Positions 1-64,000 of a DNA stretch of 64,000 nucleotides are shown here, piece by piece (positions within the stretch are counted from its first letter, which is position 1; every line of letters begins with the position of its first letter). The stretch lies in the NCBI GenBank assembly GCA_963717115.1, contig CAVQVO010000009.1, forward strand, positions 38,788 to 102,787, written 5' to 3'. Made by a program: the position numbers and the translations under genes. Source of the stretch: an uncultured Acidimicrobiales bacterium (GTDB lineage Bacteria; Actinomycetota; Acidimicrobiia; Acidimicrobiales; SZUA-35). Below the pieces are notes generated by a model, which was not told the DNA's origin, did not search any database, and saw only the letters and a list, made by a program, of their open reading frames with translations.

Positions 1-523
1 GACCGTGGTCGTCGACACCGCTCGCTATCCCGAACTGTGGCGGCAGGACTCGGCCCGCTTCAACAACGACGCGGCCCTGCATCGCTGGACGCTCGACCTC
101 GACACCGGTGCCGTCGGCGAGCAGGCGCTCGACGACCGCACCATCGAGTTCCCCCGGGTCCACGAAGACCTCGTCGGTCTGGTCAACCGCTACGGCTATG
201 CCGTCGCCAACCTGCCGGGAGCGTCCGAGGAGACGCCGATCAGCCAGCTCGTCAAGTACGACCTCGAGTCGGGTGCGTCGACCGCACACGATTTCGGAAC
301 CACCCGGATCCCCGGCGAGGCCGTCTTCGTCCCCGCCGCCGGGGCGACCGCCGAGGACGAGGGCTGGTTGCTGGCCTTCGTCTACGACAAGCCGACCGAC
401 TCGAGCGAGCTCGTGGTGCTCGACGCCACCGACCTGACCGCCGACCCGGTGGCCAGCGTCGCCATGCCCCGCCGGGTGCCGTTCGGCTTCCACGGTTCGT
501 GGATGCCCGACCCGACGGACTGA
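1..523 (+). CDS. Carotenoid oxygenase family protein, C-terminal part (5' end outside the window)
   Basis: EFPRVHEDLVG, GEAVFVP...EDEGWLLAFVYD and terminal PRRVPFGFHGSW are typical RPE65/carotenoid cleavage oxygenase motifs. Confidence 0.9.
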   Translation, partial: TVVVDTARYPELWRQDSARFNNDAALHRWTLDLDTGAVGEQALDDRTIEFPRVHEDLVGLVNRYGYAVANLPGASEETPISQLVKYDLESGASTAHDFGTTRIPGEAVFVPAAGATAEDEGWLLAFVYDKPTDSSELVVLDATDLTADPVASVAMPRRVPFGFHGSWMPDPTD

Positions 524-546
524 CCACGGCGGATCGCCCGGTCCCC

Positions 547-3500
547 TCAGCCGGCGACGAGGTTCCCGAACCGGTGCAGCGTCCGGCTCACGGCCTGCTC
601 GCGCAGGAAGACGAGCAGCTCGAGTCGACCGTTGAGCGTCGGCGGGGCGTCGGAGACGTCGATCTCCGCGGCGTTGGCCAGACCCCGGAGCTCGGGGTCG
701 ACCCGTCCGAGGACCCGGACCCGATCGACGCCGCGGGCCTGCATCCGAGCGAGACCGGACTCGATCGATTCGTGCCCGGCGAGGGACTCGACCAGTTCGA
801 CCCCGCACCGTTCGGCGGCCGACCGGACCCGGCGCACGTCGACCTCGGGAACGCCGTCGCCGATCATCAGCCCGGTCGCCGGCCGAGGGCGGTAGCGGAA
901 CCGGTTGGCCTCGCAGAACAGACCACTGGGATCGTGCTCGAGCGAGAACTCCTCGGTCCACCACCGTTCGTCGCTGCGCCGGGCCGCCTCGAGCCACTCC
1001 TCGTCGTGCTCGGTGTCGCCGGTCTCGCACCACCGTCCGAGTTGGGCCACGTAGTTCGGTCCTCCGGCCTTGGCGCCCGGCCCGATCGCCGACCGCTTCC
1101 AACCGCCGAAGGGCTGGCGGCGCACGATGGCTCCCGGTGATGTGGCGGTTCACGTAGGCATTGCCGACCTCGACCCGATCGAGCCAGCGTTCGACTTCGC
1201 GGGGTTCGAGCGTGTGGATCCCGCCGGTCAGTCCGTACGGCGTGGCGTTCTGCAGGGCGATCGCCTCGTCGAGCGAACCGGCCTGCATCAGCCCGAGCAC
1301 CGGGCCGAAACACTCGGTCTGATGGAACCAGCTCCCGGCAACGACCCCCAGTCGGATCCCGGGTGACCAGAGTCGGCCCTCGTCGTCGAGTTGGCGCGGC
1401 TCGACCAACCACGACTCGCCGGCGTCGAGGTCGCGGAGCCCGCGGGCCAGCTTGCCCTCGACGGGCAGGATCACCGGCCCCGTCGTGGTGCGGAGGTCCG
1501 ACGGAGGACCGACCCGCAGGCTCTGCACGGCGTCGACGAGCTGGCGGCGGAACCGGGGCGAGTCGTAGACGTCGCCGACCAGGATCCCCAGCGAGGCCGC
1601 CGAGCACTTCTGGCCGCTGTGACCGAACGCCGATCGCACCAGGTCGGCGACGGCCAGGTCGATGTCGGCGTGCGGGTGTGACGATCAAGGCGTTCTTGCC
1701 CGACGTCTCCCCGAAGAGCGCGAGGTCGGGCTTCCAGGAACGGAACAGCTGGGCGGTCTCGAACGAGCCCGTCAGGATGACCCCGTCGACGCCGGTCACG
1801 AGGCGCCGACCGACGTCGTCGTCGGGGGTGCGCAGGAAGGCGAGGACGTCGGTCGGCACGCCGGCGGCCCAGCACGCCTCGGCGACGATCTCGGCGATCC
1901 GAGGGGTCTCGGGAGCGGGTTTGAAGGCCACGGCGTTCCCGGCGGCCAACGCCGCCAGGACGCCACCGGCCGGGATCGCCATCGGGAAGTTCCACGGGGG
2001 GATCACGGCGACCACGCCGAGCGGTTCGAACCGGAGCGCGCCCTCGGCGGTGAGGTCGGGCCCCTCGAGATCGACCGCCCGGTCGCCGTACCAGCGCGGC
2101 GAAGTCGATGCCCTCGGAGATCTCGGGGTCGGCTTCGGCAACGGTCTTGGCGCCCTCGTGCACCATCGCCGTGAGCAGCTCCGCCCGCCGGCTCGCCAGC
2201 TCGTCGGCCACCCGGTAGAGCACCGCCTGGCGTTCGGAGGCCGGTCGGGCCGCCCAGGCCACCTGCCCGTTGCGCAGCCGTTCGATGGCCCGGTCGATCT
2301 CCTCGACCGACTCGATCATCGTCGCCTGGGGGCGGCTCGGTTGGGCCGCGATGGCAGCGGCCACGAACGCCCGATTGGCGGGCAGCGCCGGGTCGGTGTC
2401 GGCTTCGTTGGCGAAGCCCCGTTCGACCGGCCAGGGATCGGGCTCGGTCAGCCGGTTCTGTCGGCGGCGAGGTCCGAGCTCGATCCGCCAACGACGATCG
2501 AGCGCTTCGCGGAAGCCATCGGCGGTCCGGGCGAACTCGGGTGTCCCCGGGGCCAGGGTGCCGAGGACCCGCAGGAAGTTGTCGGGGGCGGCGTTCTCCT
2601 CGAGGCGGCGGAACAGGTAGCTGATCGCCACGTCGAAGTCGGCCGGGGCGACGACGGGGGTGTAGAGCAGGAGCCCATCGGCCTCGTTGCGCACGACTCG
2701 GGCCTGGGCCGGCGCCATGCCCTGCAGCATCTCGAACTCGATGCGGTCGGCGACCCCGCGTTCGACACTCAGCAGGCGGACCCAGGCCACGTCGAAGAGG
2801 TTGTGGCTGGCGATCCCGAGCCGGACCGACCCGAGGTGTTCGGGTCGCAGGGCCCAGTCGAGGCAGCGCTTGTAGTTGGCGTCGGTGTCGAGCTTGGAGG
2901 TGTAGGGCGCCTGCTCCCAGCCGTGGATCGCGGCATCGACCTTCTCCATGGCCAGGTTGGCCCCCTTGACGAGGCGGACCTTGATCTCACCACCGCCCCG
3001 CCGCGCGACGGGCATCGGACCACGCAACGAGATGCTGCAGCGCCCCGAGCGCGTCGGGGAGGTAGGCCTGGAGCACGATGCCGGCGTCGAGACCGACGAA
3101 CTCGGGTTCGTCGAGCAACGACGTGAACACGGCGATCGTGAGTTCGAGATCGTGGTACTCCTCCATGTCGAGGTTGACGAAGGTCGCAGGGCTCGTTGCC
3201 GCCGCTCGGGCGAAGAGGCCACGGAGTCGTTCCACGACCCGGCGCGCGGCCTCGTCGTGATCCCAGGGATCGATCTGCGACACCACCGACGACACCTTGA
3301 CCGAGACATAGTCGACGTCGGGTTGGTCGAGCAGCGCCGAGGTGCGGGCCAGACGTCGATCGGCCTCGGCCTCGCCCAGGACGGCCTCGCCCAAGCAGGT
3401 TGACGTTGAGGTCGTAGCCCTCGGCGCGACGTTCGGCCAGGTGCCGCGCCATGCGTCGCGGTCGGGCATCGGCGACGAGGTGCCCCACGATCATGCGCAT

Positions 3501-3893
3501 CCGGCGTCGGGCGAGCGGAATGACCACCCGCGGCAGTCGGGGGGCCAGGATCCCCCCGGCCCGCAGCAGGATCCGATCGATCGGCCCGAGGAAACCCGGC
3601 AGGGTCCCCGAGGCGACGAGCGACGTCAGCTGGTCGGCGGCGGCGCCCGCGTCGTCGGGCCGGGCCACCCGATCGACGAACGCCATGGTGAAGGCCACCC
3701 CGTCGGGATCCTCGATCAACGCCTCGAGCCGACCCGAACTCGCACGATCGTCGGCGGTCTCGGTCCGCTTCGCCTCGGCCAGCCAGCGCTCGACCAGCGC
3801 CACCGACGCATCGGCGAGGCGGTCGGCATCGTTGGGGTCGGCGATCCCGCTCGGCAGATGCGCGGGAAAGGGGTCGGAGAGCAGATCGGACAT
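547..3893 (-). CDS. putA: Bifunctional proline dehydrogenase / P5C dehydrogenase PutA, interrupted by 5 single-base frameshifts (probably sequence errors)
   Basis: Successive frames give NVNLLGEAVLG, FVNLDMEEY, VLQAYL, VRLVKGAN, ASHNLFD, FEMLQGM, YLFRRLEEN, PWNFP, ETSGKN, GQKCSAAS and RQPFGGWKRS. Shifts lie near 3393, 2997, 2098, 1675 and 1134. Confidence 0.9.
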
Positions 3894-3945
3894 GGGACCA
3901 TCGTGGACGATCCGGCATCGGGTGTCTTGTACGATCGCGTCGGTC

Positions 3946-4680
3946 ATGACCGACCGATCCGACAACCCGCCGAGCTCGGCCCTCGAGATCGCCCTGCTGA
4001 CGCTGTTCGACGAACTGGTCAACGTCATGTTCTGTGTGAAGGCCCCCGACGGCACCTACCTCGCCGTGAATCCGGCGTTCGTCCGCCGCTCGGGGCGGAC
4101 CTCGCGCCGGGAGGTCGTCGGTCGGCGCGCATCCGACCTGTTCCCGGCGCCGCTGGCCGAGCGCTACGCCGAGCAGGACGCCGGGGTGTTCGCCTCGGGG
4201 GCACCCCTGCGAGACGAGCTGGAGCTGATCCGGCGTCCCGACGACACGTTCGGCTGGTACCTGACCTCGAAGCTGCCGGTGATCGACGATGGAACGGTCG
4301 TGGCGCTGGTCAGCATGAGCCGCGATCTCGAGACGCCCAGCGATGCGGCGATGGAACCACTCGGTCGGGTCGTCACCCTGGTCCGCGAACGGCTCGCCGA
4401 CTCGCTCAAGGTGGCCGATCTCGCTGCGGCCGCCGGGTGCTCCGAGCCCCAGCTCGAACGACGCATGAAACGGGTCTTCGGATTGACGGCCAACCAGTAC
4501 GTGCTGCGGGTCCGCGTCGACCGGGCCCGGGAGTCGTTGATCTCGACCACGACACCCCTGTCGACCATCGCCGCCGAGGTCGGGTTCTACGACCAGGCCA
4601 GCTTCACCCGTCAGTTCGCCCGGTTGGCGGGCCAGACCCCGGCCCAGTTCCGAACTCAGTGGTCGAGCGTCAGGACCTGA
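3946..4680 (+). CDS. AraC-family transcriptional regulator with an N-terminal PAS domain, divergent from putA
   Basis: FCVKAPDGTYLAVNPAF (PAS-like) and IAAEVGFYDQASFTRQF (AraC HTH). Confidence 0.9.
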   Translation: MTDRSDNPPSSALEIALLTLFDELVNVMFCVKAPDGTYLAVNPAFVRRSGRTSRREVVGRRASDLFPAPLAERYAEQDAGVFASGAPLRDELELIRRPDDTFGWYLTSKLPVIDDGTVVALVSMSRDLETPSDAAMEPLGRVVTLVRERLADSLKVADLAAAAGCSEPQLERRMKRVFGLTANQYVLRVRVDRARESLISTTTPLSTIAAEVGFYDQASFTRQFARLAGQTPAQFRTQWSSVRT

Positions 4681-5635
4681 GATCGATCGACGCGCAGGCG
4701 GAGCGCCTGACCGACCGCCGGACGGGTCGGGGTCTCGAACACCACGGTTCGCGGCGCGGACGCCGGTTGGCTCCGGTTCGACCGCCTCGGACTCGATCAG
4801 GAACCGGCCGTCGGCGAAGGCGGCGCCCACCACCCGCACCTCGAGTTCGCCCCTCCGGATCGACGTGCAGGGCGGGCACGGGGACCAGGACCGTGCCACC
4901 GTCGGCAGGCCAGAGGTTGGGGTGGCCGAGGAACTCGGCGACGAACCGACTGACCGGCCGGTACCAGAGGTCCTCGGGCGACCCGCTCTGCACGATGCGG
5001 CCGGCCCGGAGCACCACCACCCGATCGGCGACGGCGAAGGCCTCGGTCTGGTCGTGGGTGACGTGCAGCGCGCTCACGCCGACGCCGCCGAGCAGCGCCC
5101 GCAGCTCGGACGTGAGCTGTCGGCGGAGCACCCGATCGAGCGATCCCAGCGGCTCGTCGAGCATCAGGAGCGCAGGATTCGGGGCCAGTGAGCGGGCCAG
5201 CGCCACGCGTTGGGCCTCACCGCCCGACAGGGTGGCGACCGACCGGTCACCGAACCCCGAGAGCCCGACGAGGCGCAGCAGCTCCTCGATCCGGGTGCGT
5301 TGCTCGACCGCCGGGACCGCCGCCATCCGCAGGCCGAAGCCGACGTTGCCGGCGACGGTCTCGTGGGTGAACAGGGCGTGGTCCTGGAACATCAGACCCA
5401 GGCCCCGCTCGTGGGTCGGCACGCCGGCCAGATCGCGTCCGCCGGCCAGGATCCGTCCCCGGGTGAGGGTCTGGAGCCCGGCGATCGCTCGGAGGAGGGT
5501 GCTCTTCCCGCTCCCGCTCGGTCCGACGACGGCGACGACCTCGCCCGCTTCGACCGTCAGGTCGATCCCGTCGAGCGCGGCCGTCGATCCGAACTCGACG
5601 GTCAGGTCCTCGATCCGGAGCGCGGGTTCGCTCAC
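4656..5635 (-). CDS. thiQ: Thiamine ABC transporter ATP-binding protein (two frameshifts in the C-terminal region)
   Basis: GPSGSGKST, LSGGEAQRVALAR, LMLDEP. GTG start overlaps the permease stop. Removing one base near 4852 and one near 4770 gives a TOBE-like end (VVFETPTRPAVGQALRLRVDRSQVLTLDH*) at 4656. Confidence 0.8.
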
Positions 5636-7254
5636 AGGAGCCCGGAATCCTCGGCTCGGGTGCGCTCCAGCAGCGTTGCGATCAGACCGACCACGACGCC
5701 GATGATGACACTGATCGCCATCGCCTGCCCCCGGAGTTCGGGCCCCGGTTGCGACAGCAGTCGGAAGATCGCGAGCGGTGCGGTGAAGGAGTCGGCTCCC
5801 CTCGAGATGAACGACGTCGCACCGAACTCGCCGAGCGAGACCGCCAACGAGAACCCGATCCCGGTGGCCACCGCCGATCGGACGAGGGGCCATTCGATGG
5901 CGGTCACCACCCGAAGCGGACGGGCTCCGAGTGCCGCACCCGCTTCGCGCACGTGCGGATCGATGGCCCGCAGGGCCGGGACCACGGCCGCCATCACGAA
6001 CGGCAGCGCGACGACGGCGTGGGCCAGCGGGAGCAGGAACGGCGAACGCCGGAGGTCGAACACGGCGAAGGCCAGCAGGTAGCCGAAGCCCAGCGTCGCA
6101 GCCGACACACCGAGCGGAATCAGCACCACGGCCTCGAGCCAGCGTCCGGTCCGTCGGCCCGCGGCGATGACCCGGGCCGCCGGCACGCCGACCACGGTCG
6201 CCACCAGCGCCGCACCGACGGCGAGGCGCAACGAGTGCCACAACGACCGGGCCGGGGAGACCGGGAGCAGGGTCAACGGTTCGGTGAGGGAGCGATAGTG
6301 ATCCAACCCATACCCCCCGGCGACCCGCAGGGACTGCTCGGCCAGCGCGACCATCGGGGCCCCGACGAAGAGTGACGCCGCAACGAGGACCACCCCGGCG
6401 TGCACCCGACGGCGGGCCGAGTCGAGCGGGAGACCGGCGTTGGTCCGTCGGCGTCGATGCCCGACACTGAGCCGCCGCTGGAATCGAGCCGATGCCACCG
6501 ACAACCCAACGACCACCACCAGCTGGACGAACGCCAGGACCGCGGCGACGTCGAACTCCTGCCGGAAGATCGCGTAGCGACGGATCTCGGTCTCGAGCGT
6601 GGCCACGGTCGGACCTCCGAGAATCAGGATCACCCCGTAACTGGTGAAACAGAAGAGGAACACCACGAGCGAGGCCCCGGCCAGCACCGGTGCCAGTCGG
6701 GGCAGCGTGATCGAGCGGAAGACCCGCAGCGGCGGCGCGCCGAGCACGGCGGCGGCCTCCTCGGCCGAGCGGTCGAGGGTCGACCAGAAGCCGCCGACCA
6801 CGCGGACGATCACCGCCAGGTTGAAGAACACGTGCGCCGTCACGATGGCCGTGAGCGTGCGGTCGGCCCAGGGCGCCACCCGGTCGAGCAGGGCCGAGAT
6901 CGCAGCGGCCACCACGACGGTCGGGAGGACGAAGGGCACCACGGTGAGGACCCGCAGGGCGTTGCGGCCACGGAATCGGTACCGGGCGAGCACGTGCGCG
7001 ATCGGCAGGCCGACCACCACGGTGGCCACGGTCGACACCAGGGCCTGCCACACGGTGAACCGGATCACCCGCCAGGTCGATGCCCGGCCGACGATCTCGG
7101 CCAGTCGGCCGGGACCCACCCCGGCCAGGCTCCGCTCGCCGATGGCGATCAACGGCCAGACCACCAGCAGCGCCAGGAACGTCACGGCCAGACCCGCGGC
7201 GACGACGTCGAACCAGGGGGGTCGCTCGACCCCGGAGGTGGCCCGGTCGTTCAC
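5632..7254 (-). CDS. thiP: Thiamine ABC transporter permease
   Basis: Two EAA loops (EEAAAVLGA, EAGAALGA), many TM helices, SLGEFGAT; located in a TPP-riboswitch operon. Confidence 0.88.
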   Translation of the reverse strand: MNDRATSGVERPPWFDVVAAGLAVTFLALLVVWPLIAIGERSLAGVGPGRLAEIVGRASTWRVIRFTVWQALVSTVATVVVGLPIAHVLARYRFRGRNALRVLTVVPFVLPTVVVAAAISALLDRVAPWADRTLTAIVTAHVFFNLAVIVRVVGGFWSTLDRSAEEAAAVLGAPPLRVFRSITLPRLAPVLAGASLVVFLFCFTSYGVILILGGPTVATLETEIRRYAIFRQEFDVAAVLAFVQLVVVVGLSVASARFQRRLSVGHRRRRTNAGLPLDSARRRVHAGVVLVAASLFVGAPMVALAEQSLRVAGGYGLDHYRSLTEPLTLLPVSPARSLWHSLRLAVGAALVATVVGVPAARVIAAGRRTGRWLEAVVLIPLGVSAATLGFGYLLAFAVFDLRRSPFLLPLAHAVVALPFVMAAVVPALRAIDPHVREAGAALGARPLRVVTAIEWPLVRSAVATGIGFSLAVSLGEFGATSFISRGADSFTAPLAIFRLLSQPGPELRGQAMAISVIIGVVVGLIATLLERTRAEDSGLL

Positions 7255-7276
7255 CGCCGCCTGCCGGCCGGGTCGC

Positions 7277-8407
7277 TCACCGGGTGACGATCTCGGACCA
7301 ACGTTGCGTCCAGTCGGCCCGGTTGGCCTCGATCTCGGCCGGGTCGAGGGTGAGGGGAGCGTCGATCTCGACGGCGTTGTCGACGAAGACCTCCGGGAGT
7401 ACGACGTCGTCTCGCACCGGGCGCACGAACATGTTGAGCGCCACGTCGGCCTGGAACTCCGGACCGAGGAGGAAGTCGATCAGCCGGGCCGCCGCCTCGG
7501 GATGCTCGCTCCCGGCGAGCACGCCGGCGAACTCGATCTGGCGGAAACACGAATCGGTGAGGACCCCGGTGGGGGCCACGTCGATCGGCTCGGCGCTGAA
7601 GAGCACCTCGGCCACCGGGCTCGTCGCGTAGGAGGTCACGATCGACTTGTCGCCACCACCGGCGATGAACTCGCCGCTGTAGGCCTCGGTCCAACCCGAG
7701 GTGATGGTGGCGCCGCCGTCGACCAGCCGGCGCCAGTAGTCCTCCCAGCCGTCCTCGCCGTAGCGGGCGATCGTGGCGAGGAGGAAGGCGAAGCCCGGTG
7801 ACGACGACTCGGGATTCTGCGTGACGAAGTCGGCAGCGTTCGCCGGTTCGGCCAGGTCGTCGAGCGAGGTCGGGACCTCCCCCGGGAGCTCGTCGGTCCA
7901 GTAGTTCACGCAGACATCGCCGACGTCGATCGGCACGACCCGGTGGGCCGGATCGAGCTCGAACTCGTCGGGGACCCGATCGAGGCCCGGCGAGGAGTAC
8001 GCCGTGAACAGGTCGGCATCCAGGCCCCGCTGGAGGAAGGTCGAGTCGATCCCGAACAGCACGTCGCCCTCGGGATCACCGGCGGTGAGCACCGCCCGGG
8101 CGACGACCTCGCCCGCGTCACCGGCCGAGAGCACCTCGACGGTGATCCCGGACTGGGCGGTGAACTCGTCGAACAGGCCCTCGCTGACGAGGAACGAATC
8201 GTGGGTGATCAGCCGGACGGTGGTGCCGTCGACGTCGGCTCGTGCGACCTCGGCCGGGTCGAGTACGTCGTAGTCGGCGGCGCCGCCGTCGGTGCTGCCG
8301 CCGGCGTCGATCGGGTCATCGGATCCGCAGGCGGCGAGACCGCCGGCGACGGCCAGGGCCACGGCGGCGCAACGGACGAAACCGGAACGCTGGAACGGGA
8401 CGGACAT
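7277..8407 (-). CDS. thiB: Thiamine ABC transporter substrate-binding lipoprotein
   Basis: Lipobox LAAC, ITHDSF, SSSPGFAFL, SYATSP, CFRQIEFAGVL. Confidence 0.9.
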   Translation of the reverse strand: MSVPFQRSGFVRCAAVALAVAGGLAACGSDDPIDAGGSTDGGAADYDVLDPAEVARADVDGTTVRLITHDSFLVSEGLFDEFTAQSGITVEVLSAGDAGEVVARAVLTAGDPEGDVLFGIDSTFLQRGLDADLFTAYSSPGLDRVPDEFELDPAHRVVPIDVGDVCVNYWTDELPGEVPTSLDDLAEPANAADFVTQNPESSSPGFAFLLATIARYGEDGWEDYWRRLVDGGATITSGWTEAYSGEFIAGGGDKSIVTSYATSPVAEVLFSAEPIDVAPTGVLTDSCFRQIEFAGVLAGSEHPEAAARLIDFLLGPEFQADVALNMFVRPVRDDVVLPEVFVDNAVEIDAPLTLDPAEIEANRADWTQRWSEIVTR

Positions 8408-8412
8408 GTGAG

Positions 8413-8515
8413 GCTCCCTTCGCTGGAATTATCCAGAGCAGGTTCACGGGTCGACAGCGCCGGCGTGATGCCTCGACTGCCCTCTCAGCCCGACTGACTC
8501 GAGCTCCCCGGTGTT
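8413..8515 (-). ncRNA. TPP riboswitch
   Basis: Minus strand reads GGGGAGC...GGGCTGAGAGG...GACCCGTGAACCTG...CTGGATAATTCCAGCGAAGGGAG, ending just before the thiB ATG. Confidence 0.93.
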
Positions 8516-8542
8516 TGGATGTGGCCCCCTAGGCTAGCGCCC

Positions 8543-9010
8543 ATGACGCCCGCTGTGGTCGTGCTCCGGCAACGGAAGGTGCCGCACCGGATCGTGTCCT
8601 ACGACCACGATCCGGCCCGTTCGTCCTACGGCACCGAGGCGGCCGAGGCGCTGGGCCTCGACCCGGCCGTGGTCTTCAAGACCCTGATGGCCGACGTCGA
8701 CGGCACCCTGGTGGTGGCGGTCGTGCCGGTGACGGGTTCGCTCGATCTCAAGGCGCTGGCCCGGGCGGCGGGCGGCAAGAAGGCCTCGATGGCCGACCCC
8801 GCCGCCGCCGAGCGATCGTCGGGATTCGTGCTCGGGGGCATCAGCCCCCTGGGTCAGCGCAAACGCCTCGCCACCTTCGTCGACGACTCGGCCATGACCC
8901 TCGGCGAGATCTACGTGAGCGCCGGCCGGCGAGGCGTCGAGATCGCACTGGCCCCGGACGACCTGGTCGACGCACTCGGGGCCACGGTCGCCCCGCTCGC
9001 CGCCTCCTGA
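8543..9010 (+). CDS. ybaK: Cys-tRNA(Pro) deacylase YbaK
   Basis: MTPA start, VFKTL, LDLKALA, GGISPLGQ, SAGRRG. Confidence 0.92.
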   Translation: MTPAVVVLRQRKVPHRIVSYDHDPARSSYGTEAAEALGLDPAVVFKTLMADVDGTLVVAVVPVTGSLDLKALARAAGGKKASMADPAAAERSSGFVLGGISPLGQRKRLATFVDDSAMTLGEIYVSAGRRGVEIALAPDDLVDALGATVAPLAAS

Positions 9011-9022
9011 GGACCGACGGCG

Positions 9023-10378
9023 TCAGGCCGGACGGACGACGGGGCCGTCGGCGGAGTCCTCGATGATCCAGCCCTGGGCGGCGAGCTGGTCGCGGATCTC
9101 GTCGGACCGGGCGAAGTCCTTGGCCGCTCGGGCCGCCTGGCGTTCCTCGGCCAGGGCCAGCACCTCGGCCGGGGCCTCGGCGGCGCCGCGGGCGATCTCG
9201 AGCCCGAGCGTTTCGGCGATGAGCCGCACGGCCGCCGCGGCGGCAGCGGCGGCGGTCCGATCGCCGGCGTCGAGGGCGCTGTTGGCCTCCCGAACCAGTC
9301 GGAACAGTTGATCGACGGCTCCGGGCGTGTCGAGGTCTTCGTCCATCACGGTGGTGAACCGGTCGATGACCGCCGGCTCGGGCTCGGCTTCGAGGTCGGC
9401 GGTTCGCCGACCGAACGCGTCGAGACGCTCGAGAGCCGCCCCGGCATTCGTCATCGTGGTGTCGGTGATCTCGATCGGTGACCGGTAGTGCGACTGCAGG
9501 ACCAGGAGCCGGTAGGCCCGCGGGTCGTAGCGATCGGTGAGATCGAGGAGGTTGTCGACGTTGCCCAACGACTTCGACATCTTCTCGCCGCCGAGTTCGA
9601 CGAACCCGTTGTGCATCCAATGGTTGGCGAACCGTCGCCCCAGGGCCACCGCCTGGGCCCGCTCGTTCTCGTGGTGCGGGAACGCCAGGTCGAGACCGCC
9701 GGTGTGCAGGTCGAAGCCCTCACCCAGCAGGTCGAGGCTCATCACCACGCACTCGGTGTGCCAGCCGGGTCGGCCGTCGCCCCACGGCGACGGCCACGAC
9801 GGCTCGGTGGGCTTCGCGAACTTCCACAGGGCGAAGTCGGCGGGATGACGCTTCTCGGTGCCGACGACGGCACGTTCGCCGGCCCCCTCGACGAGGTCGT
9901 CGATGCTCTGATGCGCCAGGAGCCCGTAGTCGGCGACCCGGTCGACCGACAGGTACACGCCGTCGGAGGTGACATAGGCGGCGTCACGGGCGATGAGGTC
10001 GCCGATCAGATCGACCATCTGGTCGACGTAGTCGGTGGCGTGCGGGGTGTGATCGGGGCGCTCGACGTTGATCCGGTCCATCCCTTTCCACCAGATCGCC
10101 TCGCACTTGGTGGTGATGTCCTGCCAGGGCCTGCCCTCTTCGTCGGCCCGCTTGATGATGTTGTCGTCGATGTCGGTGATGTTCGAGACGAACGTGACGT
10201 CGAGACCGCGGAATCGCAGATAGCGGCGCAGGATGTCGTAGGCCAGGGCCATCCGGCCGTGGCCCAGATGGGGCGGGGCGTAGACCGTCGGTCCGCAGAC
10301 GTAGATCGAAACCTTGCCGGGATCGCGCAGTTCGAGCGGGATCACCTCGCGCCGGGCCGAGTCGAAGAGCCTGATCAT
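9023..10378 (-). CDS. cysS: Cysteine--tRNA ligase
   Basis: YVCGPTVY, HLGH, DFALWK, GRPGWHTEC, FPHHENE, KMSKSLGN. Confidence 0.97.
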   Translation of the reverse strand: MIRLFDSARREVIPLELRDPGKVSIYVCGPTVYAPPHLGHGRMALAYDILRRYLRFRGLDVTFVSNITDIDDNIIKRADEEGRPWQDITTKCEAIWWKGMDRINVERPDHTPHATDYVDQMVDLIGDLIARDAAYVTSDGVYLSVDRVADYGLLAHQSIDDLVEGAGERAVVGTEKRHPADFALWKFAKPTEPSWPSPWGDGRPGWHTECVVMSLDLLGEGFDLHTGGLDLAFPHHENERAQAVALGRRFANHWMHNGFVELGGEKMSKSLGNVDNLLDLTDRYDPRAYRLLVLQSHYRSPIEITDTTMTNAGAALERLDAFGRRTADLEAEPEPAVIDRFTTVMDEDLDTPGAVDQLFRLVREANSALDAGDRTAAAAAAAAVRLIAETLGLEIARGAAEAPAEVLALAEERQAARAAKDFARSDEIRDQLAAQGWIIEDSADGPVVRPA

Positions 10379-10487
10379 CGGGCCCACGGTACTGGGGCGA
10401 CGAGGTTCCTCCAGGCGAATTCCCTCCGGCGGACCCCGCCCGAAACGCCGGGCTCGGGCTCCGAGGGCGCCGGTAGCCTTGGGCCGG

Positions 10488-13400
10488 ATGACTGCCGAGA
10501 CCCCGCTCCCCGAACTCCCGACCGCCTACGCGCCCGCCGAGACCGAGCCCGAGGTCCTGGCCAGGTGGGATGCCGCCGGCGTCTTCCACGTCGAGGAGCC
10601 CGCCGATCCCGACGAGCCGACCTACTCGATCGTCATCCCCCCGCCCAACGTCACCGCCGCCCTGCACCTCGGCCACGCCCTCAACAACACGCTCCAGGAC
10701 GTGCTCATCCGTTACCACCGCATGCTCGGGATGCCGACGCTGTGGATGCCGGGCACCGATCACGCCGGGATCGCCACCCAGACCGTGGTCGAGAAGCGCC
10801 TTCTCGGCGAGGGCATCCGCCGCCTCGACATGGGCCGCGAGGCGTTCGTCGCCAAGACCCAGTCGTGGAAGGACGAGTACGAGGAGGTCATCCTCGGACA
10901 GCTCCGGGAGATGGGCGCCTCGTGCGACTTCGACCGCACCCGGTTCACGATGGACGACATCTGCGCCACCGCCGTCCGCCACGCCTTCTTCGTGCTCTTC
11001 GCCGACGGCCTCGTCTACCGGGGCAAGCGACTGGTCAACTGGGATCCGGTCACCCGCACCGCCCTGTCCGACGACGAGGTCGAGATGGAGGAGGTGGCAG
11101 GCCACATGTGGTACCTCCGCTATCCCCTCACCGACGGTTCGGGCCACGTCACGGTGGCCACCACCCGGCCCGAGACCATGTTCGGCGACACCGCCGTCGC
11201 CCTCAACCCGGCCGATCCCCGGGCCGAGGCGCTCCGGGGCAAGACCGTCACCCTGCCGATCGTCGGTCGGGTCATCCCGATCGTCGAGGACGACTACGTC
11301 GTCATGGCCGACCCCGACGGCGACACCAAGGCCCAGTTCGCGACCGGCTTCTTGAAGGTCACCCCGGCCCACGACCCCAACGACTACGAGATCGGGCGAC
11401 GCCACGACCTGCCGGTCGTCAACGTGATGGGTCCCGACGCATCGATCTCCGAACAGCACGGCTGGGACGACATCGATCGGTGGGGTCGGCGCGACGAGGT
11501 GGCCCCCTTTCTCGGCGCGAGCCGGGAAGACGCCCGGACCGCGGTGGTGGAGTGGTTCCGGGCCAACGACCTCCTCGACGACATCCGCGACTACGCCCAT
11601 TCGGTCGGTCACTCCTATCGCAGTCACGTCCCGATCGAGCCGTGGCTCTCCGACCAGTGGTACGTGGCGGTCACCGACGACCGGCTGCGGGGCAGTGCCC
11701 TGCGGGCGCAGGTCCCCGACCAGATCGGCGACCTGCCCGATGGGGTCTCACCCCGGTCGGACACCACCGGCGACGGCGAACTCCGCTTCTACCCGGAGCG
11801 TTACGCCAGGACCTACCACGCCTGGCACGACAACATCCGCGACTGGTGCGTCTCCCGGCAGCTGTGGTGGGGCCACCAGATCCCGGTGTGGAATCGCCTG
11901 ACGGCGACACCCGACCTGCATCCGTCGGTCGCCGCCGCGCTCGCCGGCGCCGGTCTCGACCAGGCCGTGCCGGTCGGTGGCCGCTGGGCCGAGGCCGGTT
12001 GTGCCCACCTCGCCCGTCGGATCACCGACGACGAGGTCGAAGAGAGCGTCTGCGTCCCGCCCGAGGCCACGCTGCGCCGTTCGGATCGGGCCAACGTCGA
12101 GCACGACGAGGCCGGGCTCATCGCCGCGCTCGAAGCCGAGGGATACGTTCGGGATCCCGACGTACTCGACACCTGGTTCTCGTCGGCGTTGTGGCCGATG
12201 TCCACCATGGGCTGGCCCTGGCCCGAGGACTTCCCCGAGACCGAAGGCCTCCTCGACGCCTTCAACCCCACCTCGGTCCTCACCACGGCCCGCGAGATCA
12301 TCACGCTCTGGGTCAGCCGGATGGTCATGTTCAACCGCTACTTCCTGAACGGGCAGCTGCCGTTCCGCGACGTGTTCATCCACGCCATGATCCAGGACGG
12401 TCACGGCCAGAAGATGTCGAAGACGCTCGGCAACGGTGTCGATCCGCGCGACATCATCCACAGCCACGGAGCCGACGCCATGCGGTTCACGCTCGTGCAG
12501 ATGACCACCGACACCCAGGACGTCCGCATGCCGGTCGACATGGTCTGCCCCCACTCGGGCCAGGCCTTCACCCCGACCTTCGTCACCACCCCGGCCGGGC
12601 ACACCGTCGCCGCGGCGATCCAGACCTCACCGTCGGATCCCGCCAAGACGATGGTGTCGGCCTTCGGGGCGGCCACCGGCGTCGCCGAACCGGGTCCCGA
12701 CCAGCCACTCGCCCGCAACACCTCGGCCAAGTTCGACGTCGGGCGCAACTTCGCCAACAAGATCTGGAACGCCACCCGGTTCGCCCTGCGCCGCCTCGAC
12801 GACACCACTCCCCCGCCCGAGCCGGTCGCCCCGGAGTCGCTCCGCCTGGCCGACCGTTGGATCCTGGCCCGACTGGGCGAGACCCTCGCCTCGGCCGAGG
12901 GCCACCTCGCCGGCTACCAGTTCAACTGGTTCGCCGACTCGCTCTACGACTTCGTCTGGCGCGACGTCTGCGATCGCTATCTCGAAGCGGTCAAGCCGAC
13001 CATCGACGACGACCCCGCCCAGCAGGTCGTGCTCGGCGCCGTGCTCGACGCCGTGCTGCGGGTGATGCACCCGGTCATGCCGTTCGTCACCGAGGCGCTC
13101 TGGCCGCACGTGTCGGGGGCCCGTTCCGGCTCGATCGCGGGCGTCGAACTCCCGGCCGCTTCCCTCCTGGCCGGGGCCGCCTGGCCGGTGCTCGACCCGA
13201 GCGTCATCGACGCCGGGGTGCTGGCCGATTTCGAGCGGGCCGACCTGCTCGTCTCCCAGATCCGCTCGCTGCGGGCGGCGCAGGGCGTCAAGCCCAGGCA
13301 GCGCATCTCCCTCCATGCGCCCCAGCCGGTGCTCGATCTCGTCGCCCGCGCCGAGGGCTACGTCGAGGCACTGGCCGGGGTCGGCGCGGTCACCCCGCTC

Positions 13401-13685
13401 GAGGAGCGGGCGCCGGTCGCCAGCCCCATCGCCTTCGAGGGCGAGCAGGTGCTGCTGTCGGGCCTGACCGACGAGATCGATCTCGACGCCGAACGGGCCC
13501 GCCTGACCAAGACCATCGACGCCAAGTCGACCCAGATCAAGGGCTTCGAGGGCAAGCTCGGCAACGCCGGCTACGTCGACAACGCCAAGCCCGAACTCGT
13601 CGCCGAGACCCGGGATCGCCTGGCCGCGGCCCAAGCCGACCTGGCGGCGGCGCAGTCGGCCCTCGCCGCCCTGCCGGCCCGGTGA
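10488..13685 (+). CDS. valS: Valine--tRNA ligase (long, with insertions and a C-terminal coiled coil)
   Basis: PPPNVTAALHLGHA, GTDHAGIATQ, ATTRPET, DWCVSRQLWWGH, DVLDTWFSS, KMSKTLGN. Confidence 0.96.
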   Translation: MTAETPLPELPTAYAPAETEPEVLARWDAAGVFHVEEPADPDEPTYSIVIPPPNVTAALHLGHALNNTLQDVLIRYHRMLGMPTLWMPGTDHAGIATQTVVEKRLLGEGIRRLDMGREAFVAKTQSWKDEYEEVILGQLREMGASCDFDRTRFTMDDICATAVRHAFFVLFADGLVYRGKRLVNWDPVTRTALSDDEVEMEEVAGHMWYLRYPLTDGSGHVTVATTRPETMFGDTAVALNPADPRAEALRGKTVTLPIVGRVIPIVEDDYVVMADPDGDTKAQFATGFLKVTPAHDPNDYEIGRRHDLPVVNVMGPDASISEQHGWDDIDRWGRRDEVAPFLGASREDARTAVVEWFRANDLLDDIRDYAHSVGHSYRSHVPIEPWLSDQWYVAVTDDRLRGSALRAQVPDQIGDLPDGVSPRSDTTGDGELRFYPERYARTYHAWHDNIRDWCVSRQLWWGHQIPVWNRLTATPDLHPSVAAALAGAGLDQAVPVGGRWAEAGCAHLARRITDDEVEESVCVPPEATLRRSDRANVEHDEAGLIAALEAEGYVRDPDVLDTWFSSALWPMSTMGWPWPEDFPETEGLLDAFNPTSVLTTAREIITLWVSRMVMFNRYFLNGQLPFRDVFIHAMIQDGHGQKMSKTLGNGVDPRDIIHSHGADAMRFTLVQMTTDTQDVRMPVDMVCPHSGQAFTPTFVTTPAGHTVAAAIQTSPSDPAKTMVSAFGAATGVAEPGPDQPLARNTSAKFDVGRNFANKIWNATRFALRRLDDTTPPPEPVAPESLRLADRWILARLGETLASAEGHLAGYQFNWFADSLYDFVWRDVCDRYLEAVKPTIDDDPAQQVVLGAVLDAVLRVMHPVMPFVTEALWPHVSGARSGSIAGVELPAASLLAGAAWPVLDPSVIDAGVLADFERADLLVSQIRSLRAAQGVKPRQRISLHAPQPVLDLVARAEGYVEALAGVGAVTPLEERAPVASPIAFEGEQVLLSGLTDEIDLDAERARLTKTIDAKSTQIKGFEGKLGNAGYVDNAKPELVAETRDRLAAAQADLAAAQSALAALPAR

Positions 13686-14956
13686 GTCGGATGTCCGGAA
13701 GCCCGTCCCCCACCACGCCGGCGCCTGCGACCGAACTCGGACTCGACGGTCAGAGCATCCTGGTGCGCATCTCGGGCCCCGATCGACCGGGCATCACGGC
13801 GGGTCTCATGGACGTCCTGGCCGTCGCCGACGCCGAACTGCAGGACGTCGAGCAGATCCTGATCCGGGGCCAGCTCGCCCTCAGCCTCGTGGTCACCATC
13901 CCGGCCGGCAAGGATCTGCTCAAGGAGCTGCTGCTCTTCGGTTGGGAACACCGGGTCGAGGTCGGCTTCGACGTCGTGACCGAGAGCTCGCACCGCCCGG
14001 CCCGCGGGCTCATCGTCACCCTGATCGCCCCGCTGGTCCATCCCGCCGAGTTCGGCGCCGTGGCCTCGGTCATCTCCGCCAACGGCGGCAACATCGACCG
14101 GATCGTCCGTCTGGCCAAGTACCCGGTGATGGCCTACGAGCTCGTCGTCTCGGCGGCGGTGGCCAACGACGAGACCGCCGGAACCGACCGGCACGACCAG
14201 GCCATCGAAGCCATCCGCGACGGCCTGCTCACCGTGGCCAAGGACCTCGTGTGCGATCTCGCCGTCCATCGCGAAGGCCTGGGCCGCCGGGCCGCCCGGC
14301 TCGTCGTCCTCGATGTCGACTCCACCCTGATCTCCGACGAGGTCATCGAACTCATCGCCGACGAAGTGGGGTGTCGCGACGACGTCGCGGCGATCACCGA
14401 ACGGGCGATGCTGGGCGAGATCGACTTCGCCGAGTCGCTCCACGAACGAGTGGCGCTGCTGGCCGGCCTCGAGGCGTCTCGTCTCGACGCCGTGCGGGGT
14501 CGGATCCGGCTCACCCCGGGGGCCCGGACGTTCATCCGCACCCTGAAGCGGCTCGGCTACCGGACCGCCATCGTCTCGGGAGGCTTCACCGTCGTGACCG
14601 ATGTCCTGGCGGCCGAGCTGGGCATCGACCACAGTCACGCCAACGTGCTCGAGATCGTCGACGGTCGACTCACCGGCCGGGTGCTCGGCGACGTGGTCGA
14701 CCGGGCGGCCAAGGCCGACTTCGTCCGCGAGCTGGCGGCGGCCGAGGGCATCCCGCTCGATCAGGTGGTGGCGGTCGGCGACGGCGCCAACGATCTCGAC
14801 ATGCTCAGTGCCGCCGGGCTCGGCATCGCCTTCAACGCCAAGCCGATCGTCGCCGACTCCGCCGACACCTCGGTCAACGTCCCCTTCCTCGACGCCATCC
14901 TGTTCGTGCTCGGGATCAGCCGGGAAGAGATCGAGGCGGCCGACACCGTCGGATGA
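13682..14956 (+). CDS. serB: Phosphoserine phosphatase SerB with ACT domains
   Basis: GPDRPGIT (ACT), DVDSTL, SGGF, GDGANDLDML. GTG start overlaps the valS stop (alternative ATG at 13691). Confidence 0.93.
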   Translation: MSRMSGSPSPTTPAPATELGLDGQSILVRISGPDRPGITAGLMDVLAVADAELQDVEQILIRGQLALSLVVTIPAGKDLLKELLLFGWEHRVEVGFDVVTESSHRPARGLIVTLIAPLVHPAEFGAVASVISANGGNIDRIVRLAKYPVMAYELVVSAAVANDETAGTDRHDQAIEAIRDGLLTVAKDLVCDLAVHREGLGRRAARLVVLDVDSTLISDEVIELIADEVGCRDDVAAITERAMLGEIDFAESLHERVALLAGLEASRLDAVRGRIRLTPGARTFIRTLKRLGYRTAIVSGGFTVVTDVLAAELGIDHSHANVLEIVDGRLTGRVLGDVVDRAAKADFVRELAAAEGIPLDQVVAVGDGANDLDMLSAAGLGIAFNAKPIVADSADTSVNVPFLDAILFVLGISREEIEAADTVG

Positions 14957-15001
14957 CCCGCCCGATCGGTCGCCCCGGGTCAGGGGTCCCAGGGTCCGGG
15001 T

Positions 15002-15994
15002 TCAGGCGAGCTGCCAGGTCGCGATCAGGGACGGGTCGCCGTCGACAGGCGTCGCACGACCCTCCTTGTGGAGCGCGAGCAGGTGGGAATACACCGAGTT
15101 CGCGGCGGCTCGCCACAGTTGTTTGGTGGTGTCGGCGTACATCGAGGGGACCAGGTCCTTGATGGTCGAGGGGCCCTCGGTCAGGGCGGCAACGATCTGG
15201 TTCTCGCGCCCCCGGCGGTGGTCGATGAACGACTGCACGTAGACCTGAGGCTCCTCGATGGCGGGACCGTGGGTGGGCCAGTAGCGGACATCGGGCCGGT
15301 CGAGCAGCTTGTGGAGGCTGGCCAGGTAGTCGAACAGGTCGCCATCGGGTGGTGAGATGACCGAGGTCGCCCATCCCATCACGTGGTCCCCGGTGAACAG
15401 CACCCGCTCGTCGACCAGTCCGAAACACACGTGGTTCGACGTGTGACCCGGCGTGTGCACGACCTCGATGGTCCAGCTGCCGTCGTCGGCGGTGATCCGA
15501 TCCCCGTCGGCGACGGCCACGTCGGGGACGAAGTCGGTGTCGGGACCCTCCCGCTTGAGTTCCTCGGGCATGTCGGCCCACTGCTTCTCGATGGTCTCCT
15601 TCTCCTCGGCGGTGAAGTACTCGTCGAACGTGATGGCCTCGAGTGGGTCGTGGTCGGGAACCGGACCGTGGGGACCGAACCCGTGGGTGACGGCACCGGT
15701 GCGGGCCTGGAGCTTGGCCACCCCGGCGGTGTGGTCGGTGTGGGTGTGGGTCACGAGGATCTTGGTGATGCGTTCGTCGGGACCGAGCGCCGCCATCACC
15801 GCATCGAGGTGTTCGTCGAGGGTGGGGCCCGGATCGATGACCGCGACCTCGCCCCGACCGACGAGGTACACCCCCGTGCCCTTGAAGGTGAACGGGTTGG
15901 GGTTCGGAGCGACGACTCGTCGGATCAGCGGCGACAACTCGCTGACGGCGCCGTAGTCGGGCTCGAAGTCTCGGTTGAAGGCAGGTCCGGCCAT
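15002..15994 (-). CDS. MBL-fold metallo-hydrolase with C-terminal winged helix (LACTB2-like)
   Basis: APNPNPFTFKGT, THTHTDH, HTPGHTSNH, FTGDHVMGW, PTHG. Confidence 0.9.
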   Translation of the reverse strand: MAGPAFNRDFEPDYGAVSELSPLIRRVVAPNPNPFTFKGTGVYLVGRGEVAVIDPGPTLDEHLDAVMAALGPDERITKILVTHTHTDHTAGVAKLQARTGAVTHGFGPHGPVPDHDPLEAITFDEYFTAEEKETIEKQWADMPEELKREGPDTDFVPDVAVADGDRITADDGSWTIEVVHTPGHTSNHVCFGLVDERVLFTGDHVMGWATSVISPPDGDLFDYLASLHKLLDRPDVRYWPTHGPAIEEPQVYVQSFIDHRRGRENQIVAALTEGPSTIKDLVPSMYADTTKQLWRAAANSVYSHLLALHKEGRATPVDGDPSLIATWQLA

Positions 15995-16020
15995 CGCCGG
16001 ACCCTAGCCCGCCCCACCCA

Positions 16021-16141
16021 CCCACTCCGAACTGCGGAGCCCCCGTCCGTTCCCGAACAACCGAGGAGCCTCCGTACGGAGCGACGCACGCCCGCTCCTC
16101 GGTTCGCTGGGGTGCGACGGTGGCTCCTCGGTTCGGGTGGG
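16021..16141. repeat. Nested inverted-repeat (long hairpin) intergenic element, copy 1
   Basis: Outer arms CCGAACTGCGGAGCCCCCGTC / GACGGTGGCTCCTCGGTTCGG and inner arms AACCGAGGAGC / GCTCCTCGGTT; aligns with 61447-61578. Confidence 0.8.
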
Positions 16142-16182
16142 GGCGGTACCGGCGGGGCGGTACGGGCGGGGCGGGGCGGGGG

Positions 16183-16644
16183 TCAGGTGGGAGGGCGGAG
16201 GGACTCGAGCGCCTGCATGATCCAGGCCGGTGGGCGAACCGGTCGGCCGGCGGTGTCGGTGATGGCGGCGGTCACCGTGGCCTCGATCATCACCTCGTCG
16301 CCCCGCAGGATGCGCTGGCGCCAGGTCGAGGTGGCCCGACTGGTGCGCTCGAGGCTGGTCTCGACCACGAGCACGTCACCCATCTCGGCGGCTCGCCGAT
16401 ACCGGACCCCGAGCTCGACCACCACGAACTGGAAGCCGGCGGCGGCGACCGTCCGCAGCGGCAGGCCGATGGCGTCGAGCGCCTCGGCCCGGGCCACCTC
16501 GAGGTACCCCACGTACGCCGCATGGTTCACGTGGGCGTAGGGATCGAGCTCGGCCCAGCGAACGGCGATCGTGGCCCGATGGGGGGCGGTGAAGTCGGCC
16601 ACGATGCGCGCCCCCGCGCCGTCGGTGGCCGGGCGATCAGGCAC
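16183..16644 (-). CDS. Acyl-CoA thioesterase, YbgC/4-HBT hot-dog family
   Basis: VRWAELDPYAHVNHAAYVGYLEVAR. GTG at 16644 overlaps the selD stop; alternative start at 16602. Confidence 0.88.
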   Translation of the reverse strand: MPDRPATDGAGARIVADFTAPHRATIAVRWAELDPYAHVNHAAYVGYLEVARAEALDAIGLPLRTVAAAGFQFVVVELGVRYRRAAEMGDVLVVETSLERTSRATSTWRQRILRGDEVMIEATVTAAITDTAGRPVRPPAWIMQALESLRPPT

Positions 16645-17684
16645 GGAGGTGCAGGATCCCGGCGTCGTGCGGATCGGTCGCCGGGGTGGTGGTCCCGATG
16701 TGCGCCGCCTGATGACCCGAGCCGGCCAGTTCGGCCAGCACCGACTCGACCCGGGCGGGATCGACCCCGAAGACGAGGCCACCCGAGGTCTGGGCATCGG
16801 CGAGCAGCAGGACCGAGAGATCGTCGAGCTCGCCCCGATCGACCTGCGCCTCGAGCGAGGCCAGGTTGCGCCTCGACCCACCGGGAACGAACCCGGCCCC
16901 GGCCAGTTCCCGGACTCCGTCGATGAAGGGCACGGACCCGAACGACAGCTCGACGTCGACCCCGGACTCCTTGGCCGCCCGTCCGAGATGGCCGATCAGG
17001 CCGAACCCGGTCACGTCGGTGCCACCGGTGGCGCCGGCGGCGAGGGCGATGCGGCTCGCGTCGGCGTTGAGACGCGTCATCTGGGCGATCGCCGGCGGCG
17101 ACGAGACCCTCGGGCGCCTGCCCGGCCTTGATGGCGGTGGAGATCACGCCGATCCCGAGGGGCTTGGTGAGGATCAGCGCCTGGCCGGGTCGGAGCCCGG
17201 CGTTGGTGATCAGCCGGTCGGGGTGGGCCTCGCCGAGCACCGCGAGACCGAACTTGGGTTCGGGATCGTCGACGGTGTGTCCGCCGACGAGGAAGAAGCC
17301 ACCCTCGGCCGCGACCTCGGCCGCCCCTTCGAGCACGTCGCCCAGCAGGTCGGCGGCGAGTTCGTCGGTGTTCCACCCCACGAGGTTGAGGGCGATGAGC
17401 GGGCGACCTCCCATGGCGTAGACGTCGGACACGGCGTTGCACGCGGCGATCCGACCCCAGGTCTTCGCATCGTCGACGACGGGGGTGATGAAATCGGCGG
17501 TGAAGACGAGCGCGCGGTCGGCGTCGAGGCGCCACACGGCAGCGTCGTCGCCGGTGGTGGCGTCGACGAGGATGCGGTCGTCATCGTTCGGGGTGAGACG
17601 GCCCAGCACGTGGGCCAGCTCGCTCGGGGCGAGCTTGCAGGCTCAACCGGCGCCGTGGCTGAACTCGGTGAGTCGACGAACCAT
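16637..17684 (-). CDS. selD: Selenide, water dikinase SelD, selenocysteine-containing (UGA at 17645-17643), with one frameshift near 17094
   Basis: ATG at 17684 reads MVRRLTEFSHGAG-UGA-ACKLAP, then DDAAVW, TADFITPVVDD, NAVSDVYAMGG, GGHT, LTKPLG; after the shift, TDVTGFGL and DAQTSGGL. Confidence 0.93.
17614..17642 (-). promoter_or_regulatory. Candidate bacterial SECIS hairpin
   Basis: Immediately 3' of the UGA: GCC-TGCA-AGCTCGC-(CCCGA)-GCGAGCT-GGC, a 7-bp upper stem with a G-containing loop. Confidence 0.6.
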
Positions 17685-17805
17685 GTGGCAACACCCCCTC
17701 TCGCGACCTCGGTGGTGCGGAACGACGGACGAAACGCTGGGCGGCAACCTACCGTGACAACCACCCGGCGACGAACACCCCGAACCGATCAGTGAGGACC
17801 ACCGC

Positions 17806-18564
17806 ATGCCGAGCACCGAAGCCGTCTCCTTCATCGGATCCCAGGGCCAACCGCTGGTCGGCATGCTCCACCGTCCGGACGGACCGACGCGGGGCAGCGT
17901 GCTGCTGGCCCACTGCTTCACGTGCTCCAAGGACATCCACACCCTGACCCGGTTGGCCAAGGGCCTGGCCGACGCCGGCTTCGCCGCACTCCGCTTCGAC
18001 TTCACCGGACTCGGGGACTCGGGGGGCGACTTCGGGGCAACGCACGTCAGCGCCAACGTCTCGGATCTCACCCGGGCGGCGTTCTCGCTGATCGAGATGG
18101 GCTTCGGACCGTGCGGCCTGATCGGGCACAGTCTCGGCGGCGCCGCCGCGATCCTGTCGGCCGATCGGCTCAAGACGGTCCGTTGGATCGTGACGATCGG
18201 CGCGCCGAGCTCGGTCGAGCACGTCACCCACCTCTTCGCCGATCGCCTCGCCGACATCGAGGCCGCCGGGTGCGCGCCGGTGACCATCGCCGGCCGCACC
18301 TTCGACCTGGACCGGGGGTTCCTCGACGACCTCACCAACCACGACGTCCTCCAGGCGGTTGCCGAACTCGATCGTCCCTACCTCGTCGTGCACGCCCGGG
18401 ACGACGAGGTCGTCGGCTTCGACCAGGGCCAGACCCTCTTCGCCGCCGCCGCCGAACCCAAGGCGTTCCTCGCCCTCGAGACCGGCGGGCACCTGCTCGG
18501 TCCGCGAGCCGCCGCCGAGCAGGCCCTCGCCGGCATCGTGGCCTGGCTCGACACCGTGGCCTGA
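17806..18564 (+). CDS. Alpha/beta hydrolase (type often fused to OsmC)
   Basis: AHCFTCSKD, LRFDFTGLGDS, GHSLGG, VHARDD, GGHLL. Confidence 0.88.
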   Translation: MPSTEAVSFIGSQGQPLVGMLHRPDGPTRGSVLLAHCFTCSKDIHTLTRLAKGLADAGFAALRFDFTGLGDSGGDFGATHVSANVSDLTRAAFSLIEMGFGPCGLIGHSLGGAAAILSADRLKTVRWIVTIGAPSSVEHVTHLFADRLADIEAAGCAPVTIAGRTFDLDRGFLDDLTNHDVLQAVAELDRPYLVVHARDDEVVGFDQGQTLFAAAAEPKAFLALETGGHLLGPRAAAEQALAGIVAWLDTVA

Positions 18565-18583
18565 GTCAGCGGACCGCCGCCGG

Positions 18584-19558
18584 TCACGAGAGTGCGGCAA
18601 CGGCCGCGGCGACGTCGGCGGCCGAACGGATCAGGCGCCGGCCCGGGCGGTCGTGGCCTTCGTCGTCGACGAACACCCGGTCGAGGGTGGTGAGCGCCCC
18701 CGAATCGGCCCACCAACCCTGTTGGTCGGGCGGATCGAGGAACACCATCGGCGAAGGGCCGCCGAAGGTCACGTATGCGTTCTGGGCCGCGTCCTGGAAG
18801 ACCTCCTGCATCGTGCCGGGCCCGCCGGGGACGTAGACGATCCCGGCCGTGGCGATGGCCAGCAGCCCCGCCTCGCGCTCGGAGTTCGAGAAGTACTTGG
18901 CGATGTGCGAGGCGAACGGGTTGGACGGCTCGTGGCCATAGAACCACGTCGGCACCGAAAGCGACGGAGCGAGGGCACCGACCTCCTCGACGATCGTCGA
19001 CGCCACGTCGAGGGCGACGGTGACGAAGGCGTCGGGATCCTCGGCGAACGTCGCGACGGTGGCGAGACGATCGACCAGCGAACCGACCGCCGCCCGGTCG
19101 AGCTCCACCGTTGCGGCCCCCAGGTTGGCGGCCTCCATCGCTCCGGGCCCTCCCCCGGTCACCACGCAGAAGCCTTCCCCGGTCAGCGTCCGACCCAGTT
19201 CGACGACCGATCGGTACGTGCTCGATCCCCGTTCCATGGCGTGCCCACCCATGACACCGACCAGCCGCCGTCCGTCCCGGAACGACGACAGCGCCAGGCT
19301 GATCCCGTGATCGTGCAGGCGCTGGGTCAGCTCCTCGACCGGATGGAGCAACGGTCGCCGGGCGATCCCGGCCCTTCGATAGATCATCTGGTCGACGGTG
19401 TGCTCGAAACCCCGTTCGATGCCGGCATAGAGATCGGCTGCTCGGTAGAGCCGCTCGGGCGTGGGGTCGTACGGCAGATCGCCGAGCTCACGTCGGAGAT
19501 GACCCACCAGGCCATCGACCTGCGACCTCCAGAGCACGTCGTCGTGGTCGGCGCCCAC
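18584..19558 (-). CDS. LOG/SLOG-family Rossmann-fold nucleotide-binding protein
   Basis: MGGH, TGGGPGAMEAANLGA, PTWFYGHEP, PGGPGTMQEVFQD. Confidence 0.85.
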   Translation of the reverse strand: MGADHDDVLWRSQVDGLVGHLRRELGDLPYDPTPERLYRAADLYAGIERGFEHTVDQMIYRRAGIARRPLLHPVEELTQRLHDHGISLALSSFRDGRRLVGVMGGHAMERGSSTYRSVVELGRTLTGEGFCVVTGGGPGAMEAANLGAATVELDRAAVGSLVDRLATVATFAEDPDAFVTVALDVASTIVEEVGALAPSLSVPTWFYGHEPSNPFASHIAKYFSNSEREAGLLAIATAGIVYVPGGPGTMQEVFQDAAQNAYVTFGGPSPMVFLDPPDQQGWWADSGALTTLDRVFVDDEGHDRPGRRLIRSAADVAAAVAALS

Positions 19559-19564
19559 GAGTCC

Positions 19565-20512
19565 TCAGTCGAGGTCGAGGTCGGCGTAGTCGACCCCCGA
19601 CAGGGCCACCGACTGCTCCCACAGCCGACGACCGGTCTCGGGATCGGTGGCGGCGGTCACCATCGGGATCTTGCGAGGCGGTCCGTAGTACTGACCCGGC
19701 AGCGACGGTCCGAAGTAGTCGCCTCCCCGAACCGCCGGGTCGACGGCGGCCCGCAACGTGGGTAGCGCCCCGATCGACGCCGGCTGGGTCACGAACCGGG
19801 CCCCCAGATCGACCACCGACTGCAGCACGCCGCCGAGCGCGAACCCGCTCTGGAGGTTGGTCGACGACAGCCCGGGGTGGGCGGCGACGGCGACGGTGCG
19901 ATCGGTGGCAAAGCGGCGCGCCAGCCGACGGTCGAGCTCGAGGGTGAACACCTGGTTGGCCAACTTGGTCGTCCCGTAGACCGTGAACCGTTCGTAGCCC
20001 GCCAGTGAGGTGGGATCGTGGTCGACGAGCGAGCCACTGTTGGCAGCCAGGCTCGAGACGCTCACCACTCGCGACGACGCCGTGGCGATCAGGACGGGGA
20101 GCAGGAGACCGGTCAGGGCGAAGTGGCCCAGATGGTTGCTGGCGAACTGCATCTCGACGCCATCGGCACTCAGTTGTGGTGGGGTGGCCATGATGCCGGC
20201 GTTGTTGATCAACCAATCGAGGCGATCGAGTCGACCGGTGAGCTCCTCGGCTCCGGCGCGAACCGACTCGAGGTCCGACAGGTCGAGTTCGACGACGTCG
20301 ACCTCGGCGCTCGGGTGTCGCCGGCGGACGGCCTCGGCGGCGGTGTGCCCCTTGGACGGGGTTCGCACGGCCATGACCACCCGGGCCCCGGCTCCGGCGA
20401 GGGACCGTGCGGTGGCGAGCCCCAGCCCGGAGTTCGCGCCCGTGATGACGGCGACCCGTCCCGACAGATCGGGGATGTCGTTGGCCGACCATCCGAACGA
20501 GGGACGGTTCAT
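19565..20512 (-). CDS. SDR oxidoreductase (retinol dehydrogenase-like)
   Basis: TGANSGLG, INNAG, NHLGHF, YGTTK, HPG. Confidence 0.92.
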   Translation of the reverse strand: MNRPSFGWSANDIPDLSGRVAVITGANSGLGLATARSLAGAGARVVMAVRTPSKGHTAAEAVRRRHPSAEVDVVELDLSDLESVRAGAEELTGRLDRLDWLINNAGIMATPPQLSADGVEMQFASNHLGHFALTGLLLPVLIATASSRVVSVSSLAANSGSLVDHDPTSLAGYERFTVYGTTKLANQVFTLELDRRLARRFATDRTVAVAAHPGLSSTNLQSGFALGGVLQSVVDLGARFVTQPASIGALPTLRAAVDPAVRGGDYFGPSLPGQYYGPPRKIPMVTAATDPETGRRLWEQSVALSGVDYADLDLD

Positions 20513-21546
20513 GATCGGGCTCCTGGGGTGGTGGGTACGCCGGCGGTCGACGCCCGGATGACGAGTTCGGTGCCGATGCGGACGTGCTCGGGTTCGCGAT
20601 GGGGGTTTCCGACGAGATCGGTGACCAGACGACCGGCACAGGACCCGATGACCCCGACGTCCTGGCGGACCGTCGTCAGATCGAACAGGGAGGCCATCGT
20701 GTTGTCGTCGAACCCGACCACCGCCACGTCGTCGGGGATCCGCAGGCCTCGTCGACGGGCCTCGGCGATCGCTCCGATCGCCATGTCGTCACTCATCGCG
20801 AACACCGCCGTCGGCGGCTCGTCGAGCTGCATCAGGTCGGCCATGGCCTCGATCCCGCCCTCCACCGTGAAGTCCCCGGCCCGGACGAGTTCGGGCCCGA
20901 TGAACAGGCCCATCTCGGCGAGTGCTCCCCGGAACCCCTCCTCGCGCAGCAGCGGCACCCGGAATCTGTGGAACCCGTGGTCACCGCTGATGATCCCGAT
21001 CCGGGTGTGACCCAGCTCGGCCAGATGACGAGCGGCCGTGGCCGCCGACTCCGACTCGTTGAGCGACAGCGACGGGAAGTGGCGGTTCTGCGACCCGATG
21101 GTCACGATCCGGGCCCCGGCGTCGAACAACCGCTGGGCCTGTTCGTCGGCCAGCCGGATGTCGACCAGCACGAGTGCGTCGCCCCGTTGGTACCAGGTTC
21201 CCCGCCCCGCCAGGAACCGTTCGCGGTCGTCCTCGGTCGTGATGGCGTAGAGCAACAGGTCCATGCCATGGTCCTTCACGACGGCGTCGATGGCGGCCAC
21301 CACGCTCGAGAAGTACCAGGTGTCGAACATCGGCACCGCAACGGCAACCGAACCGGCCCGCCCACTGGCGAGACGGGCCGCGGTGAGGTTGACGACGTAG
21401 TCGAGATCGGCAGCCACCTCGAGGACCCGGGCTCGGGTGGACGCAGCGACGTTGTCGAGGCCGCGCAGGGCTCGGCTGACCGTGGCCACCGACACACCGG
21501 CCGCCGACGCGACGTCGTCGATGGTCGCGGGCCGCGACGGGTTCAC
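20509..21546 (-). CDS. LacI-family transcriptional regulator
   Basis: TIDDVASAAGVSVATVSRAL, PTAVFAMSDDMAIG, VVGFDD, LTTVRQ. Confidence 0.94.
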   Translation of the reverse strand: MNPSRPATIDDVASAAGVSVATVSRALRGLDNVAASTRARVLEVAADLDYVVNLTAARLASGRAGSVAVAVPMFDTWYFSSVVAAIDAVVKDHGMDLLLYAITTEDDRERFLAGRGTWYQRGDALVLVDIRLADEQAQRLFDAGARIVTIGSQNRHFPSLSLNESESAATAARHLAELGHTRIGIISGDHGFHRFRVPLLREEGFRGALAEMGLFIGPELVRAGDFTVEGGIEAMADLMQLDEPPTAVFAMSDDMAIGAIAEARRRGLRIPDDVAVVGFDDNTMASLFDLTTVRQDVGVIGSCAGRLVTDLVGNPHREPEHVRIGTELVIRASTAGVPTTPGARS

Positions 21547-22439
21547 GGGAGAGGCACACCCTCGGCCGCCTGGAGCAGCGTGTACACGTCGGCTCGATCG
21601 AGGCGGACGCCGAGCGCCGCGCCGTAGCCGGCGAGCCGATCCGGATTCTGGCTGCCAACCAGCGCCACCGGCTTCGAGGGATGGGCCAACACCCAGGCCA
21701 GTGCGATGGCGGCCCGATCGACGCCTTCTCGTTCGGCGAGCGAGTCGAGCGCCGCGAGCAGGTCGGCCGACAGACCCTCGCCGGTGGCCAGGGCCCCACC
21801 CCCGAGTGGGCTCCAGGCCAACGGGGTGGTGCCCGCTTCCATGGCCCGGTCGAGGGTGCCGTCGCGCAGCGGATCGGTTTGCAGCAACGAGAACTGCGGT
21901 TGGTCGGTGGCGATGGCGAAATCGAGGTGGGCCTGGAGGGCGTCGGCCTGGCTGGGCAGATAGTTCGAGATGCCGACCTCGCCGATCTTGCCGGCATCCC
22001 GCAGGGCGGTCAGGGTCTCGGCCAGTTCCTCGGGATGGGTGTAGAAGTCGGGTCGATGGATCTGATAGAGGTCGACGTGCTCGACCCCGAGGCGCCGAAG
22101 GCTGTCTTCACAGGCCTGGGTGAGGTAGACCCGTCCGCTGTCGTACGGGACCGGCGGGGTGATCCCGCCCTTGGTGGCGAGCACCATGCGGTCTCGCAGG
22201 CCCGGACTGGCCGACAGCACCTTGCCGAGGATCTCCTCGTTGGCCCCGAATCCCGTCCCGCCCCAATCGAAGCCGTAGACGTCGGCGGTGTCGACGAGGT
22301 TCATGCCGGCCTCGAGCGCGGTCTCGATCAGGGTCGTCGCCTCGCCGACCGACGAATTGGTGAAACGCCAACAGCCGAATCCGATGGGACCGACGGTCGA
22401 TGCGCCGATGGCGCGGGGGGAGGAATCGATCAGCGACAT
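21543..22439 (-). CDS. Aldo/keto reductase (YdhF-like)
   Basis: DTADVYG, LATKGG, SLRRLGVEHVDLYQIHRPD, GISN, WSPLGGG. Confidence 0.92.
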   Translation of the reverse strand: MSLIDSSPRAIGASTVGPIGFGCWRFTNSSVGEATTLIETALEAGMNLVDTADVYGFDWGGTGFGANEEILGKVLSASPGLRDRMVLATKGGITPPVPYDSGRVYLTQACEDSLRRLGVEHVDLYQIHRPDFYTHPEELAETLTALRDAGKIGEVGISNYLPSQADALQAHLDFAIATDQPQFSLLQTDPLRDGTLDRAMEAGTTPLAWSPLGGGALATGEGLSADLLAALDSLAEREGVDRAAIALAWVLAHPSKPVALVGSQNPDRLAGYGAALGVRLDRADVYTLLQAAEGVPLP

Positions 22440-22473
22440 GCCTCGCACCATAGGACAAACGGACCGGTTTCGA

Positions 22474-22998
22474 TCACCGCAACTCGTGCGGTCGTTCGTG
22501 ATCGATGAGCCACCGCTTGACCTCGAGCCCGCCGGCGAACCCGGTGAGCGAACCATCGGCGCCGATCACCCGATGGCAGGGAACCACGATCGAGATGGGA
22601 TTCCGACCGTTGGCCGAGGCGACCGCTCGGACCGCCGTCGGCCGGTTGATGGCCCGGGCCTGCTGGGCGTAACTCGACGTCACGCCGAACGGGATCCGAC
22701 GCAACGAGTCCCAGACGGACCGCTGGAACTCGGTTCCCCGCAGGTCGAGGTCGAGATCGAAGTCGGTTCGTGCCCCGGCGAAGTACTCCTCGAGCTGACG
22801 CCGCAGTTCGTCGAAGACGGGGACCTCGGCGTCGACGAGCGTCTCGGCGGCGATCCGGACCCGGCGCAGCTCGGTCTCGAGGTCGGCCCACAGTACCGCC
22901 CGGAGTCCCGGGGACCCGGCCTCGTGGGTCGGCCGGTCGGCAAGCAGGTGGAGCGAACCGAAGGGGGCGTCGATCGTGGCGTGGGCGATGGTGGTCAT
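22474..22998 (-). CDS. ogt: Methylated-DNA--protein-cysteine S-methyltransferase
   Basis: GTEFQRSVW, IPFG, RAVASANGRNP, VPCHRVIG. Confidence 0.94.
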   Translation of the reverse strand: MTTIAHATIDAPFGSLHLLADRPTHEAGSPGLRAVLWADLETELRRVRIAAETLVDAEVPVFDELRRQLEEYFAGARTDFDLDLDLRGTEFQRSVWDSLRRIPFGVTSSYAQQARAINRPTAVRAVASANGRNPISIVVPCHRVIGADGSLTGFAGGLEVKRWLIDHERPHELR

Positions 22999-24539
22999 GG
23001 TGTCCTCGGCAGGGTTCTCGTCGGGGGCAGGGTCTTCGGGGGCAGGGTCTTCGGGGGCAGGGTCTTCGGGGCAGGGTGGAGGTAGGCGTTCCAGAGGTGA
23101 TGCATGGCGTAGGAACGCCAGGGCCGCCAGCGTTGGGCGGCCAGGGCGAGGTCGGAATCGAGTCCACGATCGGCGGCCACGCGGACCAGGGCGAGGTCGG
23201 TGGGAGCGAAGGCGTCGGGATCGGCCAGACCCCGCATCGACACGATCGTCGCGGTCCACGGTCCGACGCCCTTCAGCGCCAGCAGCGCGGCGCGAACCTC
23301 GGCCCGATCGGCCGAGGGAGACACGTCGAGCGTGCCGTCGGCGAGTGCGGTCGCCGCCCGCACCAACGTGGCGGCCCGGGCGGTGGTCAGACCGAGCGAC
23401 CCGGGATCCTGGGACGCCCACGTCGTCGCGGCGGGGAAGACGGTCGTCACCCCGCCGACCGGATGCTCCAGGGGTTCCCCGAGGCGGGCGACGAGCCGGC
23501 CGGCCATGGCCCTGGCGCTGGCCACCGAGACCTGCTGATGCAGGACCGCTCGGATCACGGCGTCGTCACCCGACACCTCACCGGGCGAGCGGAGGCCGGG
23601 TCGTCGGGCCACCAGATCGCCGAGCAGCGGATCCGATCCGAGCGTGTCGTTGATCACCCGCGGATCGGCGTCGAGATCGAGCAACCGGCGAATGGCGTGC
23701 ACGGCGACGGCCAGGTCCGCGAAGTCGGTGAGCCGGATCCGTGCCTCGATCCAGGCTCCCACGGGCTCGAGCTCGATCACTGCGGGGCCACCGGGCAGAC
23801 GGAGACTGCGGCGGTAGCGCGTGCCGTCGACCTCCTCGACGCCGGACACGGCGTGGATCGCCAACCAGTGCCACACCTGGTCGACGTCGAAGGGCGGCCG
23901 GAGCCCGAGTCGCAGCGAGATCCATGATCCCTCGTTCCCGAGCTCGTCCCGGCGGCCCCCGCGCCGGCCGCGGAGTTCGGTCGGCGTTCGGGCGAAGACC
24001 TCGCGAACGGTGTCGTTGAACTGTCTCACACTGTCGAAGCCGGCCGCGAAGGCGACATCGGTGAACGGCAGCTCGGTGGTCTCGATCAGGATCCGAGCCG
24101 TACGGGCCCGGCGGGCCCGGGCGAGAGCCAGTGGCCCCACGCCCAGCTCGGCGGTCAGCAACCGATGGAGGTGCCGGGAACTGACGTTCATTCGACGAGC
24201 GAGTCCGACGACCCCGCTGCGATCGACGACCCCGTCGTCGATGGCCCGGATCGTCCGGGCCACGAGATCGTCTCGGCGGTTCCATTCCGGTGAGCCGGGC
24301 GAGGCATCGGGCGCGCACCGCTTGCAGGCCCGGAAACCGGCCGCCTGGGCCGACGCAGGTGTCGGGAAGAACGCCATGTTGGCCCGCTTGGGTCGAACGG
24401 GTGTCGGGCAGCTCGGTCGGCAGTAGATCCCGGTCGACCGAACCCCGACGATCACCCATCCGTCGAATCGCGGGTCCCGACTCTCGACGGCCACCATCCA
24501 GGCTTCGAGTGGCTTCTCGGGGGCGGCGGCGGAATCCAT
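22995..24539 (-). CDS. alkA: Ada/AlkA fusion: Ada Zn domain, AraC HTH and 3-methyladenine glycosylase
   Basis: TGIYCRPSCP, GFRACKRC, AGFDSVRQFN, QQVSV, GVGPWTA, WRPWRSYA. Confidence 0.93.
   Translation of the reverse strand: MDSAAAPEKPLEAWMVAVESRDPRFDGWVIVGVRSTGIYCRPSCPTPVRPKRANMAFFPTPASAQAAGFRACKRCAPDASPGSPEWNRRDDLVARTIRAIDDGVVDRSGVVGLARRMNVSSRHLHRLLTAELGVGPLALARARRARTARILIETTELPFTDVAFAAGFDSVRQFNDTVREVFARTPTELRGRRGGRRDELGNEGSWISLRLGLRPPFDVDQVWHWLAIHAVSGVEEVDGTRYRRSLRLPGGPAVIELEPVGAWIEARIRLTDFADLAVAVHAIRRLLDLDADPRVINDTLGSDPLLGDLVARRPGLRSPGEVSGDDAVIRAVLHQQVSVASARAMAGRLVARLGEPLEHPVGGVTTVFPAATTWASQDPGSLGLTTARAATLVRAATALADGTLDVSPSADRAEVRAALLALKGVGPWTATIVSMRGLADPDAFAPTDLALVRVAADRGLDSDLALAAQRWRPWRSYAMHHLWNAYLHPAPKTLPPKTLPPKTLPPTRTLPRTP
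23006..23077. repeat. 15-bp tandem repeat TCGGGGGCAGGGTCT (3 perfect copies plus degenerate copies) in the alkA 3' end
   Basis: Perfect copies at 23021, 23036 and 23051; encodes PKTLP repeats. Confidence 0.9.
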
Positions 24540-24626
24540 GGCTGCATCCTGCCGCCTCGAGTCGGTATTGACGAGCGGGAATCGGACAGCTCGGTATCGT
24601 GTCCATTCGATGGTTGACTGACCGCC

Positions 24627-25625
24627 ATGCTTCCGCCGATGGTCGACTTCGCCGCTCGCAACACCCCGATCCGGCCCGCCGATCGACTGGCCGCCGCCCT
24701 CGGACTGGGACCGGGACGACTGTGGTTCAAACGCGACGACCTGACCGGTCTCGCCGGCGGTGGGAACAAGGCCCGCAAGCTCGAACTGCTGGTGGGCGAT
24801 GCCGTGCGGCAGGACTGCGATGTGCTGGTGACCGCAGGCGCCGCCCAGTCGAACCATGTTCGGGCCACCGGATCGGCCGCCCGGGCGTCGGGCCTCGACT
24901 GTGTCGCCGTGTTGGCCGAACGCGAACCCCGCACCGTGGCCGAGGGCAATCTCGTGCTCGACGACCTCTTCGGGATCGAGGTCGTGTGGACGACGGTGGC
25001 CGAGCGCCATGCGGCCTTCGACGACACGATCGCCCGTCTCCGGGCCGCCGGGAGGAACCCCTACCCGATCCCGCTGGGGGGCTCATCCCCCATCGGCGCC
25101 GCGGCCTACGCCTCGTGCGCCACCGAGATCGAACTCGCCCTCGACGCTGCCGGTTCGGTCCGCCCGCTGGTGATCACCGCGGTCGGCACCGGTGGGACCT
25201 ACGCCGGGCTGGCCGCCGGGTTCGGCGATTACGAGCAGGTCCTGGGATTCGACGTCGCCGCCGTTCCCGATGTCGAGCGAGCCGTGCCGCCCCTGGCCGA
25301 TGCCGTGGCCGATCTCCTCGGACGCGGTCGTCCGACGGGATCGGTTCGAATCGACACGAGCCAGGCCGTCCTGCCCTACGGCGAGCCCTTCGACGCCCTC
25401 TTCGATGCCGTGCGGCTGGTGGCCCGAACCGAAGGGGTCGTGCTCGATCCGGTCTACTCGGGCCGGGCCATGACCGGGTTCATCGCCGGTTGCGAACGGG
25501 GCGACTTCGCCGACGACGACACCATCGTGTTCCTCCACACCGGCGGGATGCCGGCCCTGTTCACCGCTCGGTACCGGTCCCGGTTCTCGATGCCGAGCGC
25601 ACTGACCGACCGGCCGCCGGTCTAG
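24627..25625 (+). CDS. D-cysteine desulfhydrase / ACC deaminase family PLP enzyme
   Basis: KRDDLTGLAGGGNKARKLE, QSNH, GTGGT, LDPVYSG, LHTGG. Alternative start at 24639. Confidence 0.9.
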   Translation: MLPPMVDFAARNTPIRPADRLAAALGLGPGRLWFKRDDLTGLAGGGNKARKLELLVGDAVRQDCDVLVTAGAAQSNHVRATGSAARASGLDCVAVLAEREPRTVAEGNLVLDDLFGIEVVWTTVAERHAAFDDTIARLRAAGRNPYPIPLGGSSPIGAAAYASCATEIELALDAAGSVRPLVITAVGTGGTYAGLAAGFGDYEQVLGFDVAAVPDVERAVPPLADAVADLLGRGRPTGSVRIDTSQAVLPYGEPFDALFDAVRLVARTEGVVLDPVYSGRAMTGFIAGCERGDFADDDTIVFLHTGGMPALFTARYRSRFSMPSALTDRPPV

Positions 25626-26710
25626 GACGCATTGCGGATCACACCGACCACCTCGCAGGTGTGGTCTTCGGCGAAGGGCGAGGTCGAGAAGACGTCGCCG
25701 GGAGCCGTCTCGCCGCTGCGGACCGCCCCGATGTAGGCGCTGCCGGATCCACGACGAACTCCTTCGGGGTCGATGAAGGCGACGTCGATGGAATAGTCGC
25801 TCGTCTCGGAGCTGGCGTTGGTGGCCGACACGGTTGCGACGAAGTCACCGAAGAAATCGGCTTCGGGGTCGATCGAACAGGCGCTGATCTCGGCCAGTTC
25901 CTCCGGGTCGCTCTCGGCCGCGAACCGCTCGACGTCGATGACCTCACACACGGTGCCCGCCTCCTCGAAGACGTAGTACTCCTCGATCGATCGTTCCCCG
26001 GGACGGAGGTGGTCGAGGAAGCTGGACTCGTCGGCGACTCGGGTCCCGGCATCGTCGAAGAACCCGATCGTCAGGAAGTAGGACGAGGTCTCGGGTGAGT
26101 TGTTGACCATCTCGAGCACGATCGCGTCGGGGGCGATGCGGCTGCACGACACGGCGTCGTCGGCCTCGCTGCCGGTCGAGGGTTCGTCGGTCTGGGCCGG
26201 CACCGTCGTGGCGGGCTCGTCGGCGGGGTCGTCGGCGGGCTCGTCGGCGGGGTCGTCGGACGGGGCGTCGTCGGATTGGGCGTCGGGAGCGGTCGTTTCC
26301 CCGGTGACCGTGGTGCCGGTCGTCGTGGTGGCCCCGGTGCCGACCTCGTCGTCGTCGCCGCCGGTGGCGGCAACGACGGCGATCGCGGCCACGGCGATGA
26401 GGACCACCACGCCGGCGAGGGCGAGTACCACCCCGCTGCTGATCCCGAAACAGCCCGACTTCTTGCCGCCTGCCTCGCCGATGTCGGGCGAGGAGTACTC
26501 GGCGATCGGACCGCCGAACGGTGCCGGAGGGGGACCCTCCGGGGCGGGCGGTGGGGACGGCGGCGCGAAGGGCTGCGGTTCCGGCGCCGGAGTGGGCGGC
26601 GCGATCGCGCGGGTCTCGGCCCCCCACTGCGAGCCGTCCCACCAGCGCTCCATGCCGGCCTGGGTCGGGTCTTCGTACCATCCCGCCGGGGGCAGGCCTC
26701 CGTCACTCAT
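25622..26710 (-). CDS. DUF2510 membrane-anchored protein with two tandem FxLYD-like extracellular domains
   Basis: PAGWYEDP...RWWDGSQW, Pro-rich linker, one TM helix, acidic linker, then two similar domains (NNSPETSSYFLTIGFFDDAG / NASSETSDYSIDVAFIDPEG). Confidence 0.8.
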   Translation of the reverse strand: MSDGGLPPAGWYEDPTQAGMERWWDGSQWGAETRAIAPPTPAPEPQPFAPPSPPPAPEGPPPAPFGGPIAEYSSPDIGEAGGKKSGCFGISSGVVLALAGVVVLIAVAAIAVVAATGGDDDEVGTGATTTTGTTVTGETTAPDAQSDDAPSDDPADEPADDPADEPATTVPAQTDEPSTGSEADDAVSCSRIAPDAIVLEMVNNSPETSSYFLTIGFFDDAGTRVADESSFLDHLRPGERSIEEYYVFEEAGTVCEVIDVERFAAESDPEELAEISACSIDPEADFFGDFVATVSATNASSETSDYSIDVAFIDPEGVRRGSGSAYIGAVRSGETAPGDVFSTSPFAEDHTCEVVGVIRNAS

Positions 26711-26782
26711 CGGCCACTCCTTCGTCCGAGCAGCCGATGGTAGGACGAATTCGCCGAGGTTTCGGGTGATCCCCGAAGACGG

Positions 26783-28291
26783 TCAGTCCCGGGTGACGCT
26801 GACGTCGTGTGGATGGCTCTCGCGGAGACCGGCCCCGGTGATCCGGACCAGGCGGGTGCGTTCCCGGAGTTCGGTCAGGTCGGCGGCTCCGGCATACCCC
26901 ATCCCGGAACGCAGCCCGCCGACCAACTGCGACATCAGCTCGCTCAGCGCGCCCGAGTACCGGACCCGGGCTTCGACACCCTCGGCCACGTGCTTGCCCG
27001 GAGCCTGACCGGTCCCGTAGCGGTCGGTCGCCCGACCCCGCATCGCCCCGGCCGATCCCATGCCCCGGTAGGTCTTCCACATGGCGCCGTCGACCAGTTC
27101 GAGGTCGCCCGGGGCTTCGTCGACCCCGGCCAGCAGGTTGCCGAGCATGACCGCATCGGCGCCGGCGGCGAAGGCCTTCACGATGTCGCCCGACGACACC
27201 ACACCCCCGTCGGCGATGATGGGCAGGGCACGGTCGGTGCCACGGTGCCGGCGAGCGGCCTGCGCGCACTCGTAGATGGCACTCATCTGGGGCATACCGG
27301 CCCCGGCGACGATGCGGGTCGTGCAGATCGATCCGGCACCCACCCCGACCTTGACCATGTCGGACCCGGCCTCGACCATGGCGTCGACCCCTTCGGCGGT
27401 GACCACGTTGCCCCCGATCACCAGGACGTGGGGCCACCCCTTCTTGATGATCCGGATGGCGTCGATCACGCCCCGGGTGTGCCCGTGGGCGGTGTCGATG
27501 ACGAGCATGTCGACGCCGGCGGCGGCCAGGGCCTCGGCCCGCTCGGCGGTGTCGGTGACCCCGACGGCGGCCCCCACGCAGAGCCGCCCGTCGGCATCGA
27601 GGGTCGCGTCGGGCTTCTCGATGCGCTTGTTGATGTCCTTGACGGTGATGAGACCCGAGAGCCGGCCCTCGTCGTCGACCAGCGGCAGCTTCTCGATCCG
27701 GTGCTTGTGCAGGATCGCGACGGCCTCGTCGAGGGTCGTGCCGATCGGGGCCGTGACCAGCGGAGCGTGGGTCATGTAGTCGGTGACGCGGCGCTCGTAC
27801 TCGTCGGCCCCGCAGAACCGGATGTCGCGGTTGGTGAGGATGCCGAGGAGGTGGTCGTCGTCGTCGCAGATCGGGACACCCGAGATCTTGTGCCGGTTCA
27901 TGATGACCTCGGCGTCGGCGAGCGTGGCGCCCGGCCCGAGGCGGACGGGGGCCGAGATCATGCCCGACTGGGCCTTCTTCACGCGTTCGACGTGCTCGGC
28001 CTGTTCGTCGACCGAGAGGTTCCGGTGCAGCACCCCGATGCCACCTTCGCGGGCCAGCGCCACGGCCAGGGGCGCCTCGGTGACGGTGTCCATCGCCGCC
28101 GACATGAGCGGGATCCGCAGGGTCAGCCTGCCGAGGTCGGTCGTGGTGTCGACGTCGTGGGGCAGCACCTCGCTCCAGCCGGGCACCACGAGCAGGTCGT
28201 CGAAGGTCAGGGCCTCGGCGCCACGGAACACCCGTTCGTTGAGGGAACCGGCGTCGTCGGCGCGTGCGTCGTGGAAGGAGTCGGTGGTCAT
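26783..28291 (-). CDS. guaB: IMP dehydrogenase with CBS pair
   Basis: [43 protein letters not shown]. Confidence 0.96.
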
Positions 28292-28298
28292 GGGTACC

Positions 28299-28892
28299 TC
28301 ACGGGGAGACGGTCTGGAGCGCGATCTCGATGGCCTTCACGATGGCACGGTGTTCGACGGTGTGGACCCGCGCCTCGAAGGTCTCGGCGGTGTCGCCGGG
28401 CTCGAAGGGCACGGGCTCGGCGATGATGACCGGACCGTCGTCGACCCCGTCGTCGGGCACCCAGTGGACCATCACGCCCGACTCGGTGATCGCCCCGGCT
28501 TCCCAGGCGGCGAAGGCCTCGTCGATGGCGTGGGCACCGGGGAACGTCCCGGGGAGGGCCGGATGCAGGTTGATCACTCGGAAGGCCTCGACGAAGGTCG
28601 TGGTGAGGATGCGCATCCAGCCGGCGAGCACCACCAGGTCGGGTCGGTGCGGGGCGACGGCCTCGACCAGACGGGCGTCGTAGTCGACCCGTGACTCGTC
28701 GACCCGTCGCTCGAGCACGATGGCCGGAACACCGGCGGCCCGGGCTCGGGTCAGGCCACCGGCCTCGGCCCGATTCGAGACCACGGCGACGACCTCGACG
28801 TCGTCGGGGCGCCGTCCCGCCGGACCGAAGGCGTCGAGGATGGCCTGCAGGTTGGTTCCACCGCCCGAGACGAGGATCACGAGCCGGTTCAC
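28299..28892 (-). CDS. purN: Phosphoribosylglycinamide formyltransferase
   Basis: SGGGTNLQA, LAGWMRIL, INLHPAL, GVMVHWV, VDDGP. Confidence 0.95.
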   Translation of the reverse strand: MNRLVILVSGGGTNLQAILDAFGPAGRRPDDVEVVAVVSNRAEAGGLTRARAAGVPAIVLERRVDESRVDYDARLVEAVAPHRPDLVVLAGWMRILTTTFVEAFRVINLHPALPGTFPGAHAIDEAFAAWEAGAITESGVMVHWVPDDGVDDGPVIIAEPVPFEPGDTAETFEARVHTVEHRAIVKAIEIALQTVSP

Positions 28893-31216
28893 GACAGCAC
28901 GACCCCCGGTTCACCGGTGACGTGACCGAGCACGAAGGTGGGTTCGTCGACCAGACCGGTGAACGTGTCGACATCGGCCGCAGCGACGACCGCCACCATG
29001 CCGATGCCCATGTTGAAGATGCGATGGGCCTCGACGAGATCGAGACCGCCCGCCTCCTGCAGCCAGCGGAACAGCGGCGGGGTCTCCCAGGCCGAGGTGT
29101 CGACGGTGGCGCCGAGTCCGGCCGGCAGGCAACGCGGGATGTTGTCGGGGAACCCACCCCCCGTGAGGTGGGCGAGCGCCTTGACGACCTGCGCCCCCAG
29201 CACGGCGGCCAACGGCTCGAGGTAGCTGCGGTGGGGGGCGAGCAGGGCATCACCGAGGAGCACGTCGGTGCCGGGGACCGGCCGATCGAAGCCGTAGGCG
29301 GCTCCCAGTCGGCGGGCCAGCGAGTAGCCGTTGGTGTGCAGTCCGCTCGAGGCCAGACCGATGAGCACGTCGCCGACGACGATGTCGGTCGAGGGCAGGA
29401 GATCCCGGCGATCCACGACACCCACCATCGTTCCGGCGACGTCGACACCACCGGGCACGATGAGATCGGGGACCTCGGCGGTCTCGCCACCCAACAGGAC
29501 GCACCCGTTGGCCTTGCAGGCCACGGCCATGGACCGGACGATCCGCCCGACGACGTCGGGATCGAGCACTCCGGCCGAGATCGTGTCGAGCATGAACAGG
29601 GGCCGGGCCCCCTGGACGAGTACGTCGTTGACCCCGTGGTTGACGATGTCGGCACCGATGCCGTCCCACTGGTCGAGCTCGGCGGCGAGCACGGTCTTGG
29701 TGCCGCAGGTGTCGGTCGAACTCACCAACAGGGGCTGGTCGATCCCGAGGTCGGTCAGGTCGAAGACCCCACCGAAACTGCCGACACCGGCGACGACCCG
29801 CTCGGTGTGGGTCTGGCGTACCGCGTCGGCGATCTGCTCGATCGCGGCGTCACCCGCGGAGAAGCTGACGCCGGCAGCGGCATAGGCGTCGGGGGTGGCG
29901 GCGGGCGTGGCGGTCATGGTTCCCGCTTTCTTCAGCGTGGAGATCGTGGGGCGGGGGGCGTGGCGCCAACCGATGTCGGGTCGCGAGAACAACGCCGAGC
30001 CCGCCGTCAGCTGGTCGGCGACGGCGTAGGCCGAGTGCAGGGCGGCGTCGAGGGTCGGTCCGGTGCCGACGGCGTTGAGCACCCGGCCCCCTCTCGACAC
30101 GAGCCGACCGCCGTCGTCGAAGACGGTGCCGGCCTGGAGGAGCATGGAACCGTGACCGACGACGGCCTCGGGGATGGCGATCCCGGTGACGGGCGCGGCC
30201 GGATAGCCTTCGGCGGCGACCACGACCGTGGCGGCGAACGTGGATGGCTTGGCCTGCAGCGGTTGCCACGATCGACCGCGGGCGGCCGCCGCCATCACGG
30301 CCAGCAGGTCGCCGTCGAGCAGTGGCACGAGCACCTGCGCCTCGGGGTCACCGAAGCGGCAGTTGTATTCGACCAGCCGGGGTCCATCGGGGGTCAGCAT
30401 GATGCCGGCGTAGATGACGCCGACGAAGGGCGTGCCCTCGGCGGCCAGGCCCTGGGAGGCGCGGACGAGGAAGGTGTCGACGAGTTCGGCGACGAACCCG
30501 GGGTCGAGCCCGGGTACCGGAGCGAACGCACCCATGCCTCCGGTGTTGAGTCCGGTGTCGCCCTCCCCCACCCGCTTGTGGTCCTGAGCGGTGAGTCCCC
30601 CGAGCGCGTCGAGCTGGGTGGCGCTCGAGATGCCGAACAACGACACCTCTTCGCCGACCATCCGTTCCTCGATCAGGATCGACGCCCCGGCCGAACCCAT
30701 CGAACCGGCGGCCAGCATCTCGAAGATCGCCCGTTCGGTCTCGGCGCGGCCGTCGGGGAGGATCACGCCCTTGCCCGCGGCGAGACCGTCGGCCTTGACC
30801 ACCACCGGTCCATCGATGCGATCGAGGAAGGCCAGGGCCTCGTCGACGTCGTCGAAGCGACCGTAGGCCGGACCGGGGATGCCGTGACGTTCGGCGAATG
30901 CACGGGCGAAGGCCTTGGACCCCTCGAGCCGGGCCGCCGCGGCCGTCGGCCCGAAGGCGGCGATTCCCGCCGCCGCCAGGTCGTCGACCAGGCCGTTGAC
31001 CAACGGCTGTTCGGGACCGACCACGACGAGGTCGAGGCACTCGGCCGTCGCATAGGCAACGACGGCGGCCTGATCGTCGGTGTCGAGCACCACGTTGTGG
31101 GCCGCCGTCCCCGGGTTCCCGGGGGCGACCCGGAGCTCGGTGAGCAGCGGCGATGCGGCGATGGCGTTGGCCAGGGCGTGTTCCCGGCCCCCCGATCCGA
31201 TGAGCAGGACGCGCAT
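28889..31216 (-). CDS. purD: Fused GAR synthetase (PurD) and AIR synthetase (PurM)
   Basis: GSGGREHA, LEGSK, KADGLAAGKGV, QDHKR, NTGGMG, EYNCRFGDPE; then from M at 29917 YAAAGV, GGETAE, SSGLHTNGYSL, HLTGGG, FNMGIG. Confidence 0.9.
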   Translation of the reverse strand: MRVLLIGSGGREHALANAIAASPLLTELRVAPGNPGTAAHNVVLDTDDQAAVVAYATAECLDLVVVGPEQPLVNGLVDDLAAAGIAAFGPTAAAARLEGSKAFARAFAERHGIPGPAYGRFDDVDEALAFLDRIDGPVVVKADGLAAGKGVILPDGRAETERAIFEMLAAGSMGSAGASILIEERMVGEEVSLFGISSATQLDALGGLTAQDHKRVGEGDTGLNTGGMGAFAPVPGLDPGFVAELVDTFLVRASQGLAAEGTPFVGVIYAGIMLTPDGPRLVEYNCRFGDPEAQVLVPLLDGDLLAVMAAAARGRSWQPLQAKPSTFAATVVVAAEGYPAAPVTGIAIPEAVVGHGSMLLQAGTVFDDGGRLVSRGGRVLNAVGTGPTLDAALHSAYAVADQLTAGSALFSRPDIGWRHAPRPTISTLKKAGTMTATPAATPDAYAAAGVSFSAGDAAIEQIADAVRQTHTERVVAGVGSFGGVFDLTDLGIDQPLLVSSTDTCGTKTVLAAELDQWDGIGADIVNHGVNDVLVQGARPLFMLDTISAGVLDPDVVGRIVRSMAVACKANGCVLLGGETAEVPDLIVPGGVDVAGTMVGVVDRRDLLPSTDIVVGDVLIGLASSGLHTNGYSLARRLGAAYGFDRPVPGTDVLLGDALLAPHRSYLEPLAAVLGAQVVKALAHLTGGGFPDNIPRCLPAGLGATVDTSAWETPPLFRWLQEAGGLDLVEAHRIFNMGIGMVAVVAAADVDTFTGLVDEPTFVLGHVTGEPGVVLS

Positions 31217-32646
31217 CAGCCCAACGCCCCGTCGAACCGCGCCTTGGTGTTGGCCAGGCTCAGCTGGACCGGGATGGGATACGAGCCGGTGAAGCAGGCG
31301 TTGCAGTAGCCGTCGTCGCGGCCGAGGGCCTTCATCATGCGTTCGACCGAGAGGAACCCCAGGCTGTCGGCTCCGATGTGATCACACATCTCGGGGACCC
31401 CGAGCTGATGGGCGATCAGCTCGTCGTAGGTCGCCATGTCGACGCCGAAGAAACAGGGGTGGGCGATCGGCGGACAGGTGACCCGCATGTGGACCTCGGT
31501 GGCCCCGGCGTCGCGCACCATCTTCACGAGGGGTCCCGACGTCGTGCCCCGGACGATGGAGTCGTCGATGACGATGACCCGCTTGCCCCGCAGGTTCTCC
31601 TCGAGCACGTTGAACTTCATCGCAACGCCCTGCTTGCGCAGCTCGTCGGTGGGTTCGATGAACGTCCGTCCGATGTAGCGGTTCTTCACGAAACCCTCGT
31701 TGTAGGTGATGCCCGACACCGAGGCGTAGCCGATGGCCGCCGGGGTCGAGGAGTCGGGAACGGGGATCACCACGTCGGCCTCGACGGGGTGTTCGCGAGC
31801 CAGTTCCTCACCGAGCCGCTGACGGGCCTGGTGGACGCTGAGTCCGTCCCAGAAGGCGTCGGGACGCGAGAAGTAGATGTGCTCGAAGGTGCAGCGGGCC
31901 TGCTTCTCCTTGGCCGGGACGGCGTGGGTGGACCGGGCCAGGTCGCCCTGGAGGACGACGATCTCGCCCGGCTCGATCTCGCGGATGCTCGTGCAACCGA
32001 GCGTTTCGAGCGCCCCGGTCTCCGACGCGACGGCGTGACCGCCCGAGGGCAGCTTGCCCAACGACAGCGGACGGAACCCCCAGGGATCCCGGCAGGCGAC
32101 GACCTTGGTGCCGGCGATGATCACCAACGAGAAGGCGCCGTGCCACTGGGGGATCACCCGCATCAATCGTTCTTCCCAGCTGTCGCCGTCGGAGGCGGCC
32201 AGCATCAGGGCGATGACCTCGGAGTCGGAGGTGGACTGCAGCCCGGCGCCCCGCTCGAGCAGGCGCTGCCGCAGCGGATCGGTGTTGACCAGGTTGCCGT
32301 TGTGGGCCACGCCCAGCGGTCCGTGCATGGTCTCGATCACGTAGGGCTGGACGTTGCGGTCGGAGTTCGCGCCGGTGGTCGAGTACCGGGTGTGGCCGAT
32401 CGCCATCCCGCCGACCAGCGGGCGCAGGACCTCGGCGTTGAAGACCTGGTTGACCAGTCCCATCGCCTTGTGCAGCCGCACCGATCGACCGTCGGCGACG
32501 GCGATCCCGGCGGCTTCCTGGCCACGGTGCTGGAGCGCGTAGAGACCGAAGAAGGCCTGTCGGGCGGCATCGTGACCCGAGGTCGAGATGCCGATGACCC
32601 CGCACTCCTCCTTCGGGGTGTCGTCGAGGGGATCGAAGGCGGTCAT
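31216..32646 (-). CDS. purF: Amidophosphoribosyltransferase
   Basis: KEECGV, LQHRGQE, GHTRYST, HNGNL, DDSIVRGTT, YCNACFTG. Confidence 0.96.
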   Translation of the reverse strand: MTAFDPLDDTPKEECGVIGISTSGHDAARQAFFGLYALQHRGQEAAGIAVADGRSVRLHKAMGLVNQVFNAEVLRPLVGGMAIGHTRYSTTGANSDRNVQPYVIETMHGPLGVAHNGNLVNTDPLRQRLLERGAGLQSTSDSEVIALMLAASDGDSWEERLMRVIPQWHGAFSLVIIAGTKVVACRDPWGFRPLSLGKLPSGGHAVASETGALETLGCTSIREIEPGEIVVLQGDLARSTHAVPAKEKQARCTFEHIYFSRPDAFWDGLSVHQARQRLGEELAREHPVEADVVIPVPDSSTPAAIGYASVSGITYNEGFVKNRYIGRTFIEPTDELRKQGVAMKFNVLEENLRGKRVIVIDDSIVRGTTSGPLVKMVRDAGATEVHMRVTCPPIAHPCFFGVDMATYDELIAHQLGVPEMCDHIGADSLGFLSVERMMKALGRDDGYCNACFTGSYPIPVQLSLANTKARFDGALG

Positions 32647-33728
32647 GGTTGGGGCTCCCGGGGGGTGCTGGAGGGAATCGGGGCCTCGTCGTGCGGGCGA
32701 GGGCCGGGGTCGGGTGAGGCAGGCGTGGGTGAGGCAGGCGCGGCCGGGGTTCGGCCGGAGGGGTCGACGGGCAGGAAGGGTGCGAGGTTGCGGGCCATGC
32801 GGGCTTCCGCGGGCTGCTCGCCGGGGACGAACGTGGCCCCGGTGAGGCGTTCGTAGAGCTCGACGTAGCGCCGCGAGGTCTGGGCCCAGACGCTCGGGTC
32901 GAGGTCCGGGGGTGGCCCATCGCCCCGGTAGCCGGCCGCTCGCAGCGCCAGACGGACCGGTTCCTTGTCGAAGCCGTCGGGGGCCTGGCCGGACGCCAGA
33001 CGGTCCTCGAGCGTCTCGAGCGACCAGTACCGCGACGAATCGGGGGTGTGCATCTCGTCGATCAGCAGCAGGCGTCCATCGGGGGCCAGGCCGAACTCGT
33101 ACTTGGTGTCGGCGAGCACGAACCCGGCCCGTTCGGCGATCTCGGCCCCCCGGGCGAACACCGCGAGGGCCACGTCGACGACTCGCTCCCACCGTTGCGG
33201 ATCGACCAGTCCCCGGGCGGCGACCTCGGCCACCGTGATCGGTTCGTCGTGCCCACCGTCGTGCGCCTTGGTGGTGGGGGTCACGATGGGTTTCGGCAGC
33301 GGCCCGTGGGGCGTCAGGCCGTCGGGCAGGGTGTGTCCGTAGAGTTCCCGCTCGCCGGCGAGGTACCGGGGCAGGACCGAGGTCGACGTGGACCCGGTCA
33401 GTCGGGCCCGGACCACGACCTCGACCGGCAACGGTCGGGCATCGACGGCGATCAGCGCATTGGGGTCGGGAACGGCCACCACGTGGTTGTCGACCAGGTC
33501 GGCGGTCCGGTCGAACCACCAGGCCGCGAGTTGGTTGAGGACCTGCCCCTTGTGCGGGACCAGGCCGATCACCCGGTCGAAGGCGCTCAGCCGATCGGTG
33601 GTGACGAGGAGCCGTCGGCCCCCGGGAAGGGCCCACGATTCACGGACCTTGCCCGACCGGTGATCGGGCAGATCCACGTCGAAGCCGGCCAGGGTGGGGA
33701 TCTCGTGATCGTGGGGGGGACGGGTCAC
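32643..33728 (-). CDS. purC: SAICAR synthetase
   Basis: SGKVRE, TDRLSAFD, KGQVLN, TPTTKA, DTKYEFG, DEMHTPDSSRYW. Confidence 0.95.
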   Translation of the reverse strand: MTRPPHDHEIPTLAGFDVDLPDHRSGKVRESWALPGGRRLLVTTDRLSAFDRVIGLVPHKGQVLNQLAAWWFDRTADLVDNHVVAVPDPNALIAVDARPLPVEVVVRARLTGSTSTSVLPRYLAGERELYGHTLPDGLTPHGPLPKPIVTPTTKAHDGGHDEPITVAEVAARGLVDPQRWERVVDVALAVFARGAEIAERAGFVLADTKYEFGLAPDGRLLLIDEMHTPDSSRYWSLETLEDRLASGQAPDGFDKEPVRLALRAAGYRGDGPPPDLDPSVWAQTSRRYVELYERLTGATFVPGEQPAEARMARNLAPFLPVDPSGRTPAAPASPTPASPDPGPRPHDEAPIPSSTPREPQP

Positions 33729-34820
33729 GGTCGGCTCCTCGTCGTCGCCGCCGGCGGGCGGGGCGTGGTGCGGGTGACGTGACCCATCTTGCGTCCGGGC
33801 CGGCTCTCGGACTTGCCGTAGACGTGGACCATGGCGTCGGGTTCGGCCAGCAGCAGGGGCACGGTGTCGATGTCGTCGCCGATGAGGTTGGTCATCGAGG
33901 CGTCGGCCCAGCGATGGGTGGAACCGAGTGGGAGCCCGGACACGGCTCGCACGTGCTGTTCGAACTGCGAGACGACGCACGCCGCCTCGGTCCAGTGCCC
34001 CGAGTTGTGGACCCGCGGGGCGAACTCGTTGGCCAGCACCGAGCCGTCGTCGAGGACGAACAGCTCGAGTCCGAGGACGCCCACGTAGTCGAGGGCCTCG
34101 ACCAGACGGCGGGCGGCATCGAGGGCGGCGTCGGTCGTCGGCTCGGCGACCGCCGCGGGGACCGTCGAGGTGCGCAGGATGCCGTCGCCGTGCACGTTGC
34201 GGACCGGGTCGTAGCAGCGGACCTCGCCGACCGCCGAACGAACGACGATGACCGAGACCTCGGCCACGAAGTCGACCAGGCCCTCGGCGACGAGCGGGAC
34301 CGAGCCCAGCGATGCGTACAGGTCGTCGGGGAGCGGGTCGCCGGAGACGGTGTCGACCCGGGCCTGCCCCTTGCCGTCGTAGCCGAGGCGCCGGGTCTTG
34401 ACGACGGCCCGGCCACCGAGGCGTGCGACGGCGTCGACCAGGTCGGCCTGGGAGTCGACGGCGAGGAAGGGCGCGATGGGGATCCCGATGTCGGTGAGGA
34501 ACGTCTTCTCGACGAGCCGGTCCTGGGCCGTTGAAAGGGCTCGGCCGTCGGGCCGCACCGGCACCAGCTCGACGAGGGCGGCGACGGCGGCCTCGGGCAC
34601 GTTCTCGAACTCGTAGGTGACCACGTCACAGCGCGACGCGAGATCGGCGAGGAGCGCGGCGTCGTCGTAGGCGCCGACCAGATGGCATCCGGCCACCTCG
34701 CGCGGCCGGGGCCTCGGGGTCGGGGTCGAGGACGACGGTCGGCAGGCCCAGGCGGGCCGCCGCCATCGCCAACATGCGGCCGAGCTGTCCGCCCCCGAGG
34801 ATCCCGACCGTCGGTGCCAT
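33725..34820 (-). CDS. purK: N5-CAIR synthetase (one frameshift near 34705)
   Basis: GILGGGQLGRML, then TYEFENV, GYDGKGQ, NEFAPRVHNSGH, SQFEQH, RKMGH. Confidence 0.92.
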
Positions 34821-35350
34821 CAGGCGAGGCGGTCGTCGGTCGGCGGATCGACGGGGTGCAGGGCGACGGCGTCGCGTTGGTGGTTGCGCCAGGTCTCGAG
34901 CCGGTCGGCCAGGTCGGGATCGTGGAGGGCCAGCACCGCAGCCGCCAGCAGGGCGGCGTTGACCGCGCCCCCGCTGCCGATGGCCAACGTCCCCACCGGG
35001 ACCCCGGCGGGCATCTGGACGATGGAGAGCAGCGAGTCCTGGCCCGACAGGGCACGCGACTCCACGGGCACCCCGAACACCGGTAGCGCGGTCAAGGCCG
35101 CGACCATTCCGGGCAGGTGGGCCGCTCCGCCGGCACCGGCGATGATGACCTGGTGACCGGCCGCCTTGGCGTTTCGGGCGAAGTCGTACATGCGGTCGGG
35201 GGTGCGATGGGCCGAGACGATCCGAGCGTCGACCGACACGCCGAGCGAGTCGAGCGTGGCGACTGCGTGCCGCATGGTGGGCCAGTCGGACTGGCTCCCC
35301 ATGATGACCACGACCTGTGCCGCGCTCGTGTCCCCCGGCTGCCCAACCAC
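34820..35350 (-). CDS. purE: N5-CAIR mutase
   Basis: [32 protein letters not shown]. Confidence 0.95.
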
Positions 35351-35360
35351 GCCCCCGATC

Positions 35361-36137
35361 CTAACGAGCCACGGCTCGGACTCCGGCCCGGAAGAGCGGG
35401 AGACATCGTCCCCGTTCGCCCCCGGGCCGCCCACGCAGGGGATCCTGCCGGTCGACGATGTGGTCCTCGGGGTGGGGCATCAGGCCGATGATCAGGCCCG
35501 ACTCGTCACAGATGCCCGCCACCGATCCGGCCGACCCGTTGGGGTTCGCCGGATAGGCGACGCCGGCGGGGGTCCCGTCGGCGTCGGCATAGCGGAGCAC
35601 GACCCGGCCGGCGGCCTCGAGGGCCCCGAGGTCGTCGGCGACGAAGCGGCCTTCGCCGTGGGCCACGGGGCATCGCAGCGGCTCGGTCAGCTCGGAGGTC
35701 CAGACACAGTCGGAGGCGACCCCGCCGACCGGTTCGGCCGTGAGCGTGACCCAGCGACACTCGAAGTGGTGGGACGCGTTCTCGGTGAGCACGGCCCGGG
35801 TGTCGCCGCCGGGCAGCAGCCCGGCGCGAACCAGCGCCTGGAACCCGTTGCACACGCCGAAGATCGGGGTTTCGCGAGCGACGGCGTCGGCCAGCTGATC
35901 GGCGAACCATCCCGCCAGATCGAGACCCAGCAGGCGCCCGGCCCCGAGTGCGTCGCCGTAGCTGAAGCCCCCGGGGATGGCCAGGATCTGGTGATCGGCG
36001 AGCCGCACCTCGCCCGATCGCAGGGCGGTCAGCGGAACGCAGCTCGACTCGGCACCGGCGGCGTCGAACGCCAGCGCGAGGTCCTGGTCACGATTGGTGC
36101 CGAGGGCGACCGGGATGAGGACCTTGGGTTTCGTCAC
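35361..36137 (-). CDS. purQ: FGAM synthase glutaminase subunit
   Basis: [29 protein letters not shown]. Confidence 0.95.
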
Positions 36138-38968
36138 TGCTGCTCCTCGGTCGAAGGCCGGTCGTGATGGACGTAGGCCTGCTCGACGGCGGCCAGGTCG
36201 AGGTCGATCGGACCGATGACCACCCGGTCGGTGTCGACCACGGAGCCGACCCGCGACGCCCACGGGACCAGTTCCGCGAATCGATCGGCGTGCTCGGGTG
36301 CGACCTCGACCAGATAGCGGCCGGCTCCCTCGCCGAACAGCACCTCGGGGTGGCCGGGCACCGTGAGCTCGATGCCGAGACGACCGGCGAAGGCCCATTC
36401 GGCGGCGGCCACGGCCAATCCACCCTCGGCGAGGTCGTGGGCGCTGCGTACGAGACCGGCACCGATCGCGGCCGCCAGTTCCCGATGGCGGTCGACGGCA
36501 CCGGGCTCGATCTCGGGAACGGGACCGCCGAGGTCGTCGCCGATGACTTGATCGAGGTGCGAGCCACCGAGGGCCCCGACGAGCGGGCCGACCAGCCACA
36601 CGTCGTCACCGGGCTCGACCAGACCGGTGAGCGGCACCGTCTCCAGGTCGCGGACGATCCCCAGGGCGGTGATGACCAGGGTCGGCGCGACGGGGTCGGG
36701 GGCGCCGCCCTCGGGCACGTAGACGTTGTAGAGCGAGTCCTTGCCCGAGACGAACGGTGCCCCGAAGGCGATGGCGGCATCGTGACAACCGCGGCAGGCC
36801 GCAACGAGTCCGCCGAGCGTGGCCGGATCGGTGGGATTGCCCCACCCGAAGTTGTCGAGCAGGGAGAGCTGGGTCGGATCGGCCCCGGCGACCACGGCGT
36901 TGCGGACCGCCTCGTCGATCACCGACCACGCCATGGCCTCGGGATCGAGCCGCCCGAGCACCGCATTGACCCCGATGCCGAGCACGACGCCCCGCCGGCC
37001 CGACGTCCCCGGCGGCACCAGCACCGTTCCGTCGGCCGGCCCGTCACCCTCGGGGCCGCCATAGGGCCGAACCAGCGTGCCTCCGAGCACCTCGTGATCG
37101 TAGGTCCGGATGACCGCTTCGTTGGACCGGATCGAGGGGTGGGCCAGCAGGTCGAGCACGAGCGCAGCCGGGTCGGCGTCGTCGGGCAGGGCCCGTCGGG
37201 GTGGACGGGCACGGTCGACCGAGATCGCCGACATCGCCCGTTGGGGACGACCGTCGTGCAGGAACCCGCAATCGAGGTCGATCACCGGATCGTCGCCGTC
37301 GACCACCACGATCCGCCCCTCGCCGGTGAACTCGCCGATGACGGCGGCACCGACGCCCCACCGTTCGCAGAGCGAGAGCAGGGGTTCGGGATCGGCGGAT
37401 GCGACGACCATGCGCTCCTGGGCCTCGGACAGCCAGACTTCCCAGGGCGCCAGTCCGGGGTACTTGCGCGGCACCAGGGCGAGATCGACCCTCGCGCCCA
37501 ACTCCTCGGCCATCTCCCCGACGGCCGACGACAACCCGCCGGCACCGCAGTCGGTCACGGCGCTGTAGAGGCCGGCATCACGGGCCGCCACGATGACGTC
37601 GATGAGCCCCTTCTCGACGATCGGGTCGCCGATCTGCACCGACGATCCGGCCACCTCGGCGGTCTCGACGCCCATGGTCTGCGACGAGAACGTCGCCCCG
37701 CCGACACCATCTCGTCCGACGGCTCCTCCCATCACCACGATGCGATCGCCCGCCCTGGCGCTCGTCGGATTGGACCCGTGGGGCAGGAGGCCCAGACAGC
37801 CGGCGAACACGAGCGGTGTGGTCGTGTAGGCCGGATCGTGGACGATGGCCCCGGCGATGTTCGGAACGCCGATCTTGTTGCCGTAGTCGCCGATCCCGGC
37901 GATGACCCCGGACCGGATCCGCTGGGGGTGCAGGACCCCGTCGGGCAGCGACCCGGGGTCGGTGTCCTCGGGTCCGAAGCACAGGATGTCGGTCAGGGCG
38001 ATCGGCTTGGCGGAGACGCCCAGGATGTCGCGGACCACCCCGCCAACACCGGTATTGGCCCCGCCGAAGGGTTCGATGGCCGAGGGATGGTTGTGGGTCT
38101 CGGCCTTGATGGCCAGGTCCCAACCGTCCTCGAAGGCGACGATCCCGGCGTTGTCGACGAACGCCGAACGGACCCAGGGAGCGGCGACGGTGTCGGTGGC
38201 CGACCGCAGGAACGTCTTCATGAGGCTGTCGATGGTCTCACCGGTGTCGAGCGTGATCCGTCCGGTGAAGGTCTTGTGGGCGCAGTGCTCGGACCAGGTC
38301 TGGGCCAGCATCTCGAGCTCGGCATCGGTGGGTTCACGGCCGATCCCGGCGAAGTGATCCCGGATCACGACCATCTCCTCGGGATCGAGCCCGAGGCGGC
38401 GCCGCCGGTTGACCTCGGCCAGCCCCGCGGCGTCGAGACCGATCAGGGCGACGTGGGTGGTGTGCTCGGCATCGGCGTGATCGTCGGTGAAGGCGGCGGC
38501 GAGCGAGTCGAGCGCCCACCGTTCGATGACGTCGTTGTGGAGGACCCGTCGGGCCAGCGAGTCGATCAGCACCGGGTCGAGGCGGCCGCCGCGGGGATGG
38601 ACCACCCAGCGCTGCCCCATCGTCGCGGCCTCGACCGGCAGGCCGAGCTCGTGAGCACTTCGCACGAGCTCGGCGCCCTCACGATCGGTCACACCGGGGC
38701 GGAGCCCGGTCTCGATGACGAGGGGTCGATCCGGGTGGCCGTCGGCCTCGGGGGGTCCGGACCGCCACCACTGGCCGACCGGATCGACCAGCAGCGCCTC
38801 GGCCAGCCTTTCGACCTGTCCGTCGGACAGATCGCCGCGCACGTGCACGAGGTCGAACCGTTCGATCGATTCGATCGGGAGGTCGAACAGCTGGGCCCGG
38901 CGAAGTGGACCGTCGGGCCCCGCGTCGAACGAACCCGGCCCAATGACGATGACATGCTCACGGCCCAC
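36134..38968 (-). CDS. purL: FGAM synthase subunit PurL with N-terminal PurS-like domains
   Basis: QTWSEHCAHK, DNAG, KAETHNHPS, TGVGG, DCGAGGL, SEAQERM, YDHEV, SGKDSL. Start is uncertain (38968 GTG or 39007 ATG). Confidence 0.93.
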   Translation of the reverse strand: MGREHVIVIGPGSFDAGPDGPLRRAQLFDLPIESIERFDLVHVRGDLSDGQVERLAEALLVDPVGQWWRSGPPEADGHPDRPLVIETGLRPGVTDREGAELVRSAHELGLPVEAATMGQRWVVHPRGGRLDPVLIDSLARRVLHNDVIERWALDSLAAAFTDDHADAEHTTHVALIGLDAAGLAEVNRRRRLGLDPEEMVVIRDHFAGIGREPTDAELEMLAQTWSEHCAHKTFTGRITLDTGETIDSLMKTFLRSATDTVAAPWVRSAFVDNAGIVAFEDGWDLAIKAETHNHPSAIEPFGGANTGVGGVVRDILGVSAKPIALTDILCFGPEDTDPGSLPDGVLHPQRIRSGVIAGIGDYGNKIGVPNIAGAIVHDPAYTTTPLVFAGCLGLLPHGSNPTSARAGDRIVVMGGAVGRDGVGGATFSSQTMGVETAEVAGSSVQIGDPIVEKGLIDVIVAARDAGLYSAVTDCGAGGLSSAVGEMAEELGARVDLALVPRKYPGLAPWEVWLSEAQERMVVASADPEPLLSLCERWGVGAAVIGEFTGEGRIVVVDGDDPVIDLDCGFLHDGRPQRAMSAISVDRARPPRRALPDDADPAALVLDLLAHPSIRSNEAVIRTYDHEVLGGTLVRPYGGPEGDGPADGTVLVPPGTSGRRGVVLGIGVNAVLGRLDPEAMAWSVIDEAVRNAVVAGADPTQLSLLDNFGWGNPTDPATLGGLVAACRGCHDAAIAFGAPFVSGKDSLYNVYVPEGGAPDPVAPTLVITALGIVRDLETVPLTGLVEPGDDVWLVGPLVGALGGSHLDQVIGDDLGGPVPEIEPGAVDRHRELAAAIGAGLVRSAHDLAEGGLAVAAAEWAFAGRLGIELTVPGHPEVLFGEGAGRYLVEVAPEHADRFAELVPWASRVGSVVDTDRVVIGPIDLDLAAVEQAYVHHDRPSTEEQQ

Positions 38969-39099
38969 GTCCCAAGGATGGGCGGGAATGGCGCGCTTGC
39001 CGCTCATCGTCGACAAAACTCCGGCAAGATTTCGGCCTTCGGGTGCCGGTCACCGTCGCGTCCCCACCGCACGGGTTGGTGCCGGTACGGTGGGTGGCC

Positions 39100-39753
39100 G
39101 TGGCTCCCTCGTTCGTCTTCGGTGTCGATCTCGATGGCGTCTGCGCCGACTACACGCTCGGCTTCCGGGCCGTCGTCGCCGAGGCGAAGGGGGTCGATCC
39201 CGATTCCCTGCCCGAGGAGCGATCGTGGGGCTTCGACGAATGGGGGCTCGACGAAGCCGAGTTCGCCCGCCTGCACCGGTACGCCGTCACCGAGCGACGC
39301 CTCTTCCGGACCCTGCCGACCATCGAGGGGTGTGCCGAGGCGCTGTGGCGGCTCTCCGACGCCGGGGTCTGGATCCGGATCATCACCCACCGGCTCTACA
39401 CCAACTGGGGTCACGCCGAGGCCGTCGCCGACACCGTGGCCTGGCTCGACGACGTCCGGATCCCCTACCGCGACATCTGCTTCCTCGGGGCCAAACCACA
39501 GGTCGAGGCCGACGTGTACATCGACGACGCCCCCCACAACGTCGATGCGCTCCGCGCCGCCGGCAACGACGTCATCGTGTTCGAGGCCCCCTACAACACC
39601 ATGCTCGGCGGCCTCCGGGCCCGCACCTGGGGTGAGGTCGAGGCGATCGTGATCGAGCTGGCGGCGGCTCGGGGCGCGATCCAACCGCAACTCCCGGGGA
39701 TCGACCCGGGGACCGACCGGTTGTCACGGCGCAAGCGCCCGGGCGGAGTCTGA
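39100..39753 (+). CDS. 5'(3')-nucleotidase, NT5C-type HAD hydrolase
   Basis: GVDLDGV, IITHR, YIDDAPHN, APYN. Confidence 0.85.
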   Translation: MAPSFVFGVDLDGVCADYTLGFRAVVAEAKGVDPDSLPEERSWGFDEWGLDEAEFARLHRYAVTERRLFRTLPTIEGCAEALWRLSDAGVWIRIITHRLYTNWGHAEAVADTVAWLDDVRIPYRDICFLGAKPQVEADVYIDDAPHNVDALRAAGNDVIVFEAPYNTMLGGLRARTWGEVEAIVIELAAARGAIQPQLPGIDPGTDRLSRRKRPGGV

Positions 39754-39812
39754 GGAAGGCGACGTGCGAACCGGCGCAGCGGTCGCCCGACCGCCTCGCC
39801 CGGCCTCGGGGA

Positions 39813-40076
39813 TCAGACGGCGGGCTGGCAATCGGCCGCGAGCGCGACCCGATCGAGGGTGTCACGCCACCAGACGAGTTCGACGACCGACTTGCCCGGC
39901 ACGTCGGCGAGGATCTCGTCGAGGAGCGTGGTCAGCGCGATCTCGGAGCCCGCTTCGAGGCGCAGATCGAGAAGGTGGTCGATGACCCGGCCCCGGTCGA
40001 TCAGCTGGCCCGAGGTTGCGGCAGTCACATCGGCGGTCTGGAGTTCGGCGATCAGTTTCGACATCACGAGGTCCAT
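39813..40076 (-). CDS. Small hypothetical protein (87 aa)
   Basis: GGAGG upstream of the ATG; protein-like composition (RVIDHLLDLRL, PGKSVVE). Confidence 0.7.
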   Translation of the reverse strand: MDLVMSKLIAELQTADVTAATSGQLIDRGRVIDHLLDLRLEAGSEIALTTLLDEILADVPGKSVVELVWWRDTLDRVALAADCQPAV

Positions 40077-40332
40077 GGTGCCACCTCCGGAGCGCCCTTG
40101 GTGCATCACAGTGGCAGATGACCAACCCACGACCCCGTTCGATTCGGGCTCGATCCGACCCGGCCCTCGGACGGTACCGGGGCCTCACCAGGGATTTCCC
40201 GGTCCAGGCCCGGGGTGGAACGACTCAGCGCCGCCGCCGGCGGACCCATGCCGACACCACGAGATTTCTCGGAGGTGACGCACGCCCGTAACGCCATCGG
40301 CGGACTCGGCGAGCCCGCGGGTCACGTGTCGG

Positions 40333-41283
40333 TCAGGGCGTGACCACGACCGTCAGACCGATCGGCGCCCACTGGTAGAGCGCCGCCGCCTGGTCGTTGC
40401 GTTGCCGCACGCAGCCGCTCGACTGGAACGTCCCGAGTTGGGCCTCGGACTGCATGGGCACCCCGTTCGCATAGTTCGGGATCGAGTGGAACCCGATCGA
40501 GAGCCGGGTGCCGTGGGCGAAGCGCACCATGTGCCTCATCGTGATGCCGTCGTGACCGGCGAAGGCGACGAGGGACTTCGAGTAGACCTGGTAGCGGCCG
40601 GGGGCGGGCGTGTCGCGACGCCCCGAGACCAGGTAGGAGTTCACCACCCGGTCGTCACGGTCGACCCACCAGATCCGTTGCTGGGAGTTCGAGTAGACGA
40701 CGCGGTGGCCGTAGCCCGAATTCGCCGGCGGTCGATCGAAGGTCGGGCCGGGCGGTGGCGGTGGTGGAACGGGGGACGCGGTGCCCGTCAGGGCCACGAA
40801 CTCCGCCGACTCGCTGAAGCCGAGCAGGAGCCCGTTGCGGGCCAGCCCGTTGGTGACGAGCTCGACCCAGTAGGCGAACCCGTCGGGGTCGGGCTCACGA
40901 CCGAGCACATTGCCGTAGATCACCCGGACGAAGTCGGGATCGGCCAGGGTCCCGTAGGTGGCCGTCCACTCCGAGGACACCATGAACTCGTCGGCGATGC
41001 GGGGAAGCGGTGTCCCGTCGACGTAGAGAGCGACCCAGTACTCGAGCCCGGCGGCATCGGGTTCGCGCAGGAACACCGCCCGGTAGAGCCGGACCACGCT
41101 GTCGCGGACGCCGGGGGCGACCTCGGCCGAGCTCGGGTCCTGCGCGGCGACCGGAGTGGGCGCGAGGAGCGAGCCCAGGGCGAGCGCGGCGACGACGAGC
41201 AGGAACAGGCCGTGGAGCCGGGAGCGGGAACGTGGGGAGCGGGAGTCCGCAGGCGGCGGGCAATGGCAGGGGGGCGATGACAT
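40333..41283 (-). CDS. Secreted DUF4214 domain plus YkuD L,D-transpeptidase
   Basis: Signal peptide; two repeats RLYRAVFLREPDAAGLEYW / IYGNVLGREPDPDGFAYW; Pro linker; IGFHSIP...SSGCVR catalytic motif. Confidence 0.85.
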   Translation of the reverse strand: MSSPPCHCPPPADSRSPRSRSRLHGLFLLVVAALALGSLLAPTPVAAQDPSSAEVAPGVRDSVVRLYRAVFLREPDAAGLEYWVALYVDGTPLPRIADEFMVSSEWTATYGTLADPDFVRVIYGNVLGREPDPDGFAYWVELVTNGLARNGLLLGFSESAEFVALTGTASPVPPPPPPGPTFDRPPANSGYGHRVVYSNSQQRIWWVDRDDRVVNSYLVSGRRDTPAPGRYQVYSKSLVAFAGHDGITMRHMVRFAHGTRLSIGFHSIPNYANGVPMQSEAQLGTFQSSGCVRQRNDQAAALYQWAPIGLTVVVTP

Positions 41284-41469
41284 GTGATCGTGGCGGGAGG
41301 CGCGGCTGGGACGATCGGACAGACGCACCCGTTCAGAATGCCAGGCGGCCTCGCCGGAGCCACGGTTCTCCCGACGGATTTCATGCGACCGTCACCGACG
41401 GGACACCTCGACCCGATGATGGCCCGACACCGCCGAGAATCCGAGGCGTACCGTTAGCATTCGCCTTCA

Positions 41470-42834
41470 ATGGCTACGGGAAGGGCGAGGTCGCGCTGGC
41501 ACTGGCAGACGACGCATCCCGGCCAGTTGGTGATCCTCGGGTTTGCCGTGATCATCGCCGTCGGGACGCTCCTGTTGCGACTGCCGTTCGCCCACGAGAC
41601 CACCACCGAGCAGATCTCGCTGCTCGATGCGTTCTTCACCGCCGTCTCGGCGACCACGGTGACCGGGTTGGCGGTCTTCGACACCGGAGCCACGTTCTCG
41701 TGGTTCGGCGAACTCGTGATCCTGGCCATGATCCAGATCGGCGGCCTCGGGATCATGACCCTGGCGTCGCTCGCGACCATCTTCTTGTCGAAGCGGCTCG
41801 GCATCCGGCGAGGTCTGCTGGCCGGCACCGAGATCGGGCTCGGTGACTTCGGGGATCTGCGGCCCGTGATCAAGGCCATCCTCCGGTTCACCCTCCTGTT
41901 CGAAGGACTCGCGGCCCTCGGGCTCAGCCTGTGCTTCCTCGTCGAGGGCGACCACACGTTCGGTGGGTCGATCTATCTCGGGGTCTTCCACTCCATCTCG
42001 GCGTTCAACAACGCCGGCTTCTCGCCGCTCCTCGGCGGGTTGGAACGCTACGTGGGCGATCCGTGGGTCAGTGGCATCGTGTCGTTCACCATCATCGCGG
42101 GCGGCATCGGGTTCCCGGTCGCCGTCGAACTGGCCAGGCACTTCCGCAACCCCCGGGCGTGGTCGCTGCACACGAAGGTCACCGTCGCCGCGACGGCCGC
42201 CCTCATCGTGGCGGGCACGCTGGCCATCCTGGCCATCGAGTGGACGAACCCGGCCACCATGGGCGACCTCTCGGTGCCCGACAAGGTCCTCGCCAGCGTG
42301 TTCCAGTCGGTGACGACTCGCACCGCCGGGTTCAACACCGTCCCGATCGGCGGGTTGCGGGGTGGCTCGATCCTGCTCATGCTGCTCCTGATGACGATCG
42401 GCGCCAGCAGTGCGTCGACCGGCGGCGGCATCAAGACCTCGACGTTCGCGATCGTGGTGTGGACGACCCTGGCCGAATTCCGGGGCGACAACGAGGTGAC
42501 GATCTTCCATCGTCGGCTCCCGTCGTCGCTCCAGCGCCAGGCGCTGGCCCTGGTGGTCGCCGCCCTGGGAACCATCGGCACCGCGACGTTCCTGCTCTCG
42601 TTGGCCCAACCCGACCTCGCGCTGGACTCCTTGTTGTTCGAAGCGGCGTCGGCCTTCGGTACCGTCGGCCTCTCGACGGGAATCACCCCCGACCTCGAGC
42701 CGTTCGGCAAGTTGCTGATCGCGGCGCTCATGTTCATCGGCCGTGTCGGTCCCGTCACCTTCGGGACGGCCATCCTGTTCCGCAGCAAGCCCCATCGATT
42801 CCGCTATCCGGAAGAAAAGCTGCTCGTCGGGTGA
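41470..42834 (+). CDS. ktrB: Trk/Ktr potassium uptake membrane subunit
   Basis: Four pore loops: SATTVTGL, SAFNNAGF, RTAGF, SAFGTVGLS; also STGGGIK. Confidence 0.93.
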   Translation: MATGRARSRWHWQTTHPGQLVILGFAVIIAVGTLLLRLPFAHETTTEQISLLDAFFTAVSATTVTGLAVFDTGATFSWFGELVILAMIQIGGLGIMTLASLATIFLSKRLGIRRGLLAGTEIGLGDFGDLRPVIKAILRFTLLFEGLAALGLSLCFLVEGDHTFGGSIYLGVFHSISAFNNAGFSPLLGGLERYVGDPWVSGIVSFTIIAGGIGFPVAVELARHFRNPRAWSLHTKVTVAATAALIVAGTLAILAIEWTNPATMGDLSVPDKVLASVFQSVTTRTAGFNTVPIGGLRGGSILLMLLLMTIGASSASTGGGIKTSTFAIVVWTTLAEFRGDNEVTIFHRRLPSSLQRQALALVVAALGTIGTATFLLSLAQPDLALDSLLFEAASAFGTVGLSTGITPDLEPFGKLLIAALMFIGRVGPVTFGTAILFRSKPHRFRYPEEKLLVG

Positions 42835-42862
42835 TCCCCGTCGATCGAGCGAAGGAGCTCCC

Positions 42863-43567
42863 GTGCCCAATCTCCGCCAGATGCTGTCCGGCCAGCGAGC
42901 CGACAGCGATTCGTTGGTCGCCCAGTCGGTCCTCGTCATCGGGTTGGGGCGGTTCGGCTCGTCCCTGGCCGAAACGCTCGTCCAGATCGGCACCGAGGTG
43001 ATGGCCATCGACATGGATCCCGGTCTCGTCCAGGAGTACTCGTCGCGACTCACCCATGTCCGCGAGGCGGACGCCACCAACCCGAAGGTGCTCCGCCAGC
43101 TCGGGGCCGACGAGTTCGACGTCGCGGTCGTTGCCATCGGCACCGGGATCGAAGCCTCCATCCTGTGCACGGCCGCCCTGGTCGAGGTCGGGGTGAAGAA
43201 CATCTGGGCCAAGGCCATCCGCGACGACCACGGTCGCATCCTCGAGCGGGTTGGCGCCCACCACGTGGTCTACCCCGAGAAACAGATGGGGGCCCGGGTC
43301 GCCCACGCCGTGTCCGGTCAGGTGCTCGACTACTTCGAGCTCGACGAGGGCTTCGTGCTGGCCGAGGTCCGACCGCCGAAGGAACTCATCGGGAAGAACC
43401 TGCGTGACGCCCACATCCGCGAGAAGTACGGCGTGACGATCGTGTGCGTGAAGCCGGAAGGCAAGGGGTTCACCTACGCCACCCCCGAGACCGAGATCCT
43501 CGCCGGCGACATCCTCGTGATCGCCGGCGACGTGTCGTCGACCGAGCGGTTCGCGACGATTCGCTGA
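42863..43567 (+). CDS. ktrA: Trk/Ktr potassium uptake RCK subunit
   Basis: VIGLGRFG, VVYPEKQMG; AAGGAG RBS before the GTG. Confidence 0.93.
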   Translation: MPNLRQMLSGQRADSDSLVAQSVLVIGLGRFGSSLAETLVQIGTEVMAIDMDPGLVQEYSSRLTHVREADATNPKVLRQLGADEFDVAVVAIGTGIEASILCTAALVEVGVKNIWAKAIRDDHGRILERVGAHHVVYPEKQMGARVAHAVSGQVLDYFELDEGFVLAEVRPPKELIGKNLRDAHIREKYGVTIVCVKPEGKGFTYATPETEILAGDILVIAGDVSSTERFATIR

Positions 43568-43574
43568 GGCCGGC

Positions 43575-43964
43575 GTGGAGCTCCTCGGCCGCATCCTGGC
43601 GCTCGTCCTCGCCGCGGTCTTCCTGTGGGCGGCGTTCGGCAAGCTCCGCGATCGGCCGTCGACGGCGAGCCAGTTCCGCGATCTCGGCCTCCCTCGGCCG
43701 GCCGAGACCGTCGTCGTCGTCGCCATCGCCGAGATCGCCGTCGCCGGGCTTCTGCTGGTCGTCCCGCCCTGGGGTGCGATCGCCGCGTTCGTCCTGCTGA
43801 TCGGGTTCACGACCCTGCTCGCCGGCGTGGTCCGGTCCGGGCGGCCCGTGCACTGCGCCTGTTTCGGGGCCCTGACCGACTCGCCGGTCTCGTGGCGATC
43901 GCTGGTCCGCAACGCCGTCCTCCTGGTGGCGACCCTGCCGGTCATGGTCCTCGACGGTTGGTGA
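43575..43964 (+). CDS. MauE/DoxX-family membrane protein
   Basis: AAFGKL, IAEI, CACFG, VRNAVL. Confidence 0.85.
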   Translation: MELLGRILALVLAAVFLWAAFGKLRDRPSTASQFRDLGLPRPAETVVVVAIAEIAVAGLLLVVPPWGAIAAFVLLIGFTTLLAGVVRSGRPVHCACFGALTDSPVSWRSLVRNAVLLVATLPVMVLDGW

Positions 43965-44034
43965 GGCCCGACGGGCACGGCGAGGGGACGCCCACCGAGT
44001 CGTGCCGCGCCGCGGCCCGTGCCAGGATGGCGCC

Positions 44035-45327
44035 ATGACCGATCGTGCCTGGGGATTCCGGACCCGAGCCCTGCACGCCGGCGGCCGGCCCGATGCGGCC
44101 ACCGGGGCGCGGGCCGTGCCCATCTACCAATCGACGAGCTTCGTGTTCGAAGACACCGCCGAGGCCGCCAACCTGTTCGCACTCCAGAAGTACGGCACGA
44201 TCTACAGCCGGATCTCGAACCCGACCGTCGCGGCATTCGAGGAGCGGATGGCGTCGCTCGAGGGGGGGATCGGGGCCGTCGCCACCTCGAGCGGCCAGGC
44301 CGCGGAGTTCCTCACGATCACCACGCTCGCCGGGGCCGGCGATCACCTCGTCGCCGCGGCGGGCATCTACGGCGGTTCCTACACGCTCATGGCGACCACG
44401 CTGGCCCGGCTCGGCATCGAGACGACCTTCGTGCCCAACACCGACCCGAGCGCCTTCGAAGCCGCCATCCGGCCCGAGACCAAGTTGCTCTACACCGAGA
44501 TCATCGGGAACCCCACCGGGGCGGTCGCCGACCTCGAGGCCCTGGCCGACATCGCCCATCGGCACGGCCTTCCGCTGGTGGTCGACGCAACCTTCGCCAC
44601 GCCCTACCTGTGCCGCCCGATCGAGTTCGGCGCCGACATCGTGGTGCATTCGGCCACCAAGTTCATCGGCGGTCACGGCACCAGCATCGGTGGCGTCGTC
44701 GTCGAGGCCGGCAGGTTCGACTGGGCGTCGGGACGGTTCCCCCGGTTCACCGAGCCCGTGCCCACCTACAACGGCGTCCAGTGGGCCGACAACTTCGGTG
44801 AGTACGCCTTCTGCACCGCTCTCCGATCCGAACAGTTGCGCGATGTCGGCGCCTGCCTGTCGCCGTTCAACGCCTTCCTGCTGCTCCAGGGACTGGAGAC
44901 GCTCCCCCATCGCATGGACGCCCACGTGGCCAATGCCCGGGCCGTTGCGTCGTGGTTGCACGCTCATCCGACGGTCGGTTGGGTTGCCCATGCCGACCTC
45001 CCCGACTCCCCGCATCGCGAGCTGGCGGCCAAGTACCTGCCCAACGGCGCCGGGGCGATCTTCACGTTCGGGGTCGAAGGCGGTCGGGATGCGGGTCGTC
45101 GGTTCATCGAGTCGCTCGAACTGGTGAGCCACCTCGCCAACGTGGGCGACGCCCGCACGCTCGTGATCCATCCGGCGTCGACGACCCACCAGCAGATGAC
45201 CGACGCCCAACTCGCAGCCGCCGGTGTCAGCGCCGACATGGTGCGCCTGTCGGTCGGCCTGGAAGACCTCGACGACATCCTGTGGGATCTCGACCAGGCG
45301 CTCGCGAACACCCGAAGCACACCCTGA
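44035..45327 (+). CDS. metY: O-acetylhomoserine aminocarboxypropyltransferase / sulfhydrylase
   Basis: AVPIYQSTSF, YSRISNPT, HSATKFIGGHG, HLANVGD, HPASTTHQQ. Confidence 0.92.
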   Translation: MTDRAWGFRTRALHAGGRPDAATGARAVPIYQSTSFVFEDTAEAANLFALQKYGTIYSRISNPTVAAFEERMASLEGGIGAVATSSGQAAEFLTITTLAGAGDHLVAAAGIYGGSYTLMATTLARLGIETTFVPNTDPSAFEAAIRPETKLLYTEIIGNPTGAVADLEALADIAHRHGLPLVVDATFATPYLCRPIEFGADIVVHSATKFIGGHGTSIGGVVVEAGRFDWASGRFPRFTEPVPTYNGVQWADNFGEYAFCTALRSEQLRDVGACLSPFNAFLLLQGLETLPHRMDAHVANARAVASWLHAHPTVGWVAHADLPDSPHRELAAKYLPNGAGAIFTFGVEGGRDAGRRFIESLELVSHLANVGDARTLVIHPASTTHQQMTDAQLAAAGVSADMVRLSVGLEDLDDILWDLDQALANTRSTP

Positions 45328-45342
45328 GGAGGTTTCCGCTCC

Positions 45343-45852
45343 ATGTCGCACCACTCCCTCGACCATCCCCCCATCGACGGTTGGACTCCCCCGTCGGCCA
45401 AGGAGGTCCGGGCGCTCCTCGATCGGACCAACTCCATCGCGATCGTCGGGGCCTCGGCCAACCCGGCCCGGGCCTCGAACTTCGTCGTCAGCTATCTCCA
45501 CGGCACGGCCAAGAGGTTCGACCTGTACCCCGTCAACCCCGCCACGACCGAGATCGACGGCCTGACCTGCTACCCCTCGCTGGCCGATCTTCCGGTGGTG
45601 CCCGACCTGGTCGACGTGTTCCGGGCTCCCGCCGACTGCCCCGCCATCGCGACCCAGGCCGTCGAACTCGGCGCCAAGGCGCTCTGGCTGCAGCTCGGGA
45701 TCTGGAGCGAAGACGCGGCGCGGATCGCGATCGATGGCGGACTCGACCTCGTCATGGACCGCTGCGTCAAGATCGAACATGCCCGGTTCTCGGGCGGACT
45801 GCACCTCGCCGGGTTCGACACCGGGGTGATCACGAGCCGCCGCCGCGGCTGA
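45343..45852 (+). CDS. CoA-binding protein (YccU-like)
   Basis: IAIVGAS, YPVNP, DLVDVFR, LWLQLG, MDRCVKIE. Confidence 0.9.
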   Translation: MSHHSLDHPPIDGWTPPSAKEVRALLDRTNSIAIVGASANPARASNFVVSYLHGTAKRFDLYPVNPATTEIDGLTCYPSLADLPVVPDLVDVFRAPADCPAIATQAVELGAKALWLQLGIWSEDAARIAIDGGLDLVMDRCVKIEHARFSGGLHLAGFDTGVITSRRRG

Positions 45853-45905
45853 GCCACCGGTCGGCCCGTGGTCCGATCGCCGCGAATTCACGATTGACTG
45901 TCGGG

Positions 45906-46184
45906 ATGCGTTTCCCGCTCGCCCGAGTGTCCCTCATCGCCCTCGTCCTCGGGCTCGGTCTGAGCGCCTGCGGCAACCCCGATGCGTCCCGCGCCGACCT
46001 GACGACCATGCTCACCGAGCGGGCGGAACTGACCGACGACCAGGCCGACTGCATCGCCGACGCCATCTTCGGCGGCGACTTCAGCCAGGACGAGATCAAC
46101 GAGGGCTCCCGCGACCCGGCCTCGGTCGACGGGTTCCAGGGTGCCATCGACGACGCCATCGCCACCTGCGTCCCGGCCCGGTGA
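45906..46184 (+). CDS. Small lipoprotein
   Basis: Lipobox LSAC; two further Cys (QADCIAD, IATC). Confidence 0.78.
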   Translation: MRFPLARVSLIALVLGLGLSACGNPDASRADLTTMLTERAELTDDQADCIADAIFGGDFSQDEINEGSRDPASVDGFQGAIDDAIATCVPAR

Positions 46185-46247
46185 TCCGGTCCGGGCCGTG
46201 CGGGTCCGGCCCCCTCAGCTTTGCCCGATCGACGCCGATGGGGATCG

Positions 46248-46811
46248 GTGAACGAACTCGAGGTGCCCCGCTCCGCCGATGACGGTGGCGACGTGGCCGA
46301 CGTCGACGCGGCGACCGGCGACGACAACGGTCCGGCGCTGGCCACGTTCGAGGCCCGCCTGGCCGAGATGGCCCGGGCCGAACGGGAGCGGATCGGGCGG
46401 CGCAATCTGTGGCTGGCCCACCACCATCCCGACGAGTACGCCGAACGCTGCGTCCACCTCGGGAGCCGCTGGGTCTGCCGGCGCTGCGCCTCGCTGTACC
46501 CGTTGGGGATCCTCGTCGCCATCGTCTCGGCGATGGGGGTGGCGCCGTGGCCCGAGTCCATCGATCCCTGGCCGATCTGGCTGTTGTCGATCCCGGCCAC
46601 CCTCGCCTACTGCGCCGAGGCCATCGGCCTCATCCGCTACTCGGCCAGGGTGCAGGTCGGCACCACGCTGATCGCCGCCGTCGCCTTCGGCCGGGCCCTG
46701 GGGTATGAGTTCGAGCAACGCTGGAGCCCGGAGTTCTGGGGTCCGATCGCCGTGTTCGGCGGGATCTGGTTCCTGGCGACGATGATCGGCCTGACCCGCA
46801 AGAAGTTCTGA
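46248..46811 (+). CDS. Membrane protein with His/Cys motif (DUF2085-like)
   Basis: AHHHP...ERC...VCRRCASLYP followed by about 4 TM segments. Confidence 0.65.
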   Translation: MNELEVPRSADDGGDVADVDAATGDDNGPALATFEARLAEMARAERERIGRRNLWLAHHHPDEYAERCVHLGSRWVCRRCASLYPLGILVAIVSAMGVAPWPESIDPWPIWLLSIPATLAYCAEAIGLIRYSARVQVGTTLIAAVAFGRALGYEFEQRWSPEFWGPIAVFGGIWFLATMIGLTRKKF

Positions 46812-46830
46812 GCCCCGGCGGGGCGGGCGA

Positions 46831-47571
46831 TCAGCGACCGGCGATCCAGACCGCAGTGACCAGGACCGCCACCTCTCCGACCTGTTCGGCCGCGCCCAGC
46901 AGGTCACCGGTGACACCGCCGACCCGGCGCACGGCCCACCGGCCGATCAGCGCCACGCCGATCGCGGCCGACCCCACCACGACCGGCGCCCACACCCCGT
47001 AGGCCACGACGGCGGCAACCACCCCGACGGCGGCGCCGAGGACCGCCCCGAGGCGCCCCAGGTCGCGTGTGTAGTCGGCCCCGAGACCCCGGTCGTTGGC
47101 GGCCCGGACCGTTCCCATCAGCGCCACGGCACCCGAGCGGCCGACCACGTGACTGACCAGGATCGCCACCACGCCGTGCGAGGCATCGAGCTCGACGAGC
47201 GCGGCGACCTTCCAGGCCGTCACGAGCACCAGCGCCAGGACCCCGAAGGTCCCGTGCCGGGAGTCCTTCAGGATCCGCAGTCGATCCTCGACCGTCCAGC
47301 CCCCGGCCAGTGCGTCGAAGCTGTCGGCCAGCCCGTCCTCGTGGAACCCTCCGGTCACCAGGGCCGTCACGGTGACGGCACCGACCGCGGCGAGCAGGGG
47401 ACCCAGCTCGAGCTGGTGGCCGATCCAGAACGTCACGGCGCCGAAGCCACCGACCACCACGCCGACCGCGCCGAACCACGGGACCGACGCCGTCAGGTCG
47501 CCGGCGTCGTCGGGGTGTCGGCCACCGGGAAGTCGGGTCAGGAACGCCAGCGCCGTGCGGAAGCCTCGCAC
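46831..47571 (-). CDS. cobS: Adenosylcobinamide-GDP ribazoletransferase
   Basis: AFLTRLP, TGGFHEDGLADSFD, ILKDSRHGTFG, GGVTGDLLGA. Confidence 0.94.
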   Translation of the reverse strand: MRGFRTALAFLTRLPGGRHPDDAGDLTASVPWFGAVGVVVGGFGAVTFWIGHQLELGPLLAAVGAVTVTALVTGGFHEDGLADSFDALAGGWTVEDRLRILKDSRHGTFGVLALVLVTAWKVAALVELDASHGVVAILVSHVVGRSGAVALMGTVRAANDRGLGADYTRDLGRLGAVLGAAVGVVAAVVAYGVWAPVVVGSAAIGVALIGRWAVRRVGGVTGDLLGAAEQVGEVAVLVTAVWIAGR

Positions 47572-47575
47572 GCGG

Positions 47576-49255
47576 TCACACCGGACCGGCGACGCCGGCC
47601 TCGTCGAACGTCGCCACGTTCGACAGGGCCACGGCGGCGGCCCGGACCACGGGGAGCGCCACCAGAGCGCCCGAGGCCTCACCGAGCCGGAGGTCGAGAT
47701 CGAGGAGCGGCTCCTTGCCGAGGGCCTCGAGCAGGCGTCGATGACCGGGTTCGGCCGATCGGTGACCGGCCAGCACGTGGTCGAGGGCCCCGGGGAGGGC
47801 GAGCTCCAGCGGAGCCAGGGCAGCCGTGGCGATGAATCCGTCGAGCAGGACCGGGATCGATCGGCGACGGGCCTCCACGGCCGCACCCGCCATCGCGGCG
47901 AGTTCGGTACCGCCCACTCGGCGAAGGATCTCGAGCGGGGCCCGGCCCGCACTCGGACCACGGGCCAGTCGTTCCAGCCCGGCCTGGACGACTCGCCGCT
48001 TGCGCTCGAACCCGGCGTCGTCGATCCCGGTCCCGCGGCCGATCCAGGCATCGATCGTCGCTGCCACCCCTGCTGATCCCCCCGGTGCCCCGTCGGCGGC
48101 GACCCCACCCAACGAGATCCCGCCGAACAGCGCGGCGGCGATCGCGGCCGCAGACGTGGTGTTCCCGATCCCGAGCTCGCCGAGGACGAGCAGGTCGGTC
48201 TCGGTTGCCGCCGCCGCCTCACGGCCGGCGTTCCAGGCTGCGGCGAACCGCTCCGGCGAGAGGGCGTCGGTGGTCGTGAAATCCTCGGTGGGCTCACCGA
48301 TGCCGACGTCGAAGAAACGCAGCTCGGCGCCGGCTGCGGCGGCGAGCGCCGAACTGGTGGCCATCGAGCCCTCGATGGCCAGCGCCATCGCCTTCGTGAC
48401 CTCCGCCGGATAGGCGCTGACGCCGTGAACCGTCACGCCGTGGTCGCCGCCGAAGATCAGCACGGCAGGGCGCTCCACGGCGGGGCGGGGCCGGCGCTGC
48501 CAGCCGGCCAACCAGACGGCGACGGCGTCGAGCCGGGCCAGTGCGCCGGCCGGCCTCAGCACCTGCGCCACTCGGTTGGCGGCGGCCTCGGCGGCGGCCA
48601 GGTCGGGTCCGGGGGTGGCGCGGCACGAAGCCTCGAGCAAACGGTGCGGGGTCACGCGATCACGTCCCGACCGGTGCTCGTCGGAGACGACCGGTCGACC
48701 GGAGATCAGCCGGGACGGGTCGACGGTCGGGACCAGCCGGCCGGCGACCACGAGATAGGTCTGCTCCAGCTCGGCGGCCAGGATCTGGTTCACCCGACCA
48801 TGGACGTCCCGAAAGGTCCGGCTCAACGGATCGGCCGGCACGATGCCCTGCCCGACCTCGTTGCCGATGACGACCGTCGGACCGGGGCGCTCGGCGAGCC
48901 GGCGAGCGACCGCCCGGGCCCCAGCCTCGATCGAGTCGGTGGCCGGATCGGCCAACAGCCGGTTCGACACCCACAGGGTCAGGCAGTCGAGGAGCAGGGC
49001 GTGGTCCTCGGGAATCCCGTCGAGAGCCCGCTCGAGGTGGTGCGGAGCCTCGATCGTGACCCATCCGGCGGGCCGGTCGGCTCGATGACGGTCGATGCGT
49101 TCGGCCATCTCGTCGTCGAACGCCTCGGCGGTGACGATCACGCTCACCGGAGCGCCCGTCGAGGCGACCAGGGCCTGCCCGGCGCCCGACTTGCCGGAGC
49201 GGGCGCCGCCGATGAGGAGGATCGACCCCCAGGCCGGCCGCGAGGGTGCGTCCAT
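47576..49255 (-). CDS. cobT: CobU (cobinamide kinase/guanylyltransferase) read in frame with CobT (DMB phosphoribosyltransferase)
   Basis: GGARSGKS, LDCLTLW, NEVG (CobU); from GTG at 48655 GGDHGV, GELGIGNTT, LDGFI, GHRSAEPGH, LRLGEASGA (CobT). Confidence 0.85.
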   Translation of the reverse strand: MDAPSRPAWGSILLIGGARSGKSGAGQALVASTGAPVSVIVTAEAFDDEMAERIDRHRADRPAGWVTIEAPHHLERALDGIPEDHALLLDCLTLWVSNRLLADPATDSIEAGARAVARRLAERPGPTVVIGNEVGQGIVPADPLSRTFRDVHGRVNQILAAELEQTYLVVAGRLVPTVDPSRLISGRPVVSDEHRSGRDRVTPHRLLEASCRATPGPDLAAAEAAANRVAQVLRPAGALARLDAVAVWLAGWQRRPRPAVERPAVLIFGGDHGVTVHGVSAYPAEVTKAMALAIEGSMATSSALAAAAGAELRFFDVGIGEPTEDFTTTDALSPERFAAAWNAGREAAAATETDLLVLGELGIGNTTSAAAIAAALFGGISLGGVAADGAPGGSAGVAATIDAWIGRGTGIDDAGFERKRRVVQAGLERLARGPSAGRAPLEILRRVGGTELAAMAGAAVEARRRSIPVLLDGFIATAALAPLELALPGALDHVLAGHRSAEPGHRRLLEALGKEPLLDLDLRLGEASGALVALPVVRAAAVALSNVATFDEAGVAGPV

Positions 49256-49875
49256 CAGTAGTCGATGCCCTTCTTGGCCACGATGCCCTGGTCGAACGCG
49301 TGCTTGATCGAGCGCATCTCGGTCACGGTGTCGGCGAGGTCGATGATCGGCTGCACCATGTCGCGACCGGTCAGGATCACGCTCACCTGTTCGGGCCGAC
49401 CGGCGATGGTCTCGGCCACGTCGTCGGTGTCGATCCAGTTCCAGGTCATGGCGTAGCTGATCTCGTCGAGGACGACGAGCCGGTGTTCGCCGGCCTGGAT
49501 CAGGCGTTTGGCCAGGGCCCAGGCCCCTTTGGCGTGGGCGGTCGATTCGTCGAGATCCTCGGCGTCCCAGGTGAAGCCGTCACCCTCGGCGTGCCACTCG
49601 ACCCCGAGATCGCGACAGATCTTCTCTTCGCCGACGTTCCAGTCACCGCTCTTGAGGAACTGGACGACGGCGACGGGCCAACCCTGGGCGACGGCCCGGA
49701 TCACCGTGCCGAAGGCCGCCGTCGACTTGCCCTTGCCGTGACCGGTGTTGACCAGCACCAGCGACTTGGCCGTCTTCATCTGGGACTTGTCGGGGGCCGA
49801 CCGGGGCGGATCCTGCGTGGCCGCCGTCTCGGAGCCTGCCTCGGACTGGGGTTCGGGTTCGGTCGATTCGGGCAT
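49255..49875 (-). CDS. cobO: Cob(I)yrinic acid a,c-diamide adenosyltransferase
   Basis: NTGHGKGKSTAAFG, QFLKSG, VLDEI, LTGR, KKGIDY. Confidence 0.95.
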   Translation of the reverse strand: MPESTEPEPQSEAGSETAATQDPPRSAPDKSQMKTAKSLVLVNTGHGKGKSTAAFGTVIRAVAQGWPVAVVQFLKSGDWNVGEEKICRDLGVEWHAEGDGFTWDAEDLDESTAHAKGAWALAKRLIQAGEHRLVVLDEISYAMTWNWIDTDDVAETIAGRPEQVSVILTGRDMVQPIIDLADTVTEMRSIKHAFDQGIVAKKGIDY

Positions 49876-49878
49876 GGT

Positions 49879-50697
49879 TCAACTCCTGGTGGAACGAAGG
49901 GGGACCACGACGACGGAGCCGTCGGGGGCTTGGAGGACGCTCACGGGCGTCTGGTAGAACTCGCTCAGGCAGCTCTCGGTGAGGACGTCGCCCGGCCGGC
50001 CGAAGGCGACGGTGCTGCCGCAGCTGAGGAGCAGGAGACGGTCGGCGAAGCGCCCGGCGGCGGTGAGATCGTGCATGGCGGCGATCACCGTCAGTCCGGC
50101 CTCGTGGCGCAGTTCGTCGATCAGCTCGAGGACGGTGGTCTGATGCCCGATGTCGAGCGCGCTGGTGGGTTCGTCGAGCACCAGGACCGGGCAGCCCGAG
50201 GCGATCGCCCGGGCGAGCGTGACCCGCTGGACCTCGCCACCCGACAGGGCCGACAGCTCCCGGTCGACGAAGCGGGCCAGATCGAGACGCTCGATGGCGG
50301 CCCCGGCGGCTTCGCGATCGGACGCCGATTCCCGCCCCATCCAGCCGAGATGGGCCGAGCGTCCGAGGAGGACGTATTCGCCGACGGTCATCCCGACCGG
50401 CAGCACGGGGTTCTGCGGTACGTACGCCACCCTCCGGGCCCGGGAGTGGTCGAGGCCGGGTTCGCCGACGTGGATCGAACCGGAGTGCTCGACGAGCCCG
50501 ACGATGGCCTTCAGCAGGGTCGACTTGCCTGCCCCGTTGGGTCCGATCAGCCCCAGCCATTCGCCGCCCTCGATCCCGAAGGTGGCGTCGATCAGCACCG
50601 GTGTGCGACCCAACCGGACCCCGACGTCGTCGGCCGTGACGGGCAGGCCCGCGGTGGGTCCCGCCGTTGCGGCGAGTCCGGCCGTTCCCCGGGTCAC
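49879..50697 (-). CDS. btuD: Cobalamin ABC transporter ATP-binding protein
   Basis: GPNGAGKST, LSGGEVQR, LDEPTSALD, MHDL; operon context. Confidence 0.85.
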   Translation of the reverse strand: MTRGTAGLAATAGPTAGLPVTADDVGVRLGRTPVLIDATFGIEGGEWLGLIGPNGAGKSTLLKAIVGLVEHSGSIHVGEPGLDHSRARRVAYVPQNPVLPVGMTVGEYVLLGRSAHLGWMGRESASDREAAGAAIERLDLARFVDRELSALSGGEVQRVTLARAIASGCPVLVLDEPTSALDIGHQTTVLELIDELRHEAGLTVIAAMHDLTAAGRFADRLLLLSCGSTVAFGRPGDVLTESCLSEFYQTPVSVLQAPDGSVVVVPLRSTRS

Positions 50698-51800
50698 AGG
50701 GAGATCCTTCGCTGCGACCGCAGCACGAGGGCGAAGAACGGCGCACCGATGAAGGAGGTGAGCACGCCGATCGGCAGCTCGGCGGGGGCCATCACGGTAC
50801 GAGCGGCGACGTCGGCCATCACGAGGAACCCGGCGCCGAGGACGGCCGACAGCGGGATCACGACGCGGTAGTTCGAGCCGAACAGCAGCCGGACCACGTG
50901 GGGGATCACGACACCGATGAATCCGATCAGACCGCTCACCGCAACGGCGGCCGCCGTCAGGAGCGACGCCGCGACGACCACGATCAACCGGACCCGACCC
51001 GGGTCGATGCCGAGGCTCCGGGCCTCGTCGTCACCGAGACGGAGGACGTCGAGGTGACGACGGTGCGCGAACAGAACGGCGCCGCACACCAGCAGGTACG
51101 GGGCCAGCGTCGCCGGCTCGCTCCAACCGGCCGTGGTGAGGCGGCCGAAGATCCACGAGTAGACGTCTCGGATCACGTCGCTCTGCCGTTGCAGGACGTA
51201 GGTCTGGAGCGCGGTCAGGAACGAGGCGACGGCGACGCCGGCGAGCAGCAGTCCCGCCGGCGAGCGATCGGCCGTTGCGCCGAGGAAGGCGGATGCCCCG
51301 ACGCCGATCAACGATCCGGCGAAGGCCGCGACGGCCACCGAGTCGAACGGACCCCAGCCGATGCTCCAGTCGAGTGCGAACACCAGGGTGGCCCCCAGAC
51401 CGGCACCGGCCGCCGCCCCGAGGAGGAACGGATCGGCCAGCGGATTCCGGAACACTCCCTGGTAGCCGGCCCCGGCCATCGCCAGCGAGGCGCCCACGCA
51501 GGCCCCGAGGACGACCCGCGAGAGTCGCCACTGCACCAGGATCACCCGCTGCGACTCGGTCAGACCGGAATCGATGCTCACGCCGGGGATGCGATCGACG
51601 AACTCGAGCACGATGGCCCGGGCACCGAGTTCGGCCGGCCCGACGAGGACCCCGATGCCCATGGCCACGGCCAGGATCAGCAGGGCCAGCGCCACCGACG
51701 AGCTCGGGAGCCGGAAGGTCCGGCCGAGGGCCCGGGTGACCGCCCGCGACGCGGAGTGGGGATCTCCGGTGGCGTCGGCGGTCAACCCGGGTGTGGTCAT
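50694..51800 (-). CDS. btuC: Cobalamin ABC transporter permease (FecCD family)
   Basis: QGVFRNPLADP, GLIGFIG, ELPIGV, GAPFF. Confidence 0.85.
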   Translation of the reverse strand: MTTPGLTADATGDPHSASRAVTRALGRTFRLPSSSVALALLILAVAMGIGVLVGPAELGARAIVLEFVDRIPGVSIDSGLTESQRVILVQWRLSRVVLGACVGASLAMAGAGYQGVFRNPLADPFLLGAAAGAGLGATLVFALDWSIGWGPFDSVAVAAFAGSLIGVGASAFLGATADRSPAGLLLAGVAVASFLTALQTYVLQRQSDVIRDVYSWIFGRLTTAGWSEPATLAPYLLVCGAVLFAHRRHLDVLRLGDDEARSLGIDPGRVRLIVVVAASLLTAAAVAVSGLIGFIGVVIPHVVRLLFGSNYRVVIPLSAVLGAGFLVMADVAARTVMAPAELPIGVLTSFIGAPFFALVLRSQRRISL

Positions 51801-52795
51801 CGGCCGACCGATGCTCCGGCGACCGCGGCGGCGATGACCTCGAGGAACTGGGGCAGACGGGGCCCGCCCCGGGATGCGATGTCGGAATCGACCGAGATGA
51901 CGTTGCCGTTCGCCACGGCGGCGATGGCATCCCATCCGGGCCGGGCCGCCACGTCGTCGACGGTGTAGCCGACCTCGTCGGTGATCACGATCAGTTGCGG
52001 ATCGGCCTCGAGGATGTACTCGGCGCTGAGCTGGGGGTATCCGTAGCCGTCGGTGTCGGCCTCGTCGGCGATGTTGACCACGTTCAACCGGTTGTAGACG
52101 TCACCGATGAACGAGCCCGAGCTGGCGCTGTAGAACGACTCGTCGAGTTCGTGGTAGATCCGGATCGGTTCACCGTCGGTCGGGACCGAGGCGGCGATCT
52201 CGTCGAATGCCGACCGCATGTCGGCGACCACGGTGGCCGCCCCGTCGATCTGGCCCGTCACGATGCCGAGATCGGCGATCGAGGCGTAGGCATCGTCGAG
52301 CGTGGCCGGGTCGGGGCGAAGGAACACCGCGACGCCGAGGCCTTCGAGTCCCGACACGAGGTCGCCGGTGGGGTCGTAGGACAGCACGACGAGGTCGGGC
52401 TCCTCGGCGGCGATCGCCTCGAGGCTGGGCTCGAACGCCGACAGTTCGGTCATCGGGGCTTCGGGCGGGAAGTTCGAGAGCGAGTCGACGGCGATCACCT
52501 GGTCGCCGGCACCGATGGCGAAGAGCACCTCGGTGAACGCCGGCGACAGCGAGACGATCCGGCTCGGGGCCGCGTCGGCGACGGCGTCGTCGGATTCGGT
52601 CCCTTCCTCGGTCGAGTCGGTCGTGGTGGTCTCGTCGGCGACGGTCGTACCGGCGGGCTCGGCCTCGGCGCCCGACGAGCTGTCGTCGGACCCGCACGCC
52701 GCAGCGAGCAGCACGAGGGCCAGGACGGCGAACGCGACGCCGGGCAGGCGCGTTCGGTCTCGTTCGTGGGACGGTTGGGGATCGGGCACTGACAC
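51797..52795 (-). CDS. btuF: Cobalamin ABC transporter substrate-binding lipoprotein
   Basis: Lipobox AAAC, RIVSLSPAFTEVLFAIG, RPGWDAIAAV, SRGGPR; lies behind a B12 riboswitch. Confidence 0.85.
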   Translation of the reverse strand: MSVPDPQPSHERDRTRLPGVAFAVLALVLLAAACGSDDSSSGAEAEPAGTTVADETTTTDSTEEGTESDDAVADAAPSRIVSLSPAFTEVLFAIGAGDQVIAVDSLSNFPPEAPMTELSAFEPSLEAIAAEEPDLVVLSYDPTGDLVSGLEGLGVAVFLRPDPATLDDAYASIADLGIVTGQIDGAATVVADMRSAFDEIAASVPTDGEPIRIYHELDESFYSASSGSFIGDVYNRLNVVNIADEADTDGYGYPQLSAEYILEADPQLIVITDEVGYTVDDVAARPGWDAIAAVANGNVISVDSDIASRGGPRLPQFLEVIAAAVAGASVGR

Positions 52796-52899
52796 AGGGG
52801 GACCTCCTTCTGGCTCGGAGGTCTTTCGAGGTCAGGGGACGGACCGGGGCCCGCACGCCGACTGGTCCTTCCTCCGAGGACACGGTTCGGAAAACTCCG

Positions 52900-53010
52900 G
52901 ATCCCAGGCGACCTGGCTCACCGACCGAGGTCGGCATCACAGTTGCGGGACAGCGCCGGGATCACACCGGACTTCGCTGGAAGGCGGAGCGCCCGCCCGC
53001 AGTGCGGGTG
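52900..53010 (-). ncRNA. Cobalamin riboswitch
   Basis: Minus strand reads GAAGTCCGGTGTGATCCCGGCGCTGTCCCGCAACTGTGA...GAGCCAGGTCGCCTG (B12 box); the 5' boundary is approximate. Confidence 0.9.
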
Positions 53011-53081
53011 AGCGGTCGCACTCTACGTCGTGCCTCGGGTGAACGCACGCCGCCGGGTCGAGCCCTGCCTACGATGCCCCG

Positions 53082-54176
53082 GTGTCCGCACCATCGACCA
53101 TCGAGATCCGACTGATCGAATTGCCCCTGGCCGACCGGCTGGCCGCAACCCACGACCGTGATCCCGAGTCGACACGCCGGCTGGTGATCGTCGAGGTCAC
53201 CGACGATCGGGGCCGCTCGGGGTTCGGCGAGTGCTCGGCGCTCAATCGGCTCGGGTACACCGACGAGGACGCCCGGGGCTCCTTCCGGGAACTGGTCGAT
53301 CGCCGGGGGTCGGTGCCGGCGAGCCTTCCGATGGCCTTCGCCGCGGTCGAGATGGCCGTGCTCGACCGCGAACTGAGGATGGACGACCGGTCGCTGGTCT
53401 CCTGGCTGTCGGACCGGTCGAGCGTCGAGCGTGCGGCCGCCGATCGGGTTCCGGCCGGCCCGGTGCTTCCCCTGGCCCCGGTGCCCGACACGGTCGAGGC
53501 CGCCCGGGCCTTCCACCACCAGGGCGTTCGGCGACTCAAACTCAAGGTCGGGCCCGGGCACCTCCGAGAACCGACGGCGGCCGTTCGCCGGGCGTTGCCC
53601 GACGTCGAACTCCACATCGACGGGAACGGCTCGTTCGGTGCCGGCGACCTCGACGAGCTGTTGCATCTCGGCGAGATCGGCGTCGCGGCGATCGAGCAGC
53701 CCTTCGCCGTCGCCGATCGGATCACGGCCATCGAGCTCACCACCCGTTCGGCGGCCGTGATCGTTGCCGACGAGGCGGCGACCGATCTGGCTGCGGTCCG
53801 TGCGCTCGTCGACGCCGGGGCGTGTCATGCCGTCTCGATCAAACCGCCCCGACTCGGCGGCCTCCGGGCGACGGTCGAGCTGCACGACTGGTGCGTGGCC
53901 AACGGCGTCCCGGCCACCGCGGGAGGGATGCTCGAGTCCGGTCTCGGCCGTCACGCCCTGGCCGCCGTCGCAGCCCTGCCGGGGTTCACGATTCCCGGCG
54001 ACGTCACCCCCGCCCGCCGCTGGCTGGCCGTCGACCCGTTCCCCGACCTCGAGCAGATCTCGGGTCGGGTGATCGTCCCGACCGGCCCCGGCGTGGCGCC
54101 GGCCCCCGATCGTGAGCTGCTCGAGCGCCACACGATCGACCGGGCGACCTTCCCCTGGCCGAGCCCGAACGGGTAG
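53082..54176 (+). CDS. menC: o-Succinylbenzoate synthase (enolase superfamily)
   Basis: KLKVG, DGNG, IEQP, ADE, IKP, GGMLESG; next to menH and menD. Confidence 0.85.
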   Translation: MSAPSTIEIRLIELPLADRLAATHDRDPESTRRLVIVEVTDDRGRSGFGECSALNRLGYTDEDARGSFRELVDRRGSVPASLPMAFAAVEMAVLDRELRMDDRSLVSWLSDRSSVERAAADRVPAGPVLPLAPVPDTVEAARAFHHQGVRRLKLKVGPGHLREPTAAVRRALPDVELHIDGNGSFGAGDLDELLHLGEIGVAAIEQPFAVADRITAIELTTRSAAVIVADEAATDLAAVRALVDAGACHAVSIKPPRLGGLRATVELHDWCVANGVPATAGGMLESGLGRHALAAVAALPGFTIPGDVTPARRWLAVDPFPDLEQISGRVIVPTGPGVAPAPDRELLERHTIDRATFPWPSPNG

Positions 54177-54185
54177 CCACCACCC

Positions 54186-54318
54186 GAACCGGTGGCCAAC
54201 GACACCCGAACCGGCACCCTCGGTCACCAGATCCCGACAGCGCCGCCACAACTCCACCCCACCACAGGAACCGGTGGCCACCGACACCCGAACCGGCATC
54301 CCCAGCCACCAGATCCCG
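54186..54318. repeat. 51-bp direct repeat, two copies (54186-54236 and 54268-54318)
   Basis: GAACCGGTGGCCA.CGACACCCGAACCGGCA...CACCAGATCCCG; 46 of 51 positions identical by manual alignment. Confidence 0.85.
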
Positions 54319-54325
54319 CAGGCGG

Positions 54326-55105
54326 TCAACCGAGCCGGGACTCCAGGGACTCGACGGCCCGGGCAATGGCGTCGCCGACCTCGAGATGCACCGCATGGCT
54401 CCCGTCCTCGATGCGGACCTCGGCGTTCGGGCCGATGCGCTCGGCCATTCGGCGGGCCAGCGCCGTGAACTTCGCATCGCCGGAACCGGCGACGAGGGCC
54501 ACCGGGGCGGCGATGGTCGCCAGCGAGTCCCAGAGCGGATCCTGGCTCCCGGTGCCGACGCGGCGGAGACTGGCGGCCAGTCCGTCGGGACGATTCGCCA
54601 GTCGGGCCTCGAGATGGCGAGAGGTGGCCGGGAGCGACGAGAACAGCGGATTCGCGAGCCACTCGACCAGGAACGCCCGGAAGGGCCCGTCGTCGCCGGC
54701 CGAGCGGGCTCGTGCCGCAGCGTCGAGCCGCACGGCCAGACGCTCGTCGGCCGCGCGGCGCGCGGCGTGCTCGTCGGAGGACTCGAGACCGGCCGTCGCG
54801 CCGACCGACACCAGCGACTCCACGAGGTCGGGATGGCGCAGCGCCAGGTGCAGCGCCATCCGCCCACCCATCGAGTACCCGACGTAGCGGGCCCGACCGC
54901 CGACCTCGGCGATCAGGTCGGCGGTCGCCCACAGATCGGCGTCGTCGTGGTTCGAAGCGCCGTGACCCGGCGCGTCGACGAGCACCACCTCGAACCGCTC
55001 GGCCAGATCGGTGGCGATCGATCCCCAGCATCGGGCGTTCTGGGTGAAGCCGTGCAACATCACCAGCCGGGGGCCGGCACCGATCGTCGTTGTCGCCAGA
55101 GTCAC
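54326..55105 (-). CDS. menH: SHCHC synthase-like alpha/beta hydrolase
   Basis: LHGFTQ, DAPGHG, GYSMGGR, DAKF, HAVHLE; adjacent to menD. Confidence 0.85.
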   Translation of the reverse strand: MTLATTTIGAGPRLVMLHGFTQNARCWGSIATDLAERFEVVLVDAPGHGASNHDDADLWATADLIAEVGGRARYVGYSMGGRMALHLALRHPDLVESLVSVGATAGLESSDEHAARRAADERLAVRLDAAARARSAGDDGPFRAFLVEWLANPLFSSLPATSRHLEARLANRPDGLAASLRRVGTGSQDPLWDSLATIAAPVALVAGSGDAKFTALARRMAERIGPNAEVRIEDGSHAVHLEVGDAIARAVESLESRLG

Positions 55106-55154
55106 GTCCCCAGGATGCCTGCAGGAGGGGGTGAGTTGTGGTTCGCTTGGCGTC

Positions 55155-56915
55155 ATGTCGCCAACCGATCCCTCCTCGGCCGATGCCGCCCGCGTCGAGC
55201 CACCGGTCACCGCAACGGCGACGTTCTGCGCCACGCTGGTCGACGAGTGGGTCCATCAGGGAGTCACCGACGCGTTCGTCGCTCCCGGGTCACGCTCGAC
55301 CCCGCTGGCCCTCGCCCTGGCCGCCGACGACCGGATCGGGGTCCATCTCTTCCACGACGAGCGGTCGGCATCGTTCGCGGCGCTCGGGCACGGCCTCGCC
55401 ACGGGCCGGGCGGGAATCGTGTTGTGCACCAGCGGGACCGCGGCTGCGCACTTCCACGCGGCGATCATCGAGGCCTCGCTGTCGTCGGTGCCGCTGATCG
55501 TCTGCACCGCCAATCGACCGCCCGAACTCTGGGACGTGGGGGCACCCCAGACCATCGATCAGGACAAGCTCTACGGAACGAGCCCGCGGTGGTACTTCCA
55601 ACCCGGTGTCCCCGATCCGGCTGCGGCTGCGTCGTGGCGTCCGCTGGCCCGTCGGGCCGTCGCCGAGTCCGCAGGCTGGAATCGGCCCGCCGGCCCCGTG
55701 CACCTCGACCTCAGTTTCCGTGACCCACTCGTCGGAACCGCAGGTCCGCTCCCCGACCGCCGCGACGCCGTGCCCTCCAGGTCGGAGACGCACGCGCCCG
55801 ATTCGGTGGCGGTCGGTCGCCTGGCGACGAGCGACGCCGCTCGGGTGGCGTCGATGATCCGCGCCGTCGAGCCGGGGCGGGGAGGCGTGATCGTGGCCGG
55901 CCGGGGGGCCGGTGACCCGGACGCCGTGCTCCGTCTCGGTGAACGGCTGGGCTGGCCGGTCCTGGCCGACCACCGCTCCGGGTGTCGGGTCACCGGCCGA
56001 TCGATCTCGCACAACGATGCGATCCTGCGCGTCGCGGCCTTCGCCCAGGCCCACTCGCCGGGGCTCGTACTACGCCTCGGCGAGGTGCTCACCAGCAAGG
56101 TCACCGAGCAGTGGCTCGCGACGATCGACGGGCCGACGGTCGTGGCCTCCCCCGGTCGCTGGATCGACCCGGCCCAGGTCGCCGACCTCGTCATCACCGG
56201 GTCCCACCTCGCCGACCAACTCCTCACCCTCGACCTCGGACCGCGATCCCCGGCCGCCGACCGGTGGCAGGCCGCCGATGCCCTCGCCGCCGAGGCCATC
56301 GCCACGACCGTCGACGGCGAGACCCACCCGACCGAGCCCGCCATCGCCCGTCGGGCGCTCGCCGCACTGGGCTCGATCAACGCCGTCGGGCCCACCCCCT
56401 CGTTGGTCGTGTCGTCGTCGATGCCGGTGCGAGACGTCGAGTGGTACGGCCCGCCGGCCCCGGGTGTCCGGGTCCTGGCCAACCGGGGCGCCAACGGGAT
56501 CGACGGTGTGCTGTCGACCGCGATCGGTGTCGCCCTCACCGGGTCACCCACGATCTGCCTGATCGGCGACATCGCCCTGTTGCACGATTCCACCGCCTTG
56601 ATCGCGCTCGCCGGGCGACCGCTCGACCTCACGATCCTGGCCGTCGACAACGACGGCGGCGGGATCTTCTCGTTCCTCCCCCAGCGTTCGCAGCTCGACC
56701 TGGCCCGCTTCGAGCAGCTGTTCGGGACCCCGCACGGCACCGATCTGCTGGCCCTCGCCGCCGCTCACGGGATCGACGCGAAGGATCTCGCACCCGACAC
56801 CGACCTCACCCCCCGAGGGGTTCGGCTGGTCCGGGCCACCACCGATCGTGACGCCAACACGGCGTTCCACGGCGTGCTCAATCGGGCCGTCGAGGCTGCA
56901 CTGACCCGGAGCTGA
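55155..56915 (+). CDS. menD: SEPHCHC synthase
   Basis: APGSRSTPL, DERSA, CTSGTAAA, NRGANGIDG, GDIALLHD, NDGGGIF. Confidence 0.95.
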   Translation: MSPTDPSSADAARVEPPVTATATFCATLVDEWVHQGVTDAFVAPGSRSTPLALALAADDRIGVHLFHDERSASFAALGHGLATGRAGIVLCTSGTAAAHFHAAIIEASLSSVPLIVCTANRPPELWDVGAPQTIDQDKLYGTSPRWYFQPGVPDPAAAASWRPLARRAVAESAGWNRPAGPVHLDLSFRDPLVGTAGPLPDRRDAVPSRSETHAPDSVAVGRLATSDAARVASMIRAVEPGRGGVIVAGRGAGDPDAVLRLGERLGWPVLADHRSGCRVTGRSISHNDAILRVAAFAQAHSPGLVLRLGEVLTSKVTEQWLATIDGPTVVASPGRWIDPAQVADLVITGSHLADQLLTLDLGPRSPAADRWQAADALAAEAIATTVDGETHPTEPAIARRALAALGSINAVGPTPSLVVSSSMPVRDVEWYGPPAPGVRVLANRGANGIDGVLSTAIGVALTGSPTICLIGDIALLHDSTALIALAGRPLDLTILAVDNDGGGIFSFLPQRSQLDLARFEQLFGTPHGTDLLALAAAHGIDAKDLAPDTDLTPRGVRLVRATTDRDANTAFHGVLNRAVEAALTRS

Positions 56916-56940
56916 CGATCCCCGCCGCGTCCGCCTGCGC

Positions 56941-57765
56941 TCAGGTCCGGGTGGCCCACAGGGCGAACGACTGCGGCACCTGGTGGCGGAGCTCGCCCGG
57001 CAGGTACCAACGCCCGTCCTCGAGCACGGCCGACGGCACGAACGCCCAATCCAGCTCGTCGAACTCCTCCATCCGGGTGATCGTCATCCCCGCCCCGACG
57101 AGCGAGTTGACGATCTCGGAGATCGGGTGGTTCCACTCGTGATGGCGGGTGTTGGTGATCGCGCCATGGTCACCGTCGGTGTAGGTCTCCGACGTGTCCC
57201 ACGTCAGGGGGCCGGCCGGCGGGGTACGGAAAGCGTGGTGCGGAACGATCGCCCCGTCGATCTCCTCGAACGTCCACAGGTTCGGGTGCATGTCCCGGAG
57301 GAAGAACCGACCACCCGGTTCGAGCAGGCCGGCGACCGCCGCGGCCCACCGATCGAGGTCGGCGAGCCAGTTGATGGCACCGACGCTGGTGTAGACGAGA
57401 TCGACGGTCCGTCCGATGACCGCGGCGGCGTCGTAGACGGCGCCGTTGACGAAGGTCGCATCGGCCCCGGTGGCCGAGGCCAGCGATCGGGCGGTCTCGA
57501 TCGCCCGCTCCGAGAAGTCGAGTCCGACGACCCGGGCCCCCAAACGCGCCAGCGACACCGAGTCGGTTCCGATGTGGCACTGGAGATGGGCGACGGCCAG
57601 ACCGTCGATCGAACCGATCAGCGGGGCGTCGAACGTGATCACGTCGCTCAGGTGGGCGGGGTCGGCGACGTACCGGGCGAGGTCGTAGGCCGCCGACTGG
57701 GCATGGACACCGGCGCGGTCGTTCCAGTTCGCCAGGTTGTCCTGTTGGTGGGGGTCGAGATCCAT
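56941..57765 (-). CDS. Class I SAM-dependent methyltransferase
   Basis: HLQCHIGTD, GLDFS, DLVYTS, GGRFFL. Confidence 0.9.
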   Translation of the reverse strand: MDLDPHQQDNLANWNDRAGVHAQSAAYDLARYVADPAHLSDVITFDAPLIGSIDGLAVAHLQCHIGTDSVSLARLGARVVGLDFSERAIETARSLASATGADATFVNGAVYDAAAVIGRTVDLVYTSVGAINWLADLDRWAAAVAGLLEPGGRFFLRDMHPNLWTFEEIDGAIVPHHAFRTPPAGPLTWDTSETYTDGDHGAITNTRHHEWNHPISEIVNSLVGAGMTITRMEEFDELDWAFVPSAVLEDGRWYLPGELRHQVPQSFALWATRT

Positions 57766-57803
57766 GCCGAGACCGTCTCGAGGTTGGCGAGCCGCGGTCG
57801 GGC

Positions 57804-58193
57804 TCAGACCCGCGGCCGGCGGCGACGGGTCGTGACGCGGTGTTGGACGCGCCATCCCTGCTCGGTCTTGACGACCCGGTCGTAGTAGGACGCCGTGCCG
57901 ACCAGACCCTTCGGCTGCAGCGCCAGGATCCGGAAGTTCATGGTCACGCCGACCTCGGTCTCGTCGACGTAGATGTTGGTCATGGTGTGGGTGCGGGGAT
58001 GCTGGGCATCACGATCCATGAACACTCTGATGGCCTCGAGCCCCTCGAGCAGCGGGACGCCGAGGTCGGTCAGATCGAAGACGGCGTCGTCGGTGAAGAT
58101 GGTGTCGAGACGATCCCAGTCGCGGTCGTCGATGGCGTCGCCGTAGCGGCCGGGGAGTTCGTGGAGTTCGAGACGGTCGGCGGGTTCGAGCAT
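57804..58193 (-). CDS. SnoaL/NTF2-like protein
   Basis: YGDAIDDRDW, FTDDA, HTMTN, YYDRVVKTEQGWR. Confidence 0.87.
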   Translation of the reverse strand: MLEPADRLELHELPGRYGDAIDDRDWDRLDTIFTDDAVFDLTDLGVPLLEGLEAIRVFMDRDAQHPRTHTMTNIYVDETEVGVTMNFRILALQPKGLVGTASYYDRVVKTEQGWRVQHRVTTRRRRPRV

Positions 58194-58196
58194 GGG

Positions 58197-58436
58197 TCAG
58201 TCCTGGGTCGGTGGGTCGGTTGCGGGAGCGGCGCTCCTGGCCACGAGCGCGACGCCGGCGTTGGTGGCGACGAAGACGACGAACACGACGACCTTCACGA
58301 CGAGCGACTCGGCGGCAACGATGCCGGCGAGGAACACCATGAAGATGACGATGTTCAGCATCCGGAGCCGCTTCGACAGGACGAGCCGGTCCTGCGATGG
58401 ATCGAGTCCGAGGAGCCGCTGGAACGTTTGGAGCAC
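58197..58436 (-). CDS. Small two-TM membrane protein
   Basis: Two hydrophobic segments; 3-nt gap to the SnoaL gene. Confidence 0.6.
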   Translation of the reverse strand: MLQTFQRLLGLDPSQDRLVLSKRLRMLNIVIFMVFLAGIVAAESLVVKVVVFVVFVATNAGVALVARSAAPATDPPTQD

Positions 58437-58537
58437 CGACGCAGTCTCACACGTCGCGCCCCGGCGCGTGAACCGAGAACGGAACGCGACGACGGGCCAT
58501 GCTGGAAATGCGCCTCCAACCGTGCGACGCTCGGGGC

Positions 58538-58765
58538 GTGACCGACCCCGAGGGATTCCGCCATCAGGCCCGCAAGAACGGTGACGTCGTCATCTTCCAC
58601 CACGGGAAGGCCGCAGGCGTGCTGCGGGGTGCGGTCGCATCCTCGTTCCTGACCGACCTCGCCCAGCCCGACGTCGACGGCCAGGCGCTGATGGCCCGAG
58701 CCACGGGGAACGACCGGCGGGGCAACGAACGGGTGGCGGCCAGCCACCCCCGCAATCGGCGATGA
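58538..58765 (+). CDS. Small hypothetical protein (75 aa)
   Basis: KNGDVVIFHHG...LRG...Q.LMARATGN..RGNER resembles a small uncharacterised family (from memory, not searched). Confidence 0.7.
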   Translation: MTDPEGFRHQARKNGDVVIFHHGKAAGVLRGAVASSFLTDLAQPDVDGQALMARATGNDRRGNERVAASHPRNRR

Positions 58766-58820
58766 CGACCTCGGGCGCTCTCCGGCCCTGCTGCGGGGTG
58801 CCGATGCCGACCCGGGCGAC

Positions 58821-59351
58821 ATGACGACGGCGTCGATCGCCGAGCTCCTCGTCGAGTACGACCGGGCCCTGGCCCACACCGACTCGCTGTGGCGCGACCT
58901 CACGGTCGAGGAGGTCCACTGGCGAGCCGGCGAGCAGGCCAGCGCCATCGGGTGGCATCTCGGCCATCAGGCCGCCGTCGCCCATTTCCTCGTGCGCAAC
59001 CTGACCGCGGCCGAAGCGCTGATCGATCCCGAACTCGACGCCCTCATGGACTCCGCGACGCCCGAGCCCGACCGCGGCGCGCTGCCGGACCTGGCCCGTT
59101 TGGCCGGCTATCGACAGATCGTGGCCGAGCGGGTGCACCGGCGGATCGGCGACATCGACGCCGGTCGGGTCGGCGCTCCCGACCAGCTCCGGGTCGTCGC
59201 GACGACCCTGCTCGTCGCCGTGATCAATCACGAATACCAGCACAGCACGTGGATCGGCGAGGTCCGTTCCGACGCCCTCGGACGACCGCTGCCGCCGGCA
59301 CCGGTGTCGGATCGGCTGACCGAGATCGACGGCTACCTCGTCGTTTCCTGA
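58821..59351 (+). CDS. DinB-family protein
   Basis: SAIGWHLGH and NHEYQH provide the three-His metal site. Confidence 0.85.
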   Translation: MTTASIAELLVEYDRALAHTDSLWRDLTVEEVHWRAGEQASAIGWHLGHQAAVAHFLVRNLTAAEALIDPELDALMDSATPEPDRGALPDLARLAGYRQIVAERVHRRIGDIDAGRVGAPDQLRVVATTLLVAVINHEYQHSTWIGEVRSDALGRPLPPAPVSDRLTEIDGYLVVS

Positions 59352-59382
59352 CATCGGGGCGAGCGCCCTACGCTGACCGACC

Positions 59383-60315
59383 ATGACCGCTGCTGCCAGC
59401 CCGTTCGTTTCCGAGACCTTCGATGCCGAGCAGTGGGAAGTCGTCCCGGGGTTCGAGTTCACCGACATCACCTACCACCGGGCCCGCCATGTTCCCGCCG
59501 TCCGCGTGGCGTTCGACCGGCCCGAGATCCGAAACGCCTTTCGTCCCCACACCGTCGACGAGCTCTACCGGGCGCTCGACCACGCTCGGATGTCGAGCGA
59601 CATCGGCTGTGTGCTCCTCACGGGCAACGGACCGTCACCGAAGGACGGCGGCTGGGCGTTCTGCTCGGGCGGCGATCAACGCATCCGCGGTCGCGACGGC
59701 TACAAGTACGCCGCCGACGGGACCACCAGCGAGACCGCCGAGGCCATCGACGCGGGCCGGGCCGGTCGGCTGCACATCCTCGAGGTGCAACGTCTGATCC
59801 GGATGATGCCCAAGGTGGTGATCTGCGTGGTCCCCGGTTGGGCGGCCGGCGGTGGGCACAGCCTGCACGTCGTGTGCGACCTGACCATCGCCAGTCGGGA
59901 GCACGCCCGCTTCAAGCAGACCGACACCGACGTGGCCAGCTTCGACGGAGGGTTCGGTTCGGCACTCCTGGCCCGACAGGTGGGCCAGAAGTTCGCCCGC
60001 GAGATCTTCTTCCTCGGCAGGACCTACACCGCCGACGAGGCCCACCGGCAGGGTGTGGTGAACGCCGTGGTCGACCACGCCGACCTCGAGACCGAGGCGC
60101 TGGCGTGGGCCGCCGAGATCTGCCGCAAGTCCCCGACCGCCCAACGCATGGCCAAGTACGCGCTCAACATGGTCGACGACGGCATGGTCGGCCAGCAGGT
60201 GTTCGCCGGCGAGGCGACCCGCCTGGCCTACATGACCGACGAAGCCCAGGAGGGTCGGGACGCCTTCCTCGAAAAGCGCGACCCCGACTGGTCGCCGTTC
60301 CCGTACTACTTCTGA
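59383..60315 (+). CDS. menB: 1,4-Dihydroxy-2-naphthoyl-CoA synthase
   Basis: RNAFRP, FCSGGDQR, GGGHSLHVVCD, SFDGGFG, EGRDAFLEKR. Confidence 0.96.
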   Translation: MTAAASPFVSETFDAEQWEVVPGFEFTDITYHRARHVPAVRVAFDRPEIRNAFRPHTVDELYRALDHARMSSDIGCVLLTGNGPSPKDGGWAFCSGGDQRIRGRDGYKYAADGTTSETAEAIDAGRAGRLHILEVQRLIRMMPKVVICVVPGWAAGGGHSLHVVCDLTIASREHARFKQTDTDVASFDGGFGSALLARQVGQKFAREIFFLGRTYTADEAHRQGVVNAVVDHADLETEALAWAAEICRKSPTAQRMAKYALNMVDDGMVGQQVFAGEATRLAYMTDEAQEGRDAFLEKRDPDWSPFPYYF

Positions 60316-60334
60316 GGCCCGTTCGTGGCGACGA

Positions 60335-60940
60335 TCACGAGGGCCGGACGTCGGGGAGCCGAGATCCGTGCCCGATCAGTCGCCATGGCCGGGCGACGAG
60401 CACGAAGACGACCAGCGCCACCAGGAGCGGCCCGAACCCGGGTGCCATCGACACGGCGAGCCCGCCACCCGTCGGCGACGGATCGACGGTGACCTCGGAT
60501 CCGACGAAGGGGAACAGCCCCGACGACACCGGGGTCGTGACACCGCTGTCGAGAACCCCCTCGGCGTAGACCAACGCCATCAGCATGAACACCAGGGCGA
60601 GCGTGGCGAACGTGGACAGCCCGGCCCACCAACCGGCGAGCCAGCGGGGTCGGCTCACGTCGTCGACGACGGCCTCACGAGCCATCGTTCGCAGACTTCC
60701 GACCCGACGGATGGCGGTGGTGGCCCCGACCGACGAGGCCGCCTCGGCCAGATTGGCCCGCAGCTCCGATCGCAGGGACCGTCGCCGCCGCGCCGGGACC
60801 GAGTTCAGGTCGAGCCAGAAGTCGTAGCGGAGCGACGCCCCCCACACCCGGGCCCGGTCGACGATCGAGGTCTTCCCGGGGTGACGATTGGCGAGGACGT
60901 CCTCGACGCCGTCGTCGGTCGTGATCGATCGTTCGTTCAT
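60335..60940 (-). CDS. PadR-associated membrane protein (HAAS-like N-terminus)
   Basis: ATGA-coupled to padR; ELRANL helical domain followed by TM segments. Confidence 0.72.
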   Translation of the reverse strand: MNERSITTDDGVEDVLANRHPGKTSIVDRARVWGASLRYDFWLDLNSVPARRRRSLRSELRANLAEAASSVGATTAIRRVGSLRTMAREAVVDDVSRPRWLAGWWAGLSTFATLALVFMLMALVYAEGVLDSGVTTPVSSGLFPFVGSEVTVDPSPTGGGLAVSMAPGFGPLLVALVVFVLVARPWRLIGHGSRLPDVRPS

Positions 60941-61335
60941 GACGACACCTCCTGGCTCGTTCGGCCGGGGGCCGAGGGTTCCGACGGGGTTTCGAGGACC
61001 GTCGGAACGACGTCCACCCCCAGCACCCGATCGACGTTCGATCGGAGTTCTTGCCACGACTCGGTCGTCCGAGCGAGTTCGAGCTCGCCCTGGGCGGTGG
61101 GTCGGTAGTACTTGCGGGCCGGACCGGAGTCCGACGGCACGAGCCTCGAGCGGAGCAGACCCTTGCCCTCGAGCCGGGTGAGCGCCGGGTACACGGTGCC
61201 CTCGGCGAGGTCGTCGAAGCCGAGCGCCTGGAGCCGAGTGACGACGGAGTAGCCGTAGTCCTCGTGCTCGGCGAGGACCCGCAGCAGCAACATCGAGAGG
61301 ATTCCCTTCAAGACCTGGGTGTCGTGGTTCGCCAC
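60937..61335 (-). CDS. PadR-family transcriptional regulator
   Basis: QVLKG, YGY, EGTVYPALTRLE, GPARKYY. Confidence 0.93.
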   Translation of the reverse strand: MANHDTQVLKGILSMLLLRVLAEHEDYGYSVVTRLQALGFDDLAEGTVYPALTRLEGKGLLRSRLVPSDSGPARKYYRPTAQGELELARTTESWQELRSNVDRVLGVDVVPTVLETPSEPSAPGRTSQEVSS

Positions 61336-61341
61336 TCACTC

Positions 61342-61374
61342 AACGTATGCCCAGTACTATGTATTGTCAAGTAC
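61342..61374 (-). promoter_or_regulatory. Sigma70-type leaderless promoter of padR with an overlapping palindromic operator
   Basis: TTGACA (61370-61365), 17-nt spacer, TACGTT (61347-61342), 6 nt, GTG; GTACT-N11-AGTAC palindrome spans the -35. Confidence 0.8.
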
Positions 61375-61446
61375 CTTGCCGTCCCCGGTACCGCCCACCC
61401 GCCACCGCCCGCACGGCCCAGCCCCGCCGACACCGCCGCCGCCGCA

Positions 61447-61578
61447 CCACCGCCCGCCGAACCGTGGCGCCACCGTCCGTTCCCGCACTTTCGTGGGGCC
61501 TCCGTACGCCGCGCCGTACGAAGCCTCCGCGGTTGCCCGGAAAACGACGGAGGCTCCACGGTTGCGAACGGGCGATGG
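61447..61578. repeat. Nested inverted-repeat (long hairpin) intergenic element, copy 2
   Basis: AACCGTGGCGCCACCGTC / GACGGAGGCTCCACGGTT arms; shares CCGTCCGTTCCCG and GCCTCCGTACG with 16021-16141. Confidence 0.8.
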
Positions 61579-61588
61579 AGGAGTCCGA

Positions 61589-61655
61589 GGGTGCACGGGT
61601 CCAGGGTGCACGGGTCCAGGGTGCACGGGTCCAGGTGCACGGGTCAGGGTGCACC
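61589..61655. repeat. 15-bp tandem repeat GGGTGCACGGGTCCA (3 perfect copies plus 2 degenerate)
   Basis: Perfect copies at 61589, 61604 and 61619. Confidence 0.9.
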
Positions 61656-61688
61656 GGTTGGGGTCCGCTGGTCGGAGTGATGGCGGGG

Positions 61689-62924
61689 TCAGGGTCGAAC
61701 GAGGGCGGAGAGCATCGCCTGGAACTTCGAACGGGTCTCGGCCAGTTCGGCGGCGGGGTCGGAGTCGGCGACCACACCGACCCCGGCGCAGAAACGGGCC
61801 TCGGCCCCGCGCACCTCGGCCGAGCGAAGGGCAACGGCGAACGCCCCGTTGCCGGCGGCGTCGACCCATCCGGCCGGTCCGGCGTACCGACCACGCTCGA
61901 GCCCTTCGAGCTCGGCGATCAGCTCCAGCGCCCGTCCCTGTGGGTTGCCCCCGACCGCCGGCGTCGGATGGAGGGCCGACACCAGTTCGAGCACCGAAGC
62001 CGCCGGGGACGACAGGCGCCCTTCGACCCGGGTTCCGAGATGGTGCACGTTGGCGAGCGTGACGATCGACGGCTCCGGCTCGGCATCGACGTAGCTGCAG
62101 TAGGTGAGCAGGGTGTCGAGCAGCCAGTCGATGGTGATGCGGTGTTCCCACCGGTTCTTGTCCGAAGCGAGCAGACCGGCGGCGAGGCGGGCATCGGCCT
62201 CGGGGTCCGACGAACGCGGCGCCGTGCCGGCCAAGGGGTGGGCCCGCACGATGTCGTCGCTCCGACCGACGAGCAGCTCGGGCGAGGCACCGAGGAACCC
62301 ATCGATCGAGAACAGGATCGCCGAGCGGAACGACTGTCGGAGCCGATCGAGCACCGCCGGCACGTCGATCGGTCGATCGGCGGTGAACCGCAACTCGCGG
62401 GCCATCACGACCTTCTCGACCTCTCCGTCTCGGATGCGTTCGACCGCCCGTCCGACGACGTCGTCACGCCAGGCCTCGGGCGCCATCGACGAGGTCAGCG
62501 TCATCGACTGGGCCTGCGGGCCCGACGAGCCGCGGTCGGCCTCGGCCACCACCTCGTCGATCTCGGCGCGGGCCGCCTCGTCGGACAGACCGGCCGGGGT
62601 GGTGATCCAGCGCCTCCCCTCCGGTCCCCGACCGAGGACGATGCGGGGCACGATGAGCTCGCCAGGGGTCGTGCGGTCGAACGGGAACGCCCCGAAGGCC
62701 ACCGGACCCGAGCCCGACACCCCGACCAGATCCTCACCGGCCATCGCCGCCAGGGCACGCTGGGCATCCGCTCCGCCACCCGGGCGCACGACCGGGATCC
62801 GGCATCGTTCACCGATCCCGGCCAGAGCGAAGTCGCCGTGGGCGTAGAGCAGTCCGGTCCGCGCCCCGATCGCGACCGGGTCGAGATCGTTGGAGAATCG
62901 GCGGCTCGTCATCGGCTCGGTCAC
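61689..62924 (-). CDS. menF: Isochorismate synthase
   Basis: KVVMAR, GASPELL, LAGT, KNRWEH, LHPTPAVGG, RGRYAG, AGVGVV. Confidence 0.9.
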   Translation of the reverse strand: MTEPMTSRRFSNDLDPVAIGARTGLLYAHGDFALAGIGERCRIPVVRPGGGADAQRALAAMAGEDLVGVSGSGPVAFGAFPFDRTTPGELIVPRIVLGRGPEGRRWITTPAGLSDEAARAEIDEVVAEADRGSSGPQAQSMTLTSSMAPEAWRDDVVGRAVERIRDGEVEKVVMARELRFTADRPIDVPAVLDRLRQSFRSAILFSIDGFLGASPELLVGRSDDIVRAHPLAGTAPRSSDPEADARLAAGLLASDKNRWEHRITIDWLLDTLLTYCSYVDAEPEPSIVTLANVHHLGTRVEGRLSSPAASVLELVSALHPTPAVGGNPQGRALELIAELEGLERGRYAGPAGWVDAAGNGAFAVALRSAEVRGAEARFCAGVGVVADSDPAAELAETRSKFQAMLSALVRP

Positions 62925-62957
62925 GTCTTGGAGCGTAGAACGGGCAGACTGGCATCC

Positions 62958-63410
62958 GTGGATCGAACGATCAGCACCATCGCCCCTGCCACGCCCCATC
63001 GGGTCCATCAGATCGTGGCCGACCTCGACACCTACCAGCACTGGTTGGCCCTGGTCCACCGGGTCGAGCCGGCACCCGCCGCCGACGACGACGGCGGACC
63101 GGCCTGGTGGGTCACCCTCCGGGCCAAGGTCGGCCCCTTCGCCCGTACCAAACGGCTCCGGATGGTCCGGGTCGCCATCGACCCACCCGACTCGGTGCGC
63201 TTCGAACGCCGCGAGACCGATGGTCGCGATCATTCGGCGTGGATCATGGCCGCCTCGGTGAGCCCGACCAGCCACGACAGCGAGAGCGACGTCGAGGTCA
63301 CCCTTCGCTACGACGGCCAGCTCTGGAACGGCGCCCTCGACAGCGTGCTCGGCGGCGCCATCGACAGCGCGGTACGGGGCCTGAGCGACTACGTCGCCCG
63401 GCACGCCTGA
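62958..63410 (+). CDS. SRPBCC (START-like) family protein
   Basis: VADLDTYQHW, LRAKVGPFARTKRLRM, RFER. Confidence 0.8.
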   Translation: MDRTISTIAPATPHRVHQIVADLDTYQHWLALVHRVEPAPAADDDGGPAWWVTLRAKVGPFARTKRLRMVRVAIDPPDSVRFERRETDGRDHSAWIMAASVSPTSHDSESDVEVTLRYDGQLWNGALDSVLGGAIDSAVRGLSDYVARHA

Positions 63411-63483
63411 CCTCGACCGGCACTCGCACCCGACGCCGCCCCGGTCCTCGGCGCAGGGCCGACCCGACCGCGAAACCGGCGGG

Positions 63484-64000
63484 TCAGCCGGCCCCGACGA
63501 AGCTGGGCTGACCCGTGGCCTGGCGGACCCGCTGCCACTCGGCGCCGGCCGGATCGAGCCGGCGCCGACGGTCGGTGCTCACCTCGATGGGGACGATCGT
63601 GAACTGCCCACTCCAGTGCCCGATCACCACGTCGGTGAAGCCGGCCATGGCTGCGTGCGCAGCGTGCTGGCCGAGCGCGAGGCAGAACTCGCCGTCGGTG
63701 GCATTGGCCGCACCGCCCCGCACCAGGTAGCTCGGGTCGATGTACTTGACGGTGGCGTCGAGTCCGCGGCAATGCTCGGCGATCCGATCGCGGAGATGGG
63801 CGCCGATGTCGCCCAGCTTGGCGTTCCCCGAGGCGTCGGTGCCGGCCCGGCGGACGTAGTCCTGACCGGCCCCCTCGGCCACCACGATCACGCAGTGATG
63901 CCGGTCGGCCAGACGTCGATCGACGTAGGCCAGGAGTCCCTGATCGCCTTCGAGGTCGAACTCGACCTCGGGAACGAGGCAGATGTTGACGTCGGGGTTC
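63484..64000 (-). CDS. pfkA: 6-Phosphofructokinase (group X-like), C-terminal part
   Basis: CLVPE, VVAEGAGQ, DASGN, KYIDPSY; 5' end is outside the window. Confidence 0.88.
   Translation of the reverse strand, partial: NPDVNICLVPEVEFDLEGDQGLLAYVDRRLADRHHCVIVVAEGAGQDYVRRAGTDASGNAKLGDIGAHLRDRIAEHCRGLDATVKYIDPSYLVRGGAANATDGEFCLALGQHAAHAAMAGFTDVVIGHWSGQFTIVPIEVSTDRRRRLDPAGAEWQRVRQATGQPSFVGAG

Follow-up and report, generated by a model that had tools for sequence, protein, structure and literature searches.

The minus-strand gene at positions 16637 to 17684 of the window, the whole 64,000-nt stretch of DNA from an uncultured Acidimicrobiales bacterium analysed here, is very probably an ordinary, genuine selenophosphate synthetase (SelD; selenide, water dikinase) of the selenocysteine (Sec) type. 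In the assembled sequence, it contains an in-frame UGA at the catalytic position, two successive hairpins just 3' of this codon and a single extra base in its second half, which is most likely a consensus error.

Start, UGA codon and selenocysteine machinery

The gene and its elements are arranged as follows:
17694..17702, minus strand: Shine–Dalgarno-like sequence GAGAGGGGG, 9 nt 5' of the ATG at 17684–17682, assigned from sequence and conservation
16637..17684, minus strand: selD as assembled, 1048 nt, which minus one base gives 348 aa plus a stop
17643..17645, minus strand: in-frame TGA, the predicted Sec codon, residue 14, placed by alignment to Cys17 of E. coli SelD
17090..17092, minus strand: one extra base causing a +1 shift, its exact site being ambiguous in ...GCCGGCGATCGCC..., placed by alignment to relatives
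16637..17089, minus strand: C-terminal half of SelD with AIRS_C, read in the shifted frame and ending in the stop TGA at 16639–16637

A preliminary description of this DNA had placed the start at ATG 17684 behind a tract resembling a ribosome-binding site (RBS), and DNA alignment corroborated this, as the start region is kept in six close relatives and the sequence 5' of GAGAGGGGG diverges. Translation in the frame of the ATG gave MVRRLTEFSHGAG, the TGA (17645–17643) and then ACKLAPSELAHVLGRL..., with ACKLAPSEL as the residues after the TGA. That this UGA, followed by ACKLAP, lies within SelD was likewise verified, the N-terminal part alone matching the NCBIfam profile TIGR00476 (selD) with 251 bits against a cut-off of 125. 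Alignment with phmmer to E. coli SelD (PDB 3u0o; 162 bits, residues 4–188) paired U14 with C17 and K17 with K20, so that the UGA does occupy the catalytic Cys/Sec position with the Lys three residues on, as had been claimed.

The mechanical open reading frame (ORF) list is cut at the UGA, as previously remarked, with one ORF ending at 17643 at the TGA and the next beginning at GTG 17609. Taken at face value, this output matches an ordinary stop codon followed by a shorter SelD that starts downstream, e.g. at GTG 17609. We regard such an arrangement as extremely improbable because the 13 codons 5' of the TGA align with the SelD profile from its first position onward and share the conservation of the RBS, a downstream start would delete the catalytic Sec/Cys–Lys loop, and the TGA falls exactly at the Cys position of nine homologues.

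A selD match was found in 29 of 40 relatives, and the codon at the Sec site was TGA in 23 of these and TGC (Cys) in six. Among the best 80 loci from public contigs, a set comprising one genome per species and in which these loci were mostly from Acidimicrobiales, TGA was present in 77 and TGC in three; two isolate genomes, the Actinospongicola halichondriae chromosome and a Pseudonocardia acidicola isolate, were among the TGA loci. With relatives and public sets pooled, the column comprised 104 distinct sequences (95 TGA, 9 TGC), and an in-frame UGA aligned to the Cys of homologues is a hallmark of selenoprotein genes. The codon was also inspected for a TGC or TGT reading at 17645–17643: a 202-nt contig from a public run, spanning 17594–17795, was identical to the window and retained the TGA. 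The window may itself have been assembled from the sample behind this run.

The expectation that the organism decodes UGA as Sec and carries selA, selB and selC was supported by a search of its genome. The selA (403 bits) and selB (267 bits) genes, both above their cut-offs, are adjacent on one contig and each complete in one frame, selB including its C-terminal region. The same contig holds, 26 kb from selA/selB, a tRNA-Sec with anticodon UCA (Rfam 65.1 bits versus a gathering score of 47), on which ARAGORN agrees. The joint presence of selA, selB and tRNA-Sec in the same genome is a second hallmark of a selenoprotein gene. Together with the other selenoprotein genes, they reside on contigs of the binned genome other than that of selD; the contamination estimate is 2.63%. 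A search of the genome, which is 90.1% complete, for a tRNA 2-selenouridine synthase (TIGR03167) was negative, in agreement with a statement in PMC1794560 that the selenouridine trait is absent from sequenced Actinobacteria.

Further overlooked selenoproteins had been anticipated too, and two more genes with an in-frame UGA emerged. The first, on another contig, encodes a formate dehydrogenase (FDH) alpha subunit with the TGA in CNRT-U-HAPSV, which scored 633.7 bits against TIGR01591 (cut-off 666) and 226 bits against PF00384. The second encodes a 179-aa protein of the CMD/AhpD type with the TGA in a GCVF-U (CxxU) motif, and matched the NCBIfam profile NF053654, 'YciW-related (seleno)protein', from end to end with 250 bits (cut-off 310); all eight matches to this YciW-like gene among 41 genomes have the TGA. 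A genome-wide scan for in-frame TGA codons with coding signal on both sides yielded 42 candidates, mostly gene ends plus same-frame starts, with the YciW-like gene as the only credible one; its sensitivity was poor, as it missed selD and fdhA.

The frame break near position 17090

The preliminary description had selD continuing in frame down to 16637, which did not hold. The length of 1048 nt from 17684 to 16637 is not divisible by three, and similarity to the SelD profile in the start frame is confined to profile positions 1–192, beyond which this frame encodes a meaningless, Arg-rich sequence, remaining open as far as 16527. Profile positions 198–309 (96 bits to TIGR00476), AIRS_C and the stop at 16639–16637 are in a different frame. 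The Pfam domains AIRS and AIRS_C were thus both detected, each in a different frame and not in one unbroken frame of the assembled gene.

DNA alignment with six close relatives (66–84% identity) revealed exactly one extra base in the window's genome assembly (hereafter G000), with a gap at this site in all six. Consistently, tblastn with the SelD protein of the closest relative (G002) switched frame at window position 17089, the two halves being 93% and 83% identical to this protein (the latter value for the 150-aa C-terminal half) with no further lesion. A single reading frame spans selD in each of the 29 relatives in which it was matched, and a profile search detected no second selD copy in G000. 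The public data at the site consisted of Logan contigs, of which the sole one bridging it comprises 427 nt, is 97.7% identical with 10 substitutions, has one base fewer at 17090 and keeps the frame intact. Since it differs at 10 of 427 positions, it derives from another strain and leaves room for a real mutation in the window's strain. A programmed +1 frameshift at 17090 was considered and rejected on inspection, given that the zero frame has neither a stop nor a slippery site, is open to 16527, and the base is absent from all relatives.

The frequency of such breaks was assessed with tblastn between G000, G002 and G003, the last being a 530-contig assembly from the same genus. A break was counted when two abutting high-scoring pairs lay in different frames, each with at least 70% identity over at least 50 aa. 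The G002 queries were ORFs with a coding GC3 signature from 400 kb of that assembly, searched against G000. This strict count replaced an earlier loose one (38 switches, 209 ORFs), in which N-terminal extensions of stop-to-stop ORFs gave artefacts. The comparisons yielded:
G002 ORFs against G000: breaks in 15 of 196 ORFs, 19 switches, 219.6 kb aligned, one per 11.6 kb
G000 ORFs against G002 (reverse): breaks in 18 of 213 ORFs, 26 switches, 82,327 aa aligned
G000 ORFs against 400 kb of G003 (control): breaks in 1 of 132 ORFs, 1 switch, 48,151 aa aligned
G003 ORFs against G000, with the selD contig deliberately included: breaks in 6 of 67 ORFs (5 of 66 minus selD), 6 switches, 28,924 aa aligned

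The six breaks found in G000 with G003 queries are spread over four contigs, and the broken genes of G000 include, besides selD, a 1127-aa gene of the same window with five switches. G002 is about as noisy as G000, its own breaks affecting genes whose ORFs are unbroken in G000, and is not a clean reference. Frame breaks in the two assemblies with few contigs (G000 and G002) are about ten times as frequent as in the fragmented G003, which we assume to be a short-read assembly from its 530 contigs. Such an excess in genes that are otherwise 70–98% identical points to consensus indel errors rather than to gene decay.

The junctions lie outside long homopolymers, with longest runs of 2–5. A basecalling error linked to GATC/CGATCG methylation was rejected, since GATC was no more frequent at the tight junctions (4 of 16) than its background of 0.275 would predict (p = 0.68). 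The motif GCGC was nominally enriched, at 8 of 16 junctions against 0.174 (p = 0.003, uncorrected for the eight motifs), and is absent from the selD junction.

These data bear on the reading that the frameshift in selD is genuine and recent, the gene being a pseudogene in a strain that is losing its Sec pathway. The assembly does contain the extra base, which breaks the sole selD copy, and the bridging contig represents another strain. Yet selA, selB, tRNA-Sec and the two further UGA genes are intact, both SelD halves lack other damage, the 97.7%-identical contig is devoid of the base, and roughly 8–9% of conserved G000 ORFs are similarly broken versus 1 of 132 in G003. Decay of the gene is therefore quite improbable. 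The extra base near 17090 is most likely an assembly or consensus error, given a frame break in about every 12 kb of this assembly, the related contig without the base and the intact gene in all relatives; the single selD copy, the intact machinery and UGA genes, and the single frame in 29 of 29 relatives fit this as well. The break in selD is most probably one of hundreds of sequencing errors in the genome, and at the rate found, apparent pseudogenes in this assembly are untrustworthy.

Two hairpins downstream of the UGA

The stretch immediately 3' of the UGA comprises two adjacent hairpins:
17617..17635, minus strand: helix 1, AGCTCGC/CCCGA/GCGAGCT, 7 bp with the 5-nt loop CCCGA, beginning 7 nt past the UGA
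17600..17616, minus strand: helix 2, probable SelB-binding SECIS, 6 bp with the loop CGUGC (17610–17606), the loop starting 32 nt past the UGA

In 24 Sec-type genes, 88.7% of the cells of helix 1 were paired and two of its seven pairs were compensatory, as compared with 97.9% and three of six for helix 2, which was the only one recovered by RNAalifold from this set. Across 78 sequences (76 distinct; three Cys-type loci left out), the respective values were 94.5% with four of seven pairs for helix 1 and 98.2% with three of six for helix 2. None of 500 shuffles attained the observed score, and slid controls paired 24–45% of the cells. Judged by this covariation, both helices are real, conserved RNA structures. 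An outer stem pairing the UGA with a downstream CUCA, present in the minimum-free-energy (MFE) fold of the G000 sequence, was rejected, as RNAalifold across relatives lacks it.

The bacterial SECIS (bSECIS) model, as described in PMC13188914, specifies a loop of 3–9 nt, a stem of 4–16 bp, a distance of 16–37 nt from the UGA and an MFE of at most −7.5 kcal/mol, with a G within the first two loop positions that is usually followed by G or U. Helix 2 of G000 conforms to this consensus, with a 5-nt CGUGC loop, 6 bp, a spacing of 32 nt and −9.9 kcal/mol. Its counterparts conform in loop, stem and spacing in 24 of 24 genes and in energy too in 20 of 24. We note that the energy threshold was applied to isolated 17-nt hairpins, which is stricter than the published use on whole elements; four of 24 helix-2 copies failed it. 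GU occupies loop positions 2–3 of helix 2 in 95 of 95 sequences, an invariance that could be partly protein-driven as this GU sits in a conserved Val codon.

Helix 1 is the hairpin that had been put forward as the SECIS in the preliminary description. As a conserved helix it was upheld; as a SECIS it conforms to the full set of published criteria in none of 24 genes, and it probably does not carry the loop read by SelB.

The two other UGA genes provide a reference for loop design. The fdhA hairpin, GUCGUC-GGUCU-GGCGAC, has its loop 18 nt past the UGA (+22 to +26); UGA and a GGUCU-loop hairpin are present in all 20 orthologues examined in relatives, two of which have a C–G to G–C swap. These FDH hairpins (−6.8 and −7.4 kcal/mol) failed the isolated-hairpin energy threshold in 20 of 20 cases and passed the other criteria. 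The YciW-like hairpin, CGCUGC-GGUCG-GCAGCG, has its loop 17 nt past the UGA. Helix 2 of selD resembles both of these, as well as the SECIS of E. coli fdhF, in its 6-bp stem and 5-nt NGUNN loop (CGUGC, as compared with GGUCU in fdhA and GGUCG in the YciW-like gene). In the E. coli fdhF SECIS, the loop bases are numbered G23/U24. The positions differ, with the loop starting 18 nt (fdhA) and 17 nt (YciW-like) past the UGA versus 32 nt in selD, where helix 1 lies in between.

Genes with Cys in place of Sec were also inspected. Pairing in helix 2 averaged 5.88 of 6 in 95 Sec-type genes, 3.5 of 6 in four close Cys-type genes and 1.8 of 6 in five distant Cys-type genes, these last being essentially one lineage. 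For helix 1, it was 4.25 of 7 in the close and 5.8 of 7 in the distant Cys-type genes.

An assignment of helix 1 as the SelB-binding SECIS, with helix 2 as accessory or unrelated, draws on its conservation and covariation, on its loop at +18 to +22, close to that of FDH, and on the fall of its pairing in the four close Cys-type genes. It conflicts with the spacing of 14 nt versus the published 16–37 nt, with the first two loop positions, which have a G in eight of 95 distinct sequences and none in 87, with a loop that departs from the NGUNN pentaloop design seen in the FDH and YciW-like hairpins and in helix 2, and with the pairing that persists in the five distant Cys-type genes. We consider this assignment unlikely. 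Helix 2 suits the role better because it conforms to the bSECIS model and shares the loop design of the fdhA and YciW-like hairpins, and we infer that the element is probably a tandem one with the SelB contact on helix 2. Helix 1 may be a folded spacer; since it covaries too, it may also share in the SECIS function or be a competitor for it.

When the selD region and the region around the FDH UGA were compared with Rfam at E ≤ 10, no SECIS family was matched, and the hits obtained were non-SECIS ones at chance level. This null result agrees with a 2026 preprint (10.64898/2026.04.03.716425), which reports Sec-selD in Actinomarina, finds the Rfam SECIS models uninformative and describes bacterial SECIS elements as poorly represented in Rfam.

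Proposed mechanism and relation to known systems

Translation would begin at ATG 17684, and SelB with Sec-tRNA(Sec) would insert selenocysteine at the UGA at 17645–17643, i.e. at the catalytic position occupied by Cys17 in E. coli. Insertion would be directed by the two-hairpin element just 3' of the UGA, formed by helix 1 (17635–17617) and helix 2 (17616–17600), with the NGUNN loop of the latter as the likely SelB contact. The SelD product would then supply selenophosphate to SelA, so the Sec-type enzyme would depend on its own pathway. This kind of dependence is already known for enzymes of this type.

Many organisms have SelD in the form of a selenoprotein, as stated in PMC12013277; PMC13188914 places the Sec-type enzyme second among prokaryotic selenoprotein families in breadth of distribution, and PMC1794560 gives FdhA and SelD the top two ranks by abundance among bacterial selenoprotein families and lists Sec-SelD for Actinobacteria, e.g. 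Rubrobacter xylanophilus. The gene in the window resembles known bacterial Sec-SelD genes in the UGA within the N-terminal catalytic loop, the hairpin element just 3' of it and the co-occurrence of selA, selB, selC and FdhA. It departs from them in nothing essential, except that the copy in the window is frame-broken and comes from an uncultured Acidimicrobiales bacterium. With E. coli SelD (PDB 3u0o) it shares the family, the fold signature and the SHGAG-C/U-xCK loop; unlike the window's enzyme, the E. coli protein has Cys for Sec, and its gene has no SECIS.

The closest precedent for the two hairpins is the selD bSECIS of Clostridiales, for which Supplementary S6 of Mariotti et al. 2015 (PMC4561486) describes two stems in succession, of which only the downstream one, stem 2, fits the bSECIS model. 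Helices 1 and 2 share this tandem layout. Clostridiales belong to a different phylum from the window's organism, and the models named in that supplement are for Clostridiales, Campylobacter, Deltaproteobacteria and Pasteurellales only. A literature search (SECIS/selD/SelB; Acidimicrobiia selenocysteine) found no description of a selD SECIS of Acidimicrobiales, which would be an extension of the known tandem layout and not a new kind.

We tentatively propose, as a possibility that we hold less firmly than the SelB contact on helix 2, that selD of Acidimicrobiales and neighbouring Actinomycetota has a conserved two-hairpin SECIS, in which helix 1, as a folded spacer, would place the NGUNN hairpin, its loop 32 nt from the UGA, at about the through-space distance of the fdhA and YciW-like hairpins (18 and 17 nt), so that one SelB would serve two geometries.

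In practical terms, gene callers truncate selD at the UGA, and here the indel splits it as well. Automated annotation would therefore call this genome devoid of a functional SelD, and its Sec pathway might be scored as incomplete. The current understanding of selenium biology is unchanged by the selD findings, and the comparison of the helices provides a testable pair of candidate SelB-binding geometries in one organism.

Frame breaks in the assembly

Comparison with the orthologue in G002, the assembly of the closest relative, revealed one heavily interrupted gene within the window:

550-3866 (contig C9, 39337-42653), minus strand: gene with five frame switches

The G002 orthologue is a single unbroken ORF of 1127 aa, and the switches in the source assembly (G000) were located at about window positions 1130, 1674, 2096, 2996 and 3393, with an identity to G002 of 82-94% in all segments. 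The five-switch pattern is typical of consensus indel errors. By extrapolation from one break per ~12 kb, the whole 5.07-Mb assembly would contain several hundred. On C9, 8 of the 16 tight frame-break junctions have GCGC within 12 nt, compared with 0.174 in the background (p = 0.003, uncorrected for the 8 motifs), which may reflect a basecalling context effect. The selD junction is without GCGC and not concerned by this.

Further selenoprotein genes

Two genes on contig C20 of G000 were assigned through family profiles:

437333-439291 (locus L051, 1441-3399): formate dehydrogenase alpha, Sec-type, TIGR01591 match
367221-367757 (locus L127, 322-858), minus strand: third selenoprotein gene, CMD/AhpD-type, 179 aa, NF053654 match plus UGA

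The formate dehydrogenase alpha gene scored 633.7 bits, below the TIGR01591 cut-off of 666, with coverage beginning only at profile position 47, and for the N-terminal Fe-S domain no Cys-cluster motif was seen just upstream in any of the frames. The missing N-terminal part could be explained by a further indel in the assembly, by a separate gene or by a form of the protein that is truly shorter. The 179-aa protein carries a GCVF-U motif and matched the NCBIfam profile NF053654, "YciW-related (seleno)protein", with 250 bits, below the cut-off of 310. A hairpin with a GGUCG loop starts 17 nt past its UGA, and the TGA was kept in all eight matches from a search of 41 genomes.

Surroundings of selD and its Cys-type relatives

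The selD neighbours in the window were named from motifs recognised by eye in ORF translations, rather than from family-profile matches:

15002-15994: MBL-fold hydrolase-like ORF
16183-16620: thioesterase-like ORF, directly 3' of selD
17806-18564: alpha/beta-hydrolase-like ORF, divergent from selD

selD itself lies outside any sel operon, selA and selB being located on a different contig.

Cys-type selD genes were compared in five relatives of the same order (loci L046-L050), essentially one lineage. Helix 2, the probable SECIS, is lost in these genes, and the columns of helix 1 show 5-7 of 7 pairs through quite different sequence, as in AGUGGGG...CCCCACU, formed by Trp-Gly and Pro-Leu codons. 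Such pairing may represent a remnant, a re-formed structure or chance within essentially a single lineage.
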